A DNA stretch of 64,000 nucleotides from a phage. The DNA is taken from sequence record PZ452582.1, one strand, 5' to 3'. The position numbers were made by a program, and so were the translations under genes. How positions within the stretch are numbered: position 1 is the first letter of the stretch; every line of letters starts with the position of its first letter. The notes beneath the pieces were generated by a model. That model made no database searches, was not told where the DNA came from, and saw only the letters and a program-made list of their open reading frames with translations. Shown here piece after piece: positions 1 to 64,000 of this stretch.

Positions 1-2
1 TG

Positions 3-371
3 TACGCGGATTATCAGGCTAATCCATCTGAAAAGCCAGATTGCCAAATTGGATGGGCTCATGATACCCTGCTTGAAGCAGTAGATGCTGCTCAAAAATT
101 AGGATATAGTTATGTAGATATTGTTCAACCTGGTGGAACAGTTATTACTCTTGAAGAGTTTAATAATATTAAACCAAACTTTTTACTTTTTGCAGGTGAT
201 AATTATTATCCTCGTGGTGGATATGCTGATTTAATCGCGAAAGCCGCTACCGAAGATGAACTCCGTGATATTATCAAAGAAAATGAAAACAAACCGATGT
301 ATGGTTCTAATCGCTTTGATTGGTGGCAAATTGTAAATGCCCACACTCATACTATTGTTGATGAAGGCTGA
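3..371 (+). CDS. hypothetical protein, C-terminal fragment (5' end outside window)
   Basis: Open frame from window edge to TGA at 369-371; stop overlaps next start (TGATAATG); phage-like codon usage. Confidence 0.45.
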   Translation, partial: YADYQANPSEKPDCQIGWAHDTLLEAVDAAQKLGYSYVDIVQPGGTVITLEEFNNIKPNFLLFAGDNYYPRGGYADLIAKAATEDELRDIIKENENKPMYGSNRFDWWQIVNAHTHTIVDEG

Positions 372-373
372 TA

Positions 374-661
374 ATGATTCTTTATGCTAAAGTATCATCC
401 ATTGAAAATGGATATAAATATGATCAAGACGCGGCTAAAGCCTTGATTGATGATTATGGCGTTTTAACATGTTTTGAAGTTGAAAAGGTTTATGTTGACC
501 GTTCATCTTCTCAAGTTAAATTAGTGAAGGAAGACCGTAAATTTAATACAGTAAATTTTGATTTCTTTATTGAAACAGAAAAAGGTCCTCTTGAATATGA
601 TATTTTCAAGAATCCTTTGGGTCTTGAATGCATCGTAAATATGTATTATCATAAATGGTAA
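374..661 (+). CDS. hypothetical protein (95 aa)
   Basis: ATG ORF coupled to upstream stop; no recognisable motifs. Confidence 0.45.
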   Translation: MILYAKVSSIENGYKYDQDAAKALIDDYGVLTCFEVEKVYVDRSSSQVKLVKEDRKFNTVNFDFFIETEKGPLEYDIFKNPLGLECIVNMYYHKW

Positions 662-758
662 ATATGCTTTAAGAATTATTTGTTATTATTAACTCATACC
701 GCACTGATTAATACCCTCTATCATCAAGGGTTCTTGTTTGAGAGCCTTTGTTAATAAT

Positions 759-831
759 TGGGAATTAGCCAAGTTGGTAAGGCATAGCACTTTGACTGCT
801 AGATGCAAAGGTTCGAGTCCTTTATTCCCAG
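759..831 (+). tRNA. tRNA-Gln (anticodon UUG)
   Basis: Cloverleaf: acceptor tgggaat/attccca, anticodon loop cTTTGAc... read as UUG at 792-794, T-loop ttcgagt. Confidence 0.85.
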
Positions 832-832
832 C

Positions 833-919
833 GCGAGAATGGTCAAATTGGTAAAGGCACAGCACTTAAAATGCTGCGGAATGATTTCCTTGTGGGTTCG
901 AGTCCCACTTCTCGCACCA
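833..919 (+). tRNA. tRNA-Leu (anticodon UAA), class II with long variable arm, CCA encoded
   Basis: Acceptor gcgagaa/ttctcgc, anticodon loop cttaaaa, T-loop ttcgagt, 3' CCA. Confidence 0.85.
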
Positions 920-924
920 AATTT

Positions 925-998
<74 letters not shown>

Positions 999-1008
999 AT
1001 TTAATTTA

Positions 1009-1082
1009 CTCCGTGTAGCTCAGTTTGGTAGAGCGCCTGATTTGGGATCAGGAGGTCCAAGGTTCAAATCCTTGTATGGAGA
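1009..1082 (+). tRNA. tRNA-Pro (anticodon UGG)
   Basis: Acceptor ctccgtg/tatggag (G-U pairs), anticodon stem cctga/tcagg loop tttggga, T-loop ttcaaat. Confidence 0.8.
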
Positions 1083-1084
1083 CT

Positions 1085-1174
1085 GGAGGCGTGGCAGAGT
1101 GGTTTAATGCACCGGTCTTGAAAACCGGCAGTCGCTCCGGCGACTCATAGGTTCAAATCCTATCGCCTCCGCCA
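1085..1174 (+). tRNA. tRNA-Ser (anticodon UGA), class II
   Basis: Acceptor ggaggcg/cgcctcc, anticodon loop cttgaaa, long variable arm, T-loop ttcaaat, CCA encoded. Confidence 0.85.
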
Positions 1175-1179
1175 GTTTT

Positions 1180-1255
1180 GCTGATTTAGCTCAGTAGGTA
1201 GAGCAACTCACTTGTAATGAGAAGGTCGGCGGTTCGATTCCGTCAATCAGCGCCA
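1180..1255 (+). tRNA. tRNA-Thr (anticodon UGU)
   Basis: Acceptor gctgatt/aatcagc, anticodon stem actca/tgaga loop cttgtaa, T-loop ttcgatt, CCA encoded. Confidence 0.85.
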
Positions 1256-1256
1256 A

Positions 1257-1331
1257 GGCCCTGTAGCTGGAAGGTTCAAGCAAGCGACTCATAATCGCCA
1301 GATGGTGGTTCAATTCCACCCAGGGCCACCA
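1257..1331 (+). tRNA. tRNA with CAU anticodon (Ile2 by T4 analogy, or Met)
   Basis: Acceptor ggccctg/cagggcc, anticodon loop ctcataa, T-loop ttcaatt; T4 has an AUA-reading tRNA-Ile here (from memory). Confidence 0.75.
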
Positions 1332-1340
1332 AATTAATTT

Positions 1341-1427
1341 GGGGAGTTATCCCGTAGAGGTAGCGGTGTGGACTGTAAATTCATTGTCATTGCGACTCGG
1401 GTGGTTCGACTCCATCACTCCCCACCA
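1341..1427 (+). tRNA. tRNA-Tyr (anticodon GUA), class II
   Basis: Anticodon loop ctgtaaa and variable arm gtcattgcgactc closely match recalled E. coli tRNA-Tyr; acceptor ggggagt/actcccc; weak anticodon stem. Confidence 0.65.
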
Positions 1428-1431
1428 ATTT

Positions 1432-1506
1432 GGATGTGTAGCTCAATGGCAGAGCGATCGCCTGTTAAGCGATTGGTTATAGGTTCGAATCCTATCACGT
1501 CCGCCA
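1432..1506 (+). tRNA. tRNA-Asn (anticodon GUU)
   Basis: Acceptor ggatgtg/cacgtcc, anticodon stem atcgc/gcgat loop ctgttaa, T-loop ttcgaat, CCA encoded. Confidence 0.75.
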
Positions 1507-1620
1507 AATTTGTGACAACTGTCACATTAATATCTACTTGACGCGATTATAGGGGTTGAACTGATCACTCTTCTCTTAATTTCGTGTGAAGACATCTTGA
1601 TTGTTGGAGTAGGTATTAAT

Positions 1621-1696
1621 GTGGCCGTAGTTCAGTTGGTAGAACTCGAGATTGTGATTCTCGTAGTCATGGGTTCGACTCCCATCGGTCACCCCA
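1621..1696 (+). tRNA. tRNA-His (anticodon GUG)
   Basis: Acceptor gtggccg/cggtcac, anticodon stem cgaga/tctcg loop ttgtgat, T-loop ttcgact, CCA encoded. Confidence 0.75.
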
Positions 1697-1700
1697 ATTA

Positions 1701-1776
1701 CGGGGCATAGCTCAGAAGGAAGAGCAAGGACCTTCTAAGTCCTAGGTCGTAGGTTCGATCCCTACTGCCTCGACCA
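1701..1776 (+). tRNA. tRNA-Arg (anticodon UCU)
   Basis: Acceptor cggggca/tgcctcg, anticodon stem aggac/gtcct loop cttctaa, T-loop ttcgatc, CCA encoded. Confidence 0.85.
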
Positions 1777-1794
1777 ATTATAAGTGAGGAAAAT

Positions 1795-2145
1795 ATGAAA
1801 GGTAATGTTTATTTAGTAGTTCATGATTTAACATTTTACTTCAATGAATATGAAAAACATATCTCATTTCGTGAAATTAATTTACTTTATCAACATGCGG
1901 ATTATATTTATATTCAAAACGAATTTGGTCATTGGCAATTTCTCAAAAATCGTTCATTTGGCTTAGATGGTTACGAATATTTTGAACGTAAAGACCTTTT
2001 AGATAAAATTCCGTTATCTACACAATATCAAAATCACAAATCTTTATATAAATGCCGTCCAATTCGAAATGTTGAATCCGCGTATGAAGCAATTGATTTA
2101 TGGCGTGAACGCCGTAAACAGATTGATGCTTTAAAAGAATATTAA
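1795..2145 (+). CDS. hypothetical protein (116 aa)
   Basis: ATG with SD gtgagga 8 nt upstream, directly after tRNA-Arg. Confidence 0.6.
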   Translation: MKGNVYLVVHDLTFYFNEYEKHISFREINLLYQHADYIYIQNEFGHWQFLKNRSFGLDGYEYFERKDLLDKIPLSTQYQNHKSLYKCRPIRNVESAYEAIDLWRERRKQIDALKEY

Positions 2146-2454
2146 GAAACCGGGTCGCTACCGGTAAGTCGTCGGACTGATGTTCCCTGAGTAAGGAATT
2201 GCGTTAATAATCTTTGCGTTTATTGATGCCCTCTTACATCACAGCAGAAACGGCGCACCGAATTATCGATTCGAGGAAATATCTTTGCCGTAAGCCGAGT
2301 AGCGTTTTTGACGGAACGTTCGGATATGGTCGAGATATGGCCTTTTAAAAATATTGAGTAGCGTCAACTGCTTAATAACCGGGTTCGAATCCCGGCGTTT
2401 CGTACAAACACTTGCCTTAGCAGGTGGAACCCCGACAAGGTTGCCGCAAGGCTT
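2146..2454 (+). ncRNA. putative stable RNA(s) with tRNA-like T-arm; candidate counterpart of T4 species 1/2 RNAs
   Basis: About 300 nt GC-rich with no ORF, hairpins (accgggtcgctaccggt), T-arm-like gggttcgaatccc, ends at an intrinsic terminator. Confidence 0.4.
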
Positions 2455-2482
2455 AGCCCCGACCGAAAGGTTGGGGCTTTTT
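2455..2482 (+). terminator. rho-independent terminator
   Basis: agccccgacc-gaaa-ggttggggct stem followed by TTTTT. Confidence 0.7.
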
Positions 2483-2484
2483 GG

Positions 2485-2492
2485 TATAAATA
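2485..2492 (+). promoter_or_regulatory. T4-type late promoter core TATAAATA
   Basis: Exact TATAAATA about 40 nt upstream of the CTS-bearing ORF at 2533. Confidence 0.5.
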
Positions 2493-2532
2493 TAGTAGTA
2501 TATTAAATCCACGAATTAAAACAGGAAATAAG

Positions 2533-2706
2533 ATGAAATCATATACTCAATTTTTAAATGAAGCGGTGTTAAATGAAGCATCTAGCACCGAAATTCAAGC
2601 TGTCGCAAAAGCAGCCATTGCAGCGGGTAAATATTCTTATAAAGATGCTTCTGATGAATCGCGATTCCAGTTCGCACGCGACATGAAAGCGGAAGGATTT
2701 ACGTGA
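2533..2706 (+). CDS. small protein (57 aa) with capsid-targeting-sequence-like N-terminus (candidate internal protein)
   Basis: N-terminus MKSYTQFLNEA resembles T4 internal-protein CTS MKTYQEFIAEA; SD agga; late promoter upstream. Confidence 0.5.
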   Translation: MKSYTQFLNEAVLNEASSTEIQAVAKAAIAAGKYSYKDASDESRFQFARDMKAEGFT

Positions 2707-2718
2707 AATGCAGTTAGT

Positions 2719-3006
2719 ATGGCCTGGAAAAGTTTAGTTGCTACTGGAGCTGCTTTTGCAAAGGCTTCAGGTAAACCTGCTCCTAAGGCTGACCCTAAAG
2801 CAGCACAAGAAAAAAATATTGCTAAAGGAATTATCTCTAGGTATGAAGCAATTCTTAAAGAACTTTTGATAATTAAGACCGAAGGCCAGAAACTTGCGCG
2901 AGCTCATAGTTTCAAAGATAACCCACATGCTCACTCTCTTGAGTATGTTGAAGACATCCAAAAAATTATTAAAGACCGCATTTGGTCTGCTAAACAAATC
3001 AAATAA
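2719..3006 (+). CDS. hypothetical protein (95 aa), Lys/Ala-rich N-terminus
   Basis: ATG ORF ending just before a terminator hairpin. Confidence 0.55.
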   Translation: MAWKSLVATGAAFAKASGKPAPKADPKAAQEKNIAKGIISRYEAILKELLIIKTEGQKLARAHSFKDNPHAHSLEYVEDIQKIIKDRIWSAKQIK

Positions 3007-3013
3007 CATTCTT

Positions 3014-3042
3014 AGCCCCGACCAAAAGGTTGGGGCTTTTTG
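3014..3042 (+). terminator. rho-independent terminator (second copy of the 2455 hairpin)
   Basis: agccccgacc-aaaa-ggttggggct plus TTTTT; near-identical to 2455-2482. Confidence 0.7.
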
Positions 3043-3133
3043 GTATCTAGGCCTTTCCGGGCCTCTCTAGACATCATTTAGTTTCTACCCTTTATAATAT
3101 ATTATCCTATCTTTTAATTGCCCCTCCCTGCCC

Positions 3134-3250
3134 TAGAATTCCCCAAAACTTTTTAAAAATTTTTTCACAAAACAGTTTACATCCTTACCCTTCCATGGTA
3201 CTATACAACTATCAACTACTGATACAGAAAACAACTTGGAGAATGAAATG
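3134..3250 (+). repeat. promoter-leader cassette copy A (PeSL-like), near-identical to 46217-46316
   Basis: Shared tagaattcc...ttttcacaaaac(a/t)gtttaca...ccatggtactatacaactatcaactactgatacag...ttggagaat(g/a)aaatg. Confidence 0.7.
3176..3204 (+). promoter_or_regulatory. early sigma70-type promoter (TTTACA-17-TACTAT, A/T-rich UP region)
   Basis: GTTTAC -35 motif typical of T4 early promoters; 17 bp spacer. Confidence 0.7.
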
Positions 3251-3511
3251 GATAATTACGGCGAACTGTTCAACTTCTTTATGAAATGTGTTTCAGAAGA
3301 TTTTGGTCGTACAGTGAATGATATTAAAGTTATCGGTCCTGATCATCCGATGTTTGAAACTTACGCAGTAATGGGTAATGAAGATGGTCAGTGGTATACT
3401 GTAAAGGTTGTGATTAACATGTTCACTGCTGAAGGTTATGTTAAACTGTCTTCTAAAGTTTACCATGATAACGATGAAATCGCAGAAGAATATTTCAATA
3501 ATATGAAATAA
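3248..3511 (+). CDS. hypothetical protein (87 aa)
   Basis: Track ORF starts at TTG 3236; ATG 3248 has SD GGAG 6 nt upstream. Confidence 0.6.
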   Translation: MDNYGELFNFFMKCVSEDFGRTVNDIKVIGPDHPMFETYAVMGNEDGQWYTVKVVINMFTAEGYVKLSSKVYHDNDEIAEEYFNNMK

Positions 3512-3512
3512 G

Positions 3513-3541
3513 TTTACACAGGCTCATGATTGAGATATTAT
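3513..3541 (+). promoter_or_regulatory. early promoter (TTTACA-17-TATTAT) with 8 bp inverted repeat bracketing the -10
   Basis: GTTTAC motif; aggctcat (3520-3527) and atgagcct (3540-3547) flank the -10 hexamer. Confidence 0.6.
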
Positions 3542-3567
3542 GAGCCTATAACTTTGAGGAGAACATT

Positions 3568-3900
3568 ATGAAACGTAACTTTAGTAAAGCTTTTTGTAAT
3601 AGAAATTATTATCCTGAAGAGCTTTTTGAATCTAAGGACTTTAAAGAGTTTAACGAACGTTCTCAAAACATGCCTGTACAATGGGTGTTAGATTATGCCA
3701 AACGTATCTTTGAAGGTGTACGTTGGTTCAGTCCTGATGATGAAGCCCCATATTTTCAAAGGGCATGGTCTATAGTCAATCAAGCTTATATTGATGCTTT
3801 AGAAAATATTAATATTATGGATGATGATGCTTTGTTAATCATCGATGAGTCTATTAATAGTAGTATCGATAAATTTATTGATGAATTGGACGAAGAATAA
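3568..3900 (+). CDS. hypothetical protein (110 aa)
   Basis: ATG with SD gaggag. Confidence 0.65.
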   Translation: MKRNFSKAFCNRNYYPEELFESKDFKEFNERSQNMPVQWVLDYAKRIFEGVRWFSPDDEAPYFQRAWSIVNQAYIDALENINIMDDDALLIIDESINSSIDKFIDELDEE

Positions 3901-3901
3901 G

Positions 3902-3930
3902 TTTACAAACTCTTGGGAGTAGAGTATAAT
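3902..3930 (+). promoter_or_regulatory. early promoter (TTTACA-17-TATAAT) with inverted repeat gggagta/tactccc around the -10
   Basis: Consensus -10 and GTTTAC -35; inverted repeat 3915-3936. Confidence 0.7.
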
Positions 3931-3975
3931 ACTCCCACGGATTATAAAAACCCTTAATTAACTAAAGGAAATGCT

Positions 3976-4569
3976 ATGAACATGCTGAAGAAAATTGTTG
4001 AGTTTATTCGCACTAAACTTGGTTCTGCTATGGCTAAAAATTTATCTGTTGAAGAACAGTATACTGCTGCGGCAGCAAAACTACTTGATAAGATTAAAGA
4101 TCTAAAAACTGCTTCTGTTAAATCTATTAATGAAGAAAAACGTATTCGTGAACTTATTGTCGAAAAGAATCGACAGGCCGAATCAAAAGAGCGTGAAATT
4201 CGCAAGCTTCTTTCTGAAGGTCAAGATGTAACAATGCATGCTAAACTCGGCTTGCTATATCGTCGAACAGCTGAACAGTTGACTACTAAAGCTGATGGTT
4301 ATGCTGAAATGCGAATTGAAATCGCCAAGAAAGTAGTTGAATTGGATGATGCTCGCCAAGAACTTGCAGTTAAATTGGAATATATCCGTGAAACTCGTGC
4401 AGCAAATGCCCTTGGAATTAGTACTGCTGATGATGTAGTTGAAATTGCAGCGCTAACTAAAGTTGATATTGAAGATACTCTCGCCCGAGTTGAAACCTTT
4501 AATGGTAATATTTCTGGGGTTGAAACTACCTCTGCCGATGTTCAGGAATATATTAATTCTCTGAAATAA
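3976..4569 (+). CDS. coiled-coil protein (197 aa), possibly PspA/IM30-like
   Basis: SD aagga; Lys/Glu-rich heptad-like sequence; PspA resemblance is tentative. Confidence 0.6.
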
Positions 4570-4610
4570 TGATAAGGGGCTTCGGCCCCTATTACTTGGA
4601 GTAAGTAGGA

Positions 4611-5216
4611 ATGAAAATGCAAAGTGATTTCAATTCAATGTTTGAAGAGTTCCAAAGACAGGTTGATGTTCCAGACCAATTATTAAATGCTCTTAAACGT
4701 ATGGCAGAAGGACGTAATTATTATTGGGGTTCTTCATATGAAACTGATGAAAGTCTTTCTGGATTTTATAAAGGTAAAAAGTCTTTAATACGTCCTGGAA
4801 TACTTATTAACAGTATTGAATCAATTCATTTATTAACATGCGATTTTGACGTTGAATTTACTGATTTTGTTTCTCCTGAATGGACGGTCTGTTATTTAAA
4901 CGACGATTATGATTATCTTGGCGTTTATAGTTTAAGTGATGCATGGTTTAAACGTAATTTACAAAAGTCAAATTTATTCTATATTGATACTACTGTAAAA
5001 TTTCAGGGCAAGAAATATTTCTTTACTCTTATAGTTGATTCTGAAACGAAGCATGAAAATAAACGTATTCTTAGTAAAAAGAATATCTTAACTATTGTCG
5101 ATGATCTTTTTGATAAATTCGTAGAAAATCCCAATTTTGAAAGCGATTTATTATTAGAAAAATTTGTGAAGGAATGCAGAGAATATGTCAAAGCCATCAA
5201 TGTATCTTCCAAGTAA
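4611..5216 (+). CDS. hypothetical protein (201 aa)
   Basis: SD ggagtaagtagga; C-terminal FVKECR motif shared with the three downstream genes. Confidence 0.6.
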   Translation: MKMQSDFNSMFEEFQRQVDVPDQLLNALKRMAEGRNYYWGSSYETDESLSGFYKGKKSLIRPGILINSIESIHLLTCDFDVEFTDFVSPEWTVCYLNDDYDYLGVYSLSDAWFKRNLQKSNLFYIDTTVKFQGKKYFFTLIVDSETKHENKRILSKKNILTIVDDLFDKFVENPNFESDLLLEKFVKECREYVKAINVSSK

Positions 5217-5577
5217 ACCCTTAAAGTATGAATTAAAGCGTCAGATAATTTCTACTGATGTGTTAATAGGTCCTGTGGTAGCTGTATCATTTGTGATTCT
5301 GCTGATTGCTGGAATGGTTATAGACGTTATGACTGATATTGAATCTGGTGCAATATTTGGAGCAACACTAATTCTTCCATTGGTAGTTCCGCTTTTATTA
5401 GTACCTATAAATTGGATAGGATATTGGTATCAAGGAAGACACTATCGTAAACGTGTACGTGATTGGAAAGCTCAGTGTAAAAAGATTAAAAAGGAACATC
5501 AGCTTAAACTTGCTGCGCATGAATTTGATGAAATTATGAAATTTGTTAAGGAATCACGATGCAAAAGCCAAAACTAA
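5185..5577 (+). CDS. small membrane protein (130 aa, two predicted TM helices)
   Basis: Hydrophobic core; basic C-terminus; overlaps upstream gene. Confidence 0.55.
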   Translation: MSKPSMYLPSKPLKYELKRQIISTDVLIGPVVAVSFVILLIAGMVIDVMTDIESGAIFGATLILPLVVPLLLVPINWIGYWYQGRHYRKRVRDWKAQCKKIKKEHQLKLAAHEFDEIMKFVKESRCKSQN

Positions 5578-5921
5578 ATAAAGTCAAATATTCTCTTCCT
5601 GAGGCACTATTAATTCTTGCCGTATCAGCATTTGCAGCTCTTGCGGGTAGTCTTTTTGGATTGTTAATTGACTGTCTTATTTTAAACATTGACGGCACAG
5701 TAAATATAATAGAAGTTTGGAGTGAACTTCACTATACTAAAATTATTTCATTATTTTCATTCTTTGGTACAATGTTATATTTTCATTATGATAATTTTAA
5801 AATAAATTGGCAAAGAAAAAAGGATTACAAAATACAATTAAAGGAATATAATAGCTACATGTCTTATATTGAAAAAGAATCAATGGAAGAGTTTGTGAGT
5901 GATTGTAGGAAAATTAAATGA
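5559..5921 (+). CDS. small membrane protein (120 aa), paralog-like
   Basis: Two hydrophobic segments; C-terminal EEFVSDCRKIK; start overlaps upstream stop. Confidence 0.55.
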   Translation: MQKPKLNKVKYSLPEALLILAVSAFAALAGSLFGLLIDCLILNIDGTVNIIEVWSELHYTKIISLFSFFGTMLYFHYDNFKINWQRKKDYKIQLKEYNSYMSYIEKESMEEFVSDCRKIK

Positions 5922-6402
5922 TTTTAAAAACTCGCTGGTATGATTTAGATGATGGGGATGATGGCATTTCAGTTGATAGAGTTGACTGGAATGGTTGTTC
6001 CGAAGATATGAAAAATTTGTTGATTAGGGAGTTTAGAATGGAATATCAAGCAGCTAAGCCATCTATTATAACAGATGATAAATTCGTGTGTATTCATAAT
6101 GGTCGTGCTAAGTTAACGAACGCTGATTGGTTCACAGATAAAATTATGATTCTGTGGTATATTATTAGTCTTCCTGTGACATCATTCGTATTTTACTTTT
6201 TTATAAAAAATCCAATGGACAGAATAGGAGATTGGATTCTTTTAACCATACTTGTTAATATTTTTACAGCAGCAATATTATCAGGAATATGGTGCATATT
6301 CATTGAAATGCCATGGCGTTTACGCAGACAGCAAAAGATTTTTGATGAAAAGAAATACGCTCAAAATTTAAATAACTTTATCACTGAATGCAGGAAATTA
6401 AA

Positions 6403-6406
<4 letters not shown>
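5918..6406 (+). CDS. membrane protein (162 aa), paralog-like
   Basis: TM segments; C-terminal NNFITECRKLK; ATGA overlap with upstream gene. Confidence 0.55.
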
Positions 6407-7375
<969 letters not shown>

Positions 7376-7380
7376 AGTTG

Positions 7381-7409
7381 TTTACTTTCTCCTAGAATTG
7401 TGATAGTAT
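7381..7409 (+). promoter_or_regulatory. early promoter (TTTACT-17-TAGTAT)
   Basis: GTTTAC motif upstream of denV. Confidence 0.55.
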
Positions 7410-7434
7410 ATTCACAGTTACTTGGAGGGATAAA

Positions 7435-7851
7435 ATGACTCGTATTAATTTGACTTTAGTATCTGAACTTGCTGATCAACATTTAATCGCAGAATACCGT
7501 GAATTGCCACGTGTTTTTGGTATAGTTCGTAAGCATGTGGCAAATGGTAAGCGCGTTAAAGATTTTAAAATATCTTCTAAATTTATTTTAGGTTCTGGTC
7601 ATGTTACTTTCTTTTACGATAAGTTAGAATTTTTGCGAAAGCGTCAATCGGACATTATAACGGAATGCTTAAAACGCGGGTTCAGTATAAAAGATACTGA
7701 AGTTCCTGACATCAGCGATATTCCAGTAGAATGGAAAAATGATTATAATCCATGCAAATCAGCTATTAAATTGAGTCAACAACGACTTGATGAAAAAATT
7801 TTAATGAAACCACATTGGTATAAGTATTACGGTAAAAATATTTACATTTAA
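7435..7851 (+). CDS. denV: endonuclease V (pyrimidine dimer DNA glycosylase)
   Basis: 138 aa, strong similarity to recalled T4 EndoV ([17 protein letters not shown]...[10 protein letters not shown]). Confidence 0.95.
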
Positions 7852-7860
7852 AGGAAACAT

Positions 7861-8334
7861 ATGAAAACATATCAAGAATTTATCACTGAAGCAGCTATTA
7901 ATTCTCAAATTATTGCTGAATCTTTTACTGATCTTTTGAAATTTAAAAAAGGTCAAAAAATCACTGCTGTATTGGATGATGGTACAGAAGTTGAGATGGA
8001 TGTACAGGGATATAATTATGCAGTAGATGGAAAACTGTATAATAAATCTCATGCTAAATTTGATTCATTTGACGACTTTGTTAATACAGTTGAAGATGAA
8101 AAAACTCGTAGATCCATTGCAACTGGTGATGCTAAGGTTCTTATGGCACATGGTCATGAACGCATTCGCGCTAAACAGAATAAAATGGGTGAAGATAATT
8201 TTGCATTAGTTGGTTATCAATCTGGTAAACAAACTTATGGCTATCAACGTACTGCTACCATGTATAATAAAAATGGTAAAATTGCCTTTGTGAATAGTAA
8301 GGGTTCTATTCAGTACGTTAAATCGTTCAAATAA
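7861..8334 (+). CDS. internal protein with capsid targeting sequence (IPII/IPIII family)
   Basis: N-terminus MKTYQEFITEA matches T4 internal-protein CTS; sits at the IP locus next to denV. Confidence 0.7.
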   Translation: MKTYQEFITEAAINSQIIAESFTDLLKFKKGQKITAVLDDGTEVEMDVQGYNYAVDGKLYNKSHAKFDSFDDFVNTVEDEKTRRSIATGDAKVLMAHGHERIRAKQNKMGEDNFALVGYQSGKQTYGYQRTATMYNKNGKIAFVNSKGSIQYVKSFK

Positions 8335-8468
8335 TATGGGAACAGCCTGGACCTCATTTGAGGTATTCCCGCCAACCTGTGATAAGGTCGAGCCAAAGCG
8401 CGGTAATGGGTAATGCAGGAATGGACAATTCATGCGCCACGGAATGGCCCAAATTTAGAGAGAATAAA

Positions 8469-9008
8469 ATGAGAACATTTTTAACTGGTCCTTATCTATC
8501 CCTGATGAATGCTTTTACACACCATTCTGACGCTAGAGTAGAAGAAATTTGTAAAAACGAATATATCCCGCCATTTGAAGAATTACTTAAACAGTACTGC
8601 ACACTTCGTATAGATGGTGGACGTCAATCCGGTAAATCAATTGCTGTGACTAACTTTGCTGCTAATTGGTTGTATGATGGCGGAACAGTTATTGTTCTTT
8701 CTAATACTTCAGCTTACGCTAAAATTTCTGCAAATAACATTAAAAAGGAATTTTCGCGTTATTCTAATGATGATATGCGTTTTCGTTTATTTACTGATTC
8801 TGTGCGCAGTTTTATTGGTAATAAAGGAAGCAAGTTCAGAGGTTTATCGCTTTCGCGAATTTTGTATATAATTGATGAGCCTGTCAAATCTCCTGATATG
8901 GATAAGATTTATAGCGTCCATATTGACACTGTACACTACTGCTGTAATAGTAAATGTTGCATTGGTGGTATTACTCGTCCACAGTTTTTCGTAATCGGAA
9001 TGCAATAA
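8469..9008 (+). CDS. hypothetical P-loop protein (179 aa)
   Basis: Walker A-like GGRQSGKS and Walker B-like LYIIDEP; track ORF extends upstream from TTG 8358 through a GC-rich leader. Confidence 0.5.
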   Translation: MRTFLTGPYLSLMNAFTHHSDARVEEICKNEYIPPFEELLKQYCTLRIDGGRQSGKSIAVTNFAANWLYDGGTVIVLSNTSAYAKISANNIKKEFSRYSNDDMRFRLFTDSVRSFIGNKGSKFRGLSLSRILYIIDEPVKSPDMDKIYSVHIDTVHYCCNSKCCIGGITRPQFFVIGMQ

Positions 9009-9334
9009 TGACAGACACACAGCTTTTCGAATATCTCTATTTTTCGCCAAAAACTATTAAAAATAAATTGGTAAATCATTTTGAAATTTTGGCAAATAAC
9101 AACATTTTAAGCGAATTTTATCCCAAGCAATACAAATTACAAAAAGGCGTATTCAAAGGATGCAGAGTTTTGTGCACTGCTCCTAACGCGCAGTTAATGA
9201 ATAAAATTCCATATTTTACCATGGAATTTATTGATGGACCTTTTAAAGGACTAATCACCCAAAGTTTAATGGCATATGATTCTGAGCCATTTTTAATTAA
9301 AGAACAATCTTGGATAAATTTATTTTCTAATTGA
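9008..9334 (+). CDS. hypothetical protein (108 aa)
   Basis: ATG overlaps upstream stop (TAATG); track ORF started earlier at a non-ATG codon. Confidence 0.5.
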
Positions 9335-9341
9335 GGTTTAT

Positions 9342-9704
9342 ATGAAAGCATATCAAATTCTTGAAGGCACACATAAAGGTACTATTTATTTTGAAGATGG
9401 TATTCAAGCACGAATTATTGTCTCTAAAACCTTTAAAGAGGACTCTTTTGTAGACCCGGAAATTTTCTACGGTTTGCATGCCCGTGAAATTGAAATTGAA
9501 ACACAACCTACAGTTAAAATTGAAGGTGGTCAACACCTGAACGTTAACGTTCTGCGTCGTGAAACTCTGGAAGATGCAGTTAAGCATCCGGAAAAATATC
9601 CGCAGCTGACCATCCGTGTATCCGGTTATGCAGTTCGCTTTAACTCTCTGACTCCGGAACAGCAGCGCGACGTTATCGCTCGTACCTTTACTGAGAGTTT
9701 GTAA
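9342..9704 (+). CDS. autonomous glycyl-radical cofactor, GrcA/YfiD-like (T4 Y06I-like)
   Basis: C-terminal 63 aa match recalled E. coli GrcA incl. RVSGYAVRF glycyl-radical motif; SD gagg. Confidence 0.85.
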
Positions 9705-9925
9705 TGGCAAAGATAATTATTGAAGGTTCTAAAGATGTGCTAAATGCTTTCGCCAAGTGGTTTAGTAATTCAGGCGAACAGCAATTTAACGAAGCCTGGA
9801 ATATGGGTGATATTGATGGAATTTATCCTACGACAGAAATTTCTGTTCAGGGATATGGCATTCATGAACCTATTCGTTTAGTTGAATATGATTTATGTAC
9901 TGGTGAGGAAGTCAAATATGATTGA
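9704..9925 (+). CDS. hypothetical protein (73 aa)
   Basis: ATG overlapping upstream stop. Confidence 0.5.
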   Translation: MAKIIIEGSKDVLNAFAKWFSNSGEQQFNEAWNMGDIDGIYPTTEISVQGYGIHEPIRLVEYDLCTGEEVKYD

Positions 9926-10184
9926 AGACATTAAAGGTTATAAGCCGCATACTGAAGAGAAAATCGGTAAAGTGAATGCTATCAAAGACGCTGAAGTTCG
10001 TTTAGGACTTATCTTTGATGCTTTATACGATGAATTTTGGGAAGCATTTGATAGCTGTGAAGATGATGAACTCGCGAAGAATTACGCCGAAAGCCTCGAT
10101 CAGTTAACTATTGCTAAAACGAAACTCAAAGAAGCTAGTATGTGGGCTTGTCGCGCAGTGTTCCAACCAGAGGAAAAATACTAA
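9918..10184 (+). CDS. hypothetical protein (88 aa)
   Basis: ATG 9918 with SD gagga; track ORF started at 9882. Confidence 0.5.
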
Positions 10185-10462
10185 TGGCTCAATTAAGCGC
10201 AGGGTTTGGTTATGAGTATTATACTGCCCCTCGTCGTGTATCTGTTGCTCCTAAGAAAATTCAAAGTCTTGATGATTTCCAGGAAGTAGTTCGTAACGCT
10301 TTTCAGGACTATGCACGTTATCTTAAAGAAGATTCACAGGACTGTCTCGAAGAAGATGAAATTGCTTACTATGAACAGCGTCTTGAACAGCTTAAAAACT
10401 TACATGAGGTTCGTGCAGAAGTTTCAAAGTCTATGAATAAATTGATCAGATTTAAAGAATAA
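10184..10462 (+). CDS. hypothetical protein (92 aa)
   Basis: TAATG overlap with upstream gene; SD gagga. Confidence 0.5.
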
Positions 10463-10465
10463 TTG

Positions 10466-10494
10466 TTTACTTTTCCTCTTGACTGTGGTATAAT
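10466..10494 (+). promoter_or_regulatory. early promoter (TTTACT-17-TATAAT)
   Basis: GTTTAC motif with consensus -10 upstream of regB. Confidence 0.75.
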
Positions 10495-10521
10495 TTTTCT
10501 ATCAGTTAAGAGGAGAATAAC

Positions 10522-10983
10522 ATGACTATCAATACAGAAGTTTTTATCCGTCGAAATAAGCTTCGTCGTCACTTTGAGTCGGAGTTTCGTCAAATTAACA
10601 ATGAGATTCGTGAGGCATCAAAAGCAGCAGGAGTCTCATCGTTTCATCTAAAATATTCTCAGCATCTTCTTGATCGCGCAATTCAACGGGAGATTGATGA
10701 GACATACGTTTTTGAATTATTCCATAAAATAAAAGACCATGTTTTAGAAGTTAATGAATTCCTGAGTATGCCTCCGCGTCCTGACATTGACGAGGATTTT
10801 ATTGATGGGGTTGAATATCGTCCTGGACGTTTAGAAATCACAGATGGAAATCTTTGGCTTGGATTTACAGTTTGTAAGCCTAATGAGAAGTTCAAAAACC
10901 CGTCACTTCAATGCAGGATGGCAATTATCAACAGTCGTCGTTTACCAGGAAAGGCTTCTAAAGCAGTAATTAAAACTCAATGA
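10522..10983 (+). CDS. regB: RegB site-specific endoribonuclease
   Basis: 153 aa, position between vs.x genes and vs, strong SD gaggag; matches T4 RegB size and context. Confidence 0.8.
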   Translation: MTINTEVFIRRNKLRRHFESEFRQINNEIREASKAAGVSSFHLKYSQHLLDRAIQREIDETYVFELFHKIKDHVLEVNEFLSMPPRPDIDEDFIDGVEYRPGRLEITDGNLWLGFTVCKPNEKFKNPSLQCRMAIINSRRLPGKASKAVIKTQ

Positions 10984-10990
10984 GGTAAGC

Positions 10991-11536
10991 ATGAGAAAAG
11001 CACTACTCGCTGGTCTATTGGCCATTTCAATGATGGCACATAGCTCCGAGCATACTTTCAGTAATGTCCAACTCGATAACATGCGTTACGCGTATCAATT
11101 CGGGGAACAATTTTCTAAGGATGGAAAATATAAAACACACAAAAATATCCACAAGAGCGGATTAGGTCATATAATGGCTGCTATTTTATGGCAAGAAAGC
11201 TCTGGCGGAGTTAATTTAAAATCTAAACCAAAGCATCACGCCTACGGAATGTTCCAAAATTATTTGCCTACTATGCGAGCAAGAGTTAAGGAACTTGGTT
11301 ATAATATGACCGATGCTGAAATAAAAAGAATGTTGAATAAACGGTCCAATTCAGCTTCCTGGGCGTACATTGAACTTTCTTATTGGTTAAATATACATAA
11401 GGGCGATATAAGAAAAGCAATATCCTCTTATAATTCGGGATGGAATGTTAAAGCTGGTTCTAAATATGCTTCTGAAGTCCTAGAAAAGGCTAATTACCTT
11501 AAAAATAATAAACTTTTGGAAATAGTAAATGACTAA
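10991..11536 (+). CDS. secreted lytic transglycosylase-like protein (T4 vs.1-like)
   Basis: Signal peptide MRKALLAGLLAISMMAHS; SLT motifs LWQESSGG and AYGMFQ. Confidence 0.65.
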   Translation: MRKALLAGLLAISMMAHSSEHTFSNVQLDNMRYAYQFGEQFSKDGKYKTHKNIHKSGLGHIMAAILWQESSGGVNLKSKPKHHAYGMFQNYLPTMRARVKELGYNMTDAEIKRMLNKRSNSASWAYIELSYWLNIHKGDIRKAISSYNSGWNVKAGSKYASEVLEKANYLKNNKLLEIVND

Positions 11537-11876
11537 AATTTTGGTTTTATGTATAGGATTAATTTCATTTTCTGCTTCTGCATCAGCAGATACATCATAT
11601 ACTGAAATTAGAGAATATGTAAACCGTACTGCAGCGGATTATTGCGGGAAAAATAAAGCATGCCAAGCTGAATTTGCGCAGAAATTAATATATGCATATA
11701 AAGACGGAGAAAGAGATAAATCAAGCAGATACAAAAATGATACATTGTTAAAACGATATGCTAAAAAGTGGAATACCTTAGAATGTTCAGTTGCGGAGGA
11801 GAAAGATAAAGCCGCTTGTCATTCAATGGTTGACCGTTTGGTAGATTCTTATAATCGAGGATTGAGTACTAGATGA
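11529..11876 (+). CDS. vs: Vs-like protein (valyl-tRNA synthetase modifier position), signal peptide
   Basis: 115 aa at the vs position upstream of tk; N-terminal signal-like segment. Confidence 0.45.
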   Translation: MTKILVLCIGLISFSASASADTSYTEIREYVNRTAADYCGKNKACQAEFAQKLIYAYKDGERDKSSRYKNDTLLKRYAKKWNTLECSVAEEKDKAACHSMVDRLVDSYNRGLSTR

Positions 11877-12352
11877 TTGTAAAATATATCAAGGGCGATA
11901 TTGTCGCCCTATTTCTTCAAGGTAATATTATTGCGCACGGGTGCAATTGTTTTCATACTATGGGTTCAGGTGTAGCTGGTCAATTAGCAAGAGCCTATCC
12001 CAAAATTTTAGAAATAGATAAAACCACTACTGAGTACGGTTCTCGTGATAAATTAGGCGATATGTCTATTGTTTTTAAACATAAACCTAATGGTTTTGGT
12101 ATATGCTATAACCTGTATACGCAATACGAACCAGGTCCTAATCTTGATTATGGTGCTTTAGTAAACTGCATGATAGAATTAAATCTACAGGCAGAAACCC
12201 TTTTGTTTAAACCAGTAATTTACATTCCACGCATAGGTTGTGGTATTGCTGGCGGCGATTGGGATAAGGTTTCTAAATTAATCGACATGTTTACTCCTGA
12301 TATTGATTTAATAGTGGTGGATTATGAAAGTACATTACCCACATCCGTTTGA
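11873..12352 (+). CDS. macro-domain protein (ADP-ribose binding/processing fold)
   Basis: GDIVALF...AHGCNC...GSGVAGQL and IGCGIAGG parallel the macro-domain GDIT/NAAN/GGGV/G-x-G motifs. Confidence 0.6.
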   Translation: MIVKYIKGDIVALFLQGNIIAHGCNCFHTMGSGVAGQLARAYPKILEIDKTTTEYGSRDKLGDMSIVFKHKPNGFGICYNLYTQYEPGPNLDYGALVNCMIELNLQAETLLFKPVIYIPRIGCGIAGGDWDKVSKLIDMFTPDIDLIVVDYESTLPTSV

Positions 12353-12536
12353 TCCTAAAAACAAAGTGGAAATTATTCGTCAATGGGAACGCATTTGCCG
12401 TACTAAATGTCCAATTAATAGTCCACATGATGTAGATAAAGACTACATTGGAACATTCGTTGAATATACCTTTATTGATAAGAAAGGTCGTAAACAACAT
12501 GTAGAAGAATATTGCTTAAAGGTTACATGGTTATGA
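12324..12536 (+). CDS. hypothetical protein (70 aa)
   Basis: ATG ORF overlapping the 3' end of the macro gene by 29 nt. Confidence 0.4.
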   Translation: MKVHYPHPFDPKNKVEIIRQWERICRTKCPINSPHDVDKDYIGTFVEYTFIDKKGRKQHVEEYCLKVTWL

Positions 12537-12739
12537 GCCAAACTAGTATTCTTAAAAATGCCCATTGTGAAAAGTGTAAATGGCCTGTTGTTTTTGCTTT
12601 ATGTAATGATGAAATGGCTTGTGATTTCGATTATTGGTGCTATTGTTCTAATAAAGGATGCATCAATCATAAAGGTGAAGGATTTTATTCAGGATTTTAT
12701 CCTTATCCTGATTTCGTTAAAGAAGGTAAACCAAAATGA
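12527..12739 (+). CDS. Cys-rich small protein (about 70 aa), zinc-finger-like
   Basis: CEKCKW...C-x...CDFDYWCYCSNKGC cysteine clusters; start ATG 12527 or 12533. Confidence 0.45.
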   Translation: MVMSQTSILKNAHCEKCKWPVVFALCNDEMACDFDYWCYCSNKGCINHKGEGFYSGFYPYPDFVKEGKPK

Positions 12740-12909
12740 ATAGTTTTGAGTTACAATACGAAGTGTTACGTGAGCTTGATAATTTAATTGAACTCGCTGT
12801 TAATAAAGGTTTTGCCATTGGAATCGGTCAAAAAGATACTGGTCATTTAACTATGGAAATATTTAAGCAAAAGCGAATTATTTTAAAACTCCTGGAAATT
12901 AATATATGA
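12736..12909 (+). CDS. hypothetical small protein (57 aa)
   Basis: ATGA overlap with upstream stop and with next start; below track size cutoff. Confidence 0.4.
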   Translation: MNSFELQYEVLRELDNLIELAVNKGFAIGIGQKDTGHLTMEIFKQKRIILKLLEINI

Positions 12910-13091
12910 GTCTGAGTAAAGAACAAAAAGATAAATTGTTTGAGCTTATCCATGAACTTCTAGATGAGCATATAGAAGCAAACACCTTTTATGATGAATA
13001 CGGCCCGCTATCTCCCGAACAGCAGGAAGAATTTGCTGATCGGTTTGATAAGAAAGAAAATGAATTAATAGCTTATGTGAATACGCTTTAA
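12906..13091 (+). CDS. hypothetical acidic protein (61 aa)
   Basis: ATG ORF coupled to upstream. Confidence 0.5.
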   Translation: MSLSKEQKDKLFELIHELLDEHIEANTFYDEYGPLSPEQQEEFADRFDKKENELIAYVNTL

Positions 13092-13100
13092 GAAGGTGAT

Positions 13101-13682
13101 ATGGCGAGTTTAATTTTTACTTATGCAGCAATGAATGCTGGAAAATCTGCTTCTCTTTTGACTGCTGCACATAATTATAAAGAACGTGGAATGAGTGTAT
13201 TAGTTCTTAAGCCTGCTATTGATACTCGCGATTCTGTCTGTGAAGTTGTTTCTCGCATTGGAATTAAACAGGAAGCGAATATTATTACAGATGATATGGA
13301 TATTTTCGAGTTCTATAAATGGGCTGAAGCACAAAAAGATATTCATTGCGTATTTGTAGATGAAGCTCAGTTTTTAAAAACTGAACAAGTGCATCAATTA
13401 AGTCGAATTGTTGATACATATAATGTTCCTGTTATGGCTTATGGATTAAGGACTGATTTCGCTGGAAAATTGTTTGAAGGTTCTAAAGAACTTTTAGCGA
13501 TTGCAGATAAACTTATTGAACTAAAGGCAGTTTGTCATTGCGGCAAAAAAGCGATTATGACAGCTCGATTAATGGAAGATGGAACACCAGTTAAAGAAGG
13601 TAATCAAATCTGTATTGGTGATGAAATTTATGTTTCTTTGTGTAGAAAACATTGGAATGAATTAACTAAAAAGCTCGGTTAG
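13101..13682 (+). CDS. tk: thymidine kinase
   Basis: 193 aa; P-loop NAGKSASLL; strong similarity to recalled T4 Tk. Confidence 0.95.
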   Translation: MASLIFTYAAMNAGKSASLLTAAHNYKERGMSVLVLKPAIDTRDSVCEVVSRIGIKQEANIITDDMDIFEFYKWAEAQKDIHCVFVDEAQFLKTEQVHQLSRIVDTYNVPVMAYGLRTDFAGKLFEGSKELLAIADKLIELKAVCHCGKKAIMTARLMEDGTPVKEGNQICIGDEIYVSLCRKHWNELTKKLG

Positions 13683-13691
13683 TGCAAAAGT

Positions 13692-13699
13692 TATAAATA
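13692..13699 (+). promoter_or_regulatory. T4-type late promoter core TATAAATA
   Basis: Exact TATAAATA 26 nt upstream of ATG 13725. Confidence 0.55.
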
Positions 13700-13724
13700 G
13701 GTTTATCTAACTAAAGGGGTATAT

Positions 13725-13937
13725 ATGCTACAATTAACTGAAAAGCAACTTCGCAATCTTACTGTGCTTCAATTAGATGAAATTCGTAGGGAAGTTGGAA
13801 ATGTTATTTCAGCTTTGCGTCGAGAAGTATCACTCAACCAATCTCCGGCAGACTATACTAGATTGCGAAATTTTGAAAAATACCTTGATAAAGTTAAGGC
13901 CGTGCATCGGCATAAAGTAAATACAGGACAAAAATGA
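13725..13937 (+). CDS. hypothetical protein (70 aa)
   Basis: SD aaagggg; late promoter upstream. Confidence 0.55.
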
Positions 13938-13949
13938 TAGGAGGCCTTT

Positions 13950-14243
13950 ATGGCCTTAAAAGCAACGGCACTATTTGCCATGCTAGGATTGTCATTTGTT
14001 TTATCTCCATCGATTGAAGCGAATGTCGATCCTCATTTTGATAAATTTATGGAATCTGGTATTAGGCACGTTTATATGCTTTTTGAAAATAAAAGCGTAG
14101 AATCGTCTGAACAATTCTATAGTTTTATGAGAACGACCTATAAAAATGACCCGTGCTCTTCTGATTTTGAATGTATAGAACGAGGCGCGGAGATGGCACA
14201 ATCATACGCTAGAATTATGAACATTAAATTGGAGACTGAATGA
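13950..14243 (+). CDS. rI: lysis inhibition regulator rI
   Basis: 97 aa with N-terminal signal-anchor; matches recalled T4 RI length and context next to tk. Confidence 0.85.
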   Translation: MALKATALFAMLGLSFVLSPSIEANVDPHFDKFMESGIRHVYMLFENKSVESSEQFYSFMRTTYKNDPCSSDFECIERGAEMAQSYARIMNIKLETE

Positions 14244-14626
14244 AATTCAGCGACTTTTCACAAAGTGGAAAACCTTCAAAGGCAGATGAATACTTAGGTT
14301 TATTAATGGCTGCACAAGCTTATTTTCATTCTGCACATTTTGAAACTAAAAGTTATGCTAGACACAAAGCATACGATTTTATTTTCTCCGAGTTGCCAGA
14401 TTTGATTGATAAATTTGGTGAGCAATATTTGGGGTATTCTGGTAGAAAATACACACCTTCAATTCCAGATGCCAGTAAACTTCCTACCGACACAATTAAA
14501 ATGATTGATCGCATACTAGACCAATCTAACAGCATTTATAAAGAAATGCCTCCAGCCATTCAAAGCACGATAGATGATATTACTGGAATGTTTTACCAGA
14601 GTAAGTATCTTCTTTCCCTCGAATAA
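14240..14626 (+). CDS. hypothetical protein (128 aa)
   Basis: ATGA overlap with rI stop. Confidence 0.55.
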
Positions 14627-14630
14627 CATT

Positions 14631-14654
14631 AGTCTCCTTCGGGAGACTTTTTTC
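14631..14654 (+). terminator. rho-independent terminator (UUCG tetraloop)
   Basis: agtctcc-ttcg-ggagact followed by TTTTTT. Confidence 0.8.
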
Positions 14655-14664
14655 ATTTTACCGG

Positions 14665-14693
14665 TTTACTTTCCGTTTGAGCTGTGGTACTAT
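14665..14693 (+). promoter_or_regulatory. early promoter (TTTACT-17-TACTAT)
   Basis: GTTTAC motif; shares ggtactatacaactatc leader with other copies. Confidence 0.65.
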
Positions 14694-14721
14694 ACAACTA
14701 TCGGATAAAGAGGAGAACATC

Positions 14722-14910
14722 ATGAAAATTGAAGCACTCAATCAAGAAGGAAATATCTACGTCATCATTAATGGTGATTTTTTCGTCGACATGGATGAAG
14801 TTACTAGTGAAGAACTTGTAGAACTTCTTAAGAAACGTTATAATATGTGTGATGAAGTTGCAACTCACATGGCGTGTGCAATATTCTCTCTTTCATATGT
14901 GGTGGAATAA
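14722..14910 (+). CDS. hypothetical protein (62 aa)
   Basis: ATG with SD gaggag; track ORF began at TTG 14677 inside the promoter. Confidence 0.5.
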
Positions 14911-15113
14911 TGATTAGTATAGAGCAAGCAGATAAAATCAAGGAATTAGTGGCTTCAATTCGTAAAGCAGATGAGGAACTTAGTGACTTTGCTTGGTTTT
15001 CGTCAGGCATTGCAAATAAAGGTATTGATGAACTTGAAGCTAAAGTTGATAATGCTTTAGAAGCGTTAGATATGTTTCTTGATGAAATTATCGATCATAA
15101 TACGAGAGTTTAA
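14910..15113 (+). CDS. hypothetical protein (67 aa)
   Basis: TAATG overlap with upstream stop. Confidence 0.5.
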   Translation: MISIEQADKIKELVASIRKADEELSDFAWFSSGIANKGIDELEAKVDNALEALDMFLDEIIDHNTRV

Positions 15114-15115
15114 GT

Positions 15116-15310
15116 ATGCTAACACGCGAACAGTTTGAAAAAATCATTAAATTAGCACGTGATATTGAAATAGATTCATATCAATTAGCAGTTGAGCATT
15201 GTGAAGGATATTCATACGACGGTATAGAAGCAGCTAAAAAGGATTTGGATAAATCTAAAGCTAAGTTAGTTCAATATCTTGAAATGATTAGGTGGAATAA
15301 TGAAAACTGA
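15116..15310 (+). CDS. hypothetical protein (64 aa)
   Basis: ATG ORF. Confidence 0.5.
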   Translation: MLTREQFEKIIKLARDIEIDSYQLAVEHCEGYSYDGIEAAKKDLDKSKAKLVQYLEMIRWNNEN

Positions 15311-15473
15311 AAAGCAGATGTTTTTAATGAAACTAATTGAAGAATATGCTAATGCAGTTTCTGACTATGAGTATTCTGCTCGGGAAAGAGGCACAGCTTT
15401 CGCAAAAGAAGAAATGAAAATCATGGTTGATGCTCACACAAAGCTTCAGAATTTTATTGAAAACGTCATTTAA
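15300..15473 (+). CDS. hypothetical protein (57 aa)
   Basis: ATG overlapping upstream gene end; below track cutoff. Confidence 0.4.
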   Translation: MKTEKQMFLMKLIEEYANAVSDYEYSARERGTAFAKEEMKIMVDAHTKLQNFIENVI

Positions 15474-15476
15474 TGG

Positions 15477-15505
15477 TTTACAAGTTGGCAAGGTTATGGT
15501 ATAGT
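15477..15505 (+). promoter_or_regulatory. early promoter (TTTACA-17-TATAGT)
   Basis: GTTTAC motif. Confidence 0.6.
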
Positions 15506-15637
15506 AATCTTGTCAACTGTCAAGGAGAAGAGAATGAAAATTTTGTTTGTTGTGTATGTGATGATTCAATATAATTACCCAATGTTTACTTATAATCTGG
15601 TGAACAACATTATTGATATGATTCAGAGGAGTATACA

Positions 15638-16183
15638 ATGATGAGTGAGGCGAAACGATTAGTATTAGAAGTTAGTTCACTTTTTGGTGAATTGGCTATA
15701 GAAAAAGTAAATAATATGTATCGTTTGACACAAGAAGACGATATGCTATATTTTACGCCTAACGAAATTGTTCGTTTAACCCAAATTGAAAATTCTTATA
15801 CTGATAAAATTGTAAGCATTAATGATGAGCATAAAATTCATTTCTATTCTTTATGCCCAGGATTTAATATTGAAAGCGAGTCAATATGCTTATCAATTAA
15901 TAATTGGGATAATTTTATAACTAAGATTAAATATTTTTATTATTCTAATGAAAGAAAACATAGTTTAAAATGGTTTAAAAATTGCAATGCTATTATTACT
16001 AACGCTTGCAATCAGAATGATGAAACTGTTTTAAACGTATCAAAATGTTATGAAGATGGAGATGTCTTAACTATTCGTCAAATTGATGATTTTCGATCGC
16101 ATATTGTCACATTTACCAAAGACGAAGCTATTGCACTAAAGACTTATCTTGATTCTGTTATTCCAACTATGATTTCAAAGTGA
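15638..16183 (+). CDS. hypothetical protein (181 aa), paralog of 16190-16711
   Basis: Shared motifs GFNIE(S/D)E and C-terminal (A/E)(L/M)(K/I)(T/K)YL(D/T)(S/T)V(I/T)P(T/S)M. Confidence 0.6.
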   Translation: MMSEAKRLVLEVSSLFGELAIEKVNNMYRLTQEDDMLYFTPNEIVRLTQIENSYTDKIVSINDEHKIHFYSLCPGFNIESESICLSINNWDNFITKIKYFYYSNERKHSLKWFKNCNAIITNACNQNDETVLNVSKCYEDGDVLTIRQIDDFRSHIVTFTKDEAIALKTYLDSVIPTMISK

Positions 16184-16189
16184 GGAAAT

Positions 16190-16711
16190 ATGTTTATTTC
16201 AAGTGAAAGCGGTTTAATTCGTGTTGAATTTAAAAATGACATCTTTCTTAGTCAAGGAGATGATATTATTAAAATGAGTTATGACGAAATCAAGAAAATT
16301 TGTCATACTCTTGAAAGCCGTGGAAAAGTAAATGCTGTTATTGACATCGGTGATTTATGGGTAACACTTTATGAAGTATCCGAAGGATTTAACATTGAAG
16401 ATGAAAATAACATTTTAGCTATTGATAAAAGAAGTGATTTGTTTGATGTATTAAAAGTTTATGAACAGTCAAACGGTGGAAGAAAAGCTGTATTGATTTA
16501 TCAAAAACCACATTCGTGTGGAACTGCTTCAATCATTTCAAATATTGAAGGCGAAGTTGATACTTATATGTGTGTTTTAAAAGCCGGTGGTGACCGTCAT
16601 CCGGATTTTATTTCTATTCGTCAAAACAATGGAGAAATTTCATTATCAAAATCAGAAGCTGAAGCTATGATTAAGTATTTAACAACCGTTACGCCTTCAA
16701 TGAAAGGATAA
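16190..16711 (+). CDS. hypothetical protein (173 aa), paralog of 15638-16183
   Basis: SD gtgagga; shared motifs with upstream gene. Confidence 0.6.
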   Translation: MFISSESGLIRVEFKNDIFLSQGDDIIKMSYDEIKKICHTLESRGKVNAVIDIGDLWVTLYEVSEGFNIEDENNILAIDKRSDLFDVLKVYEQSNGGRKAVLIYQKPHSCGTASIISNIEGEVDTYMCVLKAGGDRHPDFISIRQNNGEISLSKSEAEAMIKYLTTVTPSMKG

Positions 16712-16713
16712 TT

Positions 16714-17175
16714 ATGATTATTAATGAAAACTCTTGGCACTATAAATTATTCAAATTGTTTAACGATGAATGGCAACGACCTAAGACACTATGCGCATAT
16801 TTTTGGTCTATTGCCATTCCTATATTTTTCGTTTCTATTTTTGGGTGTGCTATACTCGTAGGGCTAACAATTATTTGTGCAGAAAGCCTACAACGCTGGC
16901 TTATTTTTGGTAGTTTATGGACTCTTATTCCATCAGCATTTATACTTGCCATTTTGCTTGTTTTACTTATTATTGGTTCATTTGTTATTCCTGCACAACT
17001 GCATGAAAAATATAAAGATTATAAATGGAAAAAGGATTATGCTTTACATGTAGAAAATATTGATAGGGCGTATAAAGGTTTACCTCCTATTCAACCCAAG
17101 AAATCTATTATCGTCGAATTTTTAAAAGCGCGTAAAGCTAAAGTATGTCCTGTTATTGAATATAAGGCTGAATGA
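16714..17175 (+). CDS. membrane protein (153 aa, 3-4 TM helices)
   Basis: Long hydrophobic segments; overlaps next gene (ATGA). Confidence 0.6.
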   Translation: MIINENSWHYKLFKLFNDEWQRPKTLCAYFWSIAIPIFFVSIFGCAILVGLTIICAESLQRWLIFGSLWTLIPSAFILAILLVLLIIGSFVIPAQLHEKYKDYKWKKDYALHVENIDRAYKGLPPIQPKKSIIVEFLKARKAKVCPVIEYKAE

Positions 17176-18185
17176 TGAAAACAGTAATGAAAAGCTATTT
17201 TGGTAGTCATCTTTATGGAACTTCTACTCCAGAATCTGATGTAGATTTTAAAGAAATCTTTGTTCCTCCTGCTCGCGATATTCTTATCGGAAATGTTAAA
17301 GAGCATATGAGCAAAAACACTAACAATACATCATCTAAAAACACTAAAGATGATATTGACCATGAACTATACAGTCTTAAATATTTCTTTAAATTAGCAG
17401 CAGATGGTGAAACTGTAGCATTGGATATGCTTCACACTCCACCTGAACTAGTGGTTAAATCTGATTTGCCTGATGTGTGGAAGTTTATTCAAGACAACCG
17501 TTCTCGTTTTTATACGACTAACATGAAATCCTATTTAGGATATGTCCGCAAGCAAGCTTCTAAATACGGTGTCAAGGGTTCTCGTTTGGCTGCATTACGT
17601 GATGTATTGAAAGTAGTTAATCAAATCCCCGAGCAATGGGTTGATTACCAAGAAGACGGTTCCATTAAGCAGCGTCGCACTAAAGTTGAAGATATTAAGC
17701 ATCGTCTTCCAGAAAACGAATTCTGTGAATGGGTGTTCCATAATCATGAGAAAACAGGCCCACAAACGTTCTACACTGTGTTGGGTCGTAAATATCAGAC
17801 AACGCTTTCTCTTATTGAGCTTAAGCAGTCACTGAACAAATTAGATGCTGAATATGGTGAACGTGCTCGTAAGGCCGAAGCCAATGAAGGTATTGACTGG
17901 AAAGCTCTGAGTCATGCTTGCCGTGGTGGACTCCAACTATTGGAAATTTACAAAACTGGTGACTTGGTTTATCCACTCAAAGATGCTCCATTTATTCTCG
18001 ACGTGAAGTTGGGTAAACATCCATTTAAAACGGTTCAAGAGTTTTTGGAAGATGTGGTCGATCAAGTAGAAGCAGCATCTACTGAAGCTTCTAAGAACGG
18101 TATGCAGCAAAAAGTAGACATGGGTTTCTGGGATGACTTCCTTGAGAAGGTCTATCTTGAAAACCACCGAAGTTATTATAAATGA
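17172..18185 (+). CDS. nucleotidyltransferase-fold protein (Pol-beta superfamily-like), 337 aa
   Basis: N-terminal GSHLYGTSTPESDVDF matches the G-S-x(n)-[DE]-h-[DE] NTase signature. Confidence 0.6.
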   Translation: MMKTVMKSYFGSHLYGTSTPESDVDFKEIFVPPARDILIGNVKEHMSKNTNNTSSKNTKDDIDHELYSLKYFFKLAADGETVALDMLHTPPELVVKSDLPDVWKFIQDNRSRFYTTNMKSYLGYVRKQASKYGVKGSRLAALRDVLKVVNQIPEQWVDYQEDGSIKQRRTKVEDIKHRLPENEFCEWVFHNHEKTGPQTFYTVLGRKYQTTLSLIELKQSLNKLDAEYGERARKAEANEGIDWKALSHACRGGLQLLEIYKTGDLVYPLKDAPFILDVKLGKHPFKTVQEFLEDVVDQVEAASTEASKNGMQQKVDMGFWDDFLEKVYLENHRSYYK

Positions 18186-18187
18186 TA

Positions 18188-18211
18188 GGGAGCCTTCGGG
18201 CTCCCTTTTTT
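18188..18211 (+). terminator. rho-independent terminator (UUCG tetraloop)
   Basis: gggagcc-ttcg-ggctccc plus TTTTTT. Confidence 0.8.
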
Positions 18212-18236
18212 ATTTCAAAAATTTTTCACAAAACTG

Positions 18237-18265
18237 TTTACAAGCATAAAGCTTTATGGTACTAT
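18237..18265 (+). promoter_or_regulatory. early promoter (TTTACA-17-TACTAT)
   Basis: GTTTAC motif; conserved ttttcacaaaac upstream and ggtactatacaactatcaa downstream. Confidence 0.65.
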
Positions 18266-18303
18266 ACAACTATCAAAACAAATGAGTAAATTGGAGATAC
18301 AAA

Positions 18304-18504
18304 ATGACTACTTTGAATAAACGTTTCGGTAAAGCTAAATCTGGTTGTGCAGCTGAACGTCGTTATGTTTTCGCTCAGTTAGAAGATGTAGAGTATCAGA
18401 TTAATCAAGTTCACATTACTGGTATCGAGCCTATGTGTGGCCTTGAAGCTCTTCGTGAAGTTCGTGACGGGTATCGTCGTGCCATCGAAGAAATGTCAAA
18501 ATAA
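18304..18504 (+). CDS. hypothetical protein (66 aa)
   Basis: SD ggag; ATG ORF. Confidence 0.5.
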   Translation: MTTLNKRFGKAKSGCAAERRYVFAQLEDVEYQINQVHITGIEPMCGLEALREVRDGYRRAIEEMSK

Positions 18505-18505
18505 G

Positions 18506-18534
18506 TATACAAACTGATAGGACTATGTTATAGT
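18506..18534 (+). promoter_or_regulatory. early promoter variant (TATACA-17-TATAGT) with inverted repeat taggacta/tagtccta around the -10
   Basis: Inverted repeat 18518-18541 flanks the -10 hexamer. Confidence 0.5.
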
Positions 18535-18561
18535 AGTCCTATCAAATCAAAGGAGAATAAA

Positions 18562-19530
18562 ATGAAAACTGTAACTATCAATAAGGGTATCTACTTCGGT
18601 AAAGAAATCTCTGGAACTTTTGAGCTCTTAGGTGAATGGTTCCCAGATAATGCTCCGGTAGATGCACAAGGAGATGGTAAAGTTTTTGTTGAAATTGACG
18701 GTAAGCGTCGCGGTGTTTGGGTTTACAAATCAGACATTTCATATGATGGTGTAAAAGTTGAAGAAGTTAAAGAATCATATGAAGATATGAAAACCCGCAT
18801 TAATAAAAGATTTAATGTTATGGGAATGATGACGAATGGTATTATTAACGGAAACATTCGTTCATTAATTATCTCGGGAGCAGCAGGTATTGGTAAAACG
18901 TATTCTTTAGATAAAGCTTTAAATAAAGCAAATGATATTGGATACATTGAATATAAAAGCATTAACGGTAAAATCTCTGGTATTGGTCTTTATGAGCAGC
19001 TTTGGAATAATCGTGAAGAGAATTCTGTCCTTTTGATTGATGATGTGGATGTTTTCTCTGATATGGACATTCTTAATCTTCTGAAAGCTGCTCTGGACAC
19101 TGGAGAGACCCGTAAAGTCTGCTGGAGCACTGCATCTTCTTACTTAGAAGAAAAAGGCATTGAGCGTGAGTTTGAATTTAAAGGAACGATTGTTTTTATC
19201 ACAAACGTTGACATTGACCGCGAATTAGACCGTGGTACTAAACTTGCTCCACATTTACAAGCATTAGTGTCCCGCTCAGTTTATTTGGATTTGGGTGTTC
19301 ACACTAATGAAGAAATTATGGTCAGGGTTGAAGATGTTATTCTTTCAACTGACATGATGCAAAAGCGCGGTCTTTCTGATGAAGAAACTTATAAAGCATT
19401 ATCATGGATGAAAGTCAATGTTAATCGTTTACGCAATGTTTCACTGCGTACTGCTCTTTATCTTGCTGACTTTATTATGACCGACAAAAACGGTTGGGAA
19501 GAAATTGCTGAGGTTACTCTTCTGAAATAA
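18562..19530 (+). CDS. AAA-type ATPase (322 aa)
   Basis: Walker A GAAGIGKT, Walker B LLIDDVD; SD aaggag. Confidence 0.7.
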   Translation: MKTVTINKGIYFGKEISGTFELLGEWFPDNAPVDAQGDGKVFVEIDGKRRGVWVYKSDISYDGVKVEEVKESYEDMKTRINKRFNVMGMMTNGIINGNIRSLIISGAAGIGKTYSLDKALNKANDIGYIEYKSINGKISGIGLYEQLWNNREENSVLLIDDVDVFSDMDILNLLKAALDTGETRKVCWSTASSYLEEKGIEREFEFKGTIVFITNVDIDRELDRGTKLAPHLQALVSRSVYLDLGVHTNEEIMVRVEDVILSTDMMQKRGLSDEETYKALSWMKVNVNRLRNVSLRTALYLADFIMTDKNGWEEIAEVTLLK

Positions 19531-19631
19531 TTCATAAGAGGACTTCTATGACAAAAAGGCAGTTCAGAAATAGATTATATGGACTGCCATTAAAAAGATG
19601 ACTAGAATTAAACTGGTGAATGGAGGTAGTG

Positions 19632-19934
19632 ATGTTATACTCAAAGGCTCGTGAAATTTATGAAACTAAAATTAAAGACGCGGTTCATCAGTTCGCAACG
19701 ACAATGCGTTGGACAAATGATTGGGAGTATTCAAAAAATCATAAGAAGCCCTTGGTGACAAGAAAGGCTCATATGTTAGTGTTAATAGACCGTGAGCAGA
19801 TTAAAGCCCGAGAAGCCCTCCAGAATCATAAAAAGGCTGCCTTTGAATGGTTTATGGATAACACTGCTCCTGAGACTAAGAAAGCAGTGAGCGCTTGGTT
19901 CAGTGGAAAAAATTGTGAAAGAAGTTTCTTTTAG
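19632..19934 (+). CDS. hypothetical protein (100 aa)
   Basis: ATG 19632 with SD ggagg; alternative ATG 19620. Confidence 0.5.
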   Translation: MLYSKAREIYETKIKDAVHQFATTMRWTNDWEYSKNHKKPLVTRKAHMLVLIDREQIKAREALQNHKKAAFEWFMDNTAPETKKAVSAWFSGKNCERSFF

Positions 19935-19937
19935 TTG

Positions 19938-19966
19938 TTTACAAGACCGTTCCTCTGTGGTACTAT
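19938..19966 (+). promoter_or_regulatory. early promoter (TTTACA-17-TACTAT)
   Basis: GTTTAC motif; same leader ggtactatacaactatcaactac. Confidence 0.6.
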
Positions 19967-19994
19967 ACAACTATCAACTACGGAGGAACACAAA

Positions 19995-20522
19995 ATGAAC
20001 GCTAAAGATATTTTCAACCTGGTAAATTACAACGATGGTAAATTTAAATCTGAAGCACAAAGCAAGTTCTTTAATGACATCTCAATCGGAGGTGAAATCA
20101 CGGTTGATGGAGGACAAATTTACAAATCCCGTTGGAATTGGATCGTTATTATCGATGAGATTGGTATTGTAGAAATTTACAAGAATACGAATAAAAATCG
20201 TACATTACACTGGTCTCGTGATACTAACGAACAGTACAAAAAGGATAAAGCATCTAAATTATCTCGTGTAACTCAAGAAGATATTGAGTTCATCAAGAAA
20301 GATATTTTGATGTATGATAAATTAATTGCTGAAGAGCAAGCTGTTATTGATAAATTTGACGAGATTAAAGCTTCTCGTGAAATTCCTGATTTTATGAAAG
20401 AATCAGTAAATGAACGATACACTCTCATTTCAGAGCGTATTGAAACTTACAAAAAGCAAAGAGCTGAACGCCAAAATACTCTTCGGAAGTTTGAAGAACG
20501 GTTAAAGACGGTACTCGCATAA
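19995..20522 (+). CDS. hypothetical protein (175 aa)
   Basis: ATG with SD ggagg; track ORF started at TTG within the promoter. Confidence 0.6.
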   Translation: MNAKDIFNLVNYNDGKFKSEAQSKFFNDISIGGEITVDGGQIYKSRWNWIVIIDEIGIVEIYKNTNKNRTLHWSRDTNEQYKKDKASKLSRVTQEDIEFIKKDILMYDKLIAEEQAVIDKFDEIKASREIPDFMKESVNERYTLISERIETYKKQRAERQNTLRKFEERLKTVLA

Positions 20523-20577
20523 CCGCTTTATACCAAGGATGGTATAATGGTTCTAAGCCCTTTTAATTGAGATTATT

Positions 20578-20985
20578 ATGAAACAGTTGATAATTAAAAG
20601 ATTGAATTTATTGATATGTTGTTTATGCGTAGTAGTTGCATATGGTTATTATGCTATTAATGATTATATGCATTATAAAGATTATGATGTTACTGTAGTT
20701 AATACCCTTACAGGAACTCAAGGAAAGGGGTCTAGTTTATCGTTTATTGCCGTATATGAACTCAAAGACGGCTATAGATTTAGCGAATATATTTCGCCAG
20801 AGATGTATTCATCAATAGAAAAAGGCGATAATATTACTGTAAGTTTACGTCCTTTCGACGTAAAACAGACATTGTTTGATAATATTGTTTGGTTCTTTGG
20901 AATGGTATTAGTTCAATCTGTGTGTGGTGCTTATATAGTCTGTTCCATCTTATTCTGTATATTTAGTAAAATTGAAATTGAGTGA
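20578..20985 (+). CDS. membrane protein (135 aa)
   Basis: N- and C-terminal hydrophobic helices. Confidence 0.55.
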   Translation: MKQLIIKRLNLLICCLCVVVAYGYYAINDYMHYKDYDVTVVNTLTGTQGKGSSLSFIAVYELKDGYRFSEYISPEMYSSIEKGDNITVSLRPFDVKQTLFDNIVWFFGMVLVQSVCGAYIVCSILFCIFSKIEIE

Positions 20986-20992
20986 GGAAAAT

Positions 20993-21880
20993 ATGTCAGT
21001 AGTAATTAATAATGTCAATGCAGTAATTAAATCTTTAGTTAATAAAAAATTGAATGAATGGATTGTACTTCGTCGTGGAGAGCCAGATAAATTTTTTCAT
21101 AGATTTAACCCAACTTTGGATTTGAATGTTATTGACAGAGATGTTCATGCTGAAATTTTAGATAAATTTAAAGTTGATATTGGGTTTGGATTAGATAAAC
21201 ATTTACAACGAACAAACGGGTCTGGAATGGGTTTATCTAATCGCATCATGAAAGCCCTTAATAAAATTGGAGCGTTGTCTCGTATTAATGCGAGTGAAAT
21301 CCTTCGCAATTATAATAAAGGATATGACCTTTATGGTCGGCTAATGCCGAAATTATCATTTGACCAAATGATCGCAGATTTGTGGGAAAATCAACGACGA
21401 TTATTAGCATTAGGCGCTCGATTAGCTAAAGGTCTAGATAAACAAATGATTTTTAAGACCAATAATACAGAAGACCTTAAATGCTTTAAATTTAGTATTC
21501 GGGGCGATGATTATTATATCAGAGCTCGCTCTACAGATTATGTTAATATGGGGCATCATCTCTGTTTAGCTTTTGAAGTTTTAAAAGAAGCCGGAACATT
21601 AGAATATTCATCTGGTGCAAAATGTCCAATTGGTTCAAGTTGTATTTTAATTTATCGCCCGGATGAATCCAGTTCAACTAAATTGCCTACAAAACCTGTA
21701 CCAGTTCGTAGTAACGAAAAACATTCTGAGCAAATTGATTATTTTAATAAGCAAATTGAAGAGCTGAATATTTCTATTCAACAATATGATGATGAAATTT
21801 TTAGACTATCTGGATTGAGTAGTAAAGCTAAATCTGAGCGTGAAAAATTAATTAAAATTGTTGATTTACTTAAATCTTAA
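20993..21880 (+). CDS. hypothetical protein with C-terminal coiled coil (295 aa), member of 4-gene tandem family
   Basis: SD gtgagga; C-terminal heptad-rich Lys/Glu segment. Confidence 0.6.
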   Translation: MSVVINNVNAVIKSLVNKKLNEWIVLRRGEPDKFFHRFNPTLDLNVIDRDVHAEILDKFKVDIGFGLDKHLQRTNGSGMGLSNRIMKALNKIGALSRINASEILRNYNKGYDLYGRLMPKLSFDQMIADLWENQRRLLALGARLAKGLDKQMIFKTNNTEDLKCFKFSIRGDDYYIRARSTDYVNMGHHLCLAFEVLKEAGTLEYSSGAKCPIGSSCILIYRPDESSSTKLPTKPVPVRSNEKHSEQIDYFNKQIEELNISIQQYDDEIFRLSGLSSKAKSEREKLIKIVDLLKS

Positions 21881-21888
21881 GGAACACT

Positions 21889-22908
21889 ATGAAAACTCGT
21901 TCTCAAATTGAAGATATGGTTCGTAATGCCAGCTATACTCGTGATGTTATGACATTTTTGTGCCAAAATAATTTAGACCCTGATAAAGTTAATCGTGATA
22001 TTCACTTTAAATATATGAATAGCAGTGAATGGTTACGTCATTTTAGTAAAGCGGGGTATATTACACAAATGACTGCTCGTGAGCAGCTCACCGATTTCTG
22101 TAAAACTATTGATTATAAAAATCCTCTGTTTGTTCAAGGTGTTGGTCAGAGTAAGGTCGATTTATCATCTGGATTTTTTAATCCAAATCATTATCGTCTT
22201 GAATGGAGATTTATTGCTCTATTCCGTAAACAATTAAAGCAAATTTTGTCGACGGCTAGTCGATTAAAAGGCTCTGATATTAACTTAAAGAATCTGAAAT
22301 TTGATGGTTATACTCTTCAGATGGAAGTAAGACCATTAAAAGAAAATAATAGAACTGCACGAATTAGCTTTAAACCTAATACAAAAAATTCTCTTTCAAT
22401 TTGTGAATGCCTTAAATCACAGTTGACAGAAGCATTTAAGTATATGGATGTTGTTGCCGCTGTTCAGTCTAAGATTTCACAGCATTTCGAACGATTTAAA
22501 TTAGACACAACAACGTATGAACTTGATATGATCGTTTCATTTAAATATGAATTTTTGAGAAAAGATGAAGTCCCGCAAGAGAAAAAGCAGGAAGTGCAAG
22601 ATAACTTAAATTTATCTAATTACTCATCAAACGATCCTAAATTTTGGATGTATAGTTCAGGTAATAAAGATGCATGGAAATTCAATAAAGTGAATTTTCT
22701 TCCTGTTGAAAATCCGAGTCTTAAACCTGTTGAAAAATGGCACGCGGATGCGATTGAGAAGTCTCTTAAGGCAGTAGATGATGAACTCGTTAAAGCGACC
22801 AATGAAGTGTTAGAAGCTGAAAAGATGCTAGAAAAAGCACAAGAAAAAGTCAAAAATCTCACGAAGCAACGTTCTAAATTGAACAATGCACTAAATGCAC
22901 TGAACTAG
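21889..22908 (+). CDS. hypothetical protein with C-terminal coiled coil (339 aa)
   Basis: Starts MKTR like 24020 ORF; C-terminal coiled coil. Confidence 0.6.
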   Translation: MKTRSQIEDMVRNASYTRDVMTFLCQNNLDPDKVNRDIHFKYMNSSEWLRHFSKAGYITQMTAREQLTDFCKTIDYKNPLFVQGVGQSKVDLSSGFFNPNHYRLEWRFIALFRKQLKQILSTASRLKGSDINLKNLKFDGYTLQMEVRPLKENNRTARISFKPNTKNSLSICECLKSQLTEAFKYMDVVAAVQSKISQHFERFKLDTTTYELDMIVSFKYEFLRKDEVPQEKKQEVQDNLNLSNYSSNDPKFWMYSSGNKDAWKFNKVNFLPVENPSLKPVEKWHADAIEKSLKAVDDELVKATNEVLEAEKMLEKAQEKVKNLTKQRSKLNNALNALN

Positions 22909-22937
22909 TTTACTTTGCCACAAGGATGTGGTATAAT
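22909..22937 (+). promoter_or_regulatory. early promoter (TTTACT-17-TATAAT)
   Basis: GTTTAC motif with consensus -10. Confidence 0.7.
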
Positions 22938-22965
22938 GTTCTTACTTTCTACTGAGGAGATTATT

Positions 22966-23967
22966 ATGACTCGTAACGAATATATCAAATCATTCAATAG
23001 CGTTATTGATGATAAAGCTATACCGATGTTTGGCCAAAATAGCGTTCTTTCTATTATCAATCAATGGCTCAATAGTGTTGATGCAGGTATTGTTTCTTCT
23101 GCTAAATTTATTCATGAAATTCGTAAAATTTCTAGCCGTGTAGATAAAGATAATATCAAGAAAACTTTTAAAGAGTCTCGTCTTCTTTCATATTTGGTTA
23201 ATCGGGATATTCTAGGTAATTTTGGGAAAGAAATTAAACGAACCAAAGATGTAGTAGGATATAATTGGTTCGGTGATGTTAATTCTTATCATCTTAATAA
23301 TAAAGAAGACCCTGAGAATATTTTTACTCGTCGTTGGATTAGTAATTTCAGACTTTTCAAAGGACAGATTCTAAAATCAGCTTCTAAATTATGTTATGGC
23401 GATTATCGTCAAATTCATCCTTTGGCTTCTGATATGATTATCATAAAAGAATATGAACTTGATAAAAATAAAGTATCTATTTTTGTGAATTATGGATTTT
23501 TTACACCAGAAACTAACCAAAAGAACATTAATAAATTTTTCTCAATTGCTAGCACTATAACTCGTCAATTAGAGACCGCATTACTTTGTATGGAAACAGT
23601 AGAAAATATTCATACATATCCTTTTAAGAATATATGCGGCTGGGAAGGATATAAAATTGTAATTAGTCTTCGTGAAGTAAAGTGCGCGTACTCACCGACT
23701 AATAAAGAAATTTACCAACAAAAATGTGAGGAAATTGTGAATACTCCTAAAGAAGAAACTACCCTTGAGGAACTAATGGATAATCTTGATGATTCGCCTG
23801 AACCGGCAGAAATTCGTCCAGAAGTTATTGCACTAGAAAAAGCTTATAAAGAAGTTCTAGAAATTTCTAATAAAGCGCAGAAAGAATATGAGCAGGCTAA
23901 AAAGATTTGGGAAGAATCCGTTAATCGTCTTGATCGTCTTGAACAAGCTTTACAGTTAATTAAGTAA
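22966..23967 (+). CDS. hypothetical protein with C-terminal coiled coil (333 aa)
   Basis: ATG with SD gaggag; track ORF began at 22915 inside the promoter. Confidence 0.6.
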   Translation: MTRNEYIKSFNSVIDDKAIPMFGQNSVLSIINQWLNSVDAGIVSSAKFIHEIRKISSRVDKDNIKKTFKESRLLSYLVNRDILGNFGKEIKRTKDVVGYNWFGDVNSYHLNNKEDPENIFTRRWISNFRLFKGQILKSASKLCYGDYRQIHPLASDMIIIKEYELDKNKVSIFVNYGFFTPETNQKNINKFFSIASTITRQLETALLCMETVENIHTYPFKNICGWEGYKIVISLREVKCAYSPTNKEIYQQKCEEIVNTPKEETTLEELMDNLDDSPEPAEIRPEVIALEKAYKEVLEISNKAQKEYEQAKKIWEESVNRLDRLEQALQLIK

Positions 23968-24019
23968 TTTAAAGCCAAGGATGGCTCGGAGTATAAACCA
24001 TTAACCAAGTGAGAAGAAT

Positions 24020-24943
24020 ATGAAAACTCGTAAACATTATATTGATTATTTTGACAGTCTTATTACTAAACACCGTAATTATCAGATCGGACACAGAGCA
24101 GTAATCAATAATATTCTTCGTGATTTTTTAGACTATATTGGATGGGAAAACCATATTTGTAAAGATACACAAAATGCGTATTCACATTCTCTTGGTTCTT
24201 TGCTCGAGTGGTTCAAACGTTCCCGATTACTATCTTCTGTGATAGCTGTTAATAATGTTAAAAAATTTATGTATCCAAGCTACATTGAGACTAATGTATC
24301 AAATGCTAATGTTGTTACATTTAATATTATTAATGACGTGAAAAGAACTTATTTAGAAGAATGGTTTTCTAAAAATAGTAAAGAAAAATTTGCTAGTGAG
24401 TTTTCACACGAATTTAATAATAATGTGAATATGCTTTTTAAGCATTCTCGTAGACTGTTTTGTCATGGCGATGACCGTACTATTAATGTAAATGTAAAAG
24501 ATTGGGTTACGGCTAAATTCATTCCATCGCAGAATGGACCAGTTGAATTGTCAATTATTGTTTGTGCTCCACATGAAATATATAAAAATCTTCCATATAT
24601 GAAACCATGCGAAGCTAATAAACATAATAAAACGATTCGTTCTTTGACTTATAATCTTCGTACGTTATTGTCTAAAATGGACGTAGTTGAATCCTTTGAT
24701 GATAATACAAATTATGGTCTTTCACTGTTTGAAACTAAAATTGTTATTAAGTTAAAGGACCCTAGTAAATTTAAACCTACACCAAAGCCCAATCATGGGA
24801 ATGATACTATGAAAGAAGAACGCGAATATCTCAGTGCTCGTTTGATTGAAGTTGAAAAACAGATTGAAGAGCATACTAAAGTTCTTAAGGCTTTAACAGC
24901 CAAAGCAAATGGTTTACGTGATGCTATTGAGGTACTGAAATGA
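24020..24943 (+). CDS. hypothetical protein with C-terminal coiled coil (307 aa)
   Basis: SD gagaag; C-terminal coiled coil. Confidence 0.6.
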   Translation: MKTRKHYIDYFDSLITKHRNYQIGHRAVINNILRDFLDYIGWENHICKDTQNAYSHSLGSLLEWFKRSRLLSSVIAVNNVKKFMYPSYIETNVSNANVVTFNIINDVKRTYLEEWFSKNSKEKFASEFSHEFNNNVNMLFKHSRRLFCHGDDRTINVNVKDWVTAKFIPSQNGPVELSIIVCAPHEIYKNLPYMKPCEANKHNKTIRSLTYNLRTLLSKMDVVESFDDNTNYGLSLFETKIVIKLKDPSKFKPTPKPNHGNDTMKEEREYLSARLIEVEKQIEEHTKVLKALTAKANGLRDAIEVLK

Positions 24944-25257
24944 AAAAGCGTTTATTAGAAGATATTGCAGCTTCAAGTAATTCCAGTCTAATTAAAATTA
25001 TTATGGCTGGTGAGGAAGATGATATGGAAATGCGTGGAAAGATTCACGGCTGCGACGATTTAGATTTTAAACCTCCAGCATGGGATGCTATTATGGCTAT
25101 GGTTGAACGACGTGAAAGAGCTTCTAAAAACGTTCCTAATTGCCCTGAGTGTGGAACTGAACAGGTGCAATTGGTCCATTGGCAGACTAATAATCTTCGT
25201 TATAAATGTCGTCATTGTAAACACCGATTTGACCGAGAAGAAAATGACAAAGCGTAA
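24940..25257 (+). CDS. zinc-ribbon protein (105 aa)
   Basis: CPECG...CRHCKH motif; ATGA overlap. Confidence 0.55.
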
Positions 25258-25486
25258 AGAATATATGGAGGCTGCTGAAAAGGCAGTCCGTGAATTAGCA
25301 ATAGCTTATTATAATGAACATGGTAAATTTCCTGATAGATACAGCGTGCTTAAATCAGCTTTAACTCGTTCATATAAAAATATGCTATCAGAAGTAAGTG
25401 ATATTATATACAAACATAAAGAACAAACGGGCCAAAGTCTTGATTACGACGAGACTTTTAAACAAGTACTAGGAATTAAGGAATAA
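25244..25486 (+). CDS. hypothetical protein (80 aa)
   Basis: ATG overlapping upstream end; track ORF 25085 is a spurious N-terminal extension. Confidence 0.45.
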
Positions 25487-25487
25487 T

Positions 25488-25751
25488 ATGTTTAAAGTAT
25501 ATGGTTATGATAGCAACATCCATAAATGCGTGTACTGCGATAATGCAAAACGTCTTTTGACTGTGAAGAAACAGCCGTTTGAATTTATCAACATTATGCC
25601 AGAAAAAGGTGTTTTTGATGATGAGAAAATTGCTGAGCTTCTGACTAAACTAGGTCGTGATACTCAAATCGGCTTGACAATGCCTCAGGTATTTGCTCCT
25701 GATGGAAGTCATATTGGTGGATTTGACCAATTGCGAGAATATTTTAAATGA
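25488..25751 (+). CDS. nrdC: glutaredoxin/thioredoxin NrdC
   Basis: 87 aa, CVYC active site, matches recalled T4 NrdC. Confidence 0.9.
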   Translation: MFKVYGYDSNIHKCVYCDNAKRLLTVKKQPFEFINIMPEKGVFDDEKIAELLTKLGRDTQIGLTMPQVFAPDGSHIGGFDQLREYFK

Positions 25752-25963
25752 TGCTTGAAGGAACTGACTATATTCACGATTACCGCGGCAGCGCGGTATA
25801 TGTAGGTGATGAAGTTGCAGTTTACTATGGGTATGGAACTTTGATGACAGCCAAGGTTATTCAAATTAAAAATAATCGTGCTAAACTCGAAGTTTATTAT
25901 TCTAACGGCGAAAAGTCTATTTCTAAGTGGAAATACGGCGATTGCATGGTCAAACTGGGGTAA
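25748..25963 (+). CDS. hypothetical protein (71 aa)
   Basis: ATGA overlap with nrdC. Confidence 0.5.
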   Translation: MMLEGTDYIHDYRGSAVYVGDEVAVYYGYGTLMTAKVIQIKNNRAKLEVYYSNGEKSISKWKYGDCMVKLG

Positions 25964-25965
25964 AT

Positions 25966-26136
25966 ATGATATACGATATTAGTGCAGCAAGAGCTCCATC
26001 AATGGTTACTATTCCTGTTGAAGAATTAGATCGTCTTCATAAAATTGAAGAACTTCTTTGGGAAATTGAATGTGACCTGCCATCAGGATTAGAATCCTGG
26101 ATTGATTATGAAGAACTTAATAAGCTTCGGGGTTAA
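25966..26136 (+). CDS. hypothetical protein (56 aa)
   Basis: First ATG after upstream stop. Confidence 0.4.
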   Translation: MIYDISAARAPSMVTIPVEELDRLHKIEELLWEIECDLPSGLESWIDYEELNKLRG

Positions 26137-26258
26137 ACCTTGGTGGGCGGCTAGATGGGAAACTGTAGAGCCAGAGCCGGAAGAACCGGTTTACACTGAT
26201 GAAGAAACAGTATATAATGAACCAACGATAAATGACTTAATTGATATGGAGATGGGAC

Positions 26259-26744
26259 ATGATTACAGTAGATAAGTGGTTTAGAATTAATCGTGCTGAT
26301 ACAGGGCTGTGTAATTACTGGCCGGAACTTAGTGCAGGTACTGTCTTTAAAGTTCGTGAACTTGCAAAAGAATGTGAAGATGATATAGAGCCTGACACTG
26401 GAATTATTGAAATTGAACTTTCTGATGGAAAAATTATTAACATCTACGATAAGCCAATTACGTATTGGTGCTTGTGGAATACTGAATCAGTCGAAAATGG
26501 CGAAATTGAAGAAGTTGTAGAGCGAACTAATCAAGTTGTTCAGAAGCCTAAAGCCGATTTTCAAGGTGAACGTATTTCATACGCATTAGCTAAATTAGCT
26601 GCACAAGAAAATAACGATGGCTATGAAGGAAATTTGATGCAAGCTGCGGCAGAATATATTGAATGGCTTGAAACCCAAATTTCTTTTTCTGACCAAAAGA
26701 TTCGGCAATATAAGCGATTGAATCAAATGTTTTACAATACTTGA
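26259..26744 (+). CDS. pin: hypothetical protein at the T4 pin position (161 aa)
   Basis: Position between nrdC and gene 49; size matches T4 Pin; no diagnostic motif. Confidence 0.45.
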   Translation: MITVDKWFRINRADTGLCNYWPELSAGTVFKVRELAKECEDDIEPDTGIIEIELSDGKIINIYDKPITYWCLWNTESVENGEIEEVVERTNQVVQKPKADFQGERISYALAKLAAQENNDGYEGNLMQAAAEYIEWLETQISFSDQKIRQYKRLNQMFYNT

Positions 26745-26755
26745 AAATAATAAAT

Positions 26756-26783
26756 ACCCTTATCTATTTAAGGTAAGGGTTTT
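26756..26783 (+). terminator. hairpin, weak intrinsic terminator
   Basis: accctta-(11 nt loop)-taagggt followed by TTT. Confidence 0.5.
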
Positions 26784-26786
26784 ATT

Positions 26787-27260
26787 ATGTTATTGACTGG
26801 CAAATTATACAAAGAAGAAAAACAGAAATTTTATGATGCACAAAATGGTAAATGCTTAATTTGCCAACGAGAACTAAATCCTGACGTTCAAGCTAATCAC
26901 CTCGACCATGACCATGAATTAAATGGACCAAAAGCAGGAAAGGTACGTGGATTGCTTTGTAATCTCTGCAATGCCGCAGAAGGTCAAATGAAGCATAAAT
27001 TTAATCGTTCTGGCTTAAAGGGACAGGGTGTTGATTATCTTGAATGGTTAGAAAATTTACTTACTTATTTAAAATCCGATTACACCCAAAATAATATTCA
27101 CCCTAACTTTGTTGGAGATAAATCAAAGGAATTTTCTCGTTTAGGAAAAGAGGAAATGATGGCTGAGATGCTTCAAAGAGGATTTGAATATAATGAATCT
27201 GACACTAAAACACAATTAATAGCTTCATTTAAGAAGCAGCTTAGAAAGAGTTTAAAATGA
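26787..27260 (+). CDS. 49: endonuclease VII (Holliday junction resolvase)
   Basis: 157 aa; zinc-binding CLICQ...CNLC; matches recalled T4 gp49. Confidence 0.95.
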   Translation: MLLTGKLYKEEKQKFYDAQNGKCLICQRELNPDVQANHLDHDHELNGPKAGKVRGLLCNLCNAAEGQMKHKFNRSGLKGQGVDYLEWLENLLTYLKSDYTQNNIHPNFVGDKSKEFSRLGKEEMMAEMLQRGFEYNESDTKTQLIASFKKQLRKSLK

Positions 27261-29074
27261 CAATTGAAAAAGAAATTGAAGGATTGATTCATAAAACTAA
27301 TAAAGACCTTTTAAACGAGAATGCTAATAAAGATTCTCGTGTTTTTCCAACTCAACGGGACCTTATGGCTGGTATTGTGTCTAAACACATTGCCAAAAAT
27401 ATGGTCCCGTCTTTTATTATGAAAGCGCATGAAAGCGGAATTATTCATTTCCATGATATTGATTATTCCCCTGCTCTTCCATTTACTAATTGTTGTTTAG
27501 TAGATTTAAAAGGAATGCTTGAGAACGGATTTAAGCTTGGTAATGCACAGATTGAAACTCCTAAATCAATTGGAGTTGCTACTGCAATTATGGCACAAAT
27601 TACTGCACAGGTTGCTTCCCATCAATACGGCGGAACGACTTTTGCTAATGTAGATAAAGTACTTTCTCCTTATGTTAAACGCACCTATGCAAAACATATT
27701 GAGGATGCAGAAAAATGGCAAATCGCTGATGCGTTGAATTATGCTCAATCTAAAACAGAAAAAGACGTATACGATGCATTCCAAGCTTATGAATATGAAG
27801 TAAATACTCTCTTTAGTTCAAACGGGCAAACACCTTTTGTAACAATTACATTTGGTACAGGAACTGACTGGACTGAACGAATGATTCAGAAAGCAATTCT
27901 GAAAAATCGTATTAAAGGTCTCGGTCGTGATGGGATAACTCCTATTTTCCCTAAGCTTGTTATGTTCGTTGAAGAAGGTGTTAATCTTTATAAAGACGAT
28001 CCGAATTACGACATTAAGCAACTTGCTCTAGAGTGCGCAAGCAAAAGGATGTATCCTGATATTATTTCAGCTAAGAACAATAAAGCTATCACTGGTTCAT
28101 CTGTTCCTGTTTCTCCAATGGGTTGCCGTAGTTTCTTGAGCGTATGGAAAGATTCGACTGGTAATGAAATTCTTGATGGACGTAATAATCTTGGTGTTGT
28201 AACACTGAATCTTCCTCGCATCGCGTTAGATTCTTATATTGGAACACAATTCAATGAACAGAAATTTGTTGAGCTATTTAATGAACGAATGGATTTATGT
28301 TTTGAAGCTTTGATGTGTAGAATTAGTTCCTTAAAAGGAGTTAAAGCTACTGTTGCTCCTATTCTTTACCAAGAAGGTGCATTCGGGGTTCGTCTTAAAC
28401 CTGATGACGACATAATTGAGTTATTTAAAAACGGTAGAAGTTCAGTGTCTTTAGGATACATTGGTATTCACGAATTGAATATTCTTGTCGGTCGTGATAT
28501 TGGACGAGAAATTTTAACTAAAATGAATGCTCATCTTAAACAGTGGACTGAAAGAACTGGATTTGCTTTTAGTTTATATTCGACTCCTGCTGAAAACCTT
28601 TGTTATCGCTTCTGTAAACTCGATACAGAAAAATATGGAAGCGTAAAAGATGTTACCGATAAAGGCTGGTACACTAACAGTTTCCATGTTTCAGTAGAAG
28701 AAAATATTACTCCGTTTGAAAAGATTTCTCGCGAAGCCCCGTATCATTTCATTGCAACAGGTGGTCACATTTCTTATGTTGAACTTCCTGATATGAAAAA
28801 TAACTTAAAAGGTCTTGAGGCTGTATGGGATTATGCTGCACAACATTTAGATTATTTTGGTGTTAATATGCCAGTAGATAAATGTTTTACATGTGGAAGT
28901 ACCCATGAAATGACTCCTACTGAAAACGGATTTGTTTGTTCTATTTGTGGAGAAACTGATCCTAAAAAGATGAACACAATAAGAAGAACATGTGGTTATT
29001 TGGGAAATCCGAACGAACGCGGATTTAATCTCGGTAAAAATAAAGAAATCATGCATAGGGTTAAACACCAATGA
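27257..29074 (+). CDS. nrdD: anaerobic ribonucleotide reductase NrdD (class III, glycyl radical)
   Basis: 605 aa continuous ORF; C-terminal zinc ribbon CFTCGS...CSICG. Confidence 0.95.
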   Translation: MTIEKEIEGLIHKTNKDLLNENANKDSRVFPTQRDLMAGIVSKHIAKNMVPSFIMKAHESGIIHFHDIDYSPALPFTNCCLVDLKGMLENGFKLGNAQIETPKSIGVATAIMAQITAQVASHQYGGTTFANVDKVLSPYVKRTYAKHIEDAEKWQIADALNYAQSKTEKDVYDAFQAYEYEVNTLFSSNGQTPFVTITFGTGTDWTERMIQKAILKNRIKGLGRDGITPIFPKLVMFVEEGVNLYKDDPNYDIKQLALECASKRMYPDIISAKNNKAITGSSVPVSPMGCRSFLSVWKDSTGNEILDGRNNLGVVTLNLPRIALDSYIGTQFNEQKFVELFNERMDLCFEALMCRISSLKGVKATVAPILYQEGAFGVRLKPDDDIIELFKNGRSSVSLGYIGIHELNILVGRDIGREILTKMNAHLKQWTERTGFAFSLYSTPAENLCYRFCKLDTEKYGSVKDVTDKGWYTNSFHVSVEENITPFEKISREAPYHFIATGGHISYVELPDMKNNLKGLEAVWDYAAQHLDYFGVNMPVDKCFTCGSTHEMTPTENGFVCSICGETDPKKMNTIRRTCGYLGNPNERGFNLGKNKEIMHRVKHQ

Positions 29075-29541
29075 ATTACGATAGATTTTATCCCTGTGAT
29101 TTTGTGAATGGCCCTGGATGCAGGGTCGTTCTTTTCGTTACAGGTTGTTTGCATAAATGCGAAGGGTGTTATAATAAATCGACATGGAATGCTAGAAATG
29201 GTGTTCCATTCACTGGTGAAACACTAGAACAATTAATTGAATGTTTGAATAATGATTATATAGAAGGATTGACTATAACCGGAGGTGACCCTCTCTATCC
29301 TGATAACAGAGACGTGATTCACTCTGTGGTTCAAACTATTAAAAATCTTTATCCCAATAAAAGCATTTGGTTGTGGACAGGATATAAGTTTGAAGATATT
29401 AAACAACTAGAAATGCTTAAATATGTTGATGTTATTATTGATGGGAAGTATGAGAAAAATCTTCCGACTAAAAAGCTGTGGCGAGGATCAGATAATCAGC
29501 GACTTTGGTCAAATACCGATGGGGTGTGGACACATGATTAA
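29071..29541 (+). CDS. nrdG: anaerobic RNR activating enzyme NrdG (radical SAM)
   Basis: 156 aa; CLHKCEGCYN radical-SAM cysteine motif; ATGA overlap with nrdD. Confidence 0.9.
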   Translation: MNYDRFYPCDFVNGPGCRVVLFVTGCLHKCEGCYNKSTWNARNGVPFTGETLEQLIECLNNDYIEGLTITGGDPLYPDNRDVIHSVVQTIKNLYPNKSIWLWTGYKFEDIKQLEMLKYVDVIIDGKYEKNLPTKKLWRGSDNQRLWSNTDGVWTHD

Positions 29542-29656
29542 ATTGAATTACATTATGGATACTATAAATGATATGATTTTTCATTTTGGTCCAGAATTTT
29601 ATTCGCAATATAGTTTAGTGCTTATCAATGCTTGGTTAATCAATTAAGGGTAAAAT

Positions 29657-29869
29657 ATGTATAAATTTCGTAAAGGTTTAGCTGATTTTCTTACAACTGT
29701 AACATTCTTTCTGTTTATGGCAGTTGGAGCTATTTTCCTTATTCCTTTTATTGCTATATTTTTCGTGATTAGTTTAATTTCTCCAGAAAAGGGCTTATCT
29801 TCTAGTGAGTTCAATAAGCGTCTGGATAAAATTACTAACAAGCTGAATGCTGCTCTTAGTAAGGAATAG
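29657..29869 (+). CDS. small membrane protein (70 aa)
   Basis: Two hydrophobic segments; SD aaggg. Confidence 0.5.
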   Translation: MYKFRKGLADFLTTVTFFLFMAVGAIFLIPFIAIFFVISLISPEKGLSSSEFNKRLDKITNKLNAALSKE

Positions 29870-29871
29870 TT

Positions 29872-30180
29872 GTGAAACAAAATAAGATTGAAGTCTATGG
29901 AATTCCAGATGAAGTAGGTCGTTGTCCTGGATGTCAATCAGTTACAAAACTTCTAAAGGAGCTCAATGCTCCTTTTACTTTCTATAAAGTTCTTACAAAT
30001 AATGGTAAGATTGAGTATGATCGTCCGCTGATTGTATCTCTTGCTAAACGCGCTGGATTCACATCTCTTAACATTCGTTATCCAGTCATTTTCATTAATG
30101 ATTCTAGACAAAAGAACATTAAACACTTCAAAGAAACTCTCATTTCACTTGGATATGATAGAGATATCATAGAAGACTAA
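29872..30180 (+). CDS. nrdH: glutaredoxin-like protein NrdH
   Basis: GTG start with SD aagga; CPGC redox motif; position after nrdG. Confidence 0.7.
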   Translation: MKQNKIEVYGIPDEVGRCPGCQSVTKLLKELNAPFTFYKVLTNNGKIEYDRPLIVSLAKRAGFTSLNIRYPVIFINDSRQKNIKHFKETLISLGYDRDIIED

Positions 30181-30184
30181 GACG

Positions 30185-30207
30185 GGCCCTCTGGGCCTTT
30201 CTTTCTT
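30185..30207 (+). terminator. rho-independent terminator
   Basis: ggccc-tct-gggcc hairpin followed by T-rich tract. Confidence 0.6.
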
Positions 30208-30279
30208 ACATTCTGTATATTACCATTCTAAGCTATCGTTCCCTTCTTATCATTCCCTAAAATAATTTTCACAAAGTTG

Positions 30280-30308
30280 TTTACAACAAGTTCAAACCGT
30301 GGTATTAT
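30280..30308 (+). promoter_or_regulatory. early promoter (TTTACA-17-TATTAT)
   Basis: GTTTAC motif with ttttcacaaag upstream element. Confidence 0.6.
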
Positions 30309-30338
30309 TAACATATGAATTGCCTTTGAGGATTTGAT

Positions 30339-30521
30339 ATGGTTGTGGTTGATAAAGAAATTAAAAAGGGACAATATTATTTTATTAATGGTAATGTTGT
30401 TCGTGTTACTTACGTAAATGGTTATGATGTTTATTATCTTATACTTAAGTTACATAAACACATGATTTGTGATCGTGCTGTATTTAGTTCAGTTGCTAAG
30501 GAAATTAAACTCCATGGGTAA
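30339..30521 (+). CDS. hypothetical protein (60 aa)
   Basis: ATG with SD gagg. Confidence 0.5.
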   Translation: MVVVDKEIKKGQYYFINGNVVRVTYVNGYDVYYLILKLHKHMICDRAVFSSVAKEIKLHG

Positions 30522-30807
30522 AACGTATCGTCGTAAAGACTTGAAAGTTCGTGATTATGACTATTTCGGAAAGCGTAAAGCCCCTGATGGGGTAAGTCAT
30601 AAAGATATGGTTGAAAACATTTTTCGCTCAGATAAATGGCGTAGAATGAAAGGCATTGATTCAGAAGTTAAAGATGAGCTAAATCGCCAATTACGTGGTG
30701 AAGTAAGAAAGTTGAAAAAATCAGTTTACATTGACGATGATTTTGATTATAATACTTCTCAACGAGTTGCTAAACGTAAATCAAACGAGTGTTATCGTTA
30801 CAGCTGA
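30514..30807 (+). CDS. basic protein (97 aa)
   Basis: ATG overlapping upstream end; Arg/Lys-rich. Confidence 0.5.
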   Translation: MGKTYRRKDLKVRDYDYFGKRKAPDGVSHKDMVENIFRSDKWRRMKGIDSEVKDELNRQLRGEVRKLKKSVYIDDDFDYNTSQRVAKRKSNECYRYS

Positions 30808-30946
30808 GGAAAATATGAATATCAAACGAATGCTTTTTAAGCAAGGGCTATATACTTTAAATGTTACTCCAAAAGGTGATACAACTAAGTGGTCAGTAAA
30901 TGACTGGATTAAATTTATTGATGAAAACGGTAACTGGAAAATTTAA

Positions 30947-31147
30947 ATGAATCCTGAATCTAAATTATCACAACGAATTGCCGAATCTCGTCGTCAGTTC
31001 TTTGAAAATATGATAGCCCAAGGTATTGATGATGAAGTTTTTCTAAACTGGTTTTGGAATCACAAATATTCAAGTTGCTCAGGAGCAATATTAATATCAG
31101 CCGCAATGATGTATGAAGGCTGGAAGGGTGCCAAAAAGTTTAGCTAA
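30947..31147 (+). CDS. hypothetical protein (66 aa)
   Basis: ATG ORF ending at a terminator hairpin. Confidence 0.5.
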   Translation: MNPESKLSQRIAESRRQFFENMIAQGIDDEVFLNWFWNHKYSSCSGAILISAAMMYEGWKGAKKFS

Positions 31148-31164
31148 GGGCTTCGGCCCTTTTT
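31148..31164 (+). terminator. rho-independent terminator (UUCG tetraloop)
   Basis: gggc-ttcg-gccc plus TTTTT. Confidence 0.7.
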
Positions 31165-31199
31165 GGATAATAAAATTTTAACGTAATTGAGGATAATGT

Positions 31200-31526
31200 A
31201 TGACTATTCAAATTAAAAACGTCATTAATTCTTACGCATATGATAAAGTAGTTTCTTTGCTAGAAAAAGGCGATATTGTAACTCCTCAAATTTTGGATAA
31301 ATGGGAAAAAGAGCTTCATCAAACGATGAAACAGAATGATCAGAAGATTGGACGCAATACTGTCCGTGAATTGTTGGTTCAATATATCTTGTCAGAATTT
31401 GATGTTAAAGCTTTTGGCGTAGAATCTAAAGCTTATCAAAAGCATGAAATTTCCGATAAAACTATTCGTCGCATGAAAAATCAACGCAAGAAAAAATTTG
31501 CAGACCTGAAAATTACTAAGGTATAA
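31200..31526 (+). CDS. hypothetical protein (108 aa)
   Basis: SD gagga. Confidence 0.55.
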   Translation: MTIQIKNVINSYAYDKVVSLLEKGDIVTPQILDKWEKELHQTMKQNDQKIGRNTVRELLVQYILSEFDVKAFGVESKAYQKHEISDKTIRRMKNQRKKKFADLKITKV

Positions 31527-31528
31527 TT

Positions 31529-31744
31529 ATGAACGAAGCTCTTATTAACGATTTGCGTCTTGCCGGATATGAAGTAAATACAAATGGCATTGGTTTAACT
31601 CAAATTGAAGGAAATGGATTCATCCTTGAGTATGAATTTAGCCAATGGTGGTTATACGCTAATTACGGCGAATTGATTGAATATGTTGATCAATTTGATT
31701 CACTAGATGCAGCTCTTGAAGCGGCTAAGTTGATGAATGTATGA
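31529..31744 (+). CDS. hypothetical protein (71 aa)
   Basis: Coupled ATG. Confidence 0.5.
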   Translation: MNEALINDLRLAGYEVNTNGIGLTQIEGNGFILEYEFSQWWLYANYGELIEYVDQFDSLDAALEAAKLMNV

Positions 31745-32010
31745 AATTTATTAATATTTCTATTACTATTGAAAATTATGGCATTTTCTATGTTGACCAA
31801 TACATGAAAATTTCATTTTTCCCAAATAAGACTGGTGTTGGATATTGGGAAAGCCATGTTTCTGAATTAAATGAAAGTGAATATGTTAGTACACATGAAA
31901 AGTTTTTAGACTTTTTATATCATGCTGATCTAACTAGTCATTATATAGATATTCATGAATTTAAAAAGATGATGGAGAAAGTATTCCAAGCATACTGTTT
32001 ACTTAGATAA
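31741..32010 (+). CDS. hypothetical protein (89 aa)
   Basis: ATGA overlap. Confidence 0.5.
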   Translation: MKFINISITIENYGIFYVDQYMKISFFPNKTGVGYWESHVSELNESEYVSTHEKFLDFLYHADLTSHYIDIHEFKKMMEKVFQAYCLLR

Positions 32011-32088
32011 CTGATATCCTCTATGCTTTAAGATAGATCTTCAAATATTATGATATAATAGATCTATGAATTGAGCTAAGAGGTGAAA

Positions 32089-32646
32089 ATGTCAGAAACT
32101 AAGCCTAAATATAATTACGTAAACAATAAAGAGCTTTTACAAGCTATTATTGATTGGAAAACAGAATTAGCAAATAATAAAGACCCAAATAAAGTAGTTC
32201 GTCAGAATGATACTATCGGATTAGCCATTATGCTTATTGCAGAAGGCTTATCTAAACGTTTCAACTTTTCAGGATACACCCAGTCTTGGAAACAAGAAAT
32301 GATTGCAGATGGTATAGAAGCTTCTATTAAGGGGCTTCACAATTTTGATGAAACGAAATATAAAAACCCGCATGCATATATAACTCAAGCTTGTTTTAAT
32401 GCATTCGTCCAGCGTATTAAAAAAGAACGTAAGGAAGTTGCAAAGAAATATAGTTACTTCGTTCACAATGTCTATGACAGTCGTGACGACGATATGGTTG
32501 CGTTAGTAGATGAAACTTTTATTCAAGACATCTATGATAAAATGACGCATTACGAAGAATCAACCTATAGAACACCGGGGGCTGAAAAGAAAAGTGTTGT
32601 AGACGATTCTCCTAGTTTGGATTTTTTATATGAGGCTAACGATTAA
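32089..32646 (+). CDS. 55: late sigma factor gp55
   Basis: 185 aa from ATG 32089 (SD aagagg); matches recalled T4 gp55 ([20 protein letters not shown]...). Confidence 0.95.
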
Positions 32647-32848
32647 CCTCTCCGGATTCTTGGAAGAAATACCTGAAGTTGAAGCTATTCCCTATTTACT
32701 TAAAATGTATCTCAGGGAAGTTTTAGCTCTTGACATTGATATTGATCCAGAAAATCCGTATGATACCGCTTTTAAATCTAATGGTGTAGAATTAAACTAT
32801 CGGTATCATTTAACAGATGATGATTTTTATTTTATATTAGAGAAATAA
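32630..32848 (+). CDS. hypothetical protein (72 aa)
   Basis: ATG ORF overlapping 3' end of gene 55. Confidence 0.45.
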
Positions 32849-32849
32849 T

Positions 32850-33167
32850 ATGACTGATAAACCCGAAATTAATGATGAAGTGGAAAAGCTTATTTCTTCT
32901 ATTGAAGAAAAGAACCGTCTTGAAGCAGAAAGAAAAGCAAATAAGTTATTGTCTAAAAACAAACGCGAACTGAATCGTCTTTATAAGCACGCTCAGATCG
33001 CAGCTGAAAATAATAATTTTGCTCAATACGAATATGCTATCAAGAAAAGTCGGGATATTCTAAAACAGCCATATAACGATGAACTCATCAGTATTCTTTG
33101 GAAGACTACTAGATCGCAAATTGAGGATATGATTGATGCTTACACACGTAAAATTCAAGCGTCTTAA
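32850..33167 (+). CDS. hypothetical protein (105 aa)
   Basis: ATG ORF. Confidence 0.55.
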   Translation: MTDKPEINDEVEKLISSIEEKNRLEAERKANKLLSKNKRELNRLYKHAQIAAENNNFAQYEYAIKKSRDILKQPYNDELISILWKTTRSQIEDMIDAYTRKIQAS

Positions 33168-33339
33168 AATTAATGCAGGATTTACTGAATCTTTGAATGG
33201 TCATCTTTGTGTGAAAATTTCTGAAAAAGAATACCATGATAGTTCAATTAAAGAAGTTAATCCTCCTATTGTAAGAGCAGACCCTAATATGAAAGTGTGG
33301 GTTGATTCTTATCAAGTCAAAAAATGGTGGCAGTTATGA
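33136..33339 (+). CDS. hypothetical protein (67 aa)
   Basis: Overlaps upstream gene by 32 nt; weak support. Confidence 0.35.
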   Translation: MLTHVKFKRLKINAGFTESLNGHLCVKISEKEYHDSSIKEVNPPIVRADPNMKVWVDSYQVKKWWQL

Positions 33340-33342
33340 AAG

Positions 33343-33516
33343 ATGAACACCCAGACTTCTGAAATAGATTATAATAAAATTCGTTCCTCTAAAGAGGAAA
33401 TGATGAGACTCTTTAAAGCGTCTCATGATAAAGCTAAAGCAGAAGGAACTATAAAATATAAGCGCATAAAATTTAAAAGTTCTAACGAGCCTCTGTATGG
33501 CGTATTATGTGGATAG
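33343..33516 (+). CDS. hypothetical small protein (57 aa)
   Basis: ATG ORF ending in the hairpin at 33515; weak SD. Confidence 0.35.
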   Translation: MNTQTSEIDYNKIRSSKEEMMRLFKASHDKAKAEGTIKYKRIKFKSSNEPLYGVLCG

Positions 33517-33582
33517 GAGCTTCGGCTCCTATATTGCTTTATAAATTTTTGGTAAAATAAACCAAAACAAAGAGGATATTAA

Positions 33583-34785
33583 ATGAAAGTATGTATTTTT
33601 ATGGCTCGAGGTCTTGAAGGTTGTGGTGTAACTAAATTTTCTCTTGAGCAACGTGATTGGTTTATTAAGAATGGTCATGAAGTAACTTTGGTTTATGCTA
33701 AAGATAAATCATTTACTCGTAATTGCGCGCATGATTATAAATCATTTTCAATTCCGGTTTTATTGGCAAAAGAATATGATAAAACACTTAAGCTGGTAAA
33801 TGATTGTGATATTCTAATTATCAATTCAGTTCCTGCTACTTCGGTTGAAGAAGACACTATTAATAACTATAAAAAAATTATTGATAACATTAAACCTTCT
33901 GTTCGTGTTGTAGTTTATCAACATGACCATTCTTCTCTTTCTTTGCGCCGAAATTTGGGATTAGAAGAAACTGTTCGTCGAGCTGATGTTATTTTTAGCC
34001 ATTCTGATAATGGTGATTTTAATAAAGTTCTGATGAAAGAATGGTATCCTGAAACAGTTTCTCTGTTTGATGATATTGAAGAAGCACCGACAGTATATAA
34101 CTTTCAGCCTCCTATGGATATTGCGAAGGTTCGGTCAACCTACTGGAAAGATGTTTCTGAAATTAACATGAATATCAACCGTTGGATTGGTCGTACGACT
34201 ACATGGAAAGGTTTTTATCAGATGTTTGATTTTCATGAAAAACATCTTAAACCTGCAGGACTAAGTACTATTATGGAAGGTCTGGAACGTTCTCCAGCGT
34301 TCATTCCTATTAAAGAAAAAGGAATTCCATACGAGTATTATCGTCTTCATCAAGTAGACCAAATTAAAATTGCTCCTAATTTGCCAACGCAAATTCTTGA
34401 CCGTTATGTAAATAGCGAAATGCTTGAACGCATGAGTAAATCCGGTTTTGGTTATCAGCTGAGTAAGTTGGACAAAAAATATCTACAGCGTTCTTTAGAA
34501 TATACTCATCTCGAGCTTGGTGCATGCGGAACAATTCCGGTATTTTGGAAATCTACTGGCGAAAATTTAAAATTCCGTGTTGATAATACTCCTTTGACCT
34601 CGCATGATAGCGGTATCATTTGGTTTGATGAAAATGATATGGAATCAACATTTGAACGTATTAAAGAACTGTCATCTGACCGAACTCTTTATGACCGCGA
34701 ACGTGAAAAAGCTTATGAATTTTTGTATCAGCATCAAGATTCAAGCTTCTGCTTTAAAGAACAGTTTGACATTATTACAAAATAA
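33583..34785 (+). CDS. agt: DNA alpha-glucosyltransferase
   Basis: 400 aa, near-identical to recalled T4 Agt (M..CIFMARGLEGCGVTKFSLEQRDWFIKNGHEVTLVYAKDKSF...). Confidence 0.95.
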   Translation: MKVCIFMARGLEGCGVTKFSLEQRDWFIKNGHEVTLVYAKDKSFTRNCAHDYKSFSIPVLLAKEYDKTLKLVNDCDILIINSVPATSVEEDTINNYKKIIDNIKPSVRVVVYQHDHSSLSLRRNLGLEETVRRADVIFSHSDNGDFNKVLMKEWYPETVSLFDDIEEAPTVYNFQPPMDIAKVRSTYWKDVSEINMNINRWIGRTTTWKGFYQMFDFHEKHLKPAGLSTIMEGLERSPAFIPIKEKGIPYEYYRLHQVDQIKIAPNLPTQILDRYVNSEMLERMSKSGFGYQLSKLDKKYLQRSLEYTHLELGACGTIPVFWKSTGENLKFRVDNTPLTSHDSGIIWFDENDMESTFERIKELSSDRTLYDREREKAYEFLYQHQDSSFCFKEQFDIITK

Positions 34786-34824
34786 AGGGCTTCGGCCCTT
34801 TAGCTTTATACGGAGTTTGATATA

Positions 34825-34965
34825 ATGATATTTCTTGGATATGTGATACTTTTTCTAGCGTTTTATCTGTTCACCAGAGCATGTTGGATTGGGTTCTTTA
34901 GCACTCCGGACGGATTTATTTCAATAATTTTATTTTGCATTTCAATGACGGTTCTTGATATATGA
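34825..34965 (+). CDS. small hydrophobic protein (46 aa)
   Basis: SD ggag; ATGA-coupled to gene 47; two hydrophobic stretches. Confidence 0.45.
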   Translation: MIFLGYVILFLAFYLFTRACWIGFFSTPDGFISIILFCISMTVLDI

Positions 34966-35981
34966 AAATTTTAAATTTAGGTGATTGGCATTTAGGTGTT
35001 AAAGCCGATGATGAGTGGGTTCAATCCATTCAGTTGGATGGAATTAAACAAGCAATAGAATATTCTAAGAAAAATGGAATTACTACATGGATTCAATACG
35101 GCGATATTTTTGATGTGCGAAAAGCAATCACACATAAAACTATGGAGTTCGCTCGTGAAATAGTTCAAATGCTTGATGATGCTGGTATTACCCTACATAC
35201 TGTTGTAGGAAACCATGATATGCACTTTAAAAATACTTTAACTCCAAATGCTTCTACTGAGCTTTTGGCTAAATATCCTAATGTTAAAGTATATGATAAG
35301 CCTACTACAGTAGATTTTGACGGATGTTTGATTGATTTAATTCCTTGGATGTGTGAAGAAAATACTGGTGAAATTCTTGAACATATTAAAACTTCATCCG
35401 CTTCTTTTTGTGTTGGTCACTGGGAACTGAATGGGTTTTATTTTTATAAAGGAATGAAATCTCACGGTCTTGAACCTGATTTCCTTAAGACTTATAAAGA
35501 GGTGTGGTCTGGTCACTTCCATACTATCTCTGAGGCTGCTAACGTCAGATATATTGGGACACCATGGACACTAACTGCAGGTGACGAGAATGACCCTCGT
35601 GGGTTCTGGATGTTTGATACAGAAACAGAACGAATGGAATTTATTCCAAACAATACTACCTGGCATCGTAGAATTCATTATCCATTTAAAGGAAAAATTG
35701 ACTATAAAGATTTTACAAATCTATCAGTACGTGTTATAGTAACTGAAGTAGACAAAAATCTAACGAAGTTCGAATCTGAACTAGAAAAAGTTGTGCATTC
35801 ATTACGAGTTGTGTCAAAAATTGATAACTCTGTCGAGTCAGATGACAGTGAAGAAGTTGAAGTTCAATCTCTTCAGACGTTAATGGAAGAATACATTAAT
35901 GCAATTCCAGACATCACTGATTCTGACCGTGAAGCACTTATTCAATATGCGAATCAGCTATATGTAGAGGCAACACAATGA
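34962..35981 (+). CDS. 47: recombination nuclease subunit gp47 (Mre11-like)
   Basis: 339 aa; phosphoesterase motifs GDWHLG, GDIFD, GNHD. Confidence 0.95.
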   Translation: MKILNLGDWHLGVKADDEWVQSIQLDGIKQAIEYSKKNGITTWIQYGDIFDVRKAITHKTMEFAREIVQMLDDAGITLHTVVGNHDMHFKNTLTPNASTELLAKYPNVKVYDKPTTVDFDGCLIDLIPWMCEENTGEILEHIKTSSASFCVGHWELNGFYFYKGMKSHGLEPDFLKTYKEVWSGHFHTISEAANVRYIGTPWTLTAGDENDPRGFWMFDTETERMEFIPNNTTWHRRIHYPFKGKIDYKDFTNLSVRVIVTEVDKNLTKFESELEKVVHSLRVVSKIDNSVESDDSEEVEVQSLQTLMEEYINAIPDITDSDREALIQYANQLYVEATQ

Positions 35982-36241
35982 CTTTTGATGAATTTAAAAA
36001 TGTTATGATGAGTCAGCATTTTGAATGCGAAGTAAAAGATGATATTGGTCATAAAGAAATTATTGAATATTGGTTTGAACCGCTAGAGGTTGAACATAAT
36101 TGTATTAAAAAGGTTACGGTCTGCACTGACTGGGCTGTATCCTTTAACTTCAACATTTTAGATAATGACACACCTAAATCATTGCGAGATATGGCCGTAT
36201 CTTGTATTAAGGATGCATACTGTGAAGTTTTCGACATTTGA
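35978..36241 (+). CDS. hypothetical protein (87 aa)
   Basis: ATGA overlap with gene 47. Confidence 0.5.
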   Translation: MTFDEFKNVMMSQHFECEVKDDIGHKEIIEYWFEPLEVEHNCIKKVTVCTDWAVSFNFNILDNDTPKSLRDMAVSCIKDAYCEVFDI

Positions 36242-36428
36242 CATTAATGATGAATTCATAGCAAACATTGATTATACCGAAGAAGATTCTAGATATGTTG
36301 GAATAATTTATATTACATCAAAAACAGCACAAGGCGTTGTTTGCATGGCTGAATTTGATGAATACTTTTTAGATTATGATGATATGATAGAATGGTCTAA
36401 AAGATACATTAAAAGGAATCTTTTGTGA
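36213..36428 (+). CDS. hypothetical protein (71 aa)
   Basis: 5' end shares about 30 nt with the start of the downstream HNH gene. Confidence 0.45.
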   Translation: MHTVKFSTFDINDEFIANIDYTEEDSRYVGIIYITSKTAQGVVCMAEFDEYFLDYDDMIEWSKRYIKRNLL

Positions 36429-37279
36429 AGAATTTTAAACTTGACATTAATGATGAATTTTTAATAAAGGAATTAGTTGAAAAATTAGCGTTGAGTGAAG
36501 AAGACGCCAAGTCTTACATTAATTTTATTTCTATGAATTCAACTGTTAAAACTCCAGGTAAAACGGAAGCACATCACGTGCTTCCTAAATCAATATTTCC
36601 TGAATATTTAAAATCTACATGGAATTTAGTTAATTTAAGTCATTTTAATCATTTTAAAGCACATTTCTTATTAGCAAAAGGTAAAAATGGAAAAATGCTA
36701 AATGCTTTAAATAGAATGATGTCAGGAAAAACATATAAAAATTTATCTTTAGCCGAAGTTGATTTAATAGCTGCTGAATATAGTTTTATAAAACAAGATG
36801 TAAGTGACACAATATCAAAAAGGCTTCAACAATATTATTCAAATCCGCAAAATAGAAATGCTGCTAGAGAAAGGGCATTAAAATATTTTTCAGTAGCAAA
36901 AAATAGGAAAGATAACAAAGAAAGATTAAATAATTTTAAAACAAAACAAAAAATTTCAATGGCTTCAAGGGAATGGTTTAATAACGAAGAAAATAAAATT
37001 AAACACCAAAAGGCTGTTCGTGCTGCTTTATCAAAACCTGAATATAAAATAGCTATATCAAATTCAGTAGCTGCTAGTTGGAAAAATCCGGAGATTAGAA
37101 AAGCTCATATAGCATCTCGACGAAAAGGCTATCATTGGGATAATAAAGATAAATTGTATGAATTGTGGATATCATATAATCGTCCTAAACATGTGATGTT
37201 TAGGAAAATGTTAGTTAAGAATGGATATCCAATAGAGGCTTCATTACAGGCTTTAGTTAAAGAATTTTCTTCATTGTGA
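36425..37279 (+). CDS. free-standing HNH homing endonuclease with NUMOD-like DNA-binding repeats
   Basis: HNH motif AHHVLPKS...NLVNLSHFNHFKAH; repeated IS.S..W motifs; GTG start overlapping upstream stop; AT-rich. Confidence 0.65.
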   Translation: MKNFKLDINDEFLIKELVEKLALSEEDAKSYINFISMNSTVKTPGKTEAHHVLPKSIFPEYLKSTWNLVNLSHFNHFKAHFLLAKGKNGKMLNALNRMMSGKTYKNLSLAEVDLIAAEYSFIKQDVSDTISKRLQQYYSNPQNRNAARERALKYFSVAKNRKDNKERLNNFKTKQKISMASREWFNNEENKIKHQKAVRAALSKPEYKIAISNSVAASWKNPEIRKAHIASRRKGYHWDNKDKLYELWISYNRPKHVMFRKMLVKNGYPIEASLQALVKEFSSL

Positions 37280-37294
37280 ACAATTGGATACAAA

Positions 37295-38977
37295 ATGAAA
37301 TCATTTAAACTTAATAGAGTAAAATATAAAAATATAATGTCAGTTGGTCAAAATGGAGTTGACATTCAATTAGATAAGGTTCAAAAAACTCTTATTACTG
37401 GACGAAATGGCGGTGGTAAGTCTACTATGTTAGAAGCCATCACATTTGGGCTTTTTGGCAAGCCATTTCGTGATGTAAAGAAAGGCCAATTAATAAACAG
37501 CACAAATAAGAAAGAACTTTTAGTTGAACTGTGGATGGAATATGATGAGAAAAAGTACTATATCAAAAGAGGACAAAAACCAAACGTTTTCGAAATCACC
37601 GTTAACGGTACACGTCTTAATGAATCTGCCAGCAGTAAAGATTTCCAAGCAGAATTTGAACAGCTTATCGGAATGTCATATGCCAGTTTCAAGCAGATTG
37701 TTGTCCTTGGTACAGCAGGGTATACCCCTTTCATGGGTTTGTCGACCCCTGCACGAAGAAAGCTTGTGGAAGACCTGCTTGAGGTAGGAACATTAGCTGA
37801 AATGGATAAGCTTAATAAAGCACTAATACGTGAATTAAATTCACAAAACCAAGTGCTTGATGTTAAAAAAGATAGTATTATCCAACAAATTAAAATATAT
37901 AATGATAATGTTGAACGCCAGAAAAAATTGTCTGGTGACAACCTTACTCGTCTTCAAAATATGTATGATGATTTGGCAAAAGAAGCTAGAACGCTAAAAT
38001 CAGAAATAGAAGAAGTTAATGAAAGATTAGTTAATATTGTTTTAGATGAAGACCCGACTGATGCATTTAATAAAATCGGTCAAGAAGCAGTTTTAATTAA
38101 ATCAAAAATTGACTCGTATAATAAAGTCATTAATATGTATCACGAAGGCGGATTATGCCCAACCTGCTTGTCACAATTAAGTTCAGGTGATAAAGTTGTT
38201 TCTAAAATTAAAGATAAAGTTTCTGAATGTACGCATTCGTTTGAACAGCTTTCAACACATCGTGATAATTTAAAAGTTCTTGTTGATGAATACCGAGATA
38301 ATATTAAAACCCAACAGTCGTTGGCAAATGATATTCGCAATAAAAAGCAATCTCTAATCACGACGGTAGATAAAGCTAAAAAAGTTAAAGCAGCTATAGA
38401 AAAAGCATCTTCTGAGTTTATTGACCATGCTGATGAAATAGCACTGCTTCAAGAAGAACTTGATAAAATTGTTAAGACAAAAACTAATTTAGTAATGGAA
38501 AAATACCACCGAGGAATTTTGACTGATATGCTCAAAGATTCTGGTATTAAAGGTGCTATTATTAAAAAGTACATTCCATTATTTAATAAGCAGATTAACC
38601 ATTATCTTAAAATAATGGAAGCGGATTATGTGTTTACATTAGATGAAGAATTTAATGAGACAATTAAATCCCGTGGTCGTGAAGATTTTAGTTATGCTTC
38701 ATTCAGTCAAGGTGAAAAAGCACGAATTGATATTGCTCTTTTATTTACTTGGCGTGATATTGCTGAAAAAGTTTCAGGTGTTAAAATAAACACACTAATT
38801 CTTGATGAAGTTTTTGATTCAGCGACCGATGTTGAAGGTGTAAAAGCTATTTCAACTATTTTAGATAGTTTAAAAAATACTAATGTTTTTGTTATTTCGC
38901 ATAGAGACCATGACCCACAAGCATATGGTCAGCACCTTCAAATGAAGAAAGTTGGTCGATTTACTGTAATGGTTTAA
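37295..38977 (+). CDS. 46: recombination ATPase gp46 (Rad50/SbcC-like)
   Basis: 560 aa; Walker A GRNGGGKST; zinc-hook CPTC; long coiled coil. Confidence 0.95.
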   Translation: MKSFKLNRVKYKNIMSVGQNGVDIQLDKVQKTLITGRNGGGKSTMLEAITFGLFGKPFRDVKKGQLINSTNKKELLVELWMEYDEKKYYIKRGQKPNVFEITVNGTRLNESASSKDFQAEFEQLIGMSYASFKQIVVLGTAGYTPFMGLSTPARRKLVEDLLEVGTLAEMDKLNKALIRELNSQNQVLDVKKDSIIQQIKIYNDNVERQKKLSGDNLTRLQNMYDDLAKEARTLKSEIEEVNERLVNIVLDEDPTDAFNKIGQEAVLIKSKIDSYNKVINMYHEGGLCPTCLSQLSSGDKVVSKIKDKVSECTHSFEQLSTHRDNLKVLVDEYRDNIKTQQSLANDIRNKKQSLITTVDKAKKVKAAIEKASSEFIDHADEIALLQEELDKIVKTKTNLVMEKYHRGILTDMLKDSGIKGAIIKKYIPLFNKQINHYLKIMEADYVFTLDEEFNETIKSRGREDFSYASFSQGEKARIDIALLFTWRDIAEKVSGVKINTLILDEVFDSATDVEGVKAISTILDSLKNTNVFVISHRDHDPQAYGQHLQMKKVGRFTVMV

Positions 38978-38991
38978 TTTATAAGAGATTA

Positions 38992-39015
38992 TGCTTTAAT
39001 TTATTAGAGTATAAT
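38992..39015 (+). promoter_or_regulatory. candidate MotA-dependent middle promoter (MotA box TGCTTTA, 11 bp, TATAAT)
   Basis: tATGCTTTAa then 11 bp then TATAAT; embedded in 9 bp inverted repeat agagattat/ataatctct. Confidence 0.5.
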
Positions 39016-39032
39016 CTCTGTGGAGGAAAAAC

Positions 39033-39221
39033 ATGGAATATTCAACTGGACAACATCTATTAACTATTCCTGAAATAAAACGATATATTCTGAGAAATAA
39101 TTTTTCTAATGAAGAGCATATAGTTACTGAATCTATGCTTAGGAATGCATTTAAAGCAGAATATACAAAAATAATGTCCAATAGAAATGAAGCTTGGACT
39201 GTTACTGATTATTATGACTAA
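39033..39221 (+). CDS. hypothetical protein (62 aa)
   Basis: SD ggagga. Confidence 0.5.
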   Translation: MEYSTGQHLLTIPEIKRYILRNNFSNEEHIVTESMLRNAFKAEYTKIMSNRNEAWTVTDYYD

Positions 39222-39230
39222 AGGTGTATT

Positions 39231-39620
39231 ATGACTAAAATTACTGTGAATTATACTGTTGATGTAAAAGATATTCAGCCAAAACACGTGCGTTCTGAAT
39301 CAAATCCACAAAACCAAAATAAAATTCGTCGAGCATGGGTTTTGTCTCTTTCTGATAACGCAATGGAAGTTATTCAGAACAAAATTAAATCTGCACCTGC
39401 TCGTCATGCGTATTATGAAGCTATCGATCGTGAAGTAAGTAATAAATGGATTGAACTAATGCGCAAACATACTACAGAATCCCTAAATGCCGGTGCTAAA
39501 TTTATTATGACTTCATGTGGTGAACGCCTTGAAGATGAATATTGCGGTAATGCAGATGAACGTCTAATTGTTGCTGCTCAAATTGTTGCCGAAACAATTG
39601 TGGCCGAGTTTAATAAATGA
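39231..39620 (+). CDS. rpbA: RNA polymerase-binding protein RpbA-like (129 aa)
   Basis: Size and position between 46 and 45 match T4 rpbA; no diagnostic motif. Confidence 0.5.
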
Positions 39621-40504
39621 ATTTAGTATATCTTATTAGCTTTCCAGAGCGGGAAGCTAAAAATATTTTTCCGTGTTATTATATAGGTTCAAAAATTAAC
39701 GCAATTTTCGATGGAACAAATATAATTGATTCAGCTGGAAAGATTTATACTGGAAGCGTGTCATCGAGTTATAGCGATGAATATTTTGAACTTATTAAAA
39801 CCACTAAATATACCGTCAAAATTTTAGCTGAAACTATATTAGATCCAAGAAAATTGGAGAGATTTTTTCAATTAAAAGTTAAAGCAAAAAGTAATATAAA
39901 ATATTTTAATAAAGCATACGCAGATGAAAATACTTTAATTGGTGCTAAAGGATATGGAACATATAAAAATGTTTTAACTGGAAAAATTGTAAAGCTTTCG
40001 CAATCTGAAATTACGCCTGAGTATGTCGGTATTCGTAAAGGTTACAAACATAGTTCTGAAGTAAAATACAAAATATCTAATTCAATGAAGAATCACTGGA
40101 CCGATGAGAAAAAGCTTAAACTCTCAAATAAGATGAAATTGAAATATCTTGATTGTAGTTATGCTAAAAAGTTTAGTGATATAATGAATTCAGAAAGTGT
40201 AAGATCAAAAATTTCTAAATCTCAAAAAGAATTATGGAATAATGCTGAAAGAAGACAGAGAGCTTCAATTCAAGCAACTGTTAGAAATAATTTACCGGAA
40301 TTCAAATCAAAATTTAGAAAATCTAAAGCTAGAGGAACTTGGATTGAACATGAAGATGAATTAAAATCTTTATGGCATGCTTACGGAAAACCAAGTTATA
40401 ATAAATTTCGTAAAATTGCAGTAGCTAATGGGTTTAACGACGAATCTTATCAGGGTGCTGTACGGTCCTGGTCTAACTATTATGTAAATAGGAAATTGAA
40501 ATGA
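39617..40504 (+). CDS. free-standing GIY-YIG homing endonuclease (Seg-like) with NUMOD-like repeats
   Basis: LVYLISF...(11 aa)...YYIGSK matches GIY-YIG; C-terminal domain resembles that of the HNH ORF at 36425. Confidence 0.65.
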
Positions 40505-41187
40505 AATTATCTAAAGACACACTGAATATTTTGAAAAATTTCGCTACTATTAACTCCGGTATTATGCTTAAATCCGGTCAATTTATTATGACTCGTGCAG
40601 TTAATGGTACAACTTATGCGGAAGCAAATATTTCTGACGTTATTGATTTTGATGTAGCAATTTACGATTTGAACGGTTTTCTCGGTATTCTGTCTCTAGT
40701 TAATGATGATGCAGAAATTTCCCAGTCAGAAGATGGAAATATTAAAATTGCTGATGCCCGCTCAACAATTTTTTGGCCAGCAGCCGATCCGAGTACAGTA
40801 GTTGCTCCTAATAAACCAATTCCATTCCCGGTAGCATCTGTTGTTACTGAAATTAAAGCTGAAGACCTTCAACAACTGTTGCGTGTATCTCGTGGTCTGC
40901 AAATTGATACAATTGCTATCACGGTAAAAGAAGGTAAAATCGTAATTAATGGTTTTAATAAAGTAGAAGATTCTGCTCTTACCCGTGTTAAATATTCTTT
41001 GACTCTTGGTGATTATGATGGTGAAAATACATTTAATTTCATTATCAATATGGCAAATATGAAAATGCAACCAGGAAATTATAAACTTCTGCTTTGGGCA
41101 AAAGGTAAACAAGGTGCTGCTAAATTTGAAGGTGAACACGCGAATTATGTAGTAGCTCTTGAAGCTGATTCTACCCACGATTTTTAA
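40501..41187 (+). CDS. 45: sliding clamp gp45
   Basis: 228 aa, matches recalled T4 gp45 ([21 protein letters not shown]...). Confidence 0.95.
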   Translation: MKLSKDTLNILKNFATINSGIMLKSGQFIMTRAVNGTTYAEANISDVIDFDVAIYDLNGFLGILSLVNDDAEISQSEDGNIKIADARSTIFWPAADPSTVVAPNKPIPFPVASVVTEIKAEDLQQLLRVSRGLQIDTIAITVKEGKIVINGFNKVEDSALTRVKYSLTLGDYDGENTFNFIINMANMKMQPGNYKLLLWAKGKQGAAKFEGEHANYVVALEADSTHDF

Positions 41188-41190
41188 TAG

Positions 41191-41206
41191 AGGGCTTCGG
41201 CCCTTT
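41191..41206 (+). terminator. UUCG tetraloop hairpin, weak terminator
   Basis: agggc-ttcg-gccct followed by TTT. Confidence 0.5.
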
Positions 41207-41238
41207 ATAATTTACACTAAAACTTGAATGAGGAAATT

Positions 41239-42198
41239 ATGATTACCGTAAATGAAAAAGAACACATTCTTGAACAGAAATATCGTCCATCTACTATCGA
41301 TGAATGTATTCTTCCCGCCTTTGATAAAGAAACCTTTAAATCTATTACAAGTAAAGGTAAGATTCCACATATTATTCTTCATTCTCCTTCTCCAGGAACA
41401 GGTAAAACAACTGTAGCAAAAGCATTGTGTCATGATGTAAATGCTGATATGATGTTTGTGAATGGATCAGATTGTAAAATTGATTTCGTTCGTGGTCCTT
41501 TGACTAATTTTGCCAGTGCAGCTTCATTTGATGGTCGTCAAAAAGTAATCGTTATTGATGAATTTGACCGCTCAGGGTTAGCAGAGTCTCAGCGACATCT
41601 TCGTTCCTTTATGGAAGCTTATAGTTCAAACTGTAGTATTATTATTACTGCTAACAATATTGATGGTATTATTAAACCGCTTCAGTCACGCTGCCGAGTT
41701 ATTACGTTCGGTCAACCGACCGATGAAGATAAAATTGAAATGATGAAGCAGATGATTCGTCGATTGACTGAAATCTGCAAGCATGAAGGAATTGCTATAG
41801 CTGATATGAAAGTTGTAGCAGCTTTGGTTAAAAAGAATTTTCCTGATTTTCGTAAAACTATTGGCGAGCTCGATAGTTATTCATCTAAAGGTGTTTTGGA
41901 TGCTGGTATTTTATCACTGGTTACTAACGATCGTGGTGCTATTGATGATGTTCTTGAGTCTCTCAAAAATAAAGATGTTAAACAACTCAGAGCTTTAGCA
42001 CCAAAATATGCAGCCGATTATTCGTGGTTCGTGGGTAAACTTGCCGAAGAAATCTATTCACGTGTAACTCCACAGAGTATTATTCGTATGTACGAAATTG
42101 TCGGCGAAAATAATCAGTATCATGGTATTGCAGCTAATACTGAATTGCATCTAGCTTATCTTTTCATTCAATTAGCATGCGAAATGCAGTGGAAGTGA
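41239..42198 (+). CDS. 44: clamp loader large subunit gp44
   Basis: 319 aa from ATG 41239 (SD gagga); Walker [10 protein letters not shown]. Confidence 0.95.
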
Positions 42199-42199
42199 T

Positions 42200-42763
42200 A
42201 TGAGCTTATTTGAAGATGATATTCAATTAAACGAGCATCAAGTTGCTTGGTATTCTAAAGATTGGACAGCTGTCCAATCTGCTGCTGATACTTTTAAAGA
42301 AAAAGCTGAAAATGAATTTTTTGAAATAATTGGAGCTATTAATAATAAAACTAAATGCTCTATTGCTCAAAAAGATTATTCAAAATTCATGGTTGAAAAT
42401 GCATTATCACAATTTCCAGAGTGCATGCCAGCTGTATATGCTATGAATTTAATTGGATCAGGCTTAAGTGATGAAGCTCATTTTAATTATCTAATGGCTG
42501 CAGTTCCTCGTGGTAAAAGATATGGTAAATGGGCAAAACTAGTTGAAGATTCCACCGAAGTATTGATTATTAAGTTACTTGCTAAGCGGTATCAAGTTAA
42601 TACAAATGATGCAATTAACTATAAATCAATTCTTACTAAAAATGGAAAACTACCTTTAGTATTAAAAGAACTTAAAGGATTAGTCACGGATGATTTTTTA
42701 AAAGAAGTGACTAAGAACGTAAAAGAACAGAAACAACTCAAAAAACTAGCATTGGAATGGTAA
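42200..42763 (+). CDS. 62: clamp loader small subunit gp62
   Basis: 187 aa directly after gene 44. Confidence 0.9.
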
Positions 42764-42764
42764 A

Positions 42765-43133
42765 ATGATTGAAATTACTCTTAAAAAACCTGAAGATTTT
42801 CTGAAAGTAAAAGAAACTTTGACTCGTATGGGAATTGCTAATAATAAAGATAAAGTTCTGTATCAGTCCTGTCATATTCTTCAGAAAAAAGGACTATACT
42901 ATATCGTTCATTTTAAAGAAATGCTTCGTATGGATGGTCGCCAAGTTGAAATGACAGAAGAAGATGAAGTTCGTCGTGATTCGATTGCATGGCTGTTAGA
43001 AGATTGGGGACTGATTGAAATCGTTCCTGGTCAAAGAACTTTTATGAAAGATTTAACTAATAACTTCCGAGTTATTTCTTTTAAACAAAAACATGAATGG
43101 AAACTCGTTCCTAAATATACGATTGGTAATTAA
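42765..43133 (+). CDS. regA: translational repressor RegA
   Basis: 122 aa between 62 and 43; matches T4 RegA size and context. Confidence 0.9.
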   Translation: MIEITLKKPEDFLKVKETLTRMGIANNKDKVLYQSCHILQKKGLYYIVHFKEMLRMDGRQVEMTEEDEVRRDSIAWLLEDWGLIEIVPGQRTFMKDLTNNFRVISFKQKHEWKLVPKYTIGN

Positions 43134-43134
43134 T

Positions 43135-43356
43135 ATGACTGCTATAACTCCACAAGAATACATGGCGTCTCTTAAAGAAAAATATAATCTTTCTGCGACA
43201 GAAACACTTTTTGATTTACCAGAAAACCTCCAACTAAAATTTCAAGTAGAATTTCAAAAACTAGTTCACCCAGAACAAAAACATTTTACTGCAGTCATTA
43301 AGTCAATTAATGCAGATGGATTGACAATTTTCACCCGGCAAATAGTACTAATTTAA
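43135..43356 (+). CDS. hypothetical protein (73 aa)
   Basis: ATG immediately after regA stop; track ORF 43093 started earlier. Confidence 0.5.
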   Translation: MTAITPQEYMASLKEKYNLSATETLFDLPENLQLKFQVEFQKLVHPEQKHFTAVIKSINADGLTIFTRQIVLI

Positions 43357-43358
43357 GC

Positions 43359-43374
43359 AGGGGCTTCGGCCCCT
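43359..43374 (+). terminator. UUCG tetraloop hairpin (aggggc-ttcg-gcccct), no strong U-tract
   Basis: Perfect 6 bp stem; followed by tatttgg. Confidence 0.5.
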
Positions 43375-43433
43375 TATTTGGAGTATAATATATCAAGAGC
43401 CTAATAACTCGGGCTATAAACTAAGGAATATCT

Positions 43434-46130
43434 ATGAAAGAATTTTATATCTCTATTGAAACAGTCGGAAATAACATTGTTGAACGTTATATTGATGAAA
43501 ACGGAAAGGAACGTACTCGTGAAGTAGAATATCTTCCGACTATGTTTAGGCATTGTAAGGAAGAGTCAAAATACAAAGACATCTATGGTAAAAACTGCGC
43601 TCCTCAAAAATTTCCATCAATGAAAGATGCTCGAGATTGGATGAAGCGAATGGAAGACATCGGTCTCGAAGCTCTCGGTATGAACGATTTTAAACTCGCT
43701 TATATCAGTGATACATATGGTTCAGAAATTGTTTATGACCGAAAATTTGTTCGTGTAGCTAACTGTGACATTGAGGTTACTGGTGATAAATTTCCTGACC
43801 CAATGAAAGCTGAATATGAAATTGATGCTATCACTCATTACGATTCAATTGATGATCGTTTTTATGTTTTCGACCTTTTGAATTCAATGTATGGTTCAGT
43901 ATCAAAATGGGATGCAAAGTTAGCTGCTAAGCTTGACTGTGAAGGTGGTGATGAAGTTCCTCAAGAAATTCTTGACCGAGTAATTTATATGCCATTCGAT
44001 AACGAGCGTGATATGCTCATGGAATATATCAATCTCTGGGAACAGAAACGACCTGCTATTTTTACTGGTTGGAATATTGAGGGATTTGACGTTCCGTATA
44101 TCATGAATCGCGTTAAAATGGTTCTCGGTGAACGTAGTATGAAACGCTTCTCTCCAATCGGTCGAGTAAAATCTAAACTAATTCAAAATATGTACGGTAG
44201 CAAAGAAATTTATTCTATTGATGGCGTATCTATTCTTGATTATTTAGATTTGTACAAGAAATTCGCTTTTACTAATTTGCCGTCATTCTCTTTGGAATCA
44301 GTTGCTCAACATGAAACCAAAAAAGGTAAATTACCATATGATGGCCCTATTAATAAACTTCGTGAGACTAATCATCAACGATACATTAGTTATAACATCA
44401 TTGACGTAGAATCAGTTCAAGCAATTGATAAAATTCGCGGGTTTATCGATCTAGTTTTAAGTATGTCTTATTATGCTAAAATGCCTTTTTCTGGTGTAAT
44501 GAGTCCTATTAAAACTTGGGATGCTATTATTTTTAACTCATTGAAAGGTGAACATAAGGTTATTCCTCAACAAGGTTCGCATGTTAAACAGAGTTTTCCG
44601 GGTGCATTTGTGTTTGAACCTAAACCAATTGCTCGTCGATATATTATGAGTTTTGACTTGACGTCTCTGTATCCGAGCATTATTCGTCAGGTTAACATTA
44701 GTCCTGAGACTATTCGTGGTCAGTTTAAAGTTCATCCAATTCATGAATATATCGCAGGAACAGCTCCTAAACCAAGTGATGAATATTCTTGTTCTCCGAA
44801 TGGATGGATGTATGATAAGCATCAAGAAGGTATCATTCCAAAGGAAATCGCTAAAGTATTTTTCCAGCGTAAAGATTGGAAAAAGAAAATGTTCGCTGAA
44901 GAAATGAATGCCGAAGCTATTAAAAAGATTATTATGAAAGGCGCAGGGTCTTGTTCAACTAAACCTGAAGTTGAACGATATGTTAAGTTCAGTGATGATT
45001 TCTTAAATGAATTATCGAATTACACTGAATCTGTTCTTAATAGTCTGATCGAAGAATGTGAAAAAGCAGCTACACTTGCTAACACAAATCAGCTGAACCG
45101 TAAAATTCTTATTAACAGTCTTTATGGTGCTCTTGGTAATATTCATTTCCGTTACTATGATTTGCGAAATGCTACTGCTATCACAATTTTCGGCCAAGTT
45201 GGTATTCAGTGGATTGCTCGTAAAATTAATGAATATCTGAATAAAGTATGCGGAACTAATGGCGAAGATTTCATTGCAGCAGGTGATACTGATTCGGTAT
45301 ATGTTTGTGTAGATAAAGTTATTGAAAAAGTTGGTCTTGACCGATTCAAAGAGCAGAACGATTTAGTTGAATTCATGAATCAGTTCGGTAAGAAAAAAAT
45401 GGAACCGATGATTGATGTTGCATATCGTGAGTTATGTGATTATATGAATAACCGCGAGCATCTGATGCATATGGACCGTGAAGCTATTTCTTGCCCTCCG
45501 CTTGGTTCAAAGGGTGTCGGTGGATTTTGGAAAGCGAAAAAGCGTTATGCTCTGAACGTTTATGATATGGAAGATAAGCGATTTGCTGAACCGCATCTAA
45601 AAATCATGGGTATGGAAACTCAGCAAAGTTCAACGCCTAAAGCGGTTCAAGAAGCTCTCGAAGAAAGTATTCGTCGTATTCTTCAGGAAGGTGAAGAGTC
45701 TGTCCAAGAATATTACAAAAACTTCGAGAAAGAATATCGTCAACTTGACTATAAAGTTATTGCTGAAGTAAAAACTGCGAACGATATAGCGAAATATGAT
45801 GATAAAGGTTGGCCAGGATTTAAATGCCCGTTCCATATTCGTGGGGTGCTAACTTATCGTCGAGCTGTTAGCGGTTTAGGTGTAGCTCCAATTTTGGATG
45901 GAAATAAAGTAATGGTTCTTCCATTGCGTGAAGGAAATCCATTTGGTGACAAGTGCATTGCTTGGCCGTCGGGTACAGAACTTCCAAAAGAAATTCGTTC
46001 TGACGTACTGTCTTGGATTGACTACTCAACTTTGTTCCAAAAATCGTTTGTTAAACCGCTTGCAGGCATGTGTGAATCGGCTGGTATGGACTATGAAGAA
46101 AAAGCTTCGTTAGACTTCCTGTTTGGCTGA
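43434..46130 (+). CDS. 43: DNA polymerase gp43 (family B)
   Basis: 898 aa; exonuclease and polymerase motifs incl. YGDTDS. Confidence 0.97.
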   Translation: MKEFYISIETVGNNIVERYIDENGKERTREVEYLPTMFRHCKEESKYKDIYGKNCAPQKFPSMKDARDWMKRMEDIGLEALGMNDFKLAYISDTYGSEIVYDRKFVRVANCDIEVTGDKFPDPMKAEYEIDAITHYDSIDDRFYVFDLLNSMYGSVSKWDAKLAAKLDCEGGDEVPQEILDRVIYMPFDNERDMLMEYINLWEQKRPAIFTGWNIEGFDVPYIMNRVKMVLGERSMKRFSPIGRVKSKLIQNMYGSKEIYSIDGVSILDYLDLYKKFAFTNLPSFSLESVAQHETKKGKLPYDGPINKLRETNHQRYISYNIIDVESVQAIDKIRGFIDLVLSMSYYAKMPFSGVMSPIKTWDAIIFNSLKGEHKVIPQQGSHVKQSFPGAFVFEPKPIARRYIMSFDLTSLYPSIIRQVNISPETIRGQFKVHPIHEYIAGTAPKPSDEYSCSPNGWMYDKHQEGIIPKEIAKVFFQRKDWKKKMFAEEMNAEAIKKIIMKGAGSCSTKPEVERYVKFSDDFLNELSNYTESVLNSLIEECEKAATLANTNQLNRKILINSLYGALGNIHFRYYDLRNATAITIFGQVGIQWIARKINEYLNKVCGTNGEDFIAAGDTDSVYVCVDKVIEKVGLDRFKEQNDLVEFMNQFGKKKMEPMIDVAYRELCDYMNNREHLMHMDREAISCPPLGSKGVGGFWKAKKRYALNVYDMEDKRFAEPHLKIMGMETQQSSTPKAVQEALEESIRRILQEGEESVQEYYKNFEKEYRQLDYKVIAEVKTANDIAKYDDKGWPGFKCPFHIRGVLTYRRAVSGLGVAPILDGNKVMVLPLREGNPFGDKCIAWPSGTELPKEIRSDVLSWIDYSTLFQKSFVKPLAGMCESAGMDYEEKASLDFLFG

Positions 46131-46143
46131 TAGAATAAATCTA

Positions 46144-46164
46144 GGGACCTCCGGGTCCCTTTTT
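46144..46164 (+). terminator. rho-independent terminator
   Basis: gggacc-tccg-ggtccc plus TTTTT. Confidence 0.8.
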
Positions 46165-46216
46165 CATACAAGTAATATAAATCTATACTTATGAAAAACA
46201 GATGATTCTGGACCTT

Positions 46217-46316
46217 TAGAATTCCCTAAAAAATTTTCACAAAACTGTTTACAAGACTGTTCTTCCATGGTACTATACAACTATCAACTACTGATACAGA
46301 TTTGGAGAATAAAATG
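46217..46316 (+). repeat. promoter-leader cassette copy B (PeSL-like), near-identical to 3134-3250
   Basis: Same -35/-10, leader and ttggagaat.aaaatg start context as copy A. Confidence 0.7.
46248..46276 (+). promoter_or_regulatory. early promoter (TTTACA-17-TACTAT)
   Basis: GTTTAC motif. Confidence 0.65.
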
Positions 46317-46550
46317 AAAATTGTTATGGGATGCTTAGCAGTTTGTTTAGTTGCATTAGCAGCAGTTCCATTTGTTAGTGTTGAAAATGATACTCAACCT
46401 GCGATTGAATCTAGCACCGTTATTCACACTAATGGTAAAATATCAGTTAAAATTGATGATAATCTTCATGTGAATACAAATGGATCTTTAGGTGTGCAAA
46501 TGGGTAATACCTGCATAAGCACTACTGGAGTAATTACTACTTGCATTTGA
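46314..46550 (+). CDS. secreted small protein (78 aa) with N-terminal signal peptide
   Basis: MKIVMGCLAVCLVALAAVPF hydrophobic N-terminus; SD ggag; track ORF began at TTG 46302. Confidence 0.55.
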   Translation: MKIVMGCLAVCLVALAAVPFVSVENDTQPAIESSTVIHTNGKISVKIDDNLHVNTNGSLGVQMGNTCISTTGVITTCI

Positions 46551-46560
46551 GGAAATTATT

Positions 46561-46941
46561 ATGAAAATCGCTATTTTGGTTATTGCATTAGGTCTTACTG
46601 GTTGTGTAGCTCAAGGACCGGTAGTAAATCAGTCTGATGTAGGAAAAATTGTAAACTGTTCAAGCAAATTTTATAATCCTAATGTCAAGTGTTATAAAGA
46701 AGCTCCAAAGCAAACAGTAGAACAAATGCAGGCGAATTTTGACGAAGCTATTCGTCCAGATGAATCTGCTCAAGCATATCGTAATTCGGATGTAATTACA
46801 CGCGAAGAAAAAATTGAAAATTACTGCGCCGAGCTTTGGGCTAATTGGGCTAATAATTACCAATGGCGTACTGGTAAAAATGCTCCGATGGAGTATGTAG
46901 TGAATTCTTATAATTCATGTGTAAAAAATTTGACTAAGTGA
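46561..46941 (+). CDS. predicted lipoprotein (126 aa)
   Basis: Signal peptide with lipobox LTGC (MKIAILVIALGLTGC); SD gagga. Confidence 0.6.
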   Translation: MKIAILVIALGLTGCVAQGPVVNQSDVGKIVNCSSKFYNPNVKCYKEAPKQTVEQMQANFDEAIRPDESAQAYRNSDVITREEKIENYCAELWANWANNYQWRTGKNAPMEYVVNSYNSCVKNLTK

Positions 46942-46948
46942 GGAAAAT

Positions 46949-47263
46949 ATGGAAACTTTAGTAGCAGGTTCAATTTTTATGGTTTTAGTTTCAGGTGTGT
47001 TGGCTATTATTATATACATGCTTCCATGGTTTATTGCTTTGATGCGTGGGTCAAAATCGACAGTAGGAATCTTTTTCACATCTTTACTGTTTAACTGGTC
47101 AATTATTGGTTGGTTTATTACATTTATTTGGTCAATTGCGGGTGAAACTAAAAAGTCTGCACAACCAAATCAGGTAATTATCATCAGAGAGAGAAGGAAT
47201 GAAAAGCAAAATTATAGCAGTGTTGCTTTTAATCTTGATGATTATAATAAGTATATACTATAG
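46949..47263 (+). CDS. imm: membrane protein at the imm position (immunity to superinfection-like)
   Basis: Two to three TM helices; directly upstream of gene 42 as T4 imm; SD gtgagga. Confidence 0.5.
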   Translation: METLVAGSIFMVLVSGVLAIIIYMLPWFIALMRGSKSTVGIFFTSLLFNWSIIGWFITFIWSIAGETKKSAQPNQVIIIRERRNEKQNYSSVAFNLDDYNKYIL

Positions 47264-47355
47264 TGTAACGGTTCCTCTTATGATTCCGACTATTATTTTA
47301 GGTTGGAGCTTATTACTGTTACAAGTTAAATATGAATGTATCAATTGAGGTTTAA

Positions 47356-48096
47356 ATGATTAGTGACTCTATGACAGTTGAAGAAATCCGTCTTCATTTG
47401 GGGCTTGCATTAAAAGAAAAAGATTTCGTAGTTGATAAAACCGGTGTTAAAACTATTGAAATTATTGGCGCATCATTTGTAGCAGATGAACCGTTTATTT
47501 TTGGTGCTCTTAATGATGAATACATTCAGCGTGAACTTGAATGGTATAAATCTAAGAGCTTGTTCGTTAAAGATATTCCAGGTGAAACACCGAAGATTTG
47601 GCAACAAGTAGCATCTTCTAAAGGCGAAATTAACTCGAACTATGGTTGGGCTATTTGGTCAGAAGATAACTATGCCCAGTATGATATGTGTTTAGCTGAA
47701 CTTGGTCAAAATCCTGATTCTCGACGTGGTATCATGATTTATACTCGTCCATCCATGCAATTTGACTACAATAAAGATGGTATGTCAGATTTCATGTGTA
47801 CTAATACAGTACAGTACCTGATTCGTGATAAGAAAGTCAATGCAGTAGTAAGCATGCGCTCAAATGACGTGGTCTTCGGATTCCGTAATGATTATGCATG
47901 GCAAAAATACGTATTAGATAAATTAGTATCTGATTTGAATGCCGGCGATTCATCTCGTCAGTATAAAGCAGGTTCTATTATATGGAATGTCGGAAGTCTT
48001 CATGTATATTCTCGTCATTTTTACTTGGTTGATCATTGGTGGAATACTGGCGAAACTCATATTGTGAAAAAAGACTATAAAGGTGAGTGGAAATGA
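47356..48096 (+). CDS. 42: dCMP hydroxymethylase gp42
   Basis: 246 aa thymidylate-synthase-like fold; position between imm and glycosyltransferase. Confidence 0.95.
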   Translation: MISDSMTVEEIRLHLGLALKEKDFVVDKTGVKTIEIIGASFVADEPFIFGALNDEYIQRELEWYKSKSLFVKDIPGETPKIWQQVASSKGEINSNYGWAIWSEDNYAQYDMCLAELGQNPDSRRGIMIYTRPSMQFDYNKDGMSDFMCTNTVQYLIRDKKVNAVVSMRSNDVVFGFRNDYAWQKYVLDKLVSDLNAGDSSRQYKAGSIIWNVGSLHVYSRHFYLVDHWWNTGETHIVKKDYKGEWK

Positions 48097-48935
48097 TTCA
48101 ATTCGTAATTCCAAGTTATCAGCGTGTCAGGGCAGTTTCTGCCCTTGATATGTTTCCGACTGATTATGAACCGCATATTGTAGTGCGTGAACATGAAGAA
48201 AAAGCTTATCATGACGCTTATGGGTCTAGAGCTAAAATTATAACTATTCCTGATGATGTAAACGGAATTGCCGGTACTCGTAAAGCAATTACCGATATAT
48301 ATGCAGGTCAACGAATCTGGATGATTGACGATGATACTACTATTCGTATGAGTTCAATGCGAAAAAGAGATGATCGTCGTTGCGTAGATAAAGTCAATCA
48401 ATTGACTCGTGAACAGTTCTATGAATTGATTCAATATGTTGAGGATGCCATGGATTGCGGGTATTATCATGGCCATGCTCGTCTACCTATTTTTAAAATT
48501 ACTTCATCTTGGGGTAATTATCGTGAAAATTCATATGGATTCACGAATACATGGTATGACCTCGGAAAACTTACGACAGAACAAATTGGGTATGGAAAAA
48601 TTGATTTATGCGAAGATATGTATGCATTTCTCAATTTAATTAATCAAGGTTATCCGCATTTGGCCTTGTTCAAATATCTAGTTGTATCTGGAAAAGCACA
48701 AGCTCCTGGCGGGTGCAGTTCAATTCGTAGTAATTCTAAACATAATAGAGCGCTTGAGCAGATTAATAGAGAGTTTCCAGAGCAAGCTCGTTGGAAAACT
48801 TCTAATATTGAAAAACGAAAATCGTTGGGTGAAGAAGACGAACCATTAAAGGTTCTTCGCATGTGCGTTTCACGTAAAGAAAAATCAGAAGCATTTCATA
48901 AGTTTAATGCTATTCATCCAATAGCAGTTGATTAA
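48093..48935 (+). CDS. GT-A fold glycosyltransferase (DxD motif) at the T4 beta-gt position; not T4 beta-gt
   Basis: WMIDDDTT DxD motif; ATGA-coupled to gene 42; 280 aa vs 351 aa for T4 beta-gt. Confidence 0.6.
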   Translation: MIQFVIPSYQRVRAVSALDMFPTDYEPHIVVREHEEKAYHDAYGSRAKIITIPDDVNGIAGTRKAITDIYAGQRIWMIDDDTTIRMSSMRKRDDRRCVDKVNQLTREQFYELIQYVEDAMDCGYYHGHARLPIFKITSSWGNYRENSYGFTNTWYDLGKLTTEQIGYGKIDLCEDMYAFLNLINQGYPHLALFKYLVVSGKAQAPGGCSSIRSNSKHNRALEQINREFPEQARWKTSNIEKRKSLGEEDEPLKVLRMCVSRKEKSEAFHKFNAIHPIAVD

Positions 48936-49012
48936 TGCCTAAATTTATTGTGTTATAATTACTCTATCTTTAACCAGTGAGGAAAATATAATGATGCCTA
49001 TGGAAAAAATGA

Positions 49013-50194
49013 ATGTCTATTGCAGATTTAAAATCCCGTTTGATTAAAGCTTCCACTTCTAAAATGACTGCTGAACTGACTACATCTAAATTCTTTAATG
49101 AAAAGGATGTAATTCGTACAAAAATTCCAATGCTTAATATTGCTATTTCTGGTGCGATTGATGGCGGCATGCAGTCTGGTTTAACTATTTTCGCAGGGCC
49201 TTCTAAACACTTTAAATCAAATATGTCTTTGACTATGGTTGCGGCATATTTGAACAAATATCCTGACGCGGTTTGTCTATTCTATGATAGTGAATTTGGT
49301 ATTACTCCAGCTTATTTGCGATCCATGGGAGTTGACCCGGAACGAGTAATTCATACGCCGATTCAGTCAGTTGAACAGCTGAAAATTGATATGGTGAACC
49401 AGCTTGAAGCTATTGAGCGTGGTGAAAAGGTTATTGTATTCATCGACTCAATTGGTAATATGGCTTCTAAGAAAGAAACGGAAGATGCCTTGAATGAAAA
49501 ATCTGTGGCAGATATGACTCGTGCTAAATCACTGAAGTCATTATTCCGTATTGTTACTCCTTACTTTAGCATTAAAAATATTCCATGTGTTGCGGTTAAC
49601 CATACAATTGAAACAATTGAAATGTTTAGTAAAACCGTGATGACAGGTGGTACAGGCGTAATGTATTCGGCTGATACTGTATTCATTATCGGTAAGCGTC
49701 AGATTAAAGATGGTTCTGATCTTCAGGGGTATCAATTTGTTCTAAATGTAGAAAAATCTCGTACCGTTAAAGAAAAAAGTAAATTCTTTATTGATGTTAA
49801 ATTTGACGGTGGTATCGATCCTTATTCTGGATTGTTAGATATGGCTCTAGAATTAGGATTTGTAGTAAAACCTAAAAATGGTTGGTATGCTCGTGAATTT
49901 CTTGACGAAGAAACCGGCGAGATGATTCGCGAAGAAAAATCTTGGCGTGCAAAAGATACTAACTGCACTACATTCTGGGGTCCTTTATTTAAGCATCAAC
50001 CATTCCGAGATGCTATTAAGCGTGCTTATCAGTTAGGTGCTATTGATAGTAATGAAATTGTTGAAGCGGAAGTTGATGAATTAATTAACTCAAAGGTTGA
50101 AAAATTTAAATCCTCAGAAAGTAAAAGTAAATCAGCAGCTGATTTAGAAACTGACCTCGAGCAGTTAAGTGATATGGAAGAATTTAATGAATAA
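49013..50194 (+). CDS. uvsX: recombinase UvsX (RecA-like)
   Basis: 393 aa, near-identical to recalled T4 UvsX over most of its length. Confidence 0.95.
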   Translation: MSIADLKSRLIKASTSKMTAELTTSKFFNEKDVIRTKIPMLNIAISGAIDGGMQSGLTIFAGPSKHFKSNMSLTMVAAYLNKYPDAVCLFYDSEFGITPAYLRSMGVDPERVIHTPIQSVEQLKIDMVNQLEAIERGEKVIVFIDSIGNMASKKETEDALNEKSVADMTRAKSLKSLFRIVTPYFSIKNIPCVAVNHTIETIEMFSKTVMTGGTGVMYSADTVFIIGKRQIKDGSDLQGYQFVLNVEKSRTVKEKSKFFIDVKFDGGIDPYSGLLDMALELGFVVKPKNGWYAREFLDEETGEMIREEKSWRAKDTNCTTFWGPLFKHQPFRDAIKRAYQLGAIDSNEIVEAEVDELINSKVEKFKSSESKSKSAADLETDLEQLSDMEEFNE

Positions 50195-50531
50195 AGATGA
50201 TTTAGATTTAGATCTAGAAATTATCGATGAATCCCCCTCTTCGGAGGGGGAAGAAGAAAGAAAAGAACGTCTTTTTAATGAATCTCTTAAGATAATTAAA
50301 TCTGCCATGGAAAATGTTATCCAGGAGATTGTCATTAAACTAGAAGATGGTTCTACACATATAGTGTATGTAACTAAACTGGATTGGGTTGATGGAAAGG
50401 TTGTAATGGACTTTGCTGTTCTTGACCAAGAAAGAAAAGCTGAGTTAGCTCCTCATGTAGAAAAATGTATTACAATGCAACTACAAGATGCATTTAATAA
50501 AAGGTCAAAGAAAAAGTTTAAATTCTTTTAA
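50187..50531 (+). CDS. 40: gp40-like head assembly protein (114 aa)
   Basis: Position between uvsX and 41; acidic N-terminus; ATG 50187 overlapping uvsX end. Confidence 0.6.
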   Translation: MNKDDLDLDLEIIDESPSSEGEEERKERLFNESLKIIKSAMENVIQEIVIKLEDGSTHIVYVTKLDWVDGKVVMDFAVLDQERKAELAPHVEKCITMQLQDAFNKRSKKKFKFF

Positions 50532-50540
50532 GGAGTAAGT

Positions 50541-51968
50541 GTGGTAGAAATTATTCTTTCTCATCTTATATTTGATCAAGCTTATTTTTCAAAAGTTTGG
50601 CCATATATGGATTCAGAATATTTTGAAAGTGGTCCAGCTAAAAATACATTCAAATTAATTAAATCTCATGTCAACGAGTACCATAGCGTTCCATCTATTA
50701 ATGCGTTAAATGTTGCATTAGAAAATAGTTCATTTACTGAAACAGAATATTCTGGTGTAAAAACACTTATTTCAAAACTGGCTGATTCTCCAGAAGACCA
50801 CAGCTGGTTAGTAAAAGAAACAGAAAAATATGTTCAGCAAAGGGCGATGTTTAATGCTACGTCTAAAATAATCGAAATTCAAACTAATGCTGAGCTTCCT
50901 CCGGAAAAACGAAATAAGAAAATGCCGGATGTTGGTGCTATTCCTGACATCATGCGGCAAGCATTATCTATTTCATTTGATAGTTACGTTGGTCATGATT
51001 GGATGGATGACTATGAAGCACGTTGGCTATCTTATATGAATAAAGCTCGTAAAGTTCCATTTAAACTCAGAATTCTAAACAAAATTACTAAAGGCGGAGC
51101 TGAAACAGGAACACTGAACGTTTTAATGGCTGGCGTTAACGTTGGTAAATCATTAGGATTGTGTTCATTAGCGGCAGATTATTTACAGCTCGGACATAAT
51201 GTTCTTTACATTTCCATGGAAATGGCAGAAGAAGTCTGTGCTAAGCGTATTGACGCTAACATGCTTGATGTTTCTCTTGATGACATTGATGATGGGCATA
51301 TTTCTTACGCTGAATATAAAGGAAAAATGGAAAAATGGCGTGAGAAATCTACCCTTGGTCGTTTAATCGTTAAGCAATATCCTACTGGTGGAGCAGACGC
51401 TAATACATTTCGATCACTTTTAAATGAATTAAAGCTCAAGAAGAATTTTGTTCCAACAATCATTATTGTCGACTATCTAGGTATTTGTAAATCTTGCCGC
51501 ATTAGAGTTTATTCAGAAAATAGTTACACAACTGTTAAAGCTATCGCAGAGGAATTGCGTGCTCTGGCTGTTGAAACCGAAACTGTTCTTTGGACTGCAG
51601 CACAGGTTGGTAAACAAGCTTGGGACTCTTCCGATGTTAACATGAGCGATATTGCAGAATCTGCTGGTCTTCCAGCAACAGCTGATTTTATGCTTGCGGT
51701 CATTGAAACCGAGGAGCTAGCAGCTGCTGAACAACAACTCATTAAGCAAATCAAATCACGATATGGTGATAAGAATAAGTGGAATAAGTTTTTGATGGGT
51801 GTTCAAAAAGGAAATCAAAAATGGGTAGAAATTGAACAAGATTCTACTCCAACTGAAGTGAGTGAAGTAGCAGGTTCACAACAGATTCAGGCTGAGCAGA
51901 ATCGCTATCAAAGAAATGAATCCACTCGAGCTCAGTTAGATGCTTTGGCAAATGAATTAAAATTTTAG
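50541..51968 (+). CDS. 41: replicative DNA helicase gp41 (DnaB-like)
   Basis: GTG start with SD aaggag; Walker A GVNVGKS; 475 aa. Confidence 0.95.
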   Translation: MVEIILSHLIFDQAYFSKVWPYMDSEYFESGPAKNTFKLIKSHVNEYHSVPSINALNVALENSSFTETEYSGVKTLISKLADSPEDHSWLVKETEKYVQQRAMFNATSKIIEIQTNAELPPEKRNKKMPDVGAIPDIMRQALSISFDSYVGHDWMDDYEARWLSYMNKARKVPFKLRILNKITKGGAETGTLNVLMAGVNVGKSLGLCSLAADYLQLGHNVLYISMEMAEEVCAKRIDANMLDVSLDDIDDGHISYAEYKGKMEKWREKSTLGRLIVKQYPTGGADANTFRSLLNELKLKKNFVPTIIIVDYLGICKSCRIRVYSENSYTTVKAIAEELRALAVETETVLWTAAQVGKQAWDSSDVNMSDIAESAGLPATADFMLAVIETEELAAAEQQLIKQIKSRYGDKNKWNKFLMGVQKGNQKWVEIEQDSTPTEVSEVAGSQQIQAEQNRYQRNESTRAQLDALANELKF

Positions 51969-51997
51969 TTTACAAGCTGACAAGACTATGGTATAGT
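51969..51997 (+). promoter_or_regulatory. early promoter (TTTACA-17-TATAGT) with inverted repeat caagacta/tagtcttg
   Basis: GTTTAC motif; inverted repeat 51981-52003 around the -10. Confidence 0.6.
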
Positions 51998-52026
51998 AGT
52001 CTTGTTGGTTAAATGAGGAGATTGTT

Positions 52027-52209
52027 ATGGAATTGGTAAAGGTAGTTTTTATGGGGTGGTTTAAGAATGAAAGCATGTTTACTAAAGAAACCACAATGAT
52101 GAAAGATGACGTTCAATGGGCTACTACTCAATATGCTGAAGTTAATAAAGCATTAGTTAAAGCTTTCATTGATGACAAGAAAGTATGTGAAGTAGATTGC
52201 CGAGGATAA
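52027..52209 (+). CDS. dmd: Dmd-like antitoxin (T4 61.5)
   Basis: 60 aa, near-identical to recalled T4 Dmd (MELVKVVFMGWFKNESMF...). Confidence 0.8.
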   Translation: MELVKVVFMGWFKNESMFTKETTMMKDDVQWATTQYAEVNKALVKAFIDDKKVCEVDCRG

Positions 52210-52210
52210 T

Positions 52211-52468
52211 ATGCATATTGTTTTATTTAAACCTACTCCGTATAACGTCAGGAAAAATACGCAATTCAAAGCACTTATTGCAGATACGTGGGAATTGGTG
52301 CTAGATATTCCAACAGAAGAAAGTCCTCCATTTGGTCGAGTGGAATTTATTAAGTTTGCTGTACGTCCTACGAAGAGGCAGATTCGTCAGTGTAAAAGGT
52401 ATTTTCGTAAAATCGTCAAGTTAGAGAAACAGTTTGTAACATGTGATTATGCAGAAGTTTTAAAATAG
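52211..52468 (+). CDS. T4 61.4-like small protein (85 aa)
   Basis: Position and size match T4 61.4 (reported as ToxN inhibitor TifA, from memory). Confidence 0.5.
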   Translation: MHIVLFKPTPYNVRKNTQFKALIADTWELVLDIPTEESPPFGRVEFIKFAVRPTKRQIRQCKRYFRKIVKLEKQFVTCDYAEVLK

Positions 52469-52471
52469 CTG

Positions 52472-52500
52472 TTTACTTTTGTTGGAAATTGAGATACTAT
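52472..52500 (+). promoter_or_regulatory. early promoter (TTTACT-17-TACTAT)
   Basis: GTTTAC motif. Confidence 0.6.
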
Positions 52501-52528
52501 ATAAACATAAACTACTGAGGAGATTATC

Positions 52529-52822
52529 ATGAAAAAATTTATCTTTGCTGCAATTTTTGCTTTAGCTTCTTGTGCTGCTCAGCCTGCTATGGCAGGTTAT
52601 GATAAAGATTTGTGTGAATGGTCTATGACTGCGGATCAGACTGAAGTTGAAACTCAAATTGAAGCGGATATTATGAATATCGTTGAGCGCGATCGTCCTG
52701 AAATGAAAGCTGAAGTGCAAAAACAGCTTAAGTCTGGTGGTGTAATGCAGTATAATTATGTTCTGTATTGCGATAAAAACTTTAATAACAAAAATATCGT
52801 AACCGAAATCACAGGTGAATAA
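52529..52822 (+). CDS. sp: spackle-like periplasmic protein (T4 sp / 61.3)
   Basis: 97 aa with signal peptide MKKFIFAAIFALASCAAQPAMA; matches T4 Sp size and position. Confidence 0.7.
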   Translation: MKKFIFAAIFALASCAAQPAMAGYDKDLCEWSMTADQTEVETQIEADIMNIVERDRPEMKAEVQKQLKSGGVMQYNYVLYCDKNFNNKNIVTEITGE

Positions 52823-53456
52823 TATGATTTATTATATGCACAAAAATCCACCGTTTAAATACGGTAAATTTCCTGATGCACAATGTTATAATATAACGCC
52901 TGATGAAAATAACCGTGGATATCTTATTGGCACAATTTTTGTAATTGTTAAAGATAACGAAATCGTTGCCTGGGCAGATTTTAAAGGTACAACACATGAT
53001 GTTAATCCGGTGCCTTTCACATATTACAATATAATGGATTTGGCATATGATTATAATTGGTTTAATCATGACACGTTGGCTCATATTGAAGGTGTAGGAT
53101 TTGACATCTCTTATTCTAGCTACTCATTGTGTCCTATGAGTCGGGCTCATAAAGAACCTGAATATTTTTCATTTAGGAAACGTGTAAACTTTAAACGCAA
53201 CACAGAGTATGTCGGTGGAATATTTGTTAAAGATAATCGAATTATTCGTATTAATTATCCTTTGAGCGTTAGTCAAAAAGATATTGATGTTGATTTAGAT
53301 TTCACTGAAAATAATATTAATCATATTGCTTCTGTGTATTTTGGTATCGATCACAAAATTGTAATATGTGGATATGAATTACCGTTTGAAGAACAGCCTA
53401 AAGTAAATGTTTCTATTGATGACCAAATTTTTAATGCTTTTATGAATAAAGGTTAA
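52815..53456 (+). CDS. T4 61.2-like protein (213 aa)
   Basis: Position and size match T4 61.2 (reported anti-DarT factor AdfA family, from memory). Confidence 0.5.
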   Translation: MNNMIYYMHKNPPFKYGKFPDAQCYNITPDENNRGYLIGTIFVIVKDNEIVAWADFKGTTHDVNPVPFTYYNIMDLAYDYNWFNHDTLAHIEGVGFDISYSSYSLCPMSRAHKEPEYFSFRKRVNFKRNTEYVGGIFVKDNRIIRINYPLSVSQKDIDVDLDFTENNINHIASVYFGIDHKIVICGYELPFEEQPKVNVSIDDQIFNAFMNKG

Positions 53457-53460
53457 TATG
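53409..53460 (+). repeat. direct repeat copy 1 (gene 3' end plus next start), repeated at 53767-53818
   Basis: tctattgatgaccaaatttttaatgcttttatgaata(a/g)aggttaatatg. Confidence 0.8.
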
Positions 53461-53814
53461 TATAGTTCTGAATTTTCATATTTAAAAATGGAAAAAATTT
53501 CATACGATTTTATAGATGAAAAGGTTTATTACAGTTTCCATGAACCACGTTTTAATAGTGAGGTTGGGTTTATTGTAGTAAAAGACAATTTTATTTTAAA
53601 AATATATTCAGCATTAAAGGATTTTCATTACGAAAATATTAACCTAAAATTTAATAAAGAAAACGTTCGTAATTGCGCAGTAACAATTACGGGAAATAAA
53701 GGTACATGTGTTATGCTATCTGATGAAATTAATGATTTGCTAAATGATGCAGAAAATATTACTGCACCATCTATTGATGACCAAATTTTTAATGCTTTTA
53801 TGAATAGAGGTTAA
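53458..53814 (+). CDS. T4 61.1-like protein (118 aa)
   Basis: C-terminal SIDDQIFNAFMNRG duplicates the tail of the upstream gene. Confidence 0.5.
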   Translation: MYSSEFSYLKMEKISYDFIDEKVYYSFHEPRFNSEVGFIVVKDNFILKIYSALKDFHYENINLKFNKENVRNCAVTITGNKGTCVMLSDEINDLLNDAENITAPSIDDQIFNAFMNRG

Positions 53815-53818
53815 TATG
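53767..53818 (+). repeat. direct repeat copy 2
   Basis: Near-identical to 53409-53460. Confidence 0.8.
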
Positions 53819-53980
53819 AAAACATATAAAGAATTTATCAAAGAAGATATGGTCGCTGGAGATTCAGGTGGTAGTCCTGAAAATATCTCTACTGGAACAA
53901 CGTCAGGCGCTGTAGTAAATAAAGGTCCTGAACAGATTCCTAAAAAGAAAAAAGAGGAATCTAAAGAAAAAGAAGAGTAA
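53816..53980 (+). CDS. small Lys/Glu-rich protein (54 aa) with CTS-like N-terminus
   Basis: MKTYKEFIKE matches the T4 internal-protein capsid targeting sequence; stop 3 nt before gene 61 ATG. Confidence 0.45.
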   Translation: MKTYKEFIKEDMVAGDSGGSPENISTGTTSGAVVNKGPEQIPKKKKEESKEKEE

Positions 53981-53983
53981 AGA

Positions 53984-55012
53984 ATGTCATCAATACCTTG
54001 GATTGATAATGAGTTTGCATACCGTGCATTAGCTCATTTACCTAAATTCACACAAGTAAATAATAGTTCAACTTTTAAATTACGGTTTAGATGCCCTGTT
54101 TGTGGAGATTCAAAAACCGACCAAAATAAAGCCCGTGGATGGTATTATGGTGATAATAATGAAGGAAATATTCATTGTTATAACTGTAACTATCATGCAC
54201 CAATCGGAATATATTTAAAGGAGTTTGAACCTGATTTATATCGTGAGTATATCTTTGAAATAAGAAAAGAAAAAGGTAAAAGTCGTCCAGTAGAAAAACC
54301 TAAAGAACTTCCTAAACAACTTGAGAAGAAAATAATTAAATCTCTTCCGTCATGTGTTAGATTAGATAAACTGGCGGAAGACCATCCAATTATAAAATAT
54401 GTAAAAGCTCGTTGTATTCCAAAGGATAAATGGAAATATCTTTGGTTTACAACCGAATGGCCTAAATTAGTTAATAGCATAGCACCGGGAACATATAAAA
54501 AGGAAATACCTGAGCCTCGTCTTGTTATTCCAATTTATAATGCTAATGGAAAAGCTGAGTCTTTTCAAGGACGTGCATTAAAGAAAGATGCTCCCCAAAA
54601 ATATATCACCATCAAAGCTTATCCTGAAGCAACAAAAATCTATGGAGTCGAACGAGTTAAAGATGGTGATGTATATGTTCTAGAAGGACCTATAGATTCA
54701 CTTTTTATTGAAAATGGTATAGCTATTACGGGTGGTCAATTAGACCTAGAAGTTGTTCCATTTAAAGATAGACGTGTGTGGGTTTTAGATAATGAACCTC
54801 GTCATCCTGACACTATTAAGCGAATGACTAAATTAGTTGATGCAGGAGAAAGGGTTATGTTTTGGGATAAATCTCCCTGGAAATCAAAAGATGTTAATGA
54901 TATGATTAGAAAGGAAGGTGCAACCCCTGAACAAATTATGGAATATATGAAAAATAATATTGCACAGGGGTTGATGGCTAAAATGCGGCTATCTAAATAT
55001 GCCAAGATTTAA
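53984..55012 (+). CDS. 61: DNA primase gp61
   Basis: 342 aa; N-terminal zinc finger CPVCGDS...CYNC; Toprim-like core. Confidence 0.95.
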   Translation: MSSIPWIDNEFAYRALAHLPKFTQVNNSSTFKLRFRCPVCGDSKTDQNKARGWYYGDNNEGNIHCYNCNYHAPIGIYLKEFEPDLYREYIFEIRKEKGKSRPVEKPKELPKQLEKKIIKSLPSCVRLDKLAEDHPIIKYVKARCIPKDKWKYLWFTTEWPKLVNSIAPGTYKKEIPEPRLVIPIYNANGKAESFQGRALKKDAPQKYITIKAYPEATKIYGVERVKDGDVYVLEGPIDSLFIENGIAITGGQLDLEVVPFKDRRVWVLDNEPRHPDTIKRMTKLVDAGERVMFWDKSPWKSKDVNDMIRKEGATPEQIMEYMKNNIAQGLMAKMRLSKYAKI

Positions 55013-55209
55013 ATTAACCCAACTAAAGCAAATGCTAGATCTACGAATGTATCAAGAGTAACCACTGGAATATTAATACCATGTGCAATTGCAATAGGTG
55101 ATAGAATAAAGTTCCAGAGTAAAATTCCTACCATAGCAGAAATAGTAAAAGCTATACGTTTTTTATTACCTTTTATGGCATTAACAAGTGCCATTAATTT
55201 TTGTACCAT
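55009..55209 (-). CDS. small membrane protein (66 aa) on the opposite strand
   Basis: Minus-strand ATG preceded by AAGGAGGA; hydrophobic helices; convergent with gene 61. Confidence 0.5.
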   Translation of the reverse strand: MVQKLMALVNAIKGNKKRIAFTISAMVGILLWNFILSPIAIAHGINIPVVTLDTFVDLAFALVGLI

Positions 55210-55254
55210 ATGTCCTCCTTTAAATTAATATTTATCACAAATTTCATAAATTTG

Positions 55255-55283
55255 TTTACTTTCTCAGCTTGTTATGGTATTAT
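55255..55283 (+). promoter_or_regulatory. early promoter (TTTACT-17-TATTAT)
   Basis: GTTTAC motif upstream of the 55309 ORF / dam operon. Confidence 0.6.
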
Positions 55284-55308
55284 AAAATAAATTGCTGAGG
55301 ATGATATA

Positions 55309-56648
<1,340 letters not shown>

Positions 56649-56649
56649 C

Positions 56650-56674
56650 TGCTTACATATTCAAATGATATAAT
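56650..56674 (+). promoter_or_regulatory. possible MotA-box middle promoter (TGCTTAC ... TATAAT)
   Basis: cTGCTTAca followed 13 bp later by TATAAT; box deviates from consensus. Confidence 0.35.
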
Positions 56675-56708
56675 TATTTAACTTATTAATGAATTGAAAG
56701 GAAAAATA

Positions 56709-57227
56709 ATGGCTCACTTTAATGAATGTGCTCATTTGATCGAAGGTGTTGATAAAGCAAATCGTGCATATGCTGAGAATATTATGCACAATATTGACCC
56801 ACTGCAGGTTATGCTTGACATGCAGCGGCATTTACAGATTCGTTTGGCTAATGATAAACCAGAAACAAATCGTCATCCTGATTCACTTGAAACTGCAGGA
56901 GAAGTTCTTGCTTGGTTGCGAAACCAAGACGATTATATCGCAGATGAAACCCGCGAGTTATATACTTCTCTTGGTGGTATGAGTAATGGCGAAAAAGAAG
57001 CTTCTGCTGTATGGAAACCTTGGAAGAAACGTTATTCTGAAATGCAATCCAAGAAAATTCAAGATTTATCTCCCGAAGATCAGCTTGAAATTAAATTTGA
57101 ACTTATTGACCAATTTCATTTTTTCATGAATAAATTTATTGCTCTTGGAATGTCAGCTGAAGAAATCTTTAAACTTTATTACCTGAAAAATGCTGAAAAC
57201 TTCGCTCGTCAAGACCGAGGTTATTAA
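56709..57227 (+). CDS. 56: dCTPase/dUTPase gp56 (MazG-like)
   Basis: 172 aa from ATG 56709 (SD aagga); matches recalled T4 gp56 N-terminus MAHFNECAHL. Confidence 0.9.
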   Translation: MAHFNECAHLIEGVDKANRAYAENIMHNIDPLQVMLDMQRHLQIRLANDKPETNRHPDSLETAGEVLAWLRNQDDYIADETRELYTSLGGMSNGEKEASAVWKPWKKRYSEMQSKKIQDLSPEDQLEIKFELIDQFHFFMNKFIALGMSAEEIFKLYYLKNAENFARQDRGY

Positions 57228-57421
57228 TGGCTCGTTTAAATAAGCGTCAGCTTAAGAAAGCCCATAAGAAACGTATTGACCAGCTATTTAAAGATTATAA
57301 CAAAGAGCTCGTGTGTGAGCTCTTAACTAATCAACTTCGTATGGTTGAAATTATAGAAGGTCCTGACGAAATTTTTGTCAGTGAAGAAGCTTTAAAATTA
57401 ATTATAGAGCATTCAAAATGA
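57227..57421 (+). CDS. hypothetical basic protein (64 aa)
   Basis: ATG overlapping upstream stop. Confidence 0.5.
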   Translation: MARLNKRQLKKAHKKRIDQLFKDYNKELVCELLTNQLRMVEIIEGPDEIFVSEEALKLIIEHSK

Positions 57422-57627
57422 AATTTGATTTTTATGCATGGCAAAAAGCTGGGAGACCAGCTACTCGAGCATTTGGTTCTGATGGATATAATATTAGAGC
57501 CCATTGGAAATTTAATGCTCCAGAAGATTATTCTCCGGTAATTATTAACGGCGATGTTGTTATATTAACTAAAATCGGGTATTTTAACGTTCCGCGAGAA
57601 TTTATTATAAATAATCATGTAATTTAA
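57418..57627 (+). CDS. hypothetical protein (69 aa)
   Basis: ATGA overlap. Confidence 0.5.
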   Translation: MKFDFYAWQKAGRPATRAFGSDGYNIRAHWKFNAPEDYSPVIINGDVVILTKIGYFNVPREFIINNHVI

Positions 57628-57643
57628 ATAAAAGGAGAATTAC

Positions 57644-57889
57644 ATGGCTAGTACTCGCGGTTATGTTAATATTAAAACATTTGAGCAGAAATTAGATGGA
57701 AATAAGAAAATTGAAGGAAAGGAAATTTCTGTAGCTTTCCCTCTTTATTCTGACGTTCACAAAATTTCTGGTGCTCATTACCAGACGTTCCCTTCAGAAA
57801 AAGCAGCATATTCTACAGTATATGAAGAAAATCAACGTACTGAATGGATTGCTGCAAATGAAGATTTGTGGAAAGTAACTGGTGAATAA
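57644..57889 (+). CDS. soc: small outer capsid protein Soc
   Basis: 81 aa, matches recalled T4 Soc; SD aaggag. Confidence 0.9.
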   Translation: MASTRGYVNIKTFEQKLDGNKKIEGKEISVAFPLYSDVHKISGAHYQTFPSEKAAYSTVYEENQRTEWIAANEDLWKVTGE

Positions 57890-57895
57890 ATGCAA

Positions 57896-57918
57896 GGACT
57901 CCTTCGGGAGTCCTTTTT
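57896..57918 (+). terminator. rho-independent terminator (UUCG tetraloop)
   Basis: ggactcc-ttcg-ggagtcc plus TTTTT. Confidence 0.8.
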
Positions 57919-57929
57919 CATTTAAACGG

Positions 57930-57958
57930 TTTACATATCAAAATGAGTATGGTATAAT
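57930..57958 (+). promoter_or_regulatory. early promoter (TTTACA-17-TATAAT)
   Basis: GTTTAC motif, consensus -10. Confidence 0.7.
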
Positions 57959-57984
57959 AGAATTATCTTATAGAGGAGAGCACT

Positions 57985-58191
57985 ATGTTAAATCGCTGGA
58001 TTAAACCAAATGAAGATTTAGATATTATCATTTCACGACATGTAATGAAGAAATATGAACTACAGCCATGGTCTACAGAAGTTGTTGTGCATTCATTTAT
58101 GATGTACGCAGATGGTTCTGTTGAATTTAATGCAGAGATTCGATATGATTATGGCGAGAAGCAAGTCGAATTTAAGAGAGGCTTTTTGTAA
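57985..58191 (+). CDS. hypothetical protein (68 aa)
   Basis: SD gaggag. Confidence 0.5.
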   Translation: MLNRWIKPNEDLDIIISRHVMKKYELQPWSTEVVVHSFMMYADGSVEFNAEIRYDYGEKQVEFKRGFL

Positions 58192-58523
58192 TGTTTATCT
58201 TTAATTGGTTTAAAAGTTTCTTTACAGATTTTTTCTCTACGACTCCTGGAGAAGGTGTAGTTCCTATTTCAAATGACTACCTTCCTTTAACTGTAGTTGA
58301 GTATGTTTATATGGGAGATGGAACAGTAGAAGCAGTCACTATGACTTATGAAGAAGCCCAAGAATATTATAAAAATCCTTGGCGCTGGTCAACACCTACT
58401 ACATCATCTAATACACAGTCTAGTTCTGATTCATATGATACAAATGTCCCTGTTCATGTATGGGCAGGTGATTCATGCGGAAGTTCTTGTGATTCTAGCT
58501 GTTCATCTACATCTTGTGATTGA
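58191..58523 (+). CDS. hypothetical protein (110 aa) with Ser/Cys-rich C-terminal tail
   Basis: Tail [18 protein letters not shown]; TAATG coupling. Confidence 0.5.
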
Positions 58524-59017
58524 GGAAAATTATGGAAGCAATTTTGTTTGAAATGTATATTAGCAGTAATAGCATGTCGTTTGCTAAAGATGTTCCAATT
58601 ACTGTAGCCGTAGTGATTGATAAGGGTTATTGTAACCCTATGTATCTCGTAGAAAATTTCGTTTCAATGCCAGTTCCAGAAGATGTTGAAATAAAACTTA
58701 AAAAGATCGGAATTATTGAAACTGTGCCAAATAGTCCGTTTAGAGCAATTGAAGCATTTACTAAATCCGAATACATTAATGTTAGCGCAGAACAATATAA
58801 TGGTAATCCTTTATCTTTTTATTCGTACGATTCAGTATATGACTGGAAAATAAATGAAGGAAATAAATTTATAATTGCGAGTGAAGATGCTTTATCATAC
58901 TTTATTTATTATGTATGGAATAATTTAAATCCAAAATTGCTAAAAATTCATGAATTTGACGATGCTCCTACTATTGTTTTAGGTAAAACAAATGAAAGTT
59001 CTGAAGAAAATGCTTGA
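58520..59017 (+). CDS. hypothetical protein (165 aa), at the T4 mrh position
   Basis: Size and position only. Confidence 0.4.
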
Positions 59018-59195
59018 ATGGTTCAATAGACCAAACTCAATGTATATTGACGATGGTTGGGTTGAACAAGCAAATAAAGAAATGCAGAACGAATCGGAAG
59101 AATGGATGAAATCAATGATTAGTGCTGAGAAAGAAAAGAAATTAGAACGCTCAGCGCTTAAATTGATGAGAGACATCTATGGTGATAAATCATGA
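58992..59195 (+). CDS. hypothetical protein (67 aa)
   Basis: ATG ORF overlapping upstream 3' end. Confidence 0.4.
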
Positions 59196-59356
59196 GCAAA
59201 GATATGACATTGGAAGAGGCTAAAGCAAAAGCAAATGAAGCAATGGATTTGCTTCTTAAAATTGGTAGTAAAATGATGGAAGAAAATGAGAAATATATCC
59301 AGGAAAATAAAATTCCTGACGGTCCATTAGTAGGCAAAAGGAAATCACATGATTGA
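59192..59356 (+). CDS. hypothetical small protein (54 aa)
   Basis: ATGA-coupled on both sides; below track cutoff. Confidence 0.35.
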
Positions 59357-59819
59357 AGTAGCAAAACTATATTCAATAGAATTTATGTCTAAAGAAGGTA
59401 AATCAGTAAATACACTTGATAAAAAATGCTCATTAATTATTCCTTTGGCAGAAAATCCGGATTTTTTAATTAAAGATATAAAAGAAAGAAAATATCCAGA
59501 AAATATTATTCTAATTATAAAGCATACTGAAGATATTTTGCAGAATACTGATTCGCCGTTTTCTTCTTCTGAAGCTTTAACTATTAAAGGCTATAAAAGA
59601 GCCCATGAATATGGTCTTTTTGACATGTTTGAAGACGATAAAGTTAAATTAGTGAGTCAACCTTCTAAAAGTAAAACATTCATTATTGAAGATATTAAAG
59701 ATATAAATGCATTTGTTAAGATGGTCTGGGCTCATTTTGATGTTGGACTACGTTGGAGAATGTCCGAAGAAGAAAGAAAGATTATTGAAGCTAATCGTCA
59801 ATTTGGTTTTTATCGCTAG
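59349..59819 (+). CDS. hypothetical protein (156 aa)
   Basis: ATG ORF. Confidence 0.5.
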
Positions 59820-59827
59820 GAATTAGT

Positions 59828-60010
59828 ATGGATTTATTTGAGATGTTAGAAGATAATCATTCTACGAATATCCAGAATGATTCTAGTGATTATAAGAAAG
59901 AATACCGTATAGTATTACAGAATTATGGAATTGAAGCCCCAGATGCTCTTCTAGAAGAACTAGCTTCATACCATCTTGACCCTCCGCCTTGGGCTCCCTG
60001 GGCAAAATAA
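59828..60010 (+). CDS. hypothetical protein (60 aa)
   Basis: ATG ORF. Confidence 0.45.
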   Translation: MDLFEMLEDNHSTNIQNDSSDYKKEYRIVLQNYGIEAPDALLEELASYHLDPPPWAPWAK

Positions 60011-60022
60011 TTCAAAAAGTTG

Positions 60023-60051
60023 TTTACTTTCCTTTCTAACGATGATATGAT
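60023..60051 (+). promoter_or_regulatory. early promoter (TTTACT-17-TATGAT)
   Basis: GTTTAC motif. Confidence 0.55.
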
Positions 60052-60077
60052 AGCTTCTGAAGTATACGGAGGCTATC

Positions 60078-60701
60078 ATGATTATTAATCCTGCAGATGT
60101 TGAACAGTTATCTATAAAAGCTGAAAGCGTTGATTTTCAATATGATATGTATAAAAAAGTCTGTGAAAAATTTACTGACTTCGAGCAGTCTGTTCTTTGG
60201 CAATGTATGGAAGCCAAAAAGAATGAAGCTCTTCACAGACAGTTGAATAAAATCATTAAAAAGCATTTAACTAAATCGCCTTATCAATTATATCGTGGTA
60301 TATCAAAATCGACAAAAGAACTTATTAAAGATTTACAGGTTGGAGAAGTGTTTTCAACGAACAGGGTAGATTCATTTACTACTAGTTTACACACAGCGTG
60401 TTCTTTTTCTTATGCTGAATATTTCACTGAAACAATACTTCATTTAAAAACTGATAAAGCTTTTAATTATTCTGACCATATCAGCGATATTATACTTTCT
60501 TCTCCTAATACTGAGTTTAAGTATACATATGAAGATACTGATGGATTAGATTCAGAGCGTACTGATAACTTAATGATGATTGTGCATGAACAAGAATGGA
60601 TGATTCCAATTGGAAAGTATAAAATAACTTCTATTTCAAAAGAAAAATTACACGATTCATTTGGAACATTTAAAGTTTATGATATTGAGGTAATTGAATG
60701 A
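60078..60701 (+). CDS. modB: ADP-ribosyltransferase (ModB-like, 207 aa)
   Basis: R-S-EXE-like triad: LYRG, FTTS, EQEWMIP; modA/modB assignment is by length only. Confidence 0.6.
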   Translation: MIINPADVEQLSIKAESVDFQYDMYKKVCEKFTDFEQSVLWQCMEAKKNEALHRQLNKIIKKHLTKSPYQLYRGISKSTKELIKDLQVGEVFSTNRVDSFTTSLHTACSFSYAEYFTETILHLKTDKAFNYSDHISDIILSSPNTEFKYTYEDTDGLDSERTDNLMMIVHEQEWMIPIGKYKITSISKEKLHDSFGTFKVYDIEVIE

Positions 60702-61300
60702 AATACTCAGTAATGCAACTAAAAGATTTTAAAATAAAATCAATGGATGCATCGGTGCGTGCTTCTATTCGTGAAGAATTACTTTCTGAAGGGTTTAATT
60801 TATCTGAAATTGAACTTTTAATTCATTGTATTACCAACAAACCAGATGACCATACTTGGTTAAATGAAATAATCAAATCTCGTTTGGTTCCAAACGATAA
60901 ACCTCTTTGGAGAGGTGTTCCAGCTGAGACTAAGCAGGTGTTAAATCAAGGAATTGATATTATTACATTTGATAAAGTCGTATCAGCTTCATATGATAAA
61001 AATATAGCTCTACATTTTGCTTCCGGTTTAGAGTATAACACACAAGTTATTTTTGAATTCAAAGCTCCTATGGTATTCAATTTCCAGGAGTATGCTATAA
61101 AAGCTCTACGCTGTAAAGAATACAATCCAAACTTTAAGTTTCCGGATAGCCATCGTTATCGTAATATGGAATTAGTTTCAGATGAACAAGAAGTAATGAT
61201 ACCAGCTGGAAGTGTATTTAGAATTGCAGATAGATATGAGTATAAAAAGTATTCAACATACACTATCTATACTCTTGATTTTGAAGGATTTAATCTATAA
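60698..61300 (+). CDS. modA: ADP-ribosyltransferase (ModA-like, 200 aa)
   Basis: LWRG, SAS, EQEVMIP motifs; paralog of upstream gene. Confidence 0.6.
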   Translation: MKYSVMQLKDFKIKSMDASVRASIREELLSEGFNLSEIELLIHCITNKPDDHTWLNEIIKSRLVPNDKPLWRGVPAETKQVLNQGIDIITFDKVVSASYDKNIALHFASGLEYNTQVIFEFKAPMVFNFQEYAIKALRCKEYNPNFKFPDSHRYRNMELVSDEQEVMIPAGSVFRIADRYEYKKYSTYTIYTLDFEGFNL

Positions 61301-61357
61301 TGGAAGGACTTAGATTCATTATACCATGAAATTTTTGAAGCATTTTTCATAAAATTG

Positions 61358-61386
61358 TTTACAAGCCAAGGTAAAAATGTTATAGT
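61358..61386 (+). promoter_or_regulatory. early promoter (TTTACA-17-TATAGT)
   Basis: GTTTAC motif. Confidence 0.6.
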
Positions 61387-61421
61387 ATAGTAGTCAATCG
61401 TCCGTAAGATGTGAGAAAAAT

Positions 61422-62168
61422 ATGAAACTGTCTAATAATCAAATTCGTAAAATTAAACGTCGTTTAGAGCACACTCAGGCATCTGCAAAAAGACGTTCTA
61501 AAGATTTTAACTTAGACTTCAATTACATTAAGAACATTTTAGACCAAAAAGTTTGCGCTTACTCGGGAGAACCTTTTGATAATCGTATTGAAGGAGAGAA
61601 ATTATCATTAGAACGTTTTGATAATAACGTTGGATACATTAAAGGGAATGTTATTGCAGTAAAGAAAAAGTATAATACATTTCGTTCTGATTATACTTTA
61701 GAGGAGTTGATTGAAAAACGTGATTTGTTTGCTTTGCGAATTGGTCGTTCATCTGCGAAAAAAGTTCATAAACTAAATTTAGATGAAAAGAAATGGGCTA
61801 AAATCAAAAAGACTTATAATCAAATTAAAGCTATACAGAAAAAACGTGAAAACCGAATTGAACACATTTCTCAGCTTTCTAAATCAAAACAGACCTCTGA
61901 CATTAAGCTAAGAATTATAGCACTTAAAGCTCGTATTGATGGTTCTCGTATAGCAGAAGGCGCTGAAGTTGTTAAATTGAACGTTCTTCTTAAAGGCTCG
62001 GATTGGAAAACTGTGAAAAAGTTGTCAGAAGCAGAAATGCAATATGATATGTGTGATAAAATTATTCAAGGTGTAGAGCGGTATCAAAACTTGTCTTTTA
62101 TTGATAAACTTAAACTGAAAAGAGGATATCCGCTGAATTGTTCAATTTTTAAACTTATCCGAGGATAA
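61422..62168 (+). CDS. hypothetical protein (248 aa), at the T4 srd position
   Basis: Position between mod genes and dda; basic N-terminus; no diagnostic motif. Confidence 0.45.
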   Translation: MKLSNNQIRKIKRRLEHTQASAKRRSKDFNLDFNYIKNILDQKVCAYSGEPFDNRIEGEKLSLERFDNNVGYIKGNVIAVKKKYNTFRSDYTLEELIEKRDLFALRIGRSSAKKVHKLNLDEKKWAKIKKTYNQIKAIQKKRENRIEHISQLSKSKQTSDIKLRIIALKARIDGSRIAEGAEVVKLNVLLKGSDWKTVKKLSEAEMQYDMCDKIIQGVERYQNLSFIDKLKLKRGYPLNCSIFKLIRG

Positions 62169-62169
62169 T

Positions 62170-62481
62170 ATGGTTTATGTATATGCGATAGTTTACCGAG
62201 ACAAAGACGGATTTACGGCGCCAGTTCCACTTGATGAACATCGTCCTGCTGTGTTTTTTGAAAGAGAGATTGCTGATAGAGTTTTTACTACTCTCAAAGA
62301 CCAATATAAATTAGCTTTAGGTATGGGAATTCCAAGATTAGTTGAGACTCCACGCAAGTTTTGGTTTAATAAAATAGAAGTTAAACATGTTAAGCCTGAC
62401 GTAGACACACAAAGATTATATCAGCGAATTTTAGATACTGGGCGTATTGTTAGTATACCAATTGCAGGGACTTTCCGATGA
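62170..62481 (+). CDS. hypothetical protein (103 aa), dda.1 position
   Basis: ATG ORF; ATGA-coupled to dda. Confidence 0.5.
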   Translation: MVYVYAIVYRDKDGFTAPVPLDEHRPAVFFEREIADRVFTTLKDQYKLALGMGIPRLVETPRKFWFNKIEVKHVKPDVDTQRLYQRILDTGRIVSIPIAGTFR

Positions 62482-63797
62482 CATTTGATGATTTGACCGA
62501 AGGCCAGAAAAATGCCTTTAACATTGTTATGAAGGCTATTAAAGAAAAGAAACATCATGTAACTATTAATGGACCTGCTGGTACTGGTAAGACTACTCTT
62601 ACTAAGTTCATCATTGAAGCTTTAATATCTACGGGTGAAACTGGTATTATTTTAGCAGCTCCTACTCATGCAGCTAAAAAGATTCTTTCAAAACTATCAG
62701 GGAAAGAAGCGAGTACTATTCATAGTATTCTTAAAATTAACCCAGTAACATATGAAGAAAACGTTCTTTTTGAACAGAAGGAAGTACCAGATTTAGCTAA
62801 ATGCAGGGTATTAATCTGCGACGAAGTGTCAATGTATGATAGAAAGCTATTTAAAATTCTGCTTTCAACTATCCCGCCATGGTGTACTATAATTGGAATA
62901 GGTGATAATAAGCAAATTAGACCTGTTGACCCAGGAGAAAATACTGCTTATATCAGTCCATTCTTTACACACAAAGATTTTTATCAGTGTGAACTTACTG
63001 AAGTTAAACGCAGTAATGCTCCTATTATTGATGTAGCTACTGATGTTCGTAATGGTAAGTGGATTTATGATAAAGTTGTTGACGGGCATGGAGTACGTGG
63101 ATTTACTGGTGATACCGCTTTACGCGATTTTATGGTAAATTATTTTTCAATCGTCAAATCACTAGATGATTTGTTTGAAAATCGCGTAATGGCATTTACG
63201 AATAAATCTGTTGACAAGTTAAACAATATTATTCGTAAAAAGATTTTTGAAACTGATAAAGATTTTATTGTTGGTGAAATTATTGTAATGCAGGAACCAT
63301 TAATTAAAACATATAAAATTGATGGAAAGCCTGTATCAGAAATTATTTTTAATAATGGACAATTAGTTCGTATTATAGAAGCAGAGTATACATCAACATT
63401 TGTTAAAGCTCGTGGTGTTCCTGGAGAATACTTAATTCGTCATTGGGATTTAACAGTAGAAACTTACGGCGATGATGAATATTATCGTGAAAAGATTAAA
63501 ATAATTTCATCTGATGAAGAGCTGTATAAGTTTAACTTATTTTTAGGTAAAACGGCAGAAACATATAAAAATTGGAATAAAGGCGGAAAAGCTCCATGGA
63601 GTGATTTTTGGGATGCTAAATCACAGTTCAGTAAAGTGAAAGCACTTCCTGCATCAACATTCCATAAAGCTCAGGGTATGTCTGTAGACCGTGCTTTCAT
63701 TTATACGCCTTGTATTCATTATGCAGATGCTGAATTGGCCCAACAACTTCTTTATGTTGGTGTAACACGTGGTCGTTATGATGTGTTTTATGTGTGA
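62478..63797 (+). CDS. dda: Dda DNA helicase (SF1B)
   Basis: 439 aa; Walker A GPAGTGKTT; matches recalled T4 Dda. Confidence 0.95.
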   Translation: MTFDDLTEGQKNAFNIVMKAIKEKKHHVTINGPAGTGKTTLTKFIIEALISTGETGIILAAPTHAAKKILSKLSGKEASTIHSILKINPVTYEENVLFEQKEVPDLAKCRVLICDEVSMYDRKLFKILLSTIPPWCTIIGIGDNKQIRPVDPGENTAYISPFFTHKDFYQCELTEVKRSNAPIIDVATDVRNGKWIYDKVVDGHGVRGFTGDTALRDFMVNYFSIVKSLDDLFENRVMAFTNKSVDKLNNIIRKKIFETDKDFIVGEIIVMQEPLIKTYKIDGKPVSEIIFNNGQLVRIIEAEYTSTFVKARGVPGEYLIRHWDLTVETYGDDEYYREKIKIISSDEELYKFNLFLGKTAETYKNWNKGGKAPWSDFWDAKSQFSKVKALPASTFHKAQGMSVDRAFIYTPCIHYADAELAQQLLYVGVTRGRYDVFYV

Positions 63798-63803
63798 GGC
63801 TAT

Positions 63804-64000
63804 ATGATTAACATCAATTCAAAATATTTAAATCGTCTAATAGATGGTATAAGGAAGCATACTAATAAGCAAGATAATCTCGATGTTATGGTAACAGGAG
63901 CTGAGCTCCTTCATAAGCTTTATCTTATAAGTGATACTATATTAGCAATTAAACGAATTGAAAAACAATCATATCACAGTAATACAGATACGGTAATTAC
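63804..64000 (+). CDS. hypothetical protein, N-terminal fragment (3' end outside window)
   Basis: ATG with SD gagg after dda; open to window end. Confidence 0.45.
   Translation, partial: MININSKYLNRLIDGIRKHTNKQDNLDVMVTGAELLHKLYLISDTILAIKRIEKQSYHSNTDTVI

Follow-up and report, generated by a model that had tools for sequence, protein, structure and literature searches.

The stretch of phage DNA analysed here (record PZ452582.1; 64,000 nucleotides, hereafter the window) belongs to a Tequatrovirus, a T4-like phage, and is read opposite to the direction of the T4 map. The genes and RNAs relevant to the segment under study are arranged as follows.

759-1776: cluster of 11 tRNAs (ARAGORN)
about 2266-2323, + strand: RNAC
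6388-6843: nudE
6881-7375: e
7435-7851: denV
7861-8334, + strand: gene for an internal virion protein with the capsid-targeting sequence (CTS) MKTYQEFITEA (Pfam DUF7412, E 6e-96; phrog_3155)
8338-8450, + strand: structured non-coding RNA, 113 nt, the whole match of covariance model R1
8457-8471, + strand: Shine-Dalgarno (SD)-like AGAGAG (8457-8462) and the ATG of vs.8 (8469-8471)
8469-9008, + strand: vs.8 homologue, encoding a 179-aa single-domain P-loop ATPase
9008-9334: vs.7 homologue
9342-9704: vs.6/GrcA homologue

The internal-protein gene ends at 8334 and vs.8 begins with the ATG at 8469, leaving an intergenic gap of 134 nt in which the RNA element starts 4 nt past the stop codon. In the original prediction, the GC-rich DNA of this gap was taken for an imported leader, translated in frame from a TTG into a P-loop protein, at a locus where the internal protein has no second CTS-bearing neighbour. 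The P-loop protein and the anomalous segment are both real, but neither host import nor an N-terminal extension survived closer analysis. No second CTS-bearing gene adjoins 7861-8334 in the window, TTG 8358 is in frame with vs.8 and yields a 216-aa ORF, and the segment, which borders the variable internal-protein locus, has a composition outside the normal range for this phage. Its GC is 0.481 (8335-8469), the 98.9th percentile, where the window averages 0.341 (sd 0.050 in 135-nt windows), and the core at 8350-8450 reaches 0.535, the 99.8th percentile of the window. Among non-overlapping 135-nt windows, higher values are found only in four windows of the tRNA cluster, at 2351-2485 beside RNAC, and in one window of the GrcA gene. 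The high GC of the segment is attributed to its being a base-paired RNA, as is the case for the tRNAs and RNAC at the other GC peaks. The leader had no match in 5,426 complete E. coli genomes (sensitive blastn, E<=1), the exact pattern of its core had none in 185,579 bacterial and archaeal genomes, and the sole 'plasmid' match was a 137.5-kb record resembling a Vequintavirus genome; on these results a host origin was rejected.

The protein downstream of the gap is encoded by a 179-aa ORF running from ATG 8469 to 9008, and the Walker A (GGRQSGKS, 8616-8639) and Walker B (LYIIDEP, 8862-8882) motifs on which the original prediction was based are present and conserved in 33 homologues. A Walker A of the form GxxxxGK[ST], a Walker B of the form hhhhDE and a RecA-like alpha/beta fold place Vs.8 among the P-loop (ASCE) NTPases. 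It corresponds to PHROG 1488, an entry without assigned function, and searches of Pfam, PHROGs and PDB sequences yielded no function for it; no Pfam family reached its cut-off (Terminase_6N scored 12.9 bits vs a cut-off of 22). The family is small, with 41 clusters among 1.84 billion representatives. Structure prediction, proposed earlier as a check, gave an AlphaFold model (33 homologues, pLDDT 85.6) for which fold searches returned only generic RecA-like ATPases, the alignments covering a RecA1-like domain of 110-140 residues; profile searches gave weak pointers to gp17 (E 0.02; phrog_2, E 3e-6). Vs.8 is accordingly modelled as, and predicted to be, a stand-alone RecA-like ATPase domain, nearest to DEAD-box RecA1 and to the gp17 terminase ATPase; unlike the T4 gp17 N-subdomain and DEAD-box RecA1, it comes without a nuclease domain and without a second RecA domain. 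Because it is a single domain, it is considered neither a terminase nor a helicase: large terminase subunits join an ATPase to a C-terminal RNase H-like nuclease in about 450-600 aa, and SF1/SF2 helicases need two tandem RecA-like domains with motifs I-VI, of which Vs.8 aligns to the RecA1-like one only. The name 'RegB endoribonuclease', given in some GenBank records, was also discarded: the Pfam search at E<=1 listed no RegB family, and in T4 and related phages the genuine regB is located further downstream.

Existing gene models extend vs.8 into the element in several ways. In the T4 RefSeq (NC_000866), vs.8 is a 219-aa gene at 64253-64912 that overlaps most of the R1 match there (64819-64938, complement), and gene callers often choose ATG 8421, giving a 195-aa form; a protein of this length represents a cluster of 1,051 called proteins. 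In a set of 46 distinct T4-like loci, however, just three sequence types, namely T4 (two records), this window and locus L022, have a frame without stops through the element, and most of the loci carry a stop codon 0-23 codons 5' of the conserved ATG. In the 3' part of the element, near-identical DNA is read in different frames in T4 and in the window (...KYRNGQFMRHGMAQTYREE against ...NAGMDNSCATEWPKFRENK). Protein conservation starts exactly at M(R/K)TFLT, with the N-terminus M(R/K)TFLT..YL.LM.AF at ATG 8469 found in all homologues, and substitutions across the element keep base pairs rather than codons. The homologues therefore do not share an open frame of constant phase, and a coding N-terminal extension of Vs.8 was rejected.

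Evidence for an RNA was obtained from comparison of homologues. Covariance model R1 was built from 30 class-B T4-like sequences (classes are defined below) with no Tequatrovirus included; its sole match in the 64-kb window is at 8338-8450 on the + strand (74.9 bits, E 1.1e-19), and it also recovers all other classes, at 31-46 bits. In A1, the alignment of these 30 sequences from which R1 was built and which MAFFT made without structural guidance, seven nested helices and a long-range pseudoknot (H1) are supported: 92.5% of cells are paired vs 85.7±0.5 in shuffles, the covariation score is 0.173 vs 0.053 (reached by 0/500 shuffles, with slid controls at <=0.028) and 10 pairs show double changes, the shuffle statistics here and below being inflated by kinship among the sequences. 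The class-B H1 pairs 10-109, 11-108 and 12-107 are 100% paired in A1, with 2-4 pair types each. Compensatory changes above controls in an unguided alignment, the generic mark of a conserved structured RNA, are thus observed. In the family alignment A5 (93 R1-aligned matches, 81 distinct), which is fitted to the model and so leans towards the structure by construction, 94.8% of cells pair vs 81.9±0.4 in shuffles, 19 of 31 pairs show double changes vs 11.7±1.4 and 51 extra pair types occur vs 38.5±2.3, with 0/500 shuffles reaching any of these values. The same leaning applies to A3, a hand alignment of the common core across five classes (A1 alone being unguided), where double changes are seen in 5/5 P1 pairs and 5/5 H1 pairs and the covariation score is 0.529 vs 0.165. 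Frequent G-U pairs are compatible with the + strand only, and since they are strand-specific and the changes compensatory, selection appears to act on an RNA. Folding of the single sequence was no better than that of shuffles (z -0.23 on the + strand, -1.25 on the - strand). The parts of the RNA in the window are as follows.

8338-8370, + strand: domain 1, comprising stem P1, an internal loop and hairpin P2 (R1 alignment)
8338-8342 GGGAA with 8366-8370 UUCCC, + strand: P1, aligned by R1 to class-B AAAGG/CCUUU
8352-8363, + strand: P2 hairpin, 8352-8355 CCUC with 8360-8363 GAGG
8346-8349 CCUG (5' strand) with 8416-8419 CAGG, + strand: pseudoknot H1, placed by homology and by eye
8371-8411, + strand: domain 2, the conserved three-way junction and most conserved part
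8371-8374 with 8407-8411, + strand: stem X, which covaries
8375-8388, + strand: P3 hairpin ACCU-GUGAUA-AGGU, almost invariant
8389-8391, + strand: junction strand CGA
8392-8401, + strand: mini-hairpin P4
8402-8406, + strand: junction strand GGUAA
8415-8435, + strand: domain 3 hairpin with GGACA in its loop (R1 alignment and MFE fold)
8436-8448, + strand: terminal hairpin P5, GCCA-CGGAA-UGGC with GGA in its loop, followed by CC (family covariation)

Across the family, the junction consensus is a P3 loop GURAHA with junction strands CNA and GGUAA. As shown by comparison of the homologues, H1 joins the internal loop of the 5' hairpin to sequence 3' of the junction, which is clamped in between. 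Domain 3 is held by G8415-C8435, C8416-G8434 and A8417-U8433, followed by pairs from G8419-C8431 to U8422-A8428; its outer helix H2 covaries in the family alignment (helix 6), and its hairpin includes the 3' strand of H1 (8416-8419 CAGG). In the family alignment, both partners have changed in 4/4 P5 pairs (e.g. GGCA/UGCC in locus L027). The 3' hairpins, which are specific to T4-like phages, stop ~7 nt short of the SD. In the window, and in Tequatrovirus (class A) generally, H1 is only 3-4 bp long, and because of this shortness and the overlap with the 3' hairpin it may fail to form there. Since the 3' strand of H1 overlaps the hairpin stem, we infer that H1 and the domain 3 hairpin compete in class A and that two folds may alternate. 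The P3 loop, in the form CUGUAAA, may be likened to a tRNA-Tyr anticodon loop or a TGT substrate. The GGA hairpins are reminiscent of CsrA sites (AUACAUGGAUGA vs the SELEX consensus RUACARGGAUGU).

By blastn, the segment is conserved 5' of vs.8 in about 850 phage records, T4 itself included. Its ~40-nt core has the consensus CCAACCUGURAUAAGGUCGAGCCNAAGYGCGGUAAUGGG and is >90% identical in Vequintaviruses, Pseudomonas phage PsgM04F and coliphage Ivi (90-95% in the first two), identity over domain 2 being 90-100% in these phages; a search of the 64-kb window for further copies of the core found none, in keeping with the single R1 match. When viral and metagenomic collections were scanned for the pattern, about 90 loci emerged; these fall into five classes, with a sixth type in a small coliphage.

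Class A: Tequatrovirus
Class B: Mosig-, Gapriver-, Teguna- and Klebsiella/Enterobacter T4-like phages
Class C: Vequintavirus
Class D: PsgM04F-like phages and uncultured 46-kb contigs
Class E: Vequintavirus-like contigs of 120-140 kb
Sixth type: minimal 71-nt version in coliphage Ivi (44.9 kb)

The minimal unit consists of P1, H1, X, P3 and P4, is about 70 nt long and is found in unrelated phages without vs.8. The cores of Vequintavirus and PsgM04F occupy unannotated gaps in or beside tRNA clusters, on the tRNA strand; tRNA genes are nearby in 22/26 non-T4 loci, and in the non-T4 loci that were checked individually they are on the same strand and within about 0.6 kb. A sigma-70-like promoter is found 3' of the RNA in Vequintavirus, class-E contigs and Ivi, and in Ivi the RNA lies between two hairpin-plus-T-run terminators (called by eye and absent from the list of the terminator scanner). 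Among T4-like phages, the position directly 5' of vs.8 is near-constant (Tequatro-, Mosig-, Gapriver-, Teguna- and Klebsiella T4-like phages), with some exceptions. The RNA precedes an internal-protein gene, or two copies flank one, in a few (loci L028 and L014): the former arrangement is that of the L028 type, the latter that of Klebsiella phage K65. Tandem copies are present in several contigs (L041, L047, L090). In Shigella phage Shf125875, the 5' two-thirds of the element are replaced by an early-type promoter and the 3' hairpins and vs.8 are kept. By tblastn, vs.8 was found only in T4-like phages (1,010 records), so the RNA core, being present in Vequintavirus, PsgM04F and Ivi as well, is more widespread than the gene. 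Two sets of records were set aside: 'Campylobacter phage' records of about 143 kb and 59 kb that match the core are probably Vequintavirus-like and not T4-like Campylobacter phages, to judge by their high rank with a Vequintavirus-derived query and the size of 143 kb, and EC.W2-9 (46 kb) was rejected as a new phage class, being a partial Tequatrovirus assembly. We read the element as two modules, a widely common core RNA and a T4-like-specific 3' part that is the 5' UTR of vs.8. Because the core is common to unrelated phages, exchange between phages is possible, and import from a host is not indicated by the genomes searched.

The element was also compared with known RNAs. Rfam 15 models had no match in 8335-8469 at E<=10; at gathering thresholds, only tRNAs were found in the whole window, and likewise only tRNAs at the homologous Vequintavirus and Pseudomonas-phage loci. 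A tRNA or tRNA-like identity was rejected, since ARAGORN reports none at the element, RF00005 has no match at E<=10 and no CCA follows the 3' strand. Plant-virus tRNA-like structures and YrlA Y RNAs share with the core a tRNA size (about 70 nt), a pseudoknot that could stack on a hairpin and a tRNA neighbourhood, but the element has neither a CCA end nor a T-arm consensus and matches no tRNA or Y RNA model, the resemblance being one of topology only. Short likenesses seen by eye to hammerhead, twister, HDV, RNase P, 5S, SRP and the 16S 530 loop were dropped for want of model support; so was a by-eye likeness to the L11-binding region of 23S rRNA, which has a GUAAUA hexaloop as the element does.

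Closer parallels exist among phage RNAs. T4 mRNAs carry RNA operators, the gene 32 pseudoknot among them, and like these the element is structured, pseudoknotted and located in a T4 mRNA 5' leader near the SD. Such operators, however, are bound by the product of the gene that they accompany, whereas the new core occurs without vs.8, is larger and shows far stronger conservation than the gene that follows it. RNAC and RNAD (T4 species 1 and 2) are likewise phage-encoded, GC-rich, structured, without an Rfam family and linked to tRNA clusters (PMC9697503); unlike them, the new RNA occupies another locus and is also present in non-T4 phages, and R1 detects no relationship. Theta ribozymes, which are HDV-like, have been described beside phage tRNAs (PMC10879173), and the element shares with them a nested pseudoknot strand order and a site among tRNA genes; it differs in having no covariance match, in being conserved where HDV-like ribozymes vary and in having variable would-be catalytic loops. 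An HDV-like ribozyme was therefore rejected as an identity: the strand order is compatible, but no HDV-type Rfam model matches and the would-be L3 loop is variable or absent. No description of the element was found in the literature searched, and large catalogues of candidate viral RNAs may include it unnamed (PMC10690425). Given the lack of an Rfam, tRNA or HDV-type match and of a description, we treat the element as a new RNA family, outside the known families and functional classes searched.

On balance, the most probable explanation, which we hold with some confidence, is that 8338-8450 (+) is a pseudoknotted RNA module of ~113 nt, neither a coding leader nor imported host DNA. The comparative data show a conserved, pseudoknotted fold with a near-invariant three-way junction that is independent of vs.8, and we infer from it that a discrete, stable RNA species is made from the element. 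Such an RNA would be stable and function as a module by itself, with the invariant junction as a candidate surface, binding or active, for some factor that is conserved in both enterobacteria and Pseudomonas. Transcription running through the locus would yield it, probably followed by trimming in the manner of tRNA-cluster RNAs. In T4-like phages, the module would be fused to the vs.8 5' UTR formed by the T4-like-specific 3' hairpins, and in class A, where the H1 3' strand overlaps the hairpin stem, its folding may also affect vs.8 translation. More tentatively, the element may represent a new class of trans-acting phage RNA that binds, decoys or acts on a conserved host machine and, in T4-likes, is also wired to Vs.8 expression; tRNA processing or modification, the translation apparatus and a tRNA-directed defence nuclease would be examples of such targets.

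Alternatively, the element could be a purely cis-acting 5' leader, that is, a translational operator or riboswitch-like control of vs.8, which would work via a ligand, via Vs.8 itself or via alternative pairing between H1 and the 3' hairpin. Its place directly 5' of vs.8 in nearly all T4-likes, the end of the 3' hairpins close to the SD, the two exclusive folds permitted by the class A overlap and the precedent of operators on T4 mRNAs are consistent with this. The explanation is nevertheless judged rather unlikely. The element is in a 5' UTR in most T4-likes but not in Vequintavirus, class E or Ivi; Vequintavirus, PsgM04F-like and Ivi-like phages have the core but no vs.8, with a promoter or terminator before the next gene there, and an internal-protein gene instead of vs.8 is downstream in some T4-likes. 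Conversely, Shf125875 has vs.8 without the core. An expression platform in the form of an anti-SD or terminator was not found, a search of 7300-9500 of the window for terminator-like sites giving none.

A role in RNA processing, either as a self-cleaving HDV-like ribozyme or as a tRNA-like RNase P substrate, with polycistronic transcripts being cut both at the ip/vs.8 boundary and at tRNA clusters, is suggested by our reading of the strand order (P1a-H1a-(P2)-P1b-...-H1b, as in HDV-like ribozymes), by the tRNA-sized minimal unit among tRNA genes and by the theta ribozymes described beside phage tRNAs (PMC10879173). It is nonetheless improbable: with the threshold relaxed to E<=10, Rfam still gives no ribozyme or tRNA match; conservation is focused on the junction, which would be the counterpart of P4, a dispensable part of HDV-like ribozymes; the P2 loop (the would-be catalytic L3) is variable and missing in class D; and the element has no CCA end and leaves ARAGORN silent. 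Selection on the DNA, whether for a recombination anchor at the border of the hypervariable locus or for a homing or packaging signal, or else import from a host, could be read from the way the element marks the conserved edge of a variable locus, from the duplicate copies around the internal-protein gene of K65 and from a core common to unrelated phages; compensatory changes and strand-specific G-U pairs point instead to RNA selection, similarity to E. coli or any of the 185,579 genomes is absent, and the chances of this account are slim. Slimmer still are those of a translated N-terminal extension of Vs.8 (219 aa in the T4 RefSeq, 216 aa from the TTG, 195 aa from ATG 8421): the open frame from TTG 8358, shared with T4, and the 1,051-protein cluster speak for it, and the upstream stops, the differing frames on common DNA, the onset of protein conservation at M(R/K)TFLT and the preservation of base pairs over codons speak strongly against it.

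T4 is the reference phage, and its annotation assigns the segment to the N-terminus of a hypothetical protein. If the structured RNA module is real, the vs.8 gene model would have to be corrected in roughly a thousand genomes, and T4 would gain a third orphan stable RNA, one with a covariation-supported fold and in a simple genetic system. As a practical rule, local GC peaks in AT-rich phage genomes flag RNA genes. A conserved RNA would then be common to T4, Vequintaviruses, Pseudomonas phages and small coliphages, which would imply a host or phage factor important enough to hold a 40-nt core >90% identical across unrelated phages.

Conserved starts place the vs.8 P-loop ATPase gene at the ATG at position 8469 of the window, and because of this its gene model appears to be wrong in many records. 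The T4 RefSeq entry gives Vs.8 as a 219-aa protein (NC_000866, 64253-64912; 2754-3413 on the minus strand of the T4 locus L095), with an annotated start inside the RNA element. A 195-aa form, the representative of a cluster of 1,051 sequences, is a frequent automatic call that begins at an in-frame ATG at window position 8421 and thereby adds the stretch 8421-8468. Product names are also affected: homologues of vs.8, vs.7 and vs.3 are labeled 'Endoribonuclease RegB' or 'endoribonuclease' in many GenBank records of related phages. A Pfam scan of the Vs.8 and Vs.7 proteins returned no RegB match for either, and the label looks like a propagated annotation error, the scan bearing on these two proteins.

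Base composition was considered across the window, where two GC peaks lie at or near a known orphan stable RNA, RNAC:
2144-2485, GC peak
2266-2323, plus strand, exact match to the T4 RNAC probe sequence (PMC9697503), downstream of tRNA-Arg
2660-2794, GC peak
9552-9686, 3' part of the GrcA/vs.6 gene
RNAC is likewise without an Rfam family, as presumably is RNAD beside it, and the tRNAs, RNAC and the presumed RNAD account for the remaining GC peaks in the window. The 3' part of GrcA/vs.6, which encodes the glycyl-radical motif RVSGYAVRF, has a GC content of 0.52, as high as in the RNA genes; GC peaks in this genome are therefore not exclusively RNA.

Additional RNA genes may exist in the non-T4 phages. 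The class D loci, from a Pseudomonas phage and uncultured 46-kb contigs, are as follows:
L004, 1872-2366, Pseudomonas phage PsgM04F
L064, L071 and L081, 46-kb contigs
Here the RNA core is part of a more extended structure, whose outer stems are GUUGUGA/UCACAAC and GUGUUCUU/AAGAGCAC, and modules of the type ..UCCGUUGUGAYGAAAGCAAA.. are repeated along the length of the contigs. In PsgM04F, the 500 nt that separate tRNA-Thr from tRNA-Gly are annotated with nothing but small opposite-strand ORFs, and larger or additional RNA genes may be present at class D loci. In the 44.9-kb coliphage Ivi (L097, 2053-2160), a promoter-like site (TTGACA-17-GATACT) directly 3' of the core is followed by a stretch of about 60 nt that carries the anti-SD-like CACCUCCU and ends in a hairpin and a run of nine Ts; this could be another very small RNA gene. 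The tRNA clusters of Vequintavirus contain a 98-99-nt tRNA-like gene, assigned a four-base anticodon (atcc) by ARAGORN:
L003, 3082-3180
L049, 1714-1812
L067, 2501-2599
L087, 3782-3880
The gene reaches 35.5 bits against the Rfam tRNA model; it may represent a tRNA of the frameshift type or one that contains an intron.

Within T4-like phages, recombination in the variable internal-protein locus may have its borders at the RNA. In Klebsiella phage K65_evo6, two copies (L014, 70-211 and 609-738) flank an internal-protein gene, one of full class-B type (157.7 bits) and one a hybrid of an A-type 5' half and a B-type 3' half (69.4 bits). Tandem divergent copies occur in further T4-like contigs (L041, L047 and L090), and the P4 helix covaries among tandem copies (GCC/GGC, GUC/GAC, GAGAC/GUCUC). 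In about half of the closest relatives, denV and the internal-protein gene are separated by an additional insert of some 335 bp that contains a small ORF (L001, 1562-1879, in phage slur04, corresponding to about 7851-7861 in the window), which is another sign of locus plasticity. In Shigella phage Shf125875 (L018, 544-672), a natural deletion has taken away the RNA's 5' two-thirds, which have given way to an early-type promoter like those of T4 (GTTTAC...TAGTAT), and only the 3' hairpins are left before vs.8. At least for Shf125875, then, the RNA core is not essential to phage viability.

Follow-up and report, generated by a model that had tools for sequence, protein, structure and literature searches.

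The vs.6 locus and its product

The window (the whole 64-kb stretch of DNA that was analyzed) comes from a T4-like phage of the genus Tequatrovirus, and the ~1.3 kb around vs.6 is 98–99% identical to many T-even genomes (JK23, RB14, and RB51). The open reading frame at 9342–9704 is the known T-even gene vs.6, whose DNA is 98–99.7% identical to that of vs.6 in RB14 and RB51; both the gene family and the biochemical role of this gene have been established before. It carries the label vs.6 in RB14 and is called "autonomous glycyl radical cofactor" in many other phage records. The order of genes is the same as in RB14 (vs.8, vs.7, vs.6, vs.5, vs.4, vs.3, and regB). The features of the locus are collected in Table 1.

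Table 1. Coordinates of vs.6, its parts, and its neighbors in the window
Feature	Position	Strand	Properties and basis
vs.7, upstream neighbor of vs.6	9008–9334	+	No Pfam domain; PHROG of unknown function
Shine-Dalgarno sequence GAGG, 5 nt before the vs.6 ATG	9333–9336	+	Direct reading of the sequence
vs.6 (= T4 Y06I), GrcA/YfiD homolog	9342–9704	+	120 amino acids, ATG start; Pfam, TIGR04365, PDB 6OWR
vs.6 5' half	9342–9519	+	GC 0.337, GC3 0.20; ~49% nucleotide identity to the 5' half of E. coli grcA
Host-derived tract, equal to E. coli grcA gene positions 200–374, SK1144/IAI1-type allele	9520–9694	+	175/175 nt
RVSGY glycyl-radical motif, residues 92–96	9615–9629	+	Translation; alignment to GrcA and PFL 697–759
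Radical glycine G95	9624–9626	+	Counterpart of GrcA G102 and PFL G734
Phage-type 3' end: third base of GAG (Glu118), AGT TTG, TAA	9695–9704	+	A/T-richer than host GAA AGC CTG, same amino acids
vs.5, downstream neighbor of vs.6	9704–9925	+	No Pfam domain; PHROG of unknown function

The GAGG of vs.6 overlaps the TGA stop codon of vs.7 (9332–9334), and the final A of the vs.6 TAA is also the A of the vs.5 ATG (9704). A scan of 8300–10600 for promoter and terminator consensus sequences gave matches at background level, with no separate promoter upstream of vs.6; the gene is therefore probably read within the plus-strand run vs.8-vs.7-vs.6-vs.5. Gene conversion driven by homing endonucleases is common in T-even phages. 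At this locus we rejected it, as no HNH or GIY-YIG gene adjoins vs.6 and the annotated RB14 neighborhood has no seg or mob gene.

At 120 amino acids, the product of vs.6 fits the stand-alone GrcA/YfiD class (~14 kDa, about 120–130 amino acids). The Pfam Gly_radical model matches residues 60–101 (E 2e-18). The best match among solved structures is E. coli GrcA/YfiD (PDB 6OWR; E 5e-42), and the next is the C-terminus of PFL (residues 697–759; E 5e-26). Residues 60–120, the last 61, are identical to E. coli GrcA at 61/61 positions. A first-pass annotation of this DNA had placed the C-terminal match to E. coli GrcA, including the RVSGY motif, at about 63 residues, which the alignment bears out to within two residues. 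On TIGR04365, vs.6 scores 154.6 bits over residues 20–120, and E. coli GrcA 233.9; the phage protein falls below the 170-bit equivalog cut-off because its N-terminal half is diverged and shortened. This half by itself matched no Pfam or NCBIfam model in single-sequence searches.

In architecture, vs.6 resembles E. coli GrcA (PDB 6OWR; TIGR04365; IPR011140), with an N-terminal half of ~60 amino acids followed by a structured glycyl-radical domain. It differs in that its N-terminal half is ~28% identical to that of GrcA and seven residues shorter, its 5' half is A/T-rich, and it lies in an operon of a virulent phage. T4 Y06I is the same gene as vs.6 of the window, with no functional difference. 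To what is known of Y06I we add the 175-nt host-identical tract, the homology of the N-terminal half to GrcA, and recurrent capture.

Host-identical DNA in the 3' half of vs.6

In an ungapped comparison, vs.6 and E. coli grcA share a perfect run of 175 nt (9520–9694) and the TAA stop codon, past which there is no similarity. The three mismatches that follow the tract (9695, 9698, and 9699) are all synonymous and lie in the three sense codons before the stop. At 9695, 14/14 phage copies examined have G and 4/4 E. coli alleles compared have A. The tract covers codons 67–125 of GrcA, that is, the structured glycyl-radical domain. The first-pass annotation had proposed a recent capture of host grcA DNA, with a switch to E. 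coli-like DNA at about 9513. The capture is upheld by the nucleotide alignment, in which identity to host grcA is raised relative to protein identity (175/175 nt), and the switch by the composition profile: GC increases from 0.337 to 0.481 (over 9520–9704) and GC3 from 0.20 to 0.43 (over codons 60–120). The alignment moves the junction to 9519/9520. E. coli grcA has a uniform composition, with GC3 of 0.42 and 0.43 in its two halves, and the GC content of the whole window is 0.341.

By blastn, the sequence of 9520–9704 was found at the 3' end of grcA in 5,426/5,426 complete E. coli genomes, with a best identity of 98.4%. The tract of T4 is likewise of the host type, at 98.9% identity to the E. 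coli 185-mer. In megablast searches, the vs.6 tract was the sole match of the 64-kb window to any E. coli chromosome. The only other match of the window in the E. coli genome set was a tRNA-Tyr-like sequence, to some plasmids.

We compared vs.6 with its relatives at 80 phage loci and about 160 bacterial grcA loci, some of them from metagenomes. When only the N-terminal halves were used, phage and bacterial proteins aligned colinearly in hhalign with a probability of 96.4% (E 1.4e-9), and some phage N-terminal halves, such as that of locus L026, are visibly intermediate between vs.6 and bacterial GrcA. Orthologous N-terminal halves occur in Mosigvirus, Jiaodavirus, the RB16-like group, and the group of loci L009–L013. 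Full-length vs.6-like genes are present in RB16-/RB43-like, T5-like, Vibrio, and giant phages, and also in L009–L013, which we take to be a CC31-like group. Outside Tequatrovirus, Mosigvirus, and Jiaodavirus, the 3' parts of the phage genes are 64–86% identical to any of the about 160 bacterial grcA sequences, and the longest exact run that they share with the sampled bacterial genes is 53 nt. In a published comparison, vs.6 is among the few T4 open reading frames of unknown function that are conserved in all T4-like genomes compared (Nolan et al. 2006, PMC1524935). Together, these comparisons mark vs.6 as a long-standing phage homolog of grcA that spans the full gene.

The second half of vs.6, in turn, consists of host grcA DNA that was recently transferred. 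Purifying selection combined with convergent codon usage could in principle produce such a match, as could host contamination or misassembly, and the protein sequence of the C-terminal domain is indeed extremely conserved in all GrcA and PFL. We nevertheless find an origin without transfer scarcely credible. In RB16-like phages, DNA that is only ~83% identical specifies these 61 residues, and in Serratia and Erwinia identical residues go with 85–89% DNA identity, so protein constraint does not explain a tract that equals E. coli at every synonymous site across 58 codons. The same phage-host junctions recur in ~640 independent phage genome records, and therefore they are not an assembly artefact. 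As to direction, sequence identity alone gives none, and a T-even phage might have donated the 3' half of E. coli grcA. We assign this reading a negligible probability, because the host gene is uniform in GC3 (0.42 and 0.43) and the phage gene discontinuous (0.20 and 0.43). The tract is also orthologous across Enterobacterales, diverging with host phylogeny, and it is present in all 5,426 E. coli genomes at the conserved ung-grcA-eamB locus, whereas relatives of the phage lack it. Bacterial identity to the tract follows phylogeny, at 98.9% in cryptic Escherichia, 92.9% in Citrobacter, and 84% in Salmonella. Host composition, conserved locus, and phylogeny-wise divergence thus point from host to phage, and the donor indicated by the sequences is E. 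coli sensu stricto or Shigella. Finally, the host fragment might have been joined by illegitimate recombination to an unrelated phage N-terminus, giving a new chimera; a fusion to a phage-derived N-terminus had been part of the first-pass annotation. The abrupt change in composition and identity at 9519/9520 would suit such an event, as would an N-terminal half that matches no domain model. A fusion is nonetheless very improbable. The N-terminal half is a diverged but colinear GrcA N-terminal half, with intermediate forms, and many T4-like and other phages have full-length vs.6 orthologs with phage-type 3' halves, which argues for partial gene conversion of an existing homolog. The phage-type synonymous codons kept at 9695–9701, which encode the same last three amino acids as in the host, are also what one would expect had a homologous gene been in place beforehand.

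The edges of the tract bear on how this conversion might have occurred. On the left, the tract begins at a block of four mismatches (9516–9519; AAAA in the phage and CGCG in the host), and on the right its edge is the end of the gene. Divergence is back within 9 nt to the left of the tract and within 5 nt to the right, and at vs.5 similarity to E. coli and across phage genera falls sharply. In phages without a host-identical tract, the heads of the gene are about 42–54% identical to E. coli grcA and the tails about 65–83%. As judged from these alignments, the tract covers exactly the region in which homeologous pairing is possible, and both of its ends would be set by usable homology. We infer homologous recombination of the gene-conversion type, whose expected signature the tract edges carry. 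The old phage vs.6 would pair with chromosomal grcA of E. coli over the part encoding the radical domain, and host grcA would then be copied over 9520–9694.

Marker rescue by T4, in which homologous non-phage DNA is copied into the phage genome, is established, and the UvsX/UvsY machinery of T4 copies short homologous segments from non-phage DNA. Work by Selick and colleagues from 1988 reportedly describes T4 marker rescue as insertion or substitution recombination with homologous, cytosine-containing DNA in the infected cell. The mechanism proposed for vs.6 is the same. Laboratory marker rescue uses a plasmid with cloned T4 DNA as the donor, whereas for vs.6 the donor would be chromosomal grcA, in nature. 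Every infection would then offer an opportunity for marker rescue.

Probable recurrence of the exchange among phages

Klebsiella phages of the genus Jiaodavirus (JD18, RCIP0102, and AM_K2) have a 3' tract of 164 nt in their vs.6 genes, with 3–7 mismatches to L176, a Klebsiella-type bacterial grcA that came from metagenomes in a scan with Klebsiella-type GrcA. Loci named as Klebsiella and Raoultella align with L176 on either side of the gene, and the composition of L176 is uniform. The JD18 tract has 3 mismatches to L176 in 164 nt (98% identity), and the Jiaodavirus tract and L176 share an exact run of 101 nt. Of the three internal differences between JD18 and L176, two agree with a further Klebsiella allele (L173). 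At the junction, GC3 goes up from 0.25 to 0.60. The left boundary is the same as in the window, and the right boundary lies ~20 nt earlier. The 5' half of Jiaodavirus vs.6 is saturated relative to that of the window (dS 1.7). On the strength of these alignments, the Jiaodavirus tract is an independent second capture, from Klebsiella-type grcA, and the capture seen in the window is not a single case.

The ~640 phage records with an E. coli-type tract belong to both Tequatrovirus and Mosigvirus. Divergence between these genera is saturated in the genes flanking vs.6: between the window and the Mosigvirus JS09, dS is 1.7 for vs.7, 2.7 for vs.5, and 1.9 for regB. Within vs.6, dS between the window and Mosigvirus is 0.27–0.36 for the 5' half and 0–0.05 for the tract (Fisher p = 0.005). 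The raised inter-genus identity of the vs.6 5' half is also seen at the 3' end of vs.7 (about 9160–9334).

Polymorphism of the tract in E. coli is mostly at position 9560 (T or C) and more rarely at 9545, 9542, and 9566. Both T and C at 9560 occur in Tequatrovirus, and both occur in Mosigvirus. F27 has precisely the K-12 allele in its tract, and the SK1144/IAI1 allele is present without change in the tracts of the window, RB14, L005, and L008. Across the ~640 records, exact 81-mer matches numbered 360 for the T allele and 53 for the C allele, and a third allele at this position, G, is found in L007. Other variants of the phage tracts are mostly private to single copies, with the exceptions of 9623A (RB3 and L006) and of position 9602, where two distinct variants occur. 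The E. coli-type tract is retained even in Tequatroviruses whose isolation hosts were Yersinia, Hafnia, Citrobacter, or Salmonella. For the divergent tract of EcNP1 (nine differences), none of the about 160 bacterial grcA sequences is a better donor than E. coli (94.5% identity). In L003, two of three private variants equal the base in Yersinia grcA, but these are third-position transitions and do not count as evidence of a Yersinia input.

These observations may be read in two ways. The tract could have been captured a single time by an ancestral T-even phage and spread into both genera by recombination between co-infecting phages, with recurrent mutation at 9560 and with the Klebsiella-phage tract as a separate single event. 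The left boundary at 9519/9520 and the G at 9695 are the same in 14/14 E. coli-phage copies examined, as a common origin would predict, and the three alleles at 9560 in phages would suit a site that mutates recurrently. Retention of the E. coli-type tract by Tequatroviruses with non-E. coli hosts is likewise in keeping with inheritance. Phage-to-phage exchange at the locus has some footing as well: similarity between genera is unusually high in the vs.6 5' half and at the 3' end of vs.7 (dS of about 0.3, as compared with at least 1.7 in the flanks), which indicates exchange between genera at the vs.6 locus. Even so, we regard a single capture as unlikely. The tract is significantly younger (dS 0–0.05) than the adjoining 5' half (0.27–0.36; p = 0.005), and its transfer between phages would need a recipient without a tract and two crossovers that hit the tract edges precisely. 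Furthermore, the sole high-frequency phage polymorphism in the tract is the sole common E. coli polymorphism found, phages have perfect copies of both host alleles at 9560, and Jiaodavirus shows that conversion of vs.6 by host DNA is repeatable.

We therefore favor repeated copying from host to phage among the E. coli phages over a single capture. Within these phages, recurrence is argued from one shared polymorphic site and from the contrast in dS, and recurrent mutation at 9560 is possible. With a tract far younger than the surrounding phage DNA and carrying host alleles, host DNA probably re-copies the tract repeatedly. Whether this amounts to ongoing concerted evolution of vs.6 with the host chromosome, in which the block of perfect homology between the two copies lets any infection re-copy the current grcA allele into the phage, is a closer call, and we lean slightly toward such a process.

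Function, novelty, and precedents

The disordered residues 1–60 of YfiD matter for binding and activation, and residues 61–127 form a structured domain that inserts into PFL (PMC8683613). According to the account of Wagner et al. (2001, BBRC 285:456) in PMC8683613, PFL activase installs a glycyl radical on YfiD and on T4 Y06I alike, and both proteins restore the activity of O2-cleaved PFL. Repair of O2-damaged PFL, the function suggested in the first-pass annotation, agrees with this biochemistry of Y06I. In the published scheme, the host activase PflA places a glycyl radical on the C-terminal domain, and this domain substitutes for the C-terminal fragment that O2 cleaves from host PFL. Fermentative supply of acetyl-CoA and ATP could thereby continue during microaerobic infection after host expression is shut off. 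Upkeep of PFL after host shut-off is the benefit that the phage would presumably draw from the gene.

The recombination boundary in vs.6 falls where the disordered part of GrcA gives way to the structured part. Host-derived sequence accordingly makes up the structured radical domain, and phage-specific sequence the recognition half; the phage retains an N-terminal half of its own, and this half is reported to function in binding of cleaved PFL and in efficient activation. Overall, we consider it very likely that vs.6 is a spare part for PFL whose radical domain was overwritten by host grcA, in an exchange that took place more than once. The phage NrdD had also been suggested as a target of repair. 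We rejected this candidate: NrdD of the window (27257–29074, Pfam NRDD) has no significant similarity to vs.6, with a best E of 2.7 that does not fall on the radical domain.

T4-type phages destroy host DNA. To our knowledge, their genomes are treated in textbooks as having no host homology, and these phages are commonly regarded as having almost no DNA in common with the host. If vs.6 does evolve in concert with the host chromosome, this would represent natural, recurrent gene conversion from chromosome to virulent phage in the T4 model system. T-even phages would then record the species of a recent host, and even its allele, E. coli-type in Tequatrovirus and Mosigvirus and Klebsiella-type in Jiaodavirus. 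The literature searched, which excludes two central earlier papers (Wagner 2001; Miller 2003), contained no description of the host-identical tract, of the parallel in Klebsiella phages, or of the sharing of host alleles. The novelty concerns how vs.6 evolves; what vs.6 does is unchanged. Should the exchange be ongoing, recombination from chromosome to virulent phage would be directly measurable in nature, and the tract might help to trace which hosts a therapeutic T4-like phage has recently used. Caution would also be needed in metagenomics, where binning and contamination filters could break phage contigs at the tract or mark them as suspect.

The closest precedent in concept is found in the auxiliary metabolic genes psbA and hli of cyanophages, for which work by Zeidner and colleagues in 2005 and by Sullivan and colleagues in 2006 is said to describe intragenic recombination between host and phage. 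Like vs.6, these phage metabolic genes are mosaics with segments of host-level nucleotide identity and host-like composition, and they are explained, as proposed for vs.6, by homologous recombination of phage and host copies. The traits of a psbA-type mosaic are found in vs.6: a host-like segment within one open reading frame, a homologous remainder, and independent events. Unlike in the cyanophage case, vs.6 is carried by a T-even coliphage, which is virulent, breaks down the DNA of its host, and makes use of modified cytosine. The vs.6 tract also differs in being a single block that corresponds to one protein domain and has homology-limited boundaries, and in having been captured in parallel from Escherichia and Klebsiella.

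Klebsiella-type tract in Jiaodavirus

The vs.6 ortholog of the Klebsiella phage JD18 (Jiaodavirus) contains a tract that is near-identical to a Klebsiella-type bacterial grcA from metagenomes (L176). The tracts of JD18 and of two further loci (L164 and L168) differ from this bacterial gene by 3–7 mismatches, and GC3 in the JD18 ortholog rises from 0.25 to 0.60 on entering the tract. Its left boundary is the same as that of the E. coli grcA-identical tract in the window, while its right boundary lies ~20 nt earlier. The Jiaodavirus tract is a host-to-phage capture independent of the window's.

Coordinates of the features discussed
Feature	Coordinates	Sequence	Length
Klebsiella-type tract in vs.6 ortholog	1503–1666	JD18 (L163)	164 nt
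vs.6-like locus	1317–1680	EcNP1 (L167)
vs.6-like locus	1329–1685	OES_C-2 (L166)
vs.6-like gene	1501–1863	RB16- and RB43-like phages (L014–L018)
GrcA-like gene	1492–1893	phage contig, human metagenome (L023)
Truncated vs.6-like frame	1501–1650	viral contig (L028)	49 aa
Truncated vs.6-like frame	1450–1551	viral contigs (L036 and L038)	33 aa
tRNA gene cluster	759–1776	window	11 genes
tRNA-Tyr region	1338–1430	window
Local GC peak	8320–8480	window
vs.8 ORF, as mechanically listed	8358–9008	window

Segment common to Tequatrovirus and Mosigvirus

Window positions 9160–9519, which cover the vs.7 3' end and the vs.6 5' half, are 80–93% identical to three Mosigvirus loci (L007, L008, and L165), whereas the surrounding genes of the two genera are 52–72% identical. 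Likewise, dS between the genera is ~0.3 within this stretch as compared to at least 1.7 in the surrounding genes. A segment of ~550 bp seems to have been transferred between Tequatrovirus and Mosigvirus. Because this segment ends at the tract, which is common to both genera, the tract may serve as an anchor for recombination.

Other phage GrcA-like genes

The tract of Escherichia phage EcNP1 departs from E. coli at nine positions (dS 0.24). Among these variants are 9545A and 9560C, both of which are also polymorphic in the host. No donor closer than E. coli was found among the ~160 bacterial grcA genes compared. The EcNP1 tract is either old and un-refreshed or derived from an unsampled donor. 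The vs.6-like gene of Escherichia phage OES_C-2 has lost one Glu-Ile repeat unit from its 5' half through a 6-nt deletion that keeps the frame; its 3' end has the E. coli bases at 9698 and 9699, yet the phage G at 9695.

The last 61 residues encoded in L014–L016 are those of E. coli GrcA, with two residue differences in L017 and L018. At the DNA level, this part matches E. coli grcA at only 82–83% in all five, and their tails (GC 0.48) are richer in GC than their heads (0.41). These tails may represent an older host capture that has since drifted.

The N-terminal half of the L023 protein is far nearer bacterial GrcA, and its gene has 53 consecutive nucleotides in common with the grcA gene in a MAG of Haemophilus parainfluenzae (L143). 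The two may be a third phage–host pair with exchange. T5-like phages (L044–L070 and records H93, H96, and H97) encode a GrcA-like protein of 122 amino acids with a different N-terminal half. Several GenBank records label it "2-ketobutyrate formate-lyase" or "ribonucleotide reductase subunit", names that seem to be mis-annotations. The truncated frames are apparent pseudogenes or sequencing frameshifts.

Elsewhere in the window

The clustered tRNA genes are Gln, Leu, Gly, Pro, Ser, Thr, Met/Ile-like CAT, Tyr, Asn, His, and Arg; the tRNA-Tyr region is 89.5% identical to a tRNA-Tyr carried by some E. coli plasmids. The GC peak (~0.47), for which a search against E. coli genomes returned no match, falls in the 5' extension of the listed vs.8 ORF, upstream of the likely start at ~8439 (by correspondence with RB14). 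Upstream of ~8280, related phages diverge sharply, this being the internal-protein variable region.

Follow-up and report, generated by a model that had tools for sequence, protein, structure and literature searches.

The open reading frame (ORF) between vs and tk.3 in phage sequence record PZ452582.1 is the positional ortholog of T4 tk.4 (adfM), and it encodes a macrodomain protein that is probably an orphan antitoxin-like glycohydrolase, removing DarT2-attached ADP-ribose from thymidine in single-stranded phage DNA by means of a Gln84/Asn25 site. The window, by which we mean the whole stretch of DNA analyzed (64,000 nucleotides), is from a Tequatrovirus. The gene is a long-annotated T-even gene whose macro domain and anti-DarTG2 role have already been published, so neither the gene nor its function is new. 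Beyond the literature, the analysis points to a Gln84 active site, to a distance from the AdfM of phage PhiKZ, and to a sharply bounded divergent allele.

Published work on T4 tk.4

The A1pp/macro domain of tk.4 orthologs was described when T4-like genomes were compared in 2006 (PMC1524935), and the T4 protein (NP_049723) is annotated "phosphatase; contains A1pp phosphatase motif." T4 without adfA and adfN was still fully resistant to DarTG2 (PMC11825919). That gap was filled by the HIDEN-SEQ preprint of November 2025, in which tk.4 was the single significant hit when a T4 transposon library was screened on a DarTG2 host (bioRxiv 10.1101/2025.11.20.689424). A clean tk.4 knockout sensitized T4 to DarTG2, and the gene was renamed adfM, for anti-DarT factor Macrodomain; it was not needed on plain E. 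coli K-12 and mattered only with DarTG2, and removal of ADP-ribose from DNA was proposed by analogy (bioRxiv 10.1101/2025.11.20.689424). No enzymatic assay of any Tk.4 protein was found in the literature, and the evidence for T4, reported in a preprint, is genetic.

The window ORF is the positional ortholog of tk.4

The sequence-only reading had described a 159-aa ORF with macro-domain motifs in the vs-tk interval, and both the ORF and its location were borne out (Table 1). Read from the sequence, the motifs are GDIV (aa 8-11), AHGCNC (21-26), GSGVAGQL (31-38), and IGCGIAGG (121-128). The ORF is not a chance one, since its product matched Pfam (see below), PHROG 335 (E 1.4e-71), 794 homologs in a large protein database, and, by tblastn, 2,774 of 50,697 phage records. 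Overlapping minus-strand ORFs (e.g., 12291-12500, 69 aa) had no support and were set aside.

The T4 reference and the window are collinear around the gene, in the order regB, vs.1, vs, the ORF, tk.3, a variable stretch, tk, rI.1, and rI, which identifies the ORF as the tk.4 ortholog, an identity that the sequence-only reading had missed. Protein identities to T4 were 99.3% (regB), 100% (vs.1), 100% (vs), 57% (tk.4), 92.9% (tk.3), 99.5% (tk), 98.6% (rI.1), and 100% (rI). The alignment to T4 Tk.4 (155 aa) was full length, covering 155 aa without gaps (E 1e-69). The two proteins have the same slot (vs - tk.4 - tk.3), similar sizes (155 and 159 aa), and the same invariant motifs (GD, HGCNC, GxGxA, NLYTQ, PxIGxG, and W130). 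They differ in that the window protein has a C-terminus 4 residues longer, so that its gene runs 29 nt into tk.3, in another frame, whereas the T4 overlap is a 4-nt ATGA. The extra C-terminal residues, TLPTSV, were the sole low-confidence part of the predicted structure. All 480 bases of the gene are 100% identical in many Tequatrovirus genomes, including PhiZZ23, teqhal, Shinka, and REP1.

At the other end of the gene, the start codon overlaps the vs stop codon, and this ATGA overlap suggests that translation of tk.4 may be coupled to that of vs. In a promoter scan, sigma-70-like sites were not above shuffled sequence (17 versus 20.1 +/- 5.3).

Other parts of the window also differ from T4. 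T4 tk.1 has no counterpart; a 75-aa and a 57-aa ORF stand in its place, in a second divergent region that also carries a tk.2-like ORF. T4 Vs.5 (58 aa) is split, with residues 1-17 matching 9704-9754 and residues 17-58 matching 9753-9878 in another frame, apparently a frameshift relative to the annotated T4 gene. The ADP-ribosyltransferases that the sequence-only reading had placed at 60078-61300 were recovered as modA/modB orthologs. They share 99.1% identity with modA/modB as annotated in phage RB18, and each matched phrog_832 "RNA polymerase ADP-ribosylase" (E 1e-41 and 1e-33); Pfam gave no matches for either.

Table 1. Features of the window around the tk.4 ortholog and elsewhere
Feature	Position	Strand	Remarks
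73-aa ORF at vs.5	9704-9925		
45-aa ORF at vs.5	9744-9881		overlaps the 73-aa ORF
vs	11529-11876		
Shine-Dalgarno-like GAGGA	11857..11861	+	11 nt upstream of the ATG; seen in the sequence itself
ATGA overlap	11873-11876		vs stop and tk.4-ortholog start
tk.4/adfM ortholog	11873..12352	+	159 aa, ATG start, single-domain macrodomain protein
Perfect hairpin	11892-11910		AGGGCGATATTGTCGCCCT; 8-bp stem, 3-nt loop; tk.4 codons 7-13
Divergent patch versus T4	11911..12357	+	from pairwise alignment and sliding identity
HGCNC motif (H22-C26)	11936..11950	+	H22, G23, N25, C26 invariant in 50 homologs
GSGVAGQL glycine-rich loop (aa 31-38)	11963..11986	+	G33, A35 invariant
NLYTQ motif (aa 80-84)	12110..12124	+	N80, Y82, Q84 invariant
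PRIGCGIAGG loop (aa 119-128)	12227..12256	+	second phosphate-binding loop, predicted from alignment
tk.4/tk.3 overlap	12324-12352		tk.3 start at 12324
75-aa ORF	12512-12739		phage zinc-binding domain PF23895; in place of tk.1
Second divergent stretch	12538-13100		in place of tk.1
57-aa ORF	12736-12909		phrog_3452; in place of tk.1
tk.2-like ORF	12906-13091		DUF7438; only 54% identical to T4 Tk.2 (flanking tk.3/tk 93-99.5%)
tk	13101-13682		
modA/modB orthologs	60078-61300		two adjacent ORFs, 207 and 200 aa

The protein is a macrodomain of the TARG1/DarG class

The Pfam Macro profile (PF01661) was matched at 33.1 bits against a gathering cut-off of 22 (E 6.2e-8, profile positions 2-117 of 118), and structure prediction with a fold search showed a three-layer alpha/beta/alpha macro fold. 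Both lines of evidence confirmed the macro fold, on whose absence the sequence-only reading would have been withdrawn. The best Foldseek match of the predicted structure was human TARG1 (OARD1/C6orf130; E 2e-10, TM 0.72-0.82), and the nearest structural and sequence neighbors were members of the TARG1/DarG/SCO6735/Poa1p class. The figures given beside class members, which carry no column label, were 18.5 for BT1257, 17.5 for Mycobacterium tuberculosis DarG, 17.2 for Poa1p, 16.7 for TARG1, and 16.6 for Thermosipho DarTG. The protein belongs to this (ALC1-like) class and not to the MacroD, PARG, or viral macro classes. Its conserved glycine-rich loops predict ADP-ribose binding.

The active site is predicted to be of the glutamine type

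Fifteen positions were invariant in 50 homologs with 41-81% identity: G8, H22, G23, N25, C26, G33, A35, D49, N80, Y82, Q84, P119, G122, G124, and W130. The GSGVAGQL loop aligned with MGAGIAV of TARG1 and WGKGFVL of BT1257 and, by its role in the family, would form the first ADP-ribose/phosphate-binding loop. In the PRIGCGIAGG loop, A126, G127, and G128 were at least 90% conserved, in addition to the invariant P119, G122, and G124.

Profile alignment of the family, with which MAFFT agreed, placed NLYTQ84 opposite YLITK84 of TARG1 and NMIGQ of BT1257. A phmmer alignment to BT1257 had set NLYTQ against HGIYKD, a placement that the profile alignment corrected. IGCGIA126GG aligned to IGCGLD125RL of TARG1 (in PRIGCGLDRL), with A126 at the position of the catalytic Asp125. 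On these alignments, the Tk.4 family is without the Lys/Asp dyad of TARG1 and without the lysine common to DarG and TARG1, and has instead the glutamine of BT1257 and SCO6735. The same class includes TARG1, which also reverses thymidine-ADP-ribosylation but has a Lys84/Asp125 dyad where the window protein has Gln84/Ala126. In the DarG proteins of DarTG2 systems (Thermus aquaticus, M. tuberculosis, and Thermosipho africanus), the catalytic residue is Lys80.

The glutamine-type site matters because an enzyme of this type, SCO6735 of Streptomyces coelicolor, hydrolyzes DarT-made thymidine-ADP-ribose on DNA and rescues DarT toxicity (PMC9411070). Neither Gln85 (equivalent to TARG1 K84 and DarG K80) nor Asn27 is dispensable in this enzyme, for which a water-mediated mechanism was put forward (PMC9411070). 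Both the glutamine at this position (Q84) and the orienting asparagine (N25) are present in the window protein and invariant in the 50 homologs; N25 would correspond to the conserved macrodomain asparagine (SCO6735 Asn27) that positions the catalytic-site glutamine. The active site thus appears to be of the SCO6735/BT1257 type and not of the DarG type, a detail that goes beyond the literature.

The resemblance to these stand-alone glutamine-type macrodomains has limits. The window protein is only 26-29% identical to SCO6735 and to BT1257 of Bacteroides thetaiotaomicron, and it does not have their long mobile loop, which exceeds that of DarG and TARG1 by ~5 residues; BT1257 has 6 more residues after the glutamine, so that the loop of the phage protein is ~6 residues shorter. 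The longer loop has been deemed characteristic of the SCO6735 subclass and linked to DNA binding (PMC9411070). The genetic settings also differ: SCO6735 is a chromosomal, DNA-damage-inducible gene, whereas the window gene is phage-encoded with a probable counter-defense role.

Tk.4 differs from DarG and from the PhiKZ protein of the same name

PADLOC returned a single match, to DarG (4e-7). Assignment as a DarG antitoxin was rejected: the best NCBIfam match, the DarG equivalog NF048014, scored 27.8 bits against a cut-off of 250, and the 159-aa protein matched profile positions 2-145 of 329/338, that is, the N-terminal macro half, with the C-terminal DarT-binding domain absent. No darT lies beside the gene, whose neighbors are vs, vs.1, tk.3, and small phage ORFs. 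On the chromosome of Pelagimonas phthalicica, a 40%-identical homolog (L002 6001-6459) stands alone among unrelated genes, and neither darT nor phage genes lie close to it. Together, the failed cut-off, the absence of the DarT-binding domain and of darT, and the free-standing Pelagimonas homolog suggest that the Tk.4 family is a stand-alone glutamine-type lineage related to free-standing bacterial macrodomains, not a clipped DarG.

The name AdfM has also been given to PhiKZ gp104, a stand-alone phage macrodomain active against DarTG2, for which biochemical work demonstrated removal of DarT2-made ADP-ribose from DNA; gp104 is imported into the phage nucleus (Cell Rep 2026, PMC13309987). A translation of the published construct showed that gp104 carries the DarG-type lysine motif FPTK, where the window protein has NLYTQ. 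Similarity between the two was limited to a BLASTP match over 33 residues (E 1e-3) and an hhalign probability of 96.5%, and around the catalytic position the alignment to this DarG-type protein was off by two residues with hhalign as well as with MAFFT and was unreliable. Because of this ambiguity, the equivalence with DarG K80 was taken from the alignments to TARG1 and BT1257, together with a published alignment based on structures. T4 Tk.4, of the glutamine type and with genetic evidence, and PhiKZ gp104, of the DarG-like lysine type and with biochemical evidence, are two separate macrodomain lineages with apparently the same purpose, both called AdfM.

A further counter-DarT factor of T-even phages is T4 AdfN (gp30.3, NADAR), an orphan antitoxin-like ADP-ribosylglycohydrolase that reverses DarT-made DNA damage (PMC11825919). 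Its strategy is that of Tk.4, but its fold (NADAR) is unrelated, its target is guanosine-ADP-ribose from DarT1, and it does not counter DarTG2. Judged by its map position in T4, adfN presumably lies outside the 64-kb window.

The gene is a sharply bounded allelic patch

Nucleotide identity to T4 was 100% up to position 11910, ~82% over 11891-12010, 45-70% over 12011-12357, and 95-100% from ~12418. The tk.4 gene body is accordingly ~50% identical to T4 inside flanks that are 98-100% identical. The left edge of the patch is a perfect hairpin near the start of the gene, since identity to T4 is 100% through the last hairpin base and then falls at once. The hairpin, which is followed by a T-rich run, is identical in T4.

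At 90% nucleotide identity or more, the window-type allele occurs in ~295 phage records and the T4-type allele in ~225. The two alleles (57% amino acid identity, each in more than 200 phage records) swap within near-identical T-even genomes, and they share the ligand-binding and catalytic motifs, with the differences falling between these motifs. The patch shows the mosaic pattern familiar in T-even genomes and is compatible with, though no proof of, diversifying selection on a counter-defense gene. A more far-reaching proposal is that the alleles differ in function, whether in the DarT2 variants or adducts that they handle (thymidine in DNA, uracil in RNA, or others) or in evasion of a host factor directed against AdfM, and that the family forms a third, short-loop, glutamine-type catalytic variant in the TARG1/DarG class; we consider this unlikely.

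Proposed function and alternatives

During infection, DarT2 of a host DarTG2 system puts ADP-ribose on thymidines of single-stranded phage DNA and so blocks replication. In the mechanism that we favor, Tk.4 would bind the ADP-ribosyl-thymidine and cleave the glycosidic bond, so that the ADP-ribose is freed and the base is unmodified again. Q84 would be held by N25, as Gln85 is by Asn27 in SCO6735, and not replaced by a lysine as in DarG (K80) or TARG1 (K84/D125). A site of this type implies that catalysis would depend on how the substrate is positioned and on an activated water, with no lysine acting as nucleophile or base. This reading joins what was determined here (the ORF, its macro fold and class, its orthology and synteny with T4 tk.4, and its active-site residues) to two published results, the DarTG2 sensitivity of the T4 tk.4 knockout and the hydrolysis of thymidine-ADP-ribose by SCO6735. 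It fits the sequence-only reading of the protein as an eraser of ADP-ribosylation with an anti-defense role, DarTG included, a reading that agrees with the published sensitivity of the T4 knockout to DarTG2. By analogy, the window allele would have the same activity and substrate as the T4 allele, with which it shares just 57% identity. The missing longer loop of the SCO6735 subclass and the two-residue ambiguity of the DarG-type alignment at the catalytic position also count against the reading. Moreover, class members act on Glu/Asp-linked protein ADP-ribose, on uracil-ADP-ribose in RNA (PMC13036486), and on ADP-ribose-1''-phosphate (Poa1p), so that substrate range is not readable from sequence.

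Five other functions were weighed, each of which has little specific support. Tk.4 could erase protein ADP-ribosylation, either tuning the marks made by the phage's own Alt, ModA, and ModB or reversing a protein-targeting host ADP-ribosyltransferase toxin. Alt and ModA/ModB are arginine-specific, and no TARG1-class macrodomain is known to cleave Arg-ADP-ribose. That the phage encodes ModA/ModB and that TARG1 and SCO6735 also cleave Glu/Asp-linked protein mono-ADP-ribose (PMC9411070) speak for such a role, but modA/modB are 48 kb off with no genomic linkage, and the preprint found tk.4 important only with DarTG2. Nothing supported the link to ModA/ModB drawn by the sequence-only reading, and we rate protein targets as highly improbable. 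A similarly low probability attaches to an ADP-ribose-1''-phosphate phosphatase or another enzyme of ADP-ribose metabolites, the reading behind the old "A1pp phosphatase" label. That label came from domain naming and not from an assay, and loss of the gene in T4 has a phenotype specific to a defense that ADP-ribosylates DNA. Appr-1''-p arises as a by-product when tRNA is spliced by the Tpt1-type route, and RNA repair by Pnkp/Rnl1 in T4 is not known to generate it, which also counts against a phosphatase. The NAD-derived immune signals considered in the sequence-only reading, such as the gcADPR or His-ADPR of Thoeris, make an extremely unlikely substrate: the protein did not specifically resemble any enzyme known to degrade such signals, its nearest relatives, without exception, are enzymes (glycohydrolases or phosphatases) that work on ADP-ribose adducts, the one screen in which tk.4 was a significant hit was that with DarTG2, and no Thoeris phenotype for tk.4 was found in the literature.

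Two alternatives lie closer to the glycohydrolase reading. DarT2 reversal could be one activity of a broader nucleic-acid de-ADP-ribosylase that also acts on RNA (uracil-ADP-ribose) or other base adducts, with alleles that differ in range; we regard this as quite unlikely, although less so than the other four. TARG1, DarG, and SCO6735 all reverse uracil-ADP-ribose on single-stranded RNA (PMC13036486), and two 57%-identical alleles coexist in nearly identical genomes. Against this, the two alleles have identical catalytic and binding motifs, the literature consulted described no bacterial defense acting by uracil ADP-ribosylation of RNA, and CmdTAC, which ADP-ribosylates mRNA, is reported to defend robustly against T-even phages (PMC11618068). 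From the wide distribution of tk.4 among tequatroviruses, the phages restricted by CmdTAC would be expected to carry the gene. A check of the CmdTAC paper for macrodomains turned up mentions in its reference list only. Finally, protection could come mainly from stoichiometric binding and inhibition of DarT2 rather than from hydrolysis, given that catalytically dead SCO6735 Q85A, DarG K80A, and TARG1 K84A inhibit DarT in vitro, SCO6735 most strongly (PMC9411070). The 159-aa protein is without the C-terminal DarT-binding domain of DarG, however, and the strict conservation of the active site across phages and bacteria argues for catalysis, leaving inhibition a very doubtful main mode of action.

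Implications

A reading of raw sequence singled out a genuine counter-defense gene, one that is a catalogued T-even ORF. The Tk.4 family, usually compared with the lysine site of DarG, appears to have a glutamine site of the SCO6735 type. Since two distinct lineages are named AdfM, functional claims are not transferable between them without testing. Within the T-even phages, the sharp allelic patch provides a handy natural experiment on the specificity of the protein.

Follow-up and report, generated by a model that had tools for sequence, protein, structure and literature searches.

PfRlaP and PaRlaP of Pseudomonas add one to two NMPs to RNA 3'-OH ends, an activity described for the short canonical RlaP subfamily only. 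The crystal structure of PfRlaP comprises an N-terminal nucleotidyltransferase (NTase) domain and a C-terminal helical domain. NrdC.11 of phage T4 is listed as a member of the RlaP family, PF10127, in which it falls in a separate similarity cluster (5 versus 1a; bioRxiv 10.64898/2025.12.29.696909). In the T4 genome, nrdC.11 belongs to a group with mobD.2 and mobD.1 (T4 55,435–57,932), and the transcripts of all three are assigned to the early class (PMC9697503 supplement). According to the same source, the mobD.1 protein is also early and the nrdC.11 protein is middle. The T4 segment from nrdC.11 to mobD.3 can be deleted (PMC9825161).

The locus analysed here lies in a 64,000-nucleotide stretch of phage DNA (the window), which is 98.8% identical to Escherichia phage vB_Eco_T-01; the phage is a Tequatrovirus. 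The region is an ordinary early cluster of T4-like phages, already sequenced, in which mobD.2 and mobD.1 are followed by a paralogue of mobD.1, the gene of a small membrane protein, and nrdC.11. The unit spans window positions 15477–18212 on the + strand and consists of a T4-type early promoter, five closely spaced ORFs, and a strong terminator. The promoter (15477–15505), located by a consensus scan, is a sigma-70 promoter with an extended -10 element (TTTACA-17 nt-TATAGT with TGg upstream). The T4 early-promoter pattern TTTAC-N15-17-TGnTAnnnT occurs 16 times on the + strand of the window, this site included. The first ORF (15534–15641) has a GGAG-containing Shine-Dalgarno sequence and encodes the 35-aa orthologue of T4 mobD.2, with which it is syntenic (PHROG 3515, E 1.7e-21). 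It is followed by two members of the y05I family, gene 1, the mobD.1 orthologue (15638–16183, 181 aa), and gene 2, its paralogue (16190–16711, 173 aa). Gene 3 (16714–17175, 153 aa) encodes a membrane protein (PHROG 944 'membrane protein', 2.6e-50), and gene 4 (17172–18185, 337 aa) encodes the NrdC.11 orthologue. The T4 annotation starts gene 4 at the second ATG, 17175. An intrinsic terminator found by scan (18187–18212) closes the unit with an 8-bp GC-rich stem, a UUCG loop, and a T6 tail (AGGGAGCC-TTCG-GGCTCCCT plus T6). Its RNA fold has an energy of -17.7 kcal/mol (z = -3.86).

Four ORFs, the promoter, and the terminator had been placed here by the initial annotation, and all are present, but it missed the fifth ORF, mobD.2, just after the promoter. 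Its description of overlapping starts and stops applies to two junctions, both of the ATGA type: the mobD.2 stop with the gene 1 start at 15638, and the gene 3 stop with the gene 4 start at 17172. In contrast, genes 1 and 2 are 6 nt apart and genes 2 and 3 are 2 nt apart. No terminator was detected in the window scan from an early promoter farther upstream, at 14665, to position 18187, so read-through transcripts can enter the cassette too. A scan of the cassette itself found neither late promoters (TATAAATA) nor MotA-box middle promoters. The T4-type promoter and terminator, along with the early RNAs of the T4 orthologues, bear out the view of the locus as an early transcription unit.

The likeness to T4 mobD.2/mobD.1/nrdC.11 extends to order, strand, promoter, and terminator. 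The T4 copy of the promoter differs by two substitutions, both in the spacer, and the T4 copy of the terminator is identical. At the protein level, gene 1 shares 88% amino acid identity with T4 MobD.1 and gene 4 shares 98% with T4 NrdC.11. The difference lies between these two genes. T4 has the HNH homing endonuclease gene mobD where the window phage has genes 2 and 3, and no HNH endonuclease ORF is found between mobD.1 and nrdC.11 in the window. Alignment with T4 is lost past the fifth codon of gene 2 and picks up again at the nrdC.11 start. What is left of gene 2 in T4 is the Shine-Dalgarno sequence and the first five codons, which form part of a 23-codon ORF whose stop overlaps the mobD ATG. 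Because T4 retains this relic, the window is taken to represent the common, endonuclease-free state. T4-type mobD (at least 95% identity) is present in 47 phage records, versus 461 for gene 2 and 860 for gene 3. In T4, mobD replaces genes 2 and 3, and the reference phage provides an example of a homing endonuclease displacing two accessory genes. A comparison with T4 genes, as initially suggested, therefore holds for genes 1 and 4, whose counterparts mobD.1 and nrdC.11 are uncharacterised in T4, but not for genes 2 and 3, which T4 does not carry.

Gene 4 was initially recognized as a Pol-beta-type NTase from its signature, and this assignment stands. The protein matches Pfam RlaP (PF10127) with 44.1 bits (E 2.6e-11; gathering cut-off 23 bits), and RlaP is also matched by 42 of 42 diverse relatives. 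The family comprises 3423 representative clusters. The NTase motif, GSHLYGTSTPESDVDF, occupies residues 11–26. Among 146 diverse representatives, G11 and S12 are conserved in 100%, D23 and D25 in 99%, D63 in 97% (the remainder have E), and D85 in 96%. When gene 4 is aligned by BLASTP with a canonical short RlaP (E 2e-8), the GS, the DxD, D63, and D85 all align. As judged from its residues, gene 4 is shown to be an RlaP-family member whose G-S / D-x-D / D signature is intact, and like PfRlaP and PaRlaP it has a predicted Pol-beta NTase core in which GS and DxD are joined by a third Asp.

The match covers only positions 23–142 of the 249 in the RlaP model, which correspond to the N-terminal 130 residues of gene 4. 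The C-terminal domain of 200 aa is specific to the subfamily, and NrdC.11-type proteins (about 310–340 aa) are longer than canonical RlaP. Gene 4 is best described, at the level of sequence, as a long-form RlaP-family member and putative Pol-beta nucleotidyltransferase. An AlphaFold2 model built from a shallow alignment (16 sequences, 78–99% identity) has an overall pLDDT of 53; the NTase domain is unfolded in it (<50), and the C-terminal part is predicted to be helical. Searches of the PDB with the single sequence, a 12-sequence profile, and a 42-sequence profile gave no relevant match to the NTase. It is the conserved residues and the Pfam match that support a predicted Pol-beta fold and catalytic triad.

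Genes 1 and 2 are paralogous, as was first noticed from their motifs. They share 27% identity across 176 aa (BLASTP, E = 4e-12), and the alignment has in common GFNIE(S/D)E and a C-terminal KxEAxAhxxYLxxVxPxM. Both Pfam models, T4_y05I_N (PF24449, cut-off 24.9) and T4_y05I_C (PF24448, cut-off 27), are above threshold in both genes, with 139.4 and 74.3 bits in gene 1 and 116 and 80 bits in gene 2. Gene 1 is found in 728 phage records and the records of gene 2 are nearly all Tequatrovirus; the family as a whole is limited to a few enterobacterial T4-like genera. An IMG/VR search with the y05I alignment yielded only 6 close loci. In the predicted model, the N-terminal domain of gene 1 has two beta-beta-beta-beta-alpha repeats arranged as in the PC4-like/Whirly/PUR fold. 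The C-terminal domain could possibly be a third repeat; its model is of low confidence (pLDDT 50–70), and the internal-repeat signal is weak and limited to repeats 1 versus 3 (hhalign E 6.5e-4, probability 27%). The two paralogues probably pair via this C-terminal repeat.

The predicted fold is also that of Pur-alpha, MRP1/MRP2, plant Whirly p24, and phage ChmC, but there is no sequence similarity (4–11% identity). Foldseek searches with the y05I model returned nothing significant from the PDB and only its own family from BFVD. PC4-like/Whirly/PUR nucleic-acid binders are basic, whereas the N-domains of genes 1 and 2 are acidic, with net charges of -7 and -9 and pI values of 4.7 and 4.4. Conserved residues in the alignment are mostly acidic or polar, and neither charge nor conservation reveals a basic or aromatic nucleic-acid-binding surface. 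The y05I paralogues are described here as acidic proteins with a predicted PC4/Whirly/PUR fold.

Gene 3 is a membrane protein, as initially stated, but rather than 'multi-TM' it has just two hydrophobic helices by hydropathy (about aa 27–55 and 63–93). The predicted topology is N-in/C-in with a basic C-terminal tail, and the conserved motifs are SWH (aa 7–9), P..LC.YFW (23–31), and K.CP (143–146). It occurs in several Tevenvirinae genera. Its 4-nt ATGA overlap with the NTase gene, indicative of translational coupling, is found in Tequatrovirus, Mosigvirus, and Gaprivervirus, whereas in other genera 1–3 unrelated genes intervene. In Jiaodavirus, Gelderlandvirus, and Karamvirus, genes of 180–190 aa occupy this position; they were considered as y05I candidates and ruled out, as they have no Pfam match. 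The y05I relative in these genera is a C-domain-only ORF of 70–80 aa located 5' of the TM gene. A stand-alone y05I C-domain gene immediately 5' of the TM gene recurs across Tevenvirinae, and for this reason y05I is more tightly linked to the two-TM protein than to the NTase.

The components of the cassette are gained and lost independently. The NTase is present in T4 without genes 2 and 3. In the natural deletion L015, window 15310–17155 is cleanly removed; all the upstream genes are gone and the NTase is kept. The TM gene is absent from most phages with NTases of less than 59% identity, and phage records number 1518 for the NTase versus 860 for the TM gene. These observations rule against an obligatory coupling of the NTase with its membrane partner. 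The best explanation is that the upstream genes are separate accessory genes on a shared transcript rather than obligatory NTase partners.

The genomic neighbourhoods of NrdC.11-type homologues point towards RNA repair. Hen1-Pnkp, RtcB, or Ro60 lies within 5 kb in 13 of 80 bacterial and archaeal loci, mostly on the same strand and abutting, and is missing at the other 67. RNA repair is the sole recurrent functional theme among the NTase neighbours. In phages, an RNA ligase or Pnkp lies within 5 kb of the NTase in 1 of 78 loci, and no homologue of RnlA, RnlB, or PseT was found in the 64-kb window. In T4, nrdC.11 lies about 50–80 kb from pseT, rnlA, and rnlB. Phage RlaPs reportedly co-distribute with RNA ligases (PMC7824862).

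Because the homologues sit in RNA-repair operons and canonical RlaPs add NMPs to RNA 3'-OH ends, the best-supported candidate function of NrdC.11 is the restoration of RNA ends against host ribotoxins. On balance, we lean towards the reading that mobD.2-mobD.1-(paralogue)-(two-TM)-nrdC.11 is an endonuclease-free Tequatrovirus early unit, in which NrdC.11 serves RNA-repair counter-defence and the upstream genes are accessory. By this mechanism, NrdC.11 would be produced early in infection and would add one or a few nucleotides, template-free, to RNA 3'-OH ends. Its likeliest substrates would be tRNA halves cut and trimmed by host anticodon nucleases. Phage Pnkp and RNA ligases, the genes for which lie at other sites in the genome, would then reseal a functional molecule.

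The bacterial long form is frequently in tandem with canonical short RlaP. This arrangement, seen in Hen1-Pnkp and RtcB/Ro60 operons, suggests a nucleotide-restoration step carried out by two enzymes, which may be heterodimeric. It is a tentative and rather doubtful extension that the long NrdC.11-type NTase is an enzyme distinct from RlaP in such a step, and that the y05I C-domain and the two-TM protein form a conserved membrane-anchored pair. If so, T4-like phages would have retained the long half only, and the pair, with its invariant SWH / LC / CP residues, might act as a modulator of the NTase or as a sensor for the same attack by the host.

Like other minimal Pol-beta NTases, NrdC.11 might instead use an acceptor other than RNA ends for nucleotidylation; proteins, small molecules, and DNA ends are candidates. 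The confinement of the RlaP match to the NTase core, next to a unique C-terminal domain, would agree with this, and long and short forms in the same bacterial operons suggest non-redundant activities. A UDG-like protein and a ResIII helicase adjoin the gene in 3–4 bacterial loci, and NAD+ salvage genes, known for anti-defence, flank the NTase in several distant phages. We nevertheless consider a non-RNA acceptor unlikely, given that no neighbour theme other than RNA repair recurs and that RNA, but no other E. coli macromolecule, serves as acceptor for the nearest relatives that have been characterised.

It is likewise improbable that the cassette encodes one physical machine, in which the two-TM protein would tether y05I, as nucleic-acid binders, and the NTase at the inner membrane, where they might, for instance, act on the ends of RNA or DNA. 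Such an assembly would be consistent with a single, tightly spaced transcript and with the order y05I(-C), TM, and NTase, kept in nearly all loci with NTases of at least 60% identity. The N-domain of y05I has the fold of ssDNA/RNA binders, and acidic y05I (pI 4.4–5.1) would complement the basic TM tail (pI 9.5) electrostatically. However, T4-like genomes conserve gene order generally, an unrelated and variable set of genes can separate the TM gene from the NTase, and the parts are lost independently. The acidic surface of y05I also speaks against nucleic-acid binding.

The same surface weighs on the idea that the y05I paralogues are transcription factors and that the cassette mainly regulates phage or host gene expression, which appears more improbable still. 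Pfam describes y05I as a 'putative transcription factor', the fold is common to the transcription regulators Pur-alpha and plant Whirly/PBF-2 (PMC7549692), and expression is early. However, the Pfam name is a prediction, y05I is strongly acidic with its acidic residues conserved, the fold also occurs in proteins that do not bind nucleic acids, such as SsgA/SsgB, the family occurs in just a few genera, and the genes are deletable.

The nucleotide-signalling analogy first drawn for the locus, in which the NTase would make or destroy a nucleotide second messenger with the membrane protein as effector or partner in a signalling or counter-signalling module, is very unlikely to hold: it could draw on the Pol-beta signature, the ATGA coupling of gene 3 to gene 4 in three genera, and the anti-defence genes near the NTase in some distant phages, but PADLOC and NCBIfam have no match for any cassette protein, no CD-NTase/SMODS-type Pfam family matches gene 4, the top-ranking family for it is RlaP, in which those proteins that have been characterised act on RNA ends, the bacterial homologues sit in RNA-repair operons and not beside effectors, T4, L015, and most phages with divergent NTases do without the TM gene, and unrelated genes split it from the NTase in other genera.

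The preferred reading thus remains RNA-end restoration by NrdC.11. The cluster is already known, and gene 4 belongs to a family that would add nucleotides to damaged RNA ends rather than take part in signalling. The analysis offers evidence-based names in place of widespread wrong ones: NrdC.11 is often labelled 'thioredoxin', and the mobD.x genes are misnamed 'molybdopterin-guanine dinucleotide biosynthesis protein MobD'. It also gives a concrete proposed role to nrdC.11, a very widely conserved gene of T4-like phages.

Comparison with bacteria shows that the phage has the long RlaP form only, whereas bacteria often have the long and the short form together. The proposed context for the phage enzyme is the T4 tRNA repair system, in which PseT/Pnkp and Rnl1 counter the PrrC anticodon nuclease; there the phage heals and seals the cut tRNA. 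If RNA-end restoration is indeed its function, NrdC.11 would extend this classic repair to nucleotide-trimming anticodon nucleases, as an RlaP placed in the T4 pathway would restore the nucleotides lost to trimming nucleases such as RloC.

Judged from its family, from the conservation of its catalytic residues and from the operons in which its bacterial homologues lie, NrdC.11, the nucleotidyltransferase (NTase) encoded by the last gene of the cassette (gene 4), would restore nucleotides at RNA 3' ends, either in RNA repair or in counter-defence, and this is the best-supported mechanism. The genes upstream of it are co-transcribed, separable accessory genes.

Five tightly packed ORFs lie on the + strand within window 15300-18400: mobD.2 (15534-15641, 35 aa), gene 1 (15638-16183, 181 aa), gene 2 (16190-16711, 173 aa), gene 3 (16714-17175, 153 aa), and gene 4 (17172-18185, 337 aa). 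The features of the cassette in the initial annotation hold with small corrections: mobD.2 is a fifth ORF, and the start/stop overlaps (ATGA) occur at two junctions only, mobD.2/gene 1 and gene 3/gene 4. An early promoter (15477-15505, + strand; TTTACA-17-TATAGT with an extended -10 TGn) precedes mobD.2, and a terminator (18187-18212, + strand; 8-bp GC stem, UUCG loop, T6) follows gene 4 and folds as RNA with -17.7 kcal/mol (z = -3.9). The promoter is one of 16 + strand matches in the window to TTTAC-N15-17-TGnTAnnnT, a motif class of the T4 early-promoter type, and a motif scan found no late or MotA-type promoter motifs inside the cassette. Another early promoter lies upstream at 14665, and because no terminator separates it from 18187, read-through into the cassette is possible. 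GGAG, the motif cleaved by the T4 early-mRNA endoribonuclease RegB, occurs within the Shine-Dalgarno regions of mobD.2 (15520-15533, AAGGAGAA) and mobD.1 (15624-15637, AGAGGAGT) and is absent from those of genes 2-4. In T4, mobD.1 is early as RNA and protein, nrdC.11 gives early RNA and 'middle' protein, and mobD.2 gives early RNA with protein undetected (PMC9697503 supplement). Promoter, terminator and early T4 RNAs together bear out the reading of the cassette as an early unit. Beyond the terminator, a second early-type promoter (18237-18265, TTTACA-17-TACTAT), just past which T4 homology ends, stands ahead of a 66-aa ORF (18304-18504, PHROG 6200) that is located between nrdC.11 and nrdC.10 and is not found in T4; the nrdC.11-nrdC.10 distance varies from 70 to >2000 nt among related loci.

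A Pol-beta-type NTase signature had been proposed for gene 4, and the family searches agree. Gene 4 scores 44.1 bits (cut-off 23) with Pfam RlaP (PF10127, 'RNA repair pathway DNA polymerase beta family'), its residues 7-135 covering model positions 23-142 of 249; it falls in PHROG 388, 'nucleotidyltransferase', and PADLOC and NCBIfam searches gave no match. RlaP was also matched by 42 of 42 sampled relatives, and an exhaustive search gave 3423 representative clusters of homologues. Among 146 representatives, G11 and S12 are conserved at 100%, D23 and D25 at 99%, D63 at 97% (otherwise E), D85 at 96%, and D61 at 95%, together with the C-terminal residues R231, K244, H248, R251, and K279. Aligned pairwise with a canonical short RlaP (E 2e-8), gene 4 matches at GS and DxD, with D63 opposite D and D85 opposite E. 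With GS, DxD, D63, and D85 conserved, the catalytic signature is intact at the sequence level. Sequence searches detected no related solved structure, and an AF2 model built from a shallow alignment gave no usable fold (pLDDT 53).

Two RlaPs from Pseudomonas extend RNA 3'-OH ends by one or two NMPs, favour damaged RNAs, and after ligation can restore aminoacylation of over-trimmed tRNA; RlaP is proposed to serve as an antidote against RloC and other 'smart' ribotoxins, and T4 NrdC.11 is counted as a family member, its SSN cluster (cluster 5) being separate from that of the enzymes studied (bioRxiv 10.64898/2025.12.29.696909). A search with a NrdC.11-type alignment retrieved 80 bacterial or archaeal loci (33-54% identity), and in 13 of them RNA-repair genes lie ≤5 kb from the NTase, mostly abutting and on the same strand, as Hen1 -> Pnkp -> NTase or with RtcB or Ro60/TROVE; no other functional theme was as recurrent among the 80. 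At least 12 loci (L097, L099, L111, L114, L121, L128, L144, L146, L147, L148, L161, L165) encode a long NrdC.11-type protein (310-335 aa) and after it, as a translationally coupled tandem, a short canonical RlaP (252-289 aa, matching Pfam over its full length), and in some, for example L144 and L128, the pair adjoins Hen1-Pnkp, RtcB or Ro60 genes. Phages, in contrast, have the long form only. Phage RlaPs are reported to co-distribute with RNA ligases (Iyer et al., PMC7824862); the phage NTase is next to an RNA ligase or Pnkp gene in 1 of 78 loci, the window contains neither, and in T4 these genes are 50-80 kb from nrdC.11. A second, rarer bacterial neighbourhood combines the NrdC.11-type NTase with a downstream UDG-superfamily protein (~516 aa) and ResIII/SNF2-type helicase (L098, L100, L108), or with the helicase only (L104). 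In distant T4-like phages (NTase 44-55% identical; L056-L058, L061, L062, L064, L066, L068-L071, L073, L075, L076, L083), the two NAD+ salvage (NARP2) genes stand on either side of the NrdC.11 homologue: 11 loci encode, 0.16-3 kb upstream, a protein of ~352 aa that contains NUDIX and resembles NatV in size, 8 encode NAMPT 1.4-2.7 kb downstream, and L057, L061, L069, and L076 have both. The NARP2 paper does not mention an NTase, and the arrangement may simply reflect a shared accessory or anti-defence region.

The NTase and its membrane partner had been likened to a nucleotide-signalling or counter-signalling module. This analogy finds no support: the RNA-repair family and operon context speak against it, as does retention of the NTase without the membrane (TM) gene. 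Among 78 IMG/VR loci sorted by NTase identity, almost all those whose NTase is ≥60% identical carry a y05I-related ORF directly before the TM gene. In Tequatro-, Mosig-, Dhaka- and Gaprivervirus this ORF is full-length; elsewhere it is C-domain-only (70-80 aa, at times duplicated). The TM gene and the NTase either follow each other directly or are separated by up to three small, unrelated genes; loci with NTases <~59% identical mostly lack the y05I and TM genes. In a 170-kb T4-like contig (L015, IMGVR_UViG_2974742932_000001), a clean 1.85-kb deletion corresponding to window 15310-17155 takes out the promoter, mobD.2, both y05I paralogues and the TM gene but keeps the NTase; at the junction (4983-5013), where the aligned blocks overlap by ~30 nt, a mobD.3-like ORF is joined directly to nrdC.11. 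In the phage collection the numbers of records form a nested series: 1518 for the NTase, 860 for the TM protein, 728 for gene 1 and 461 for gene 2. From the linkage pattern, the deletion and these counts, the stable pair is therefore the y05I C-terminal domain (y05I-C) and the TM protein, and the NTase is the older, independent element.

No Pfam family covers gene 3. Its product has two hydrophobic helices, with a short tail at the N terminus and a basic one of 59 aa at the C terminus. S7, W8, H9, P23, L26, C27, Y29, K143, and C145 (followed by P146) are invariant in 12 diverse homologues, all on the two predicted cytoplasmic tails, which suggests either a binding surface or a common site for a metal or disulphide. 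Genes 1 and 2 are paralogues, as initially proposed (27% identity, E 4e-12; both with Pfam T4_y05I_N and T4_y05I_C, both PHROG 1502). Their N-domains are strongly acidic (pI 4.4-4.7), whereas nucleic-acid binders of the same predicted fold are basic; binding of nucleic acids is therefore no more than putative, as is the role named in the Pfam label, 'putative transcription factor', and by analogy with SsgA/B a protein-binding role is equally possible. A Foldseek search of the PDB with the y05I model gave no significant match. The architecture, two repeats plus one extra, resembles Pur-alpha, whose third repeat dimerises; the third y05I repeat has a weak sequence signal. P0131, a protein found on contigs of up to 9.5 kb, is a natural chimera, gene 1-like in its N-terminal two thirds and gene 2-like in its C-terminal domain, the product to be expected if the tandem paralogues (window 15638-16711) recombined with loss of the intervening DNA.

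All components are sequenced and catalogued and T4 NrdC.11 is already a named RlaP member, so little here is new; what remains of interest is that the long RlaPs are a distinct subfamily and that y05I-C and the TM protein are a conserved pair. Phage records matching the 2.9-kb stretch number 747, and its identity to Escherichia phage vB_Eco_T-01 is 98.8%, which makes the window Tequatrovirus. In records matching window 15400-18300, names have bled: NrdC.11 is often labelled 'thioredoxin' and once, wrongly, 'putative HNH homing endonuclease', and mobD.x ORFs are mislabelled 'molybdopterin-guanine dinucleotide biosynthesis protein MobD'. The comparison with T4 is matched in part: gene 1 is the MobD.1 orthologue (88% aa identity) and gene 4 the NrdC.11 orthologue (98%), but genes 2 and 3 are not in T4. 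T4 tolerates deletion of the nrdC.11-mobD.3 block (PMC9825161), and between mobD.1 and nrdC.11 it carries the HNH homing endonuclease gene mobD (PMC2988022). DNA homology to T4 spans the mobD.1 stop and the Shine-Dalgarno and first five codons of gene 2, breaks there, and resumes at the nrdC.11 start. T4 thus keeps a stub of gene 2, a 23-codon ORF (MFISSGTDMCYKCKAKLNETKNQ; 13209-13285 in the T4 locus L001, T4 57,208-57,284) whose TGA overlaps the mobD ATG, possibly a leader coupling mobD translation to the initiation signals of the displaced gene. T4-type mobD (≥95% identity) occurs in 47 phage records, against 461 for gene 2 and 860 for gene 3. Since the stub is kept, T4 is the derived state, in which mobD has replaced genes 2 and 3.
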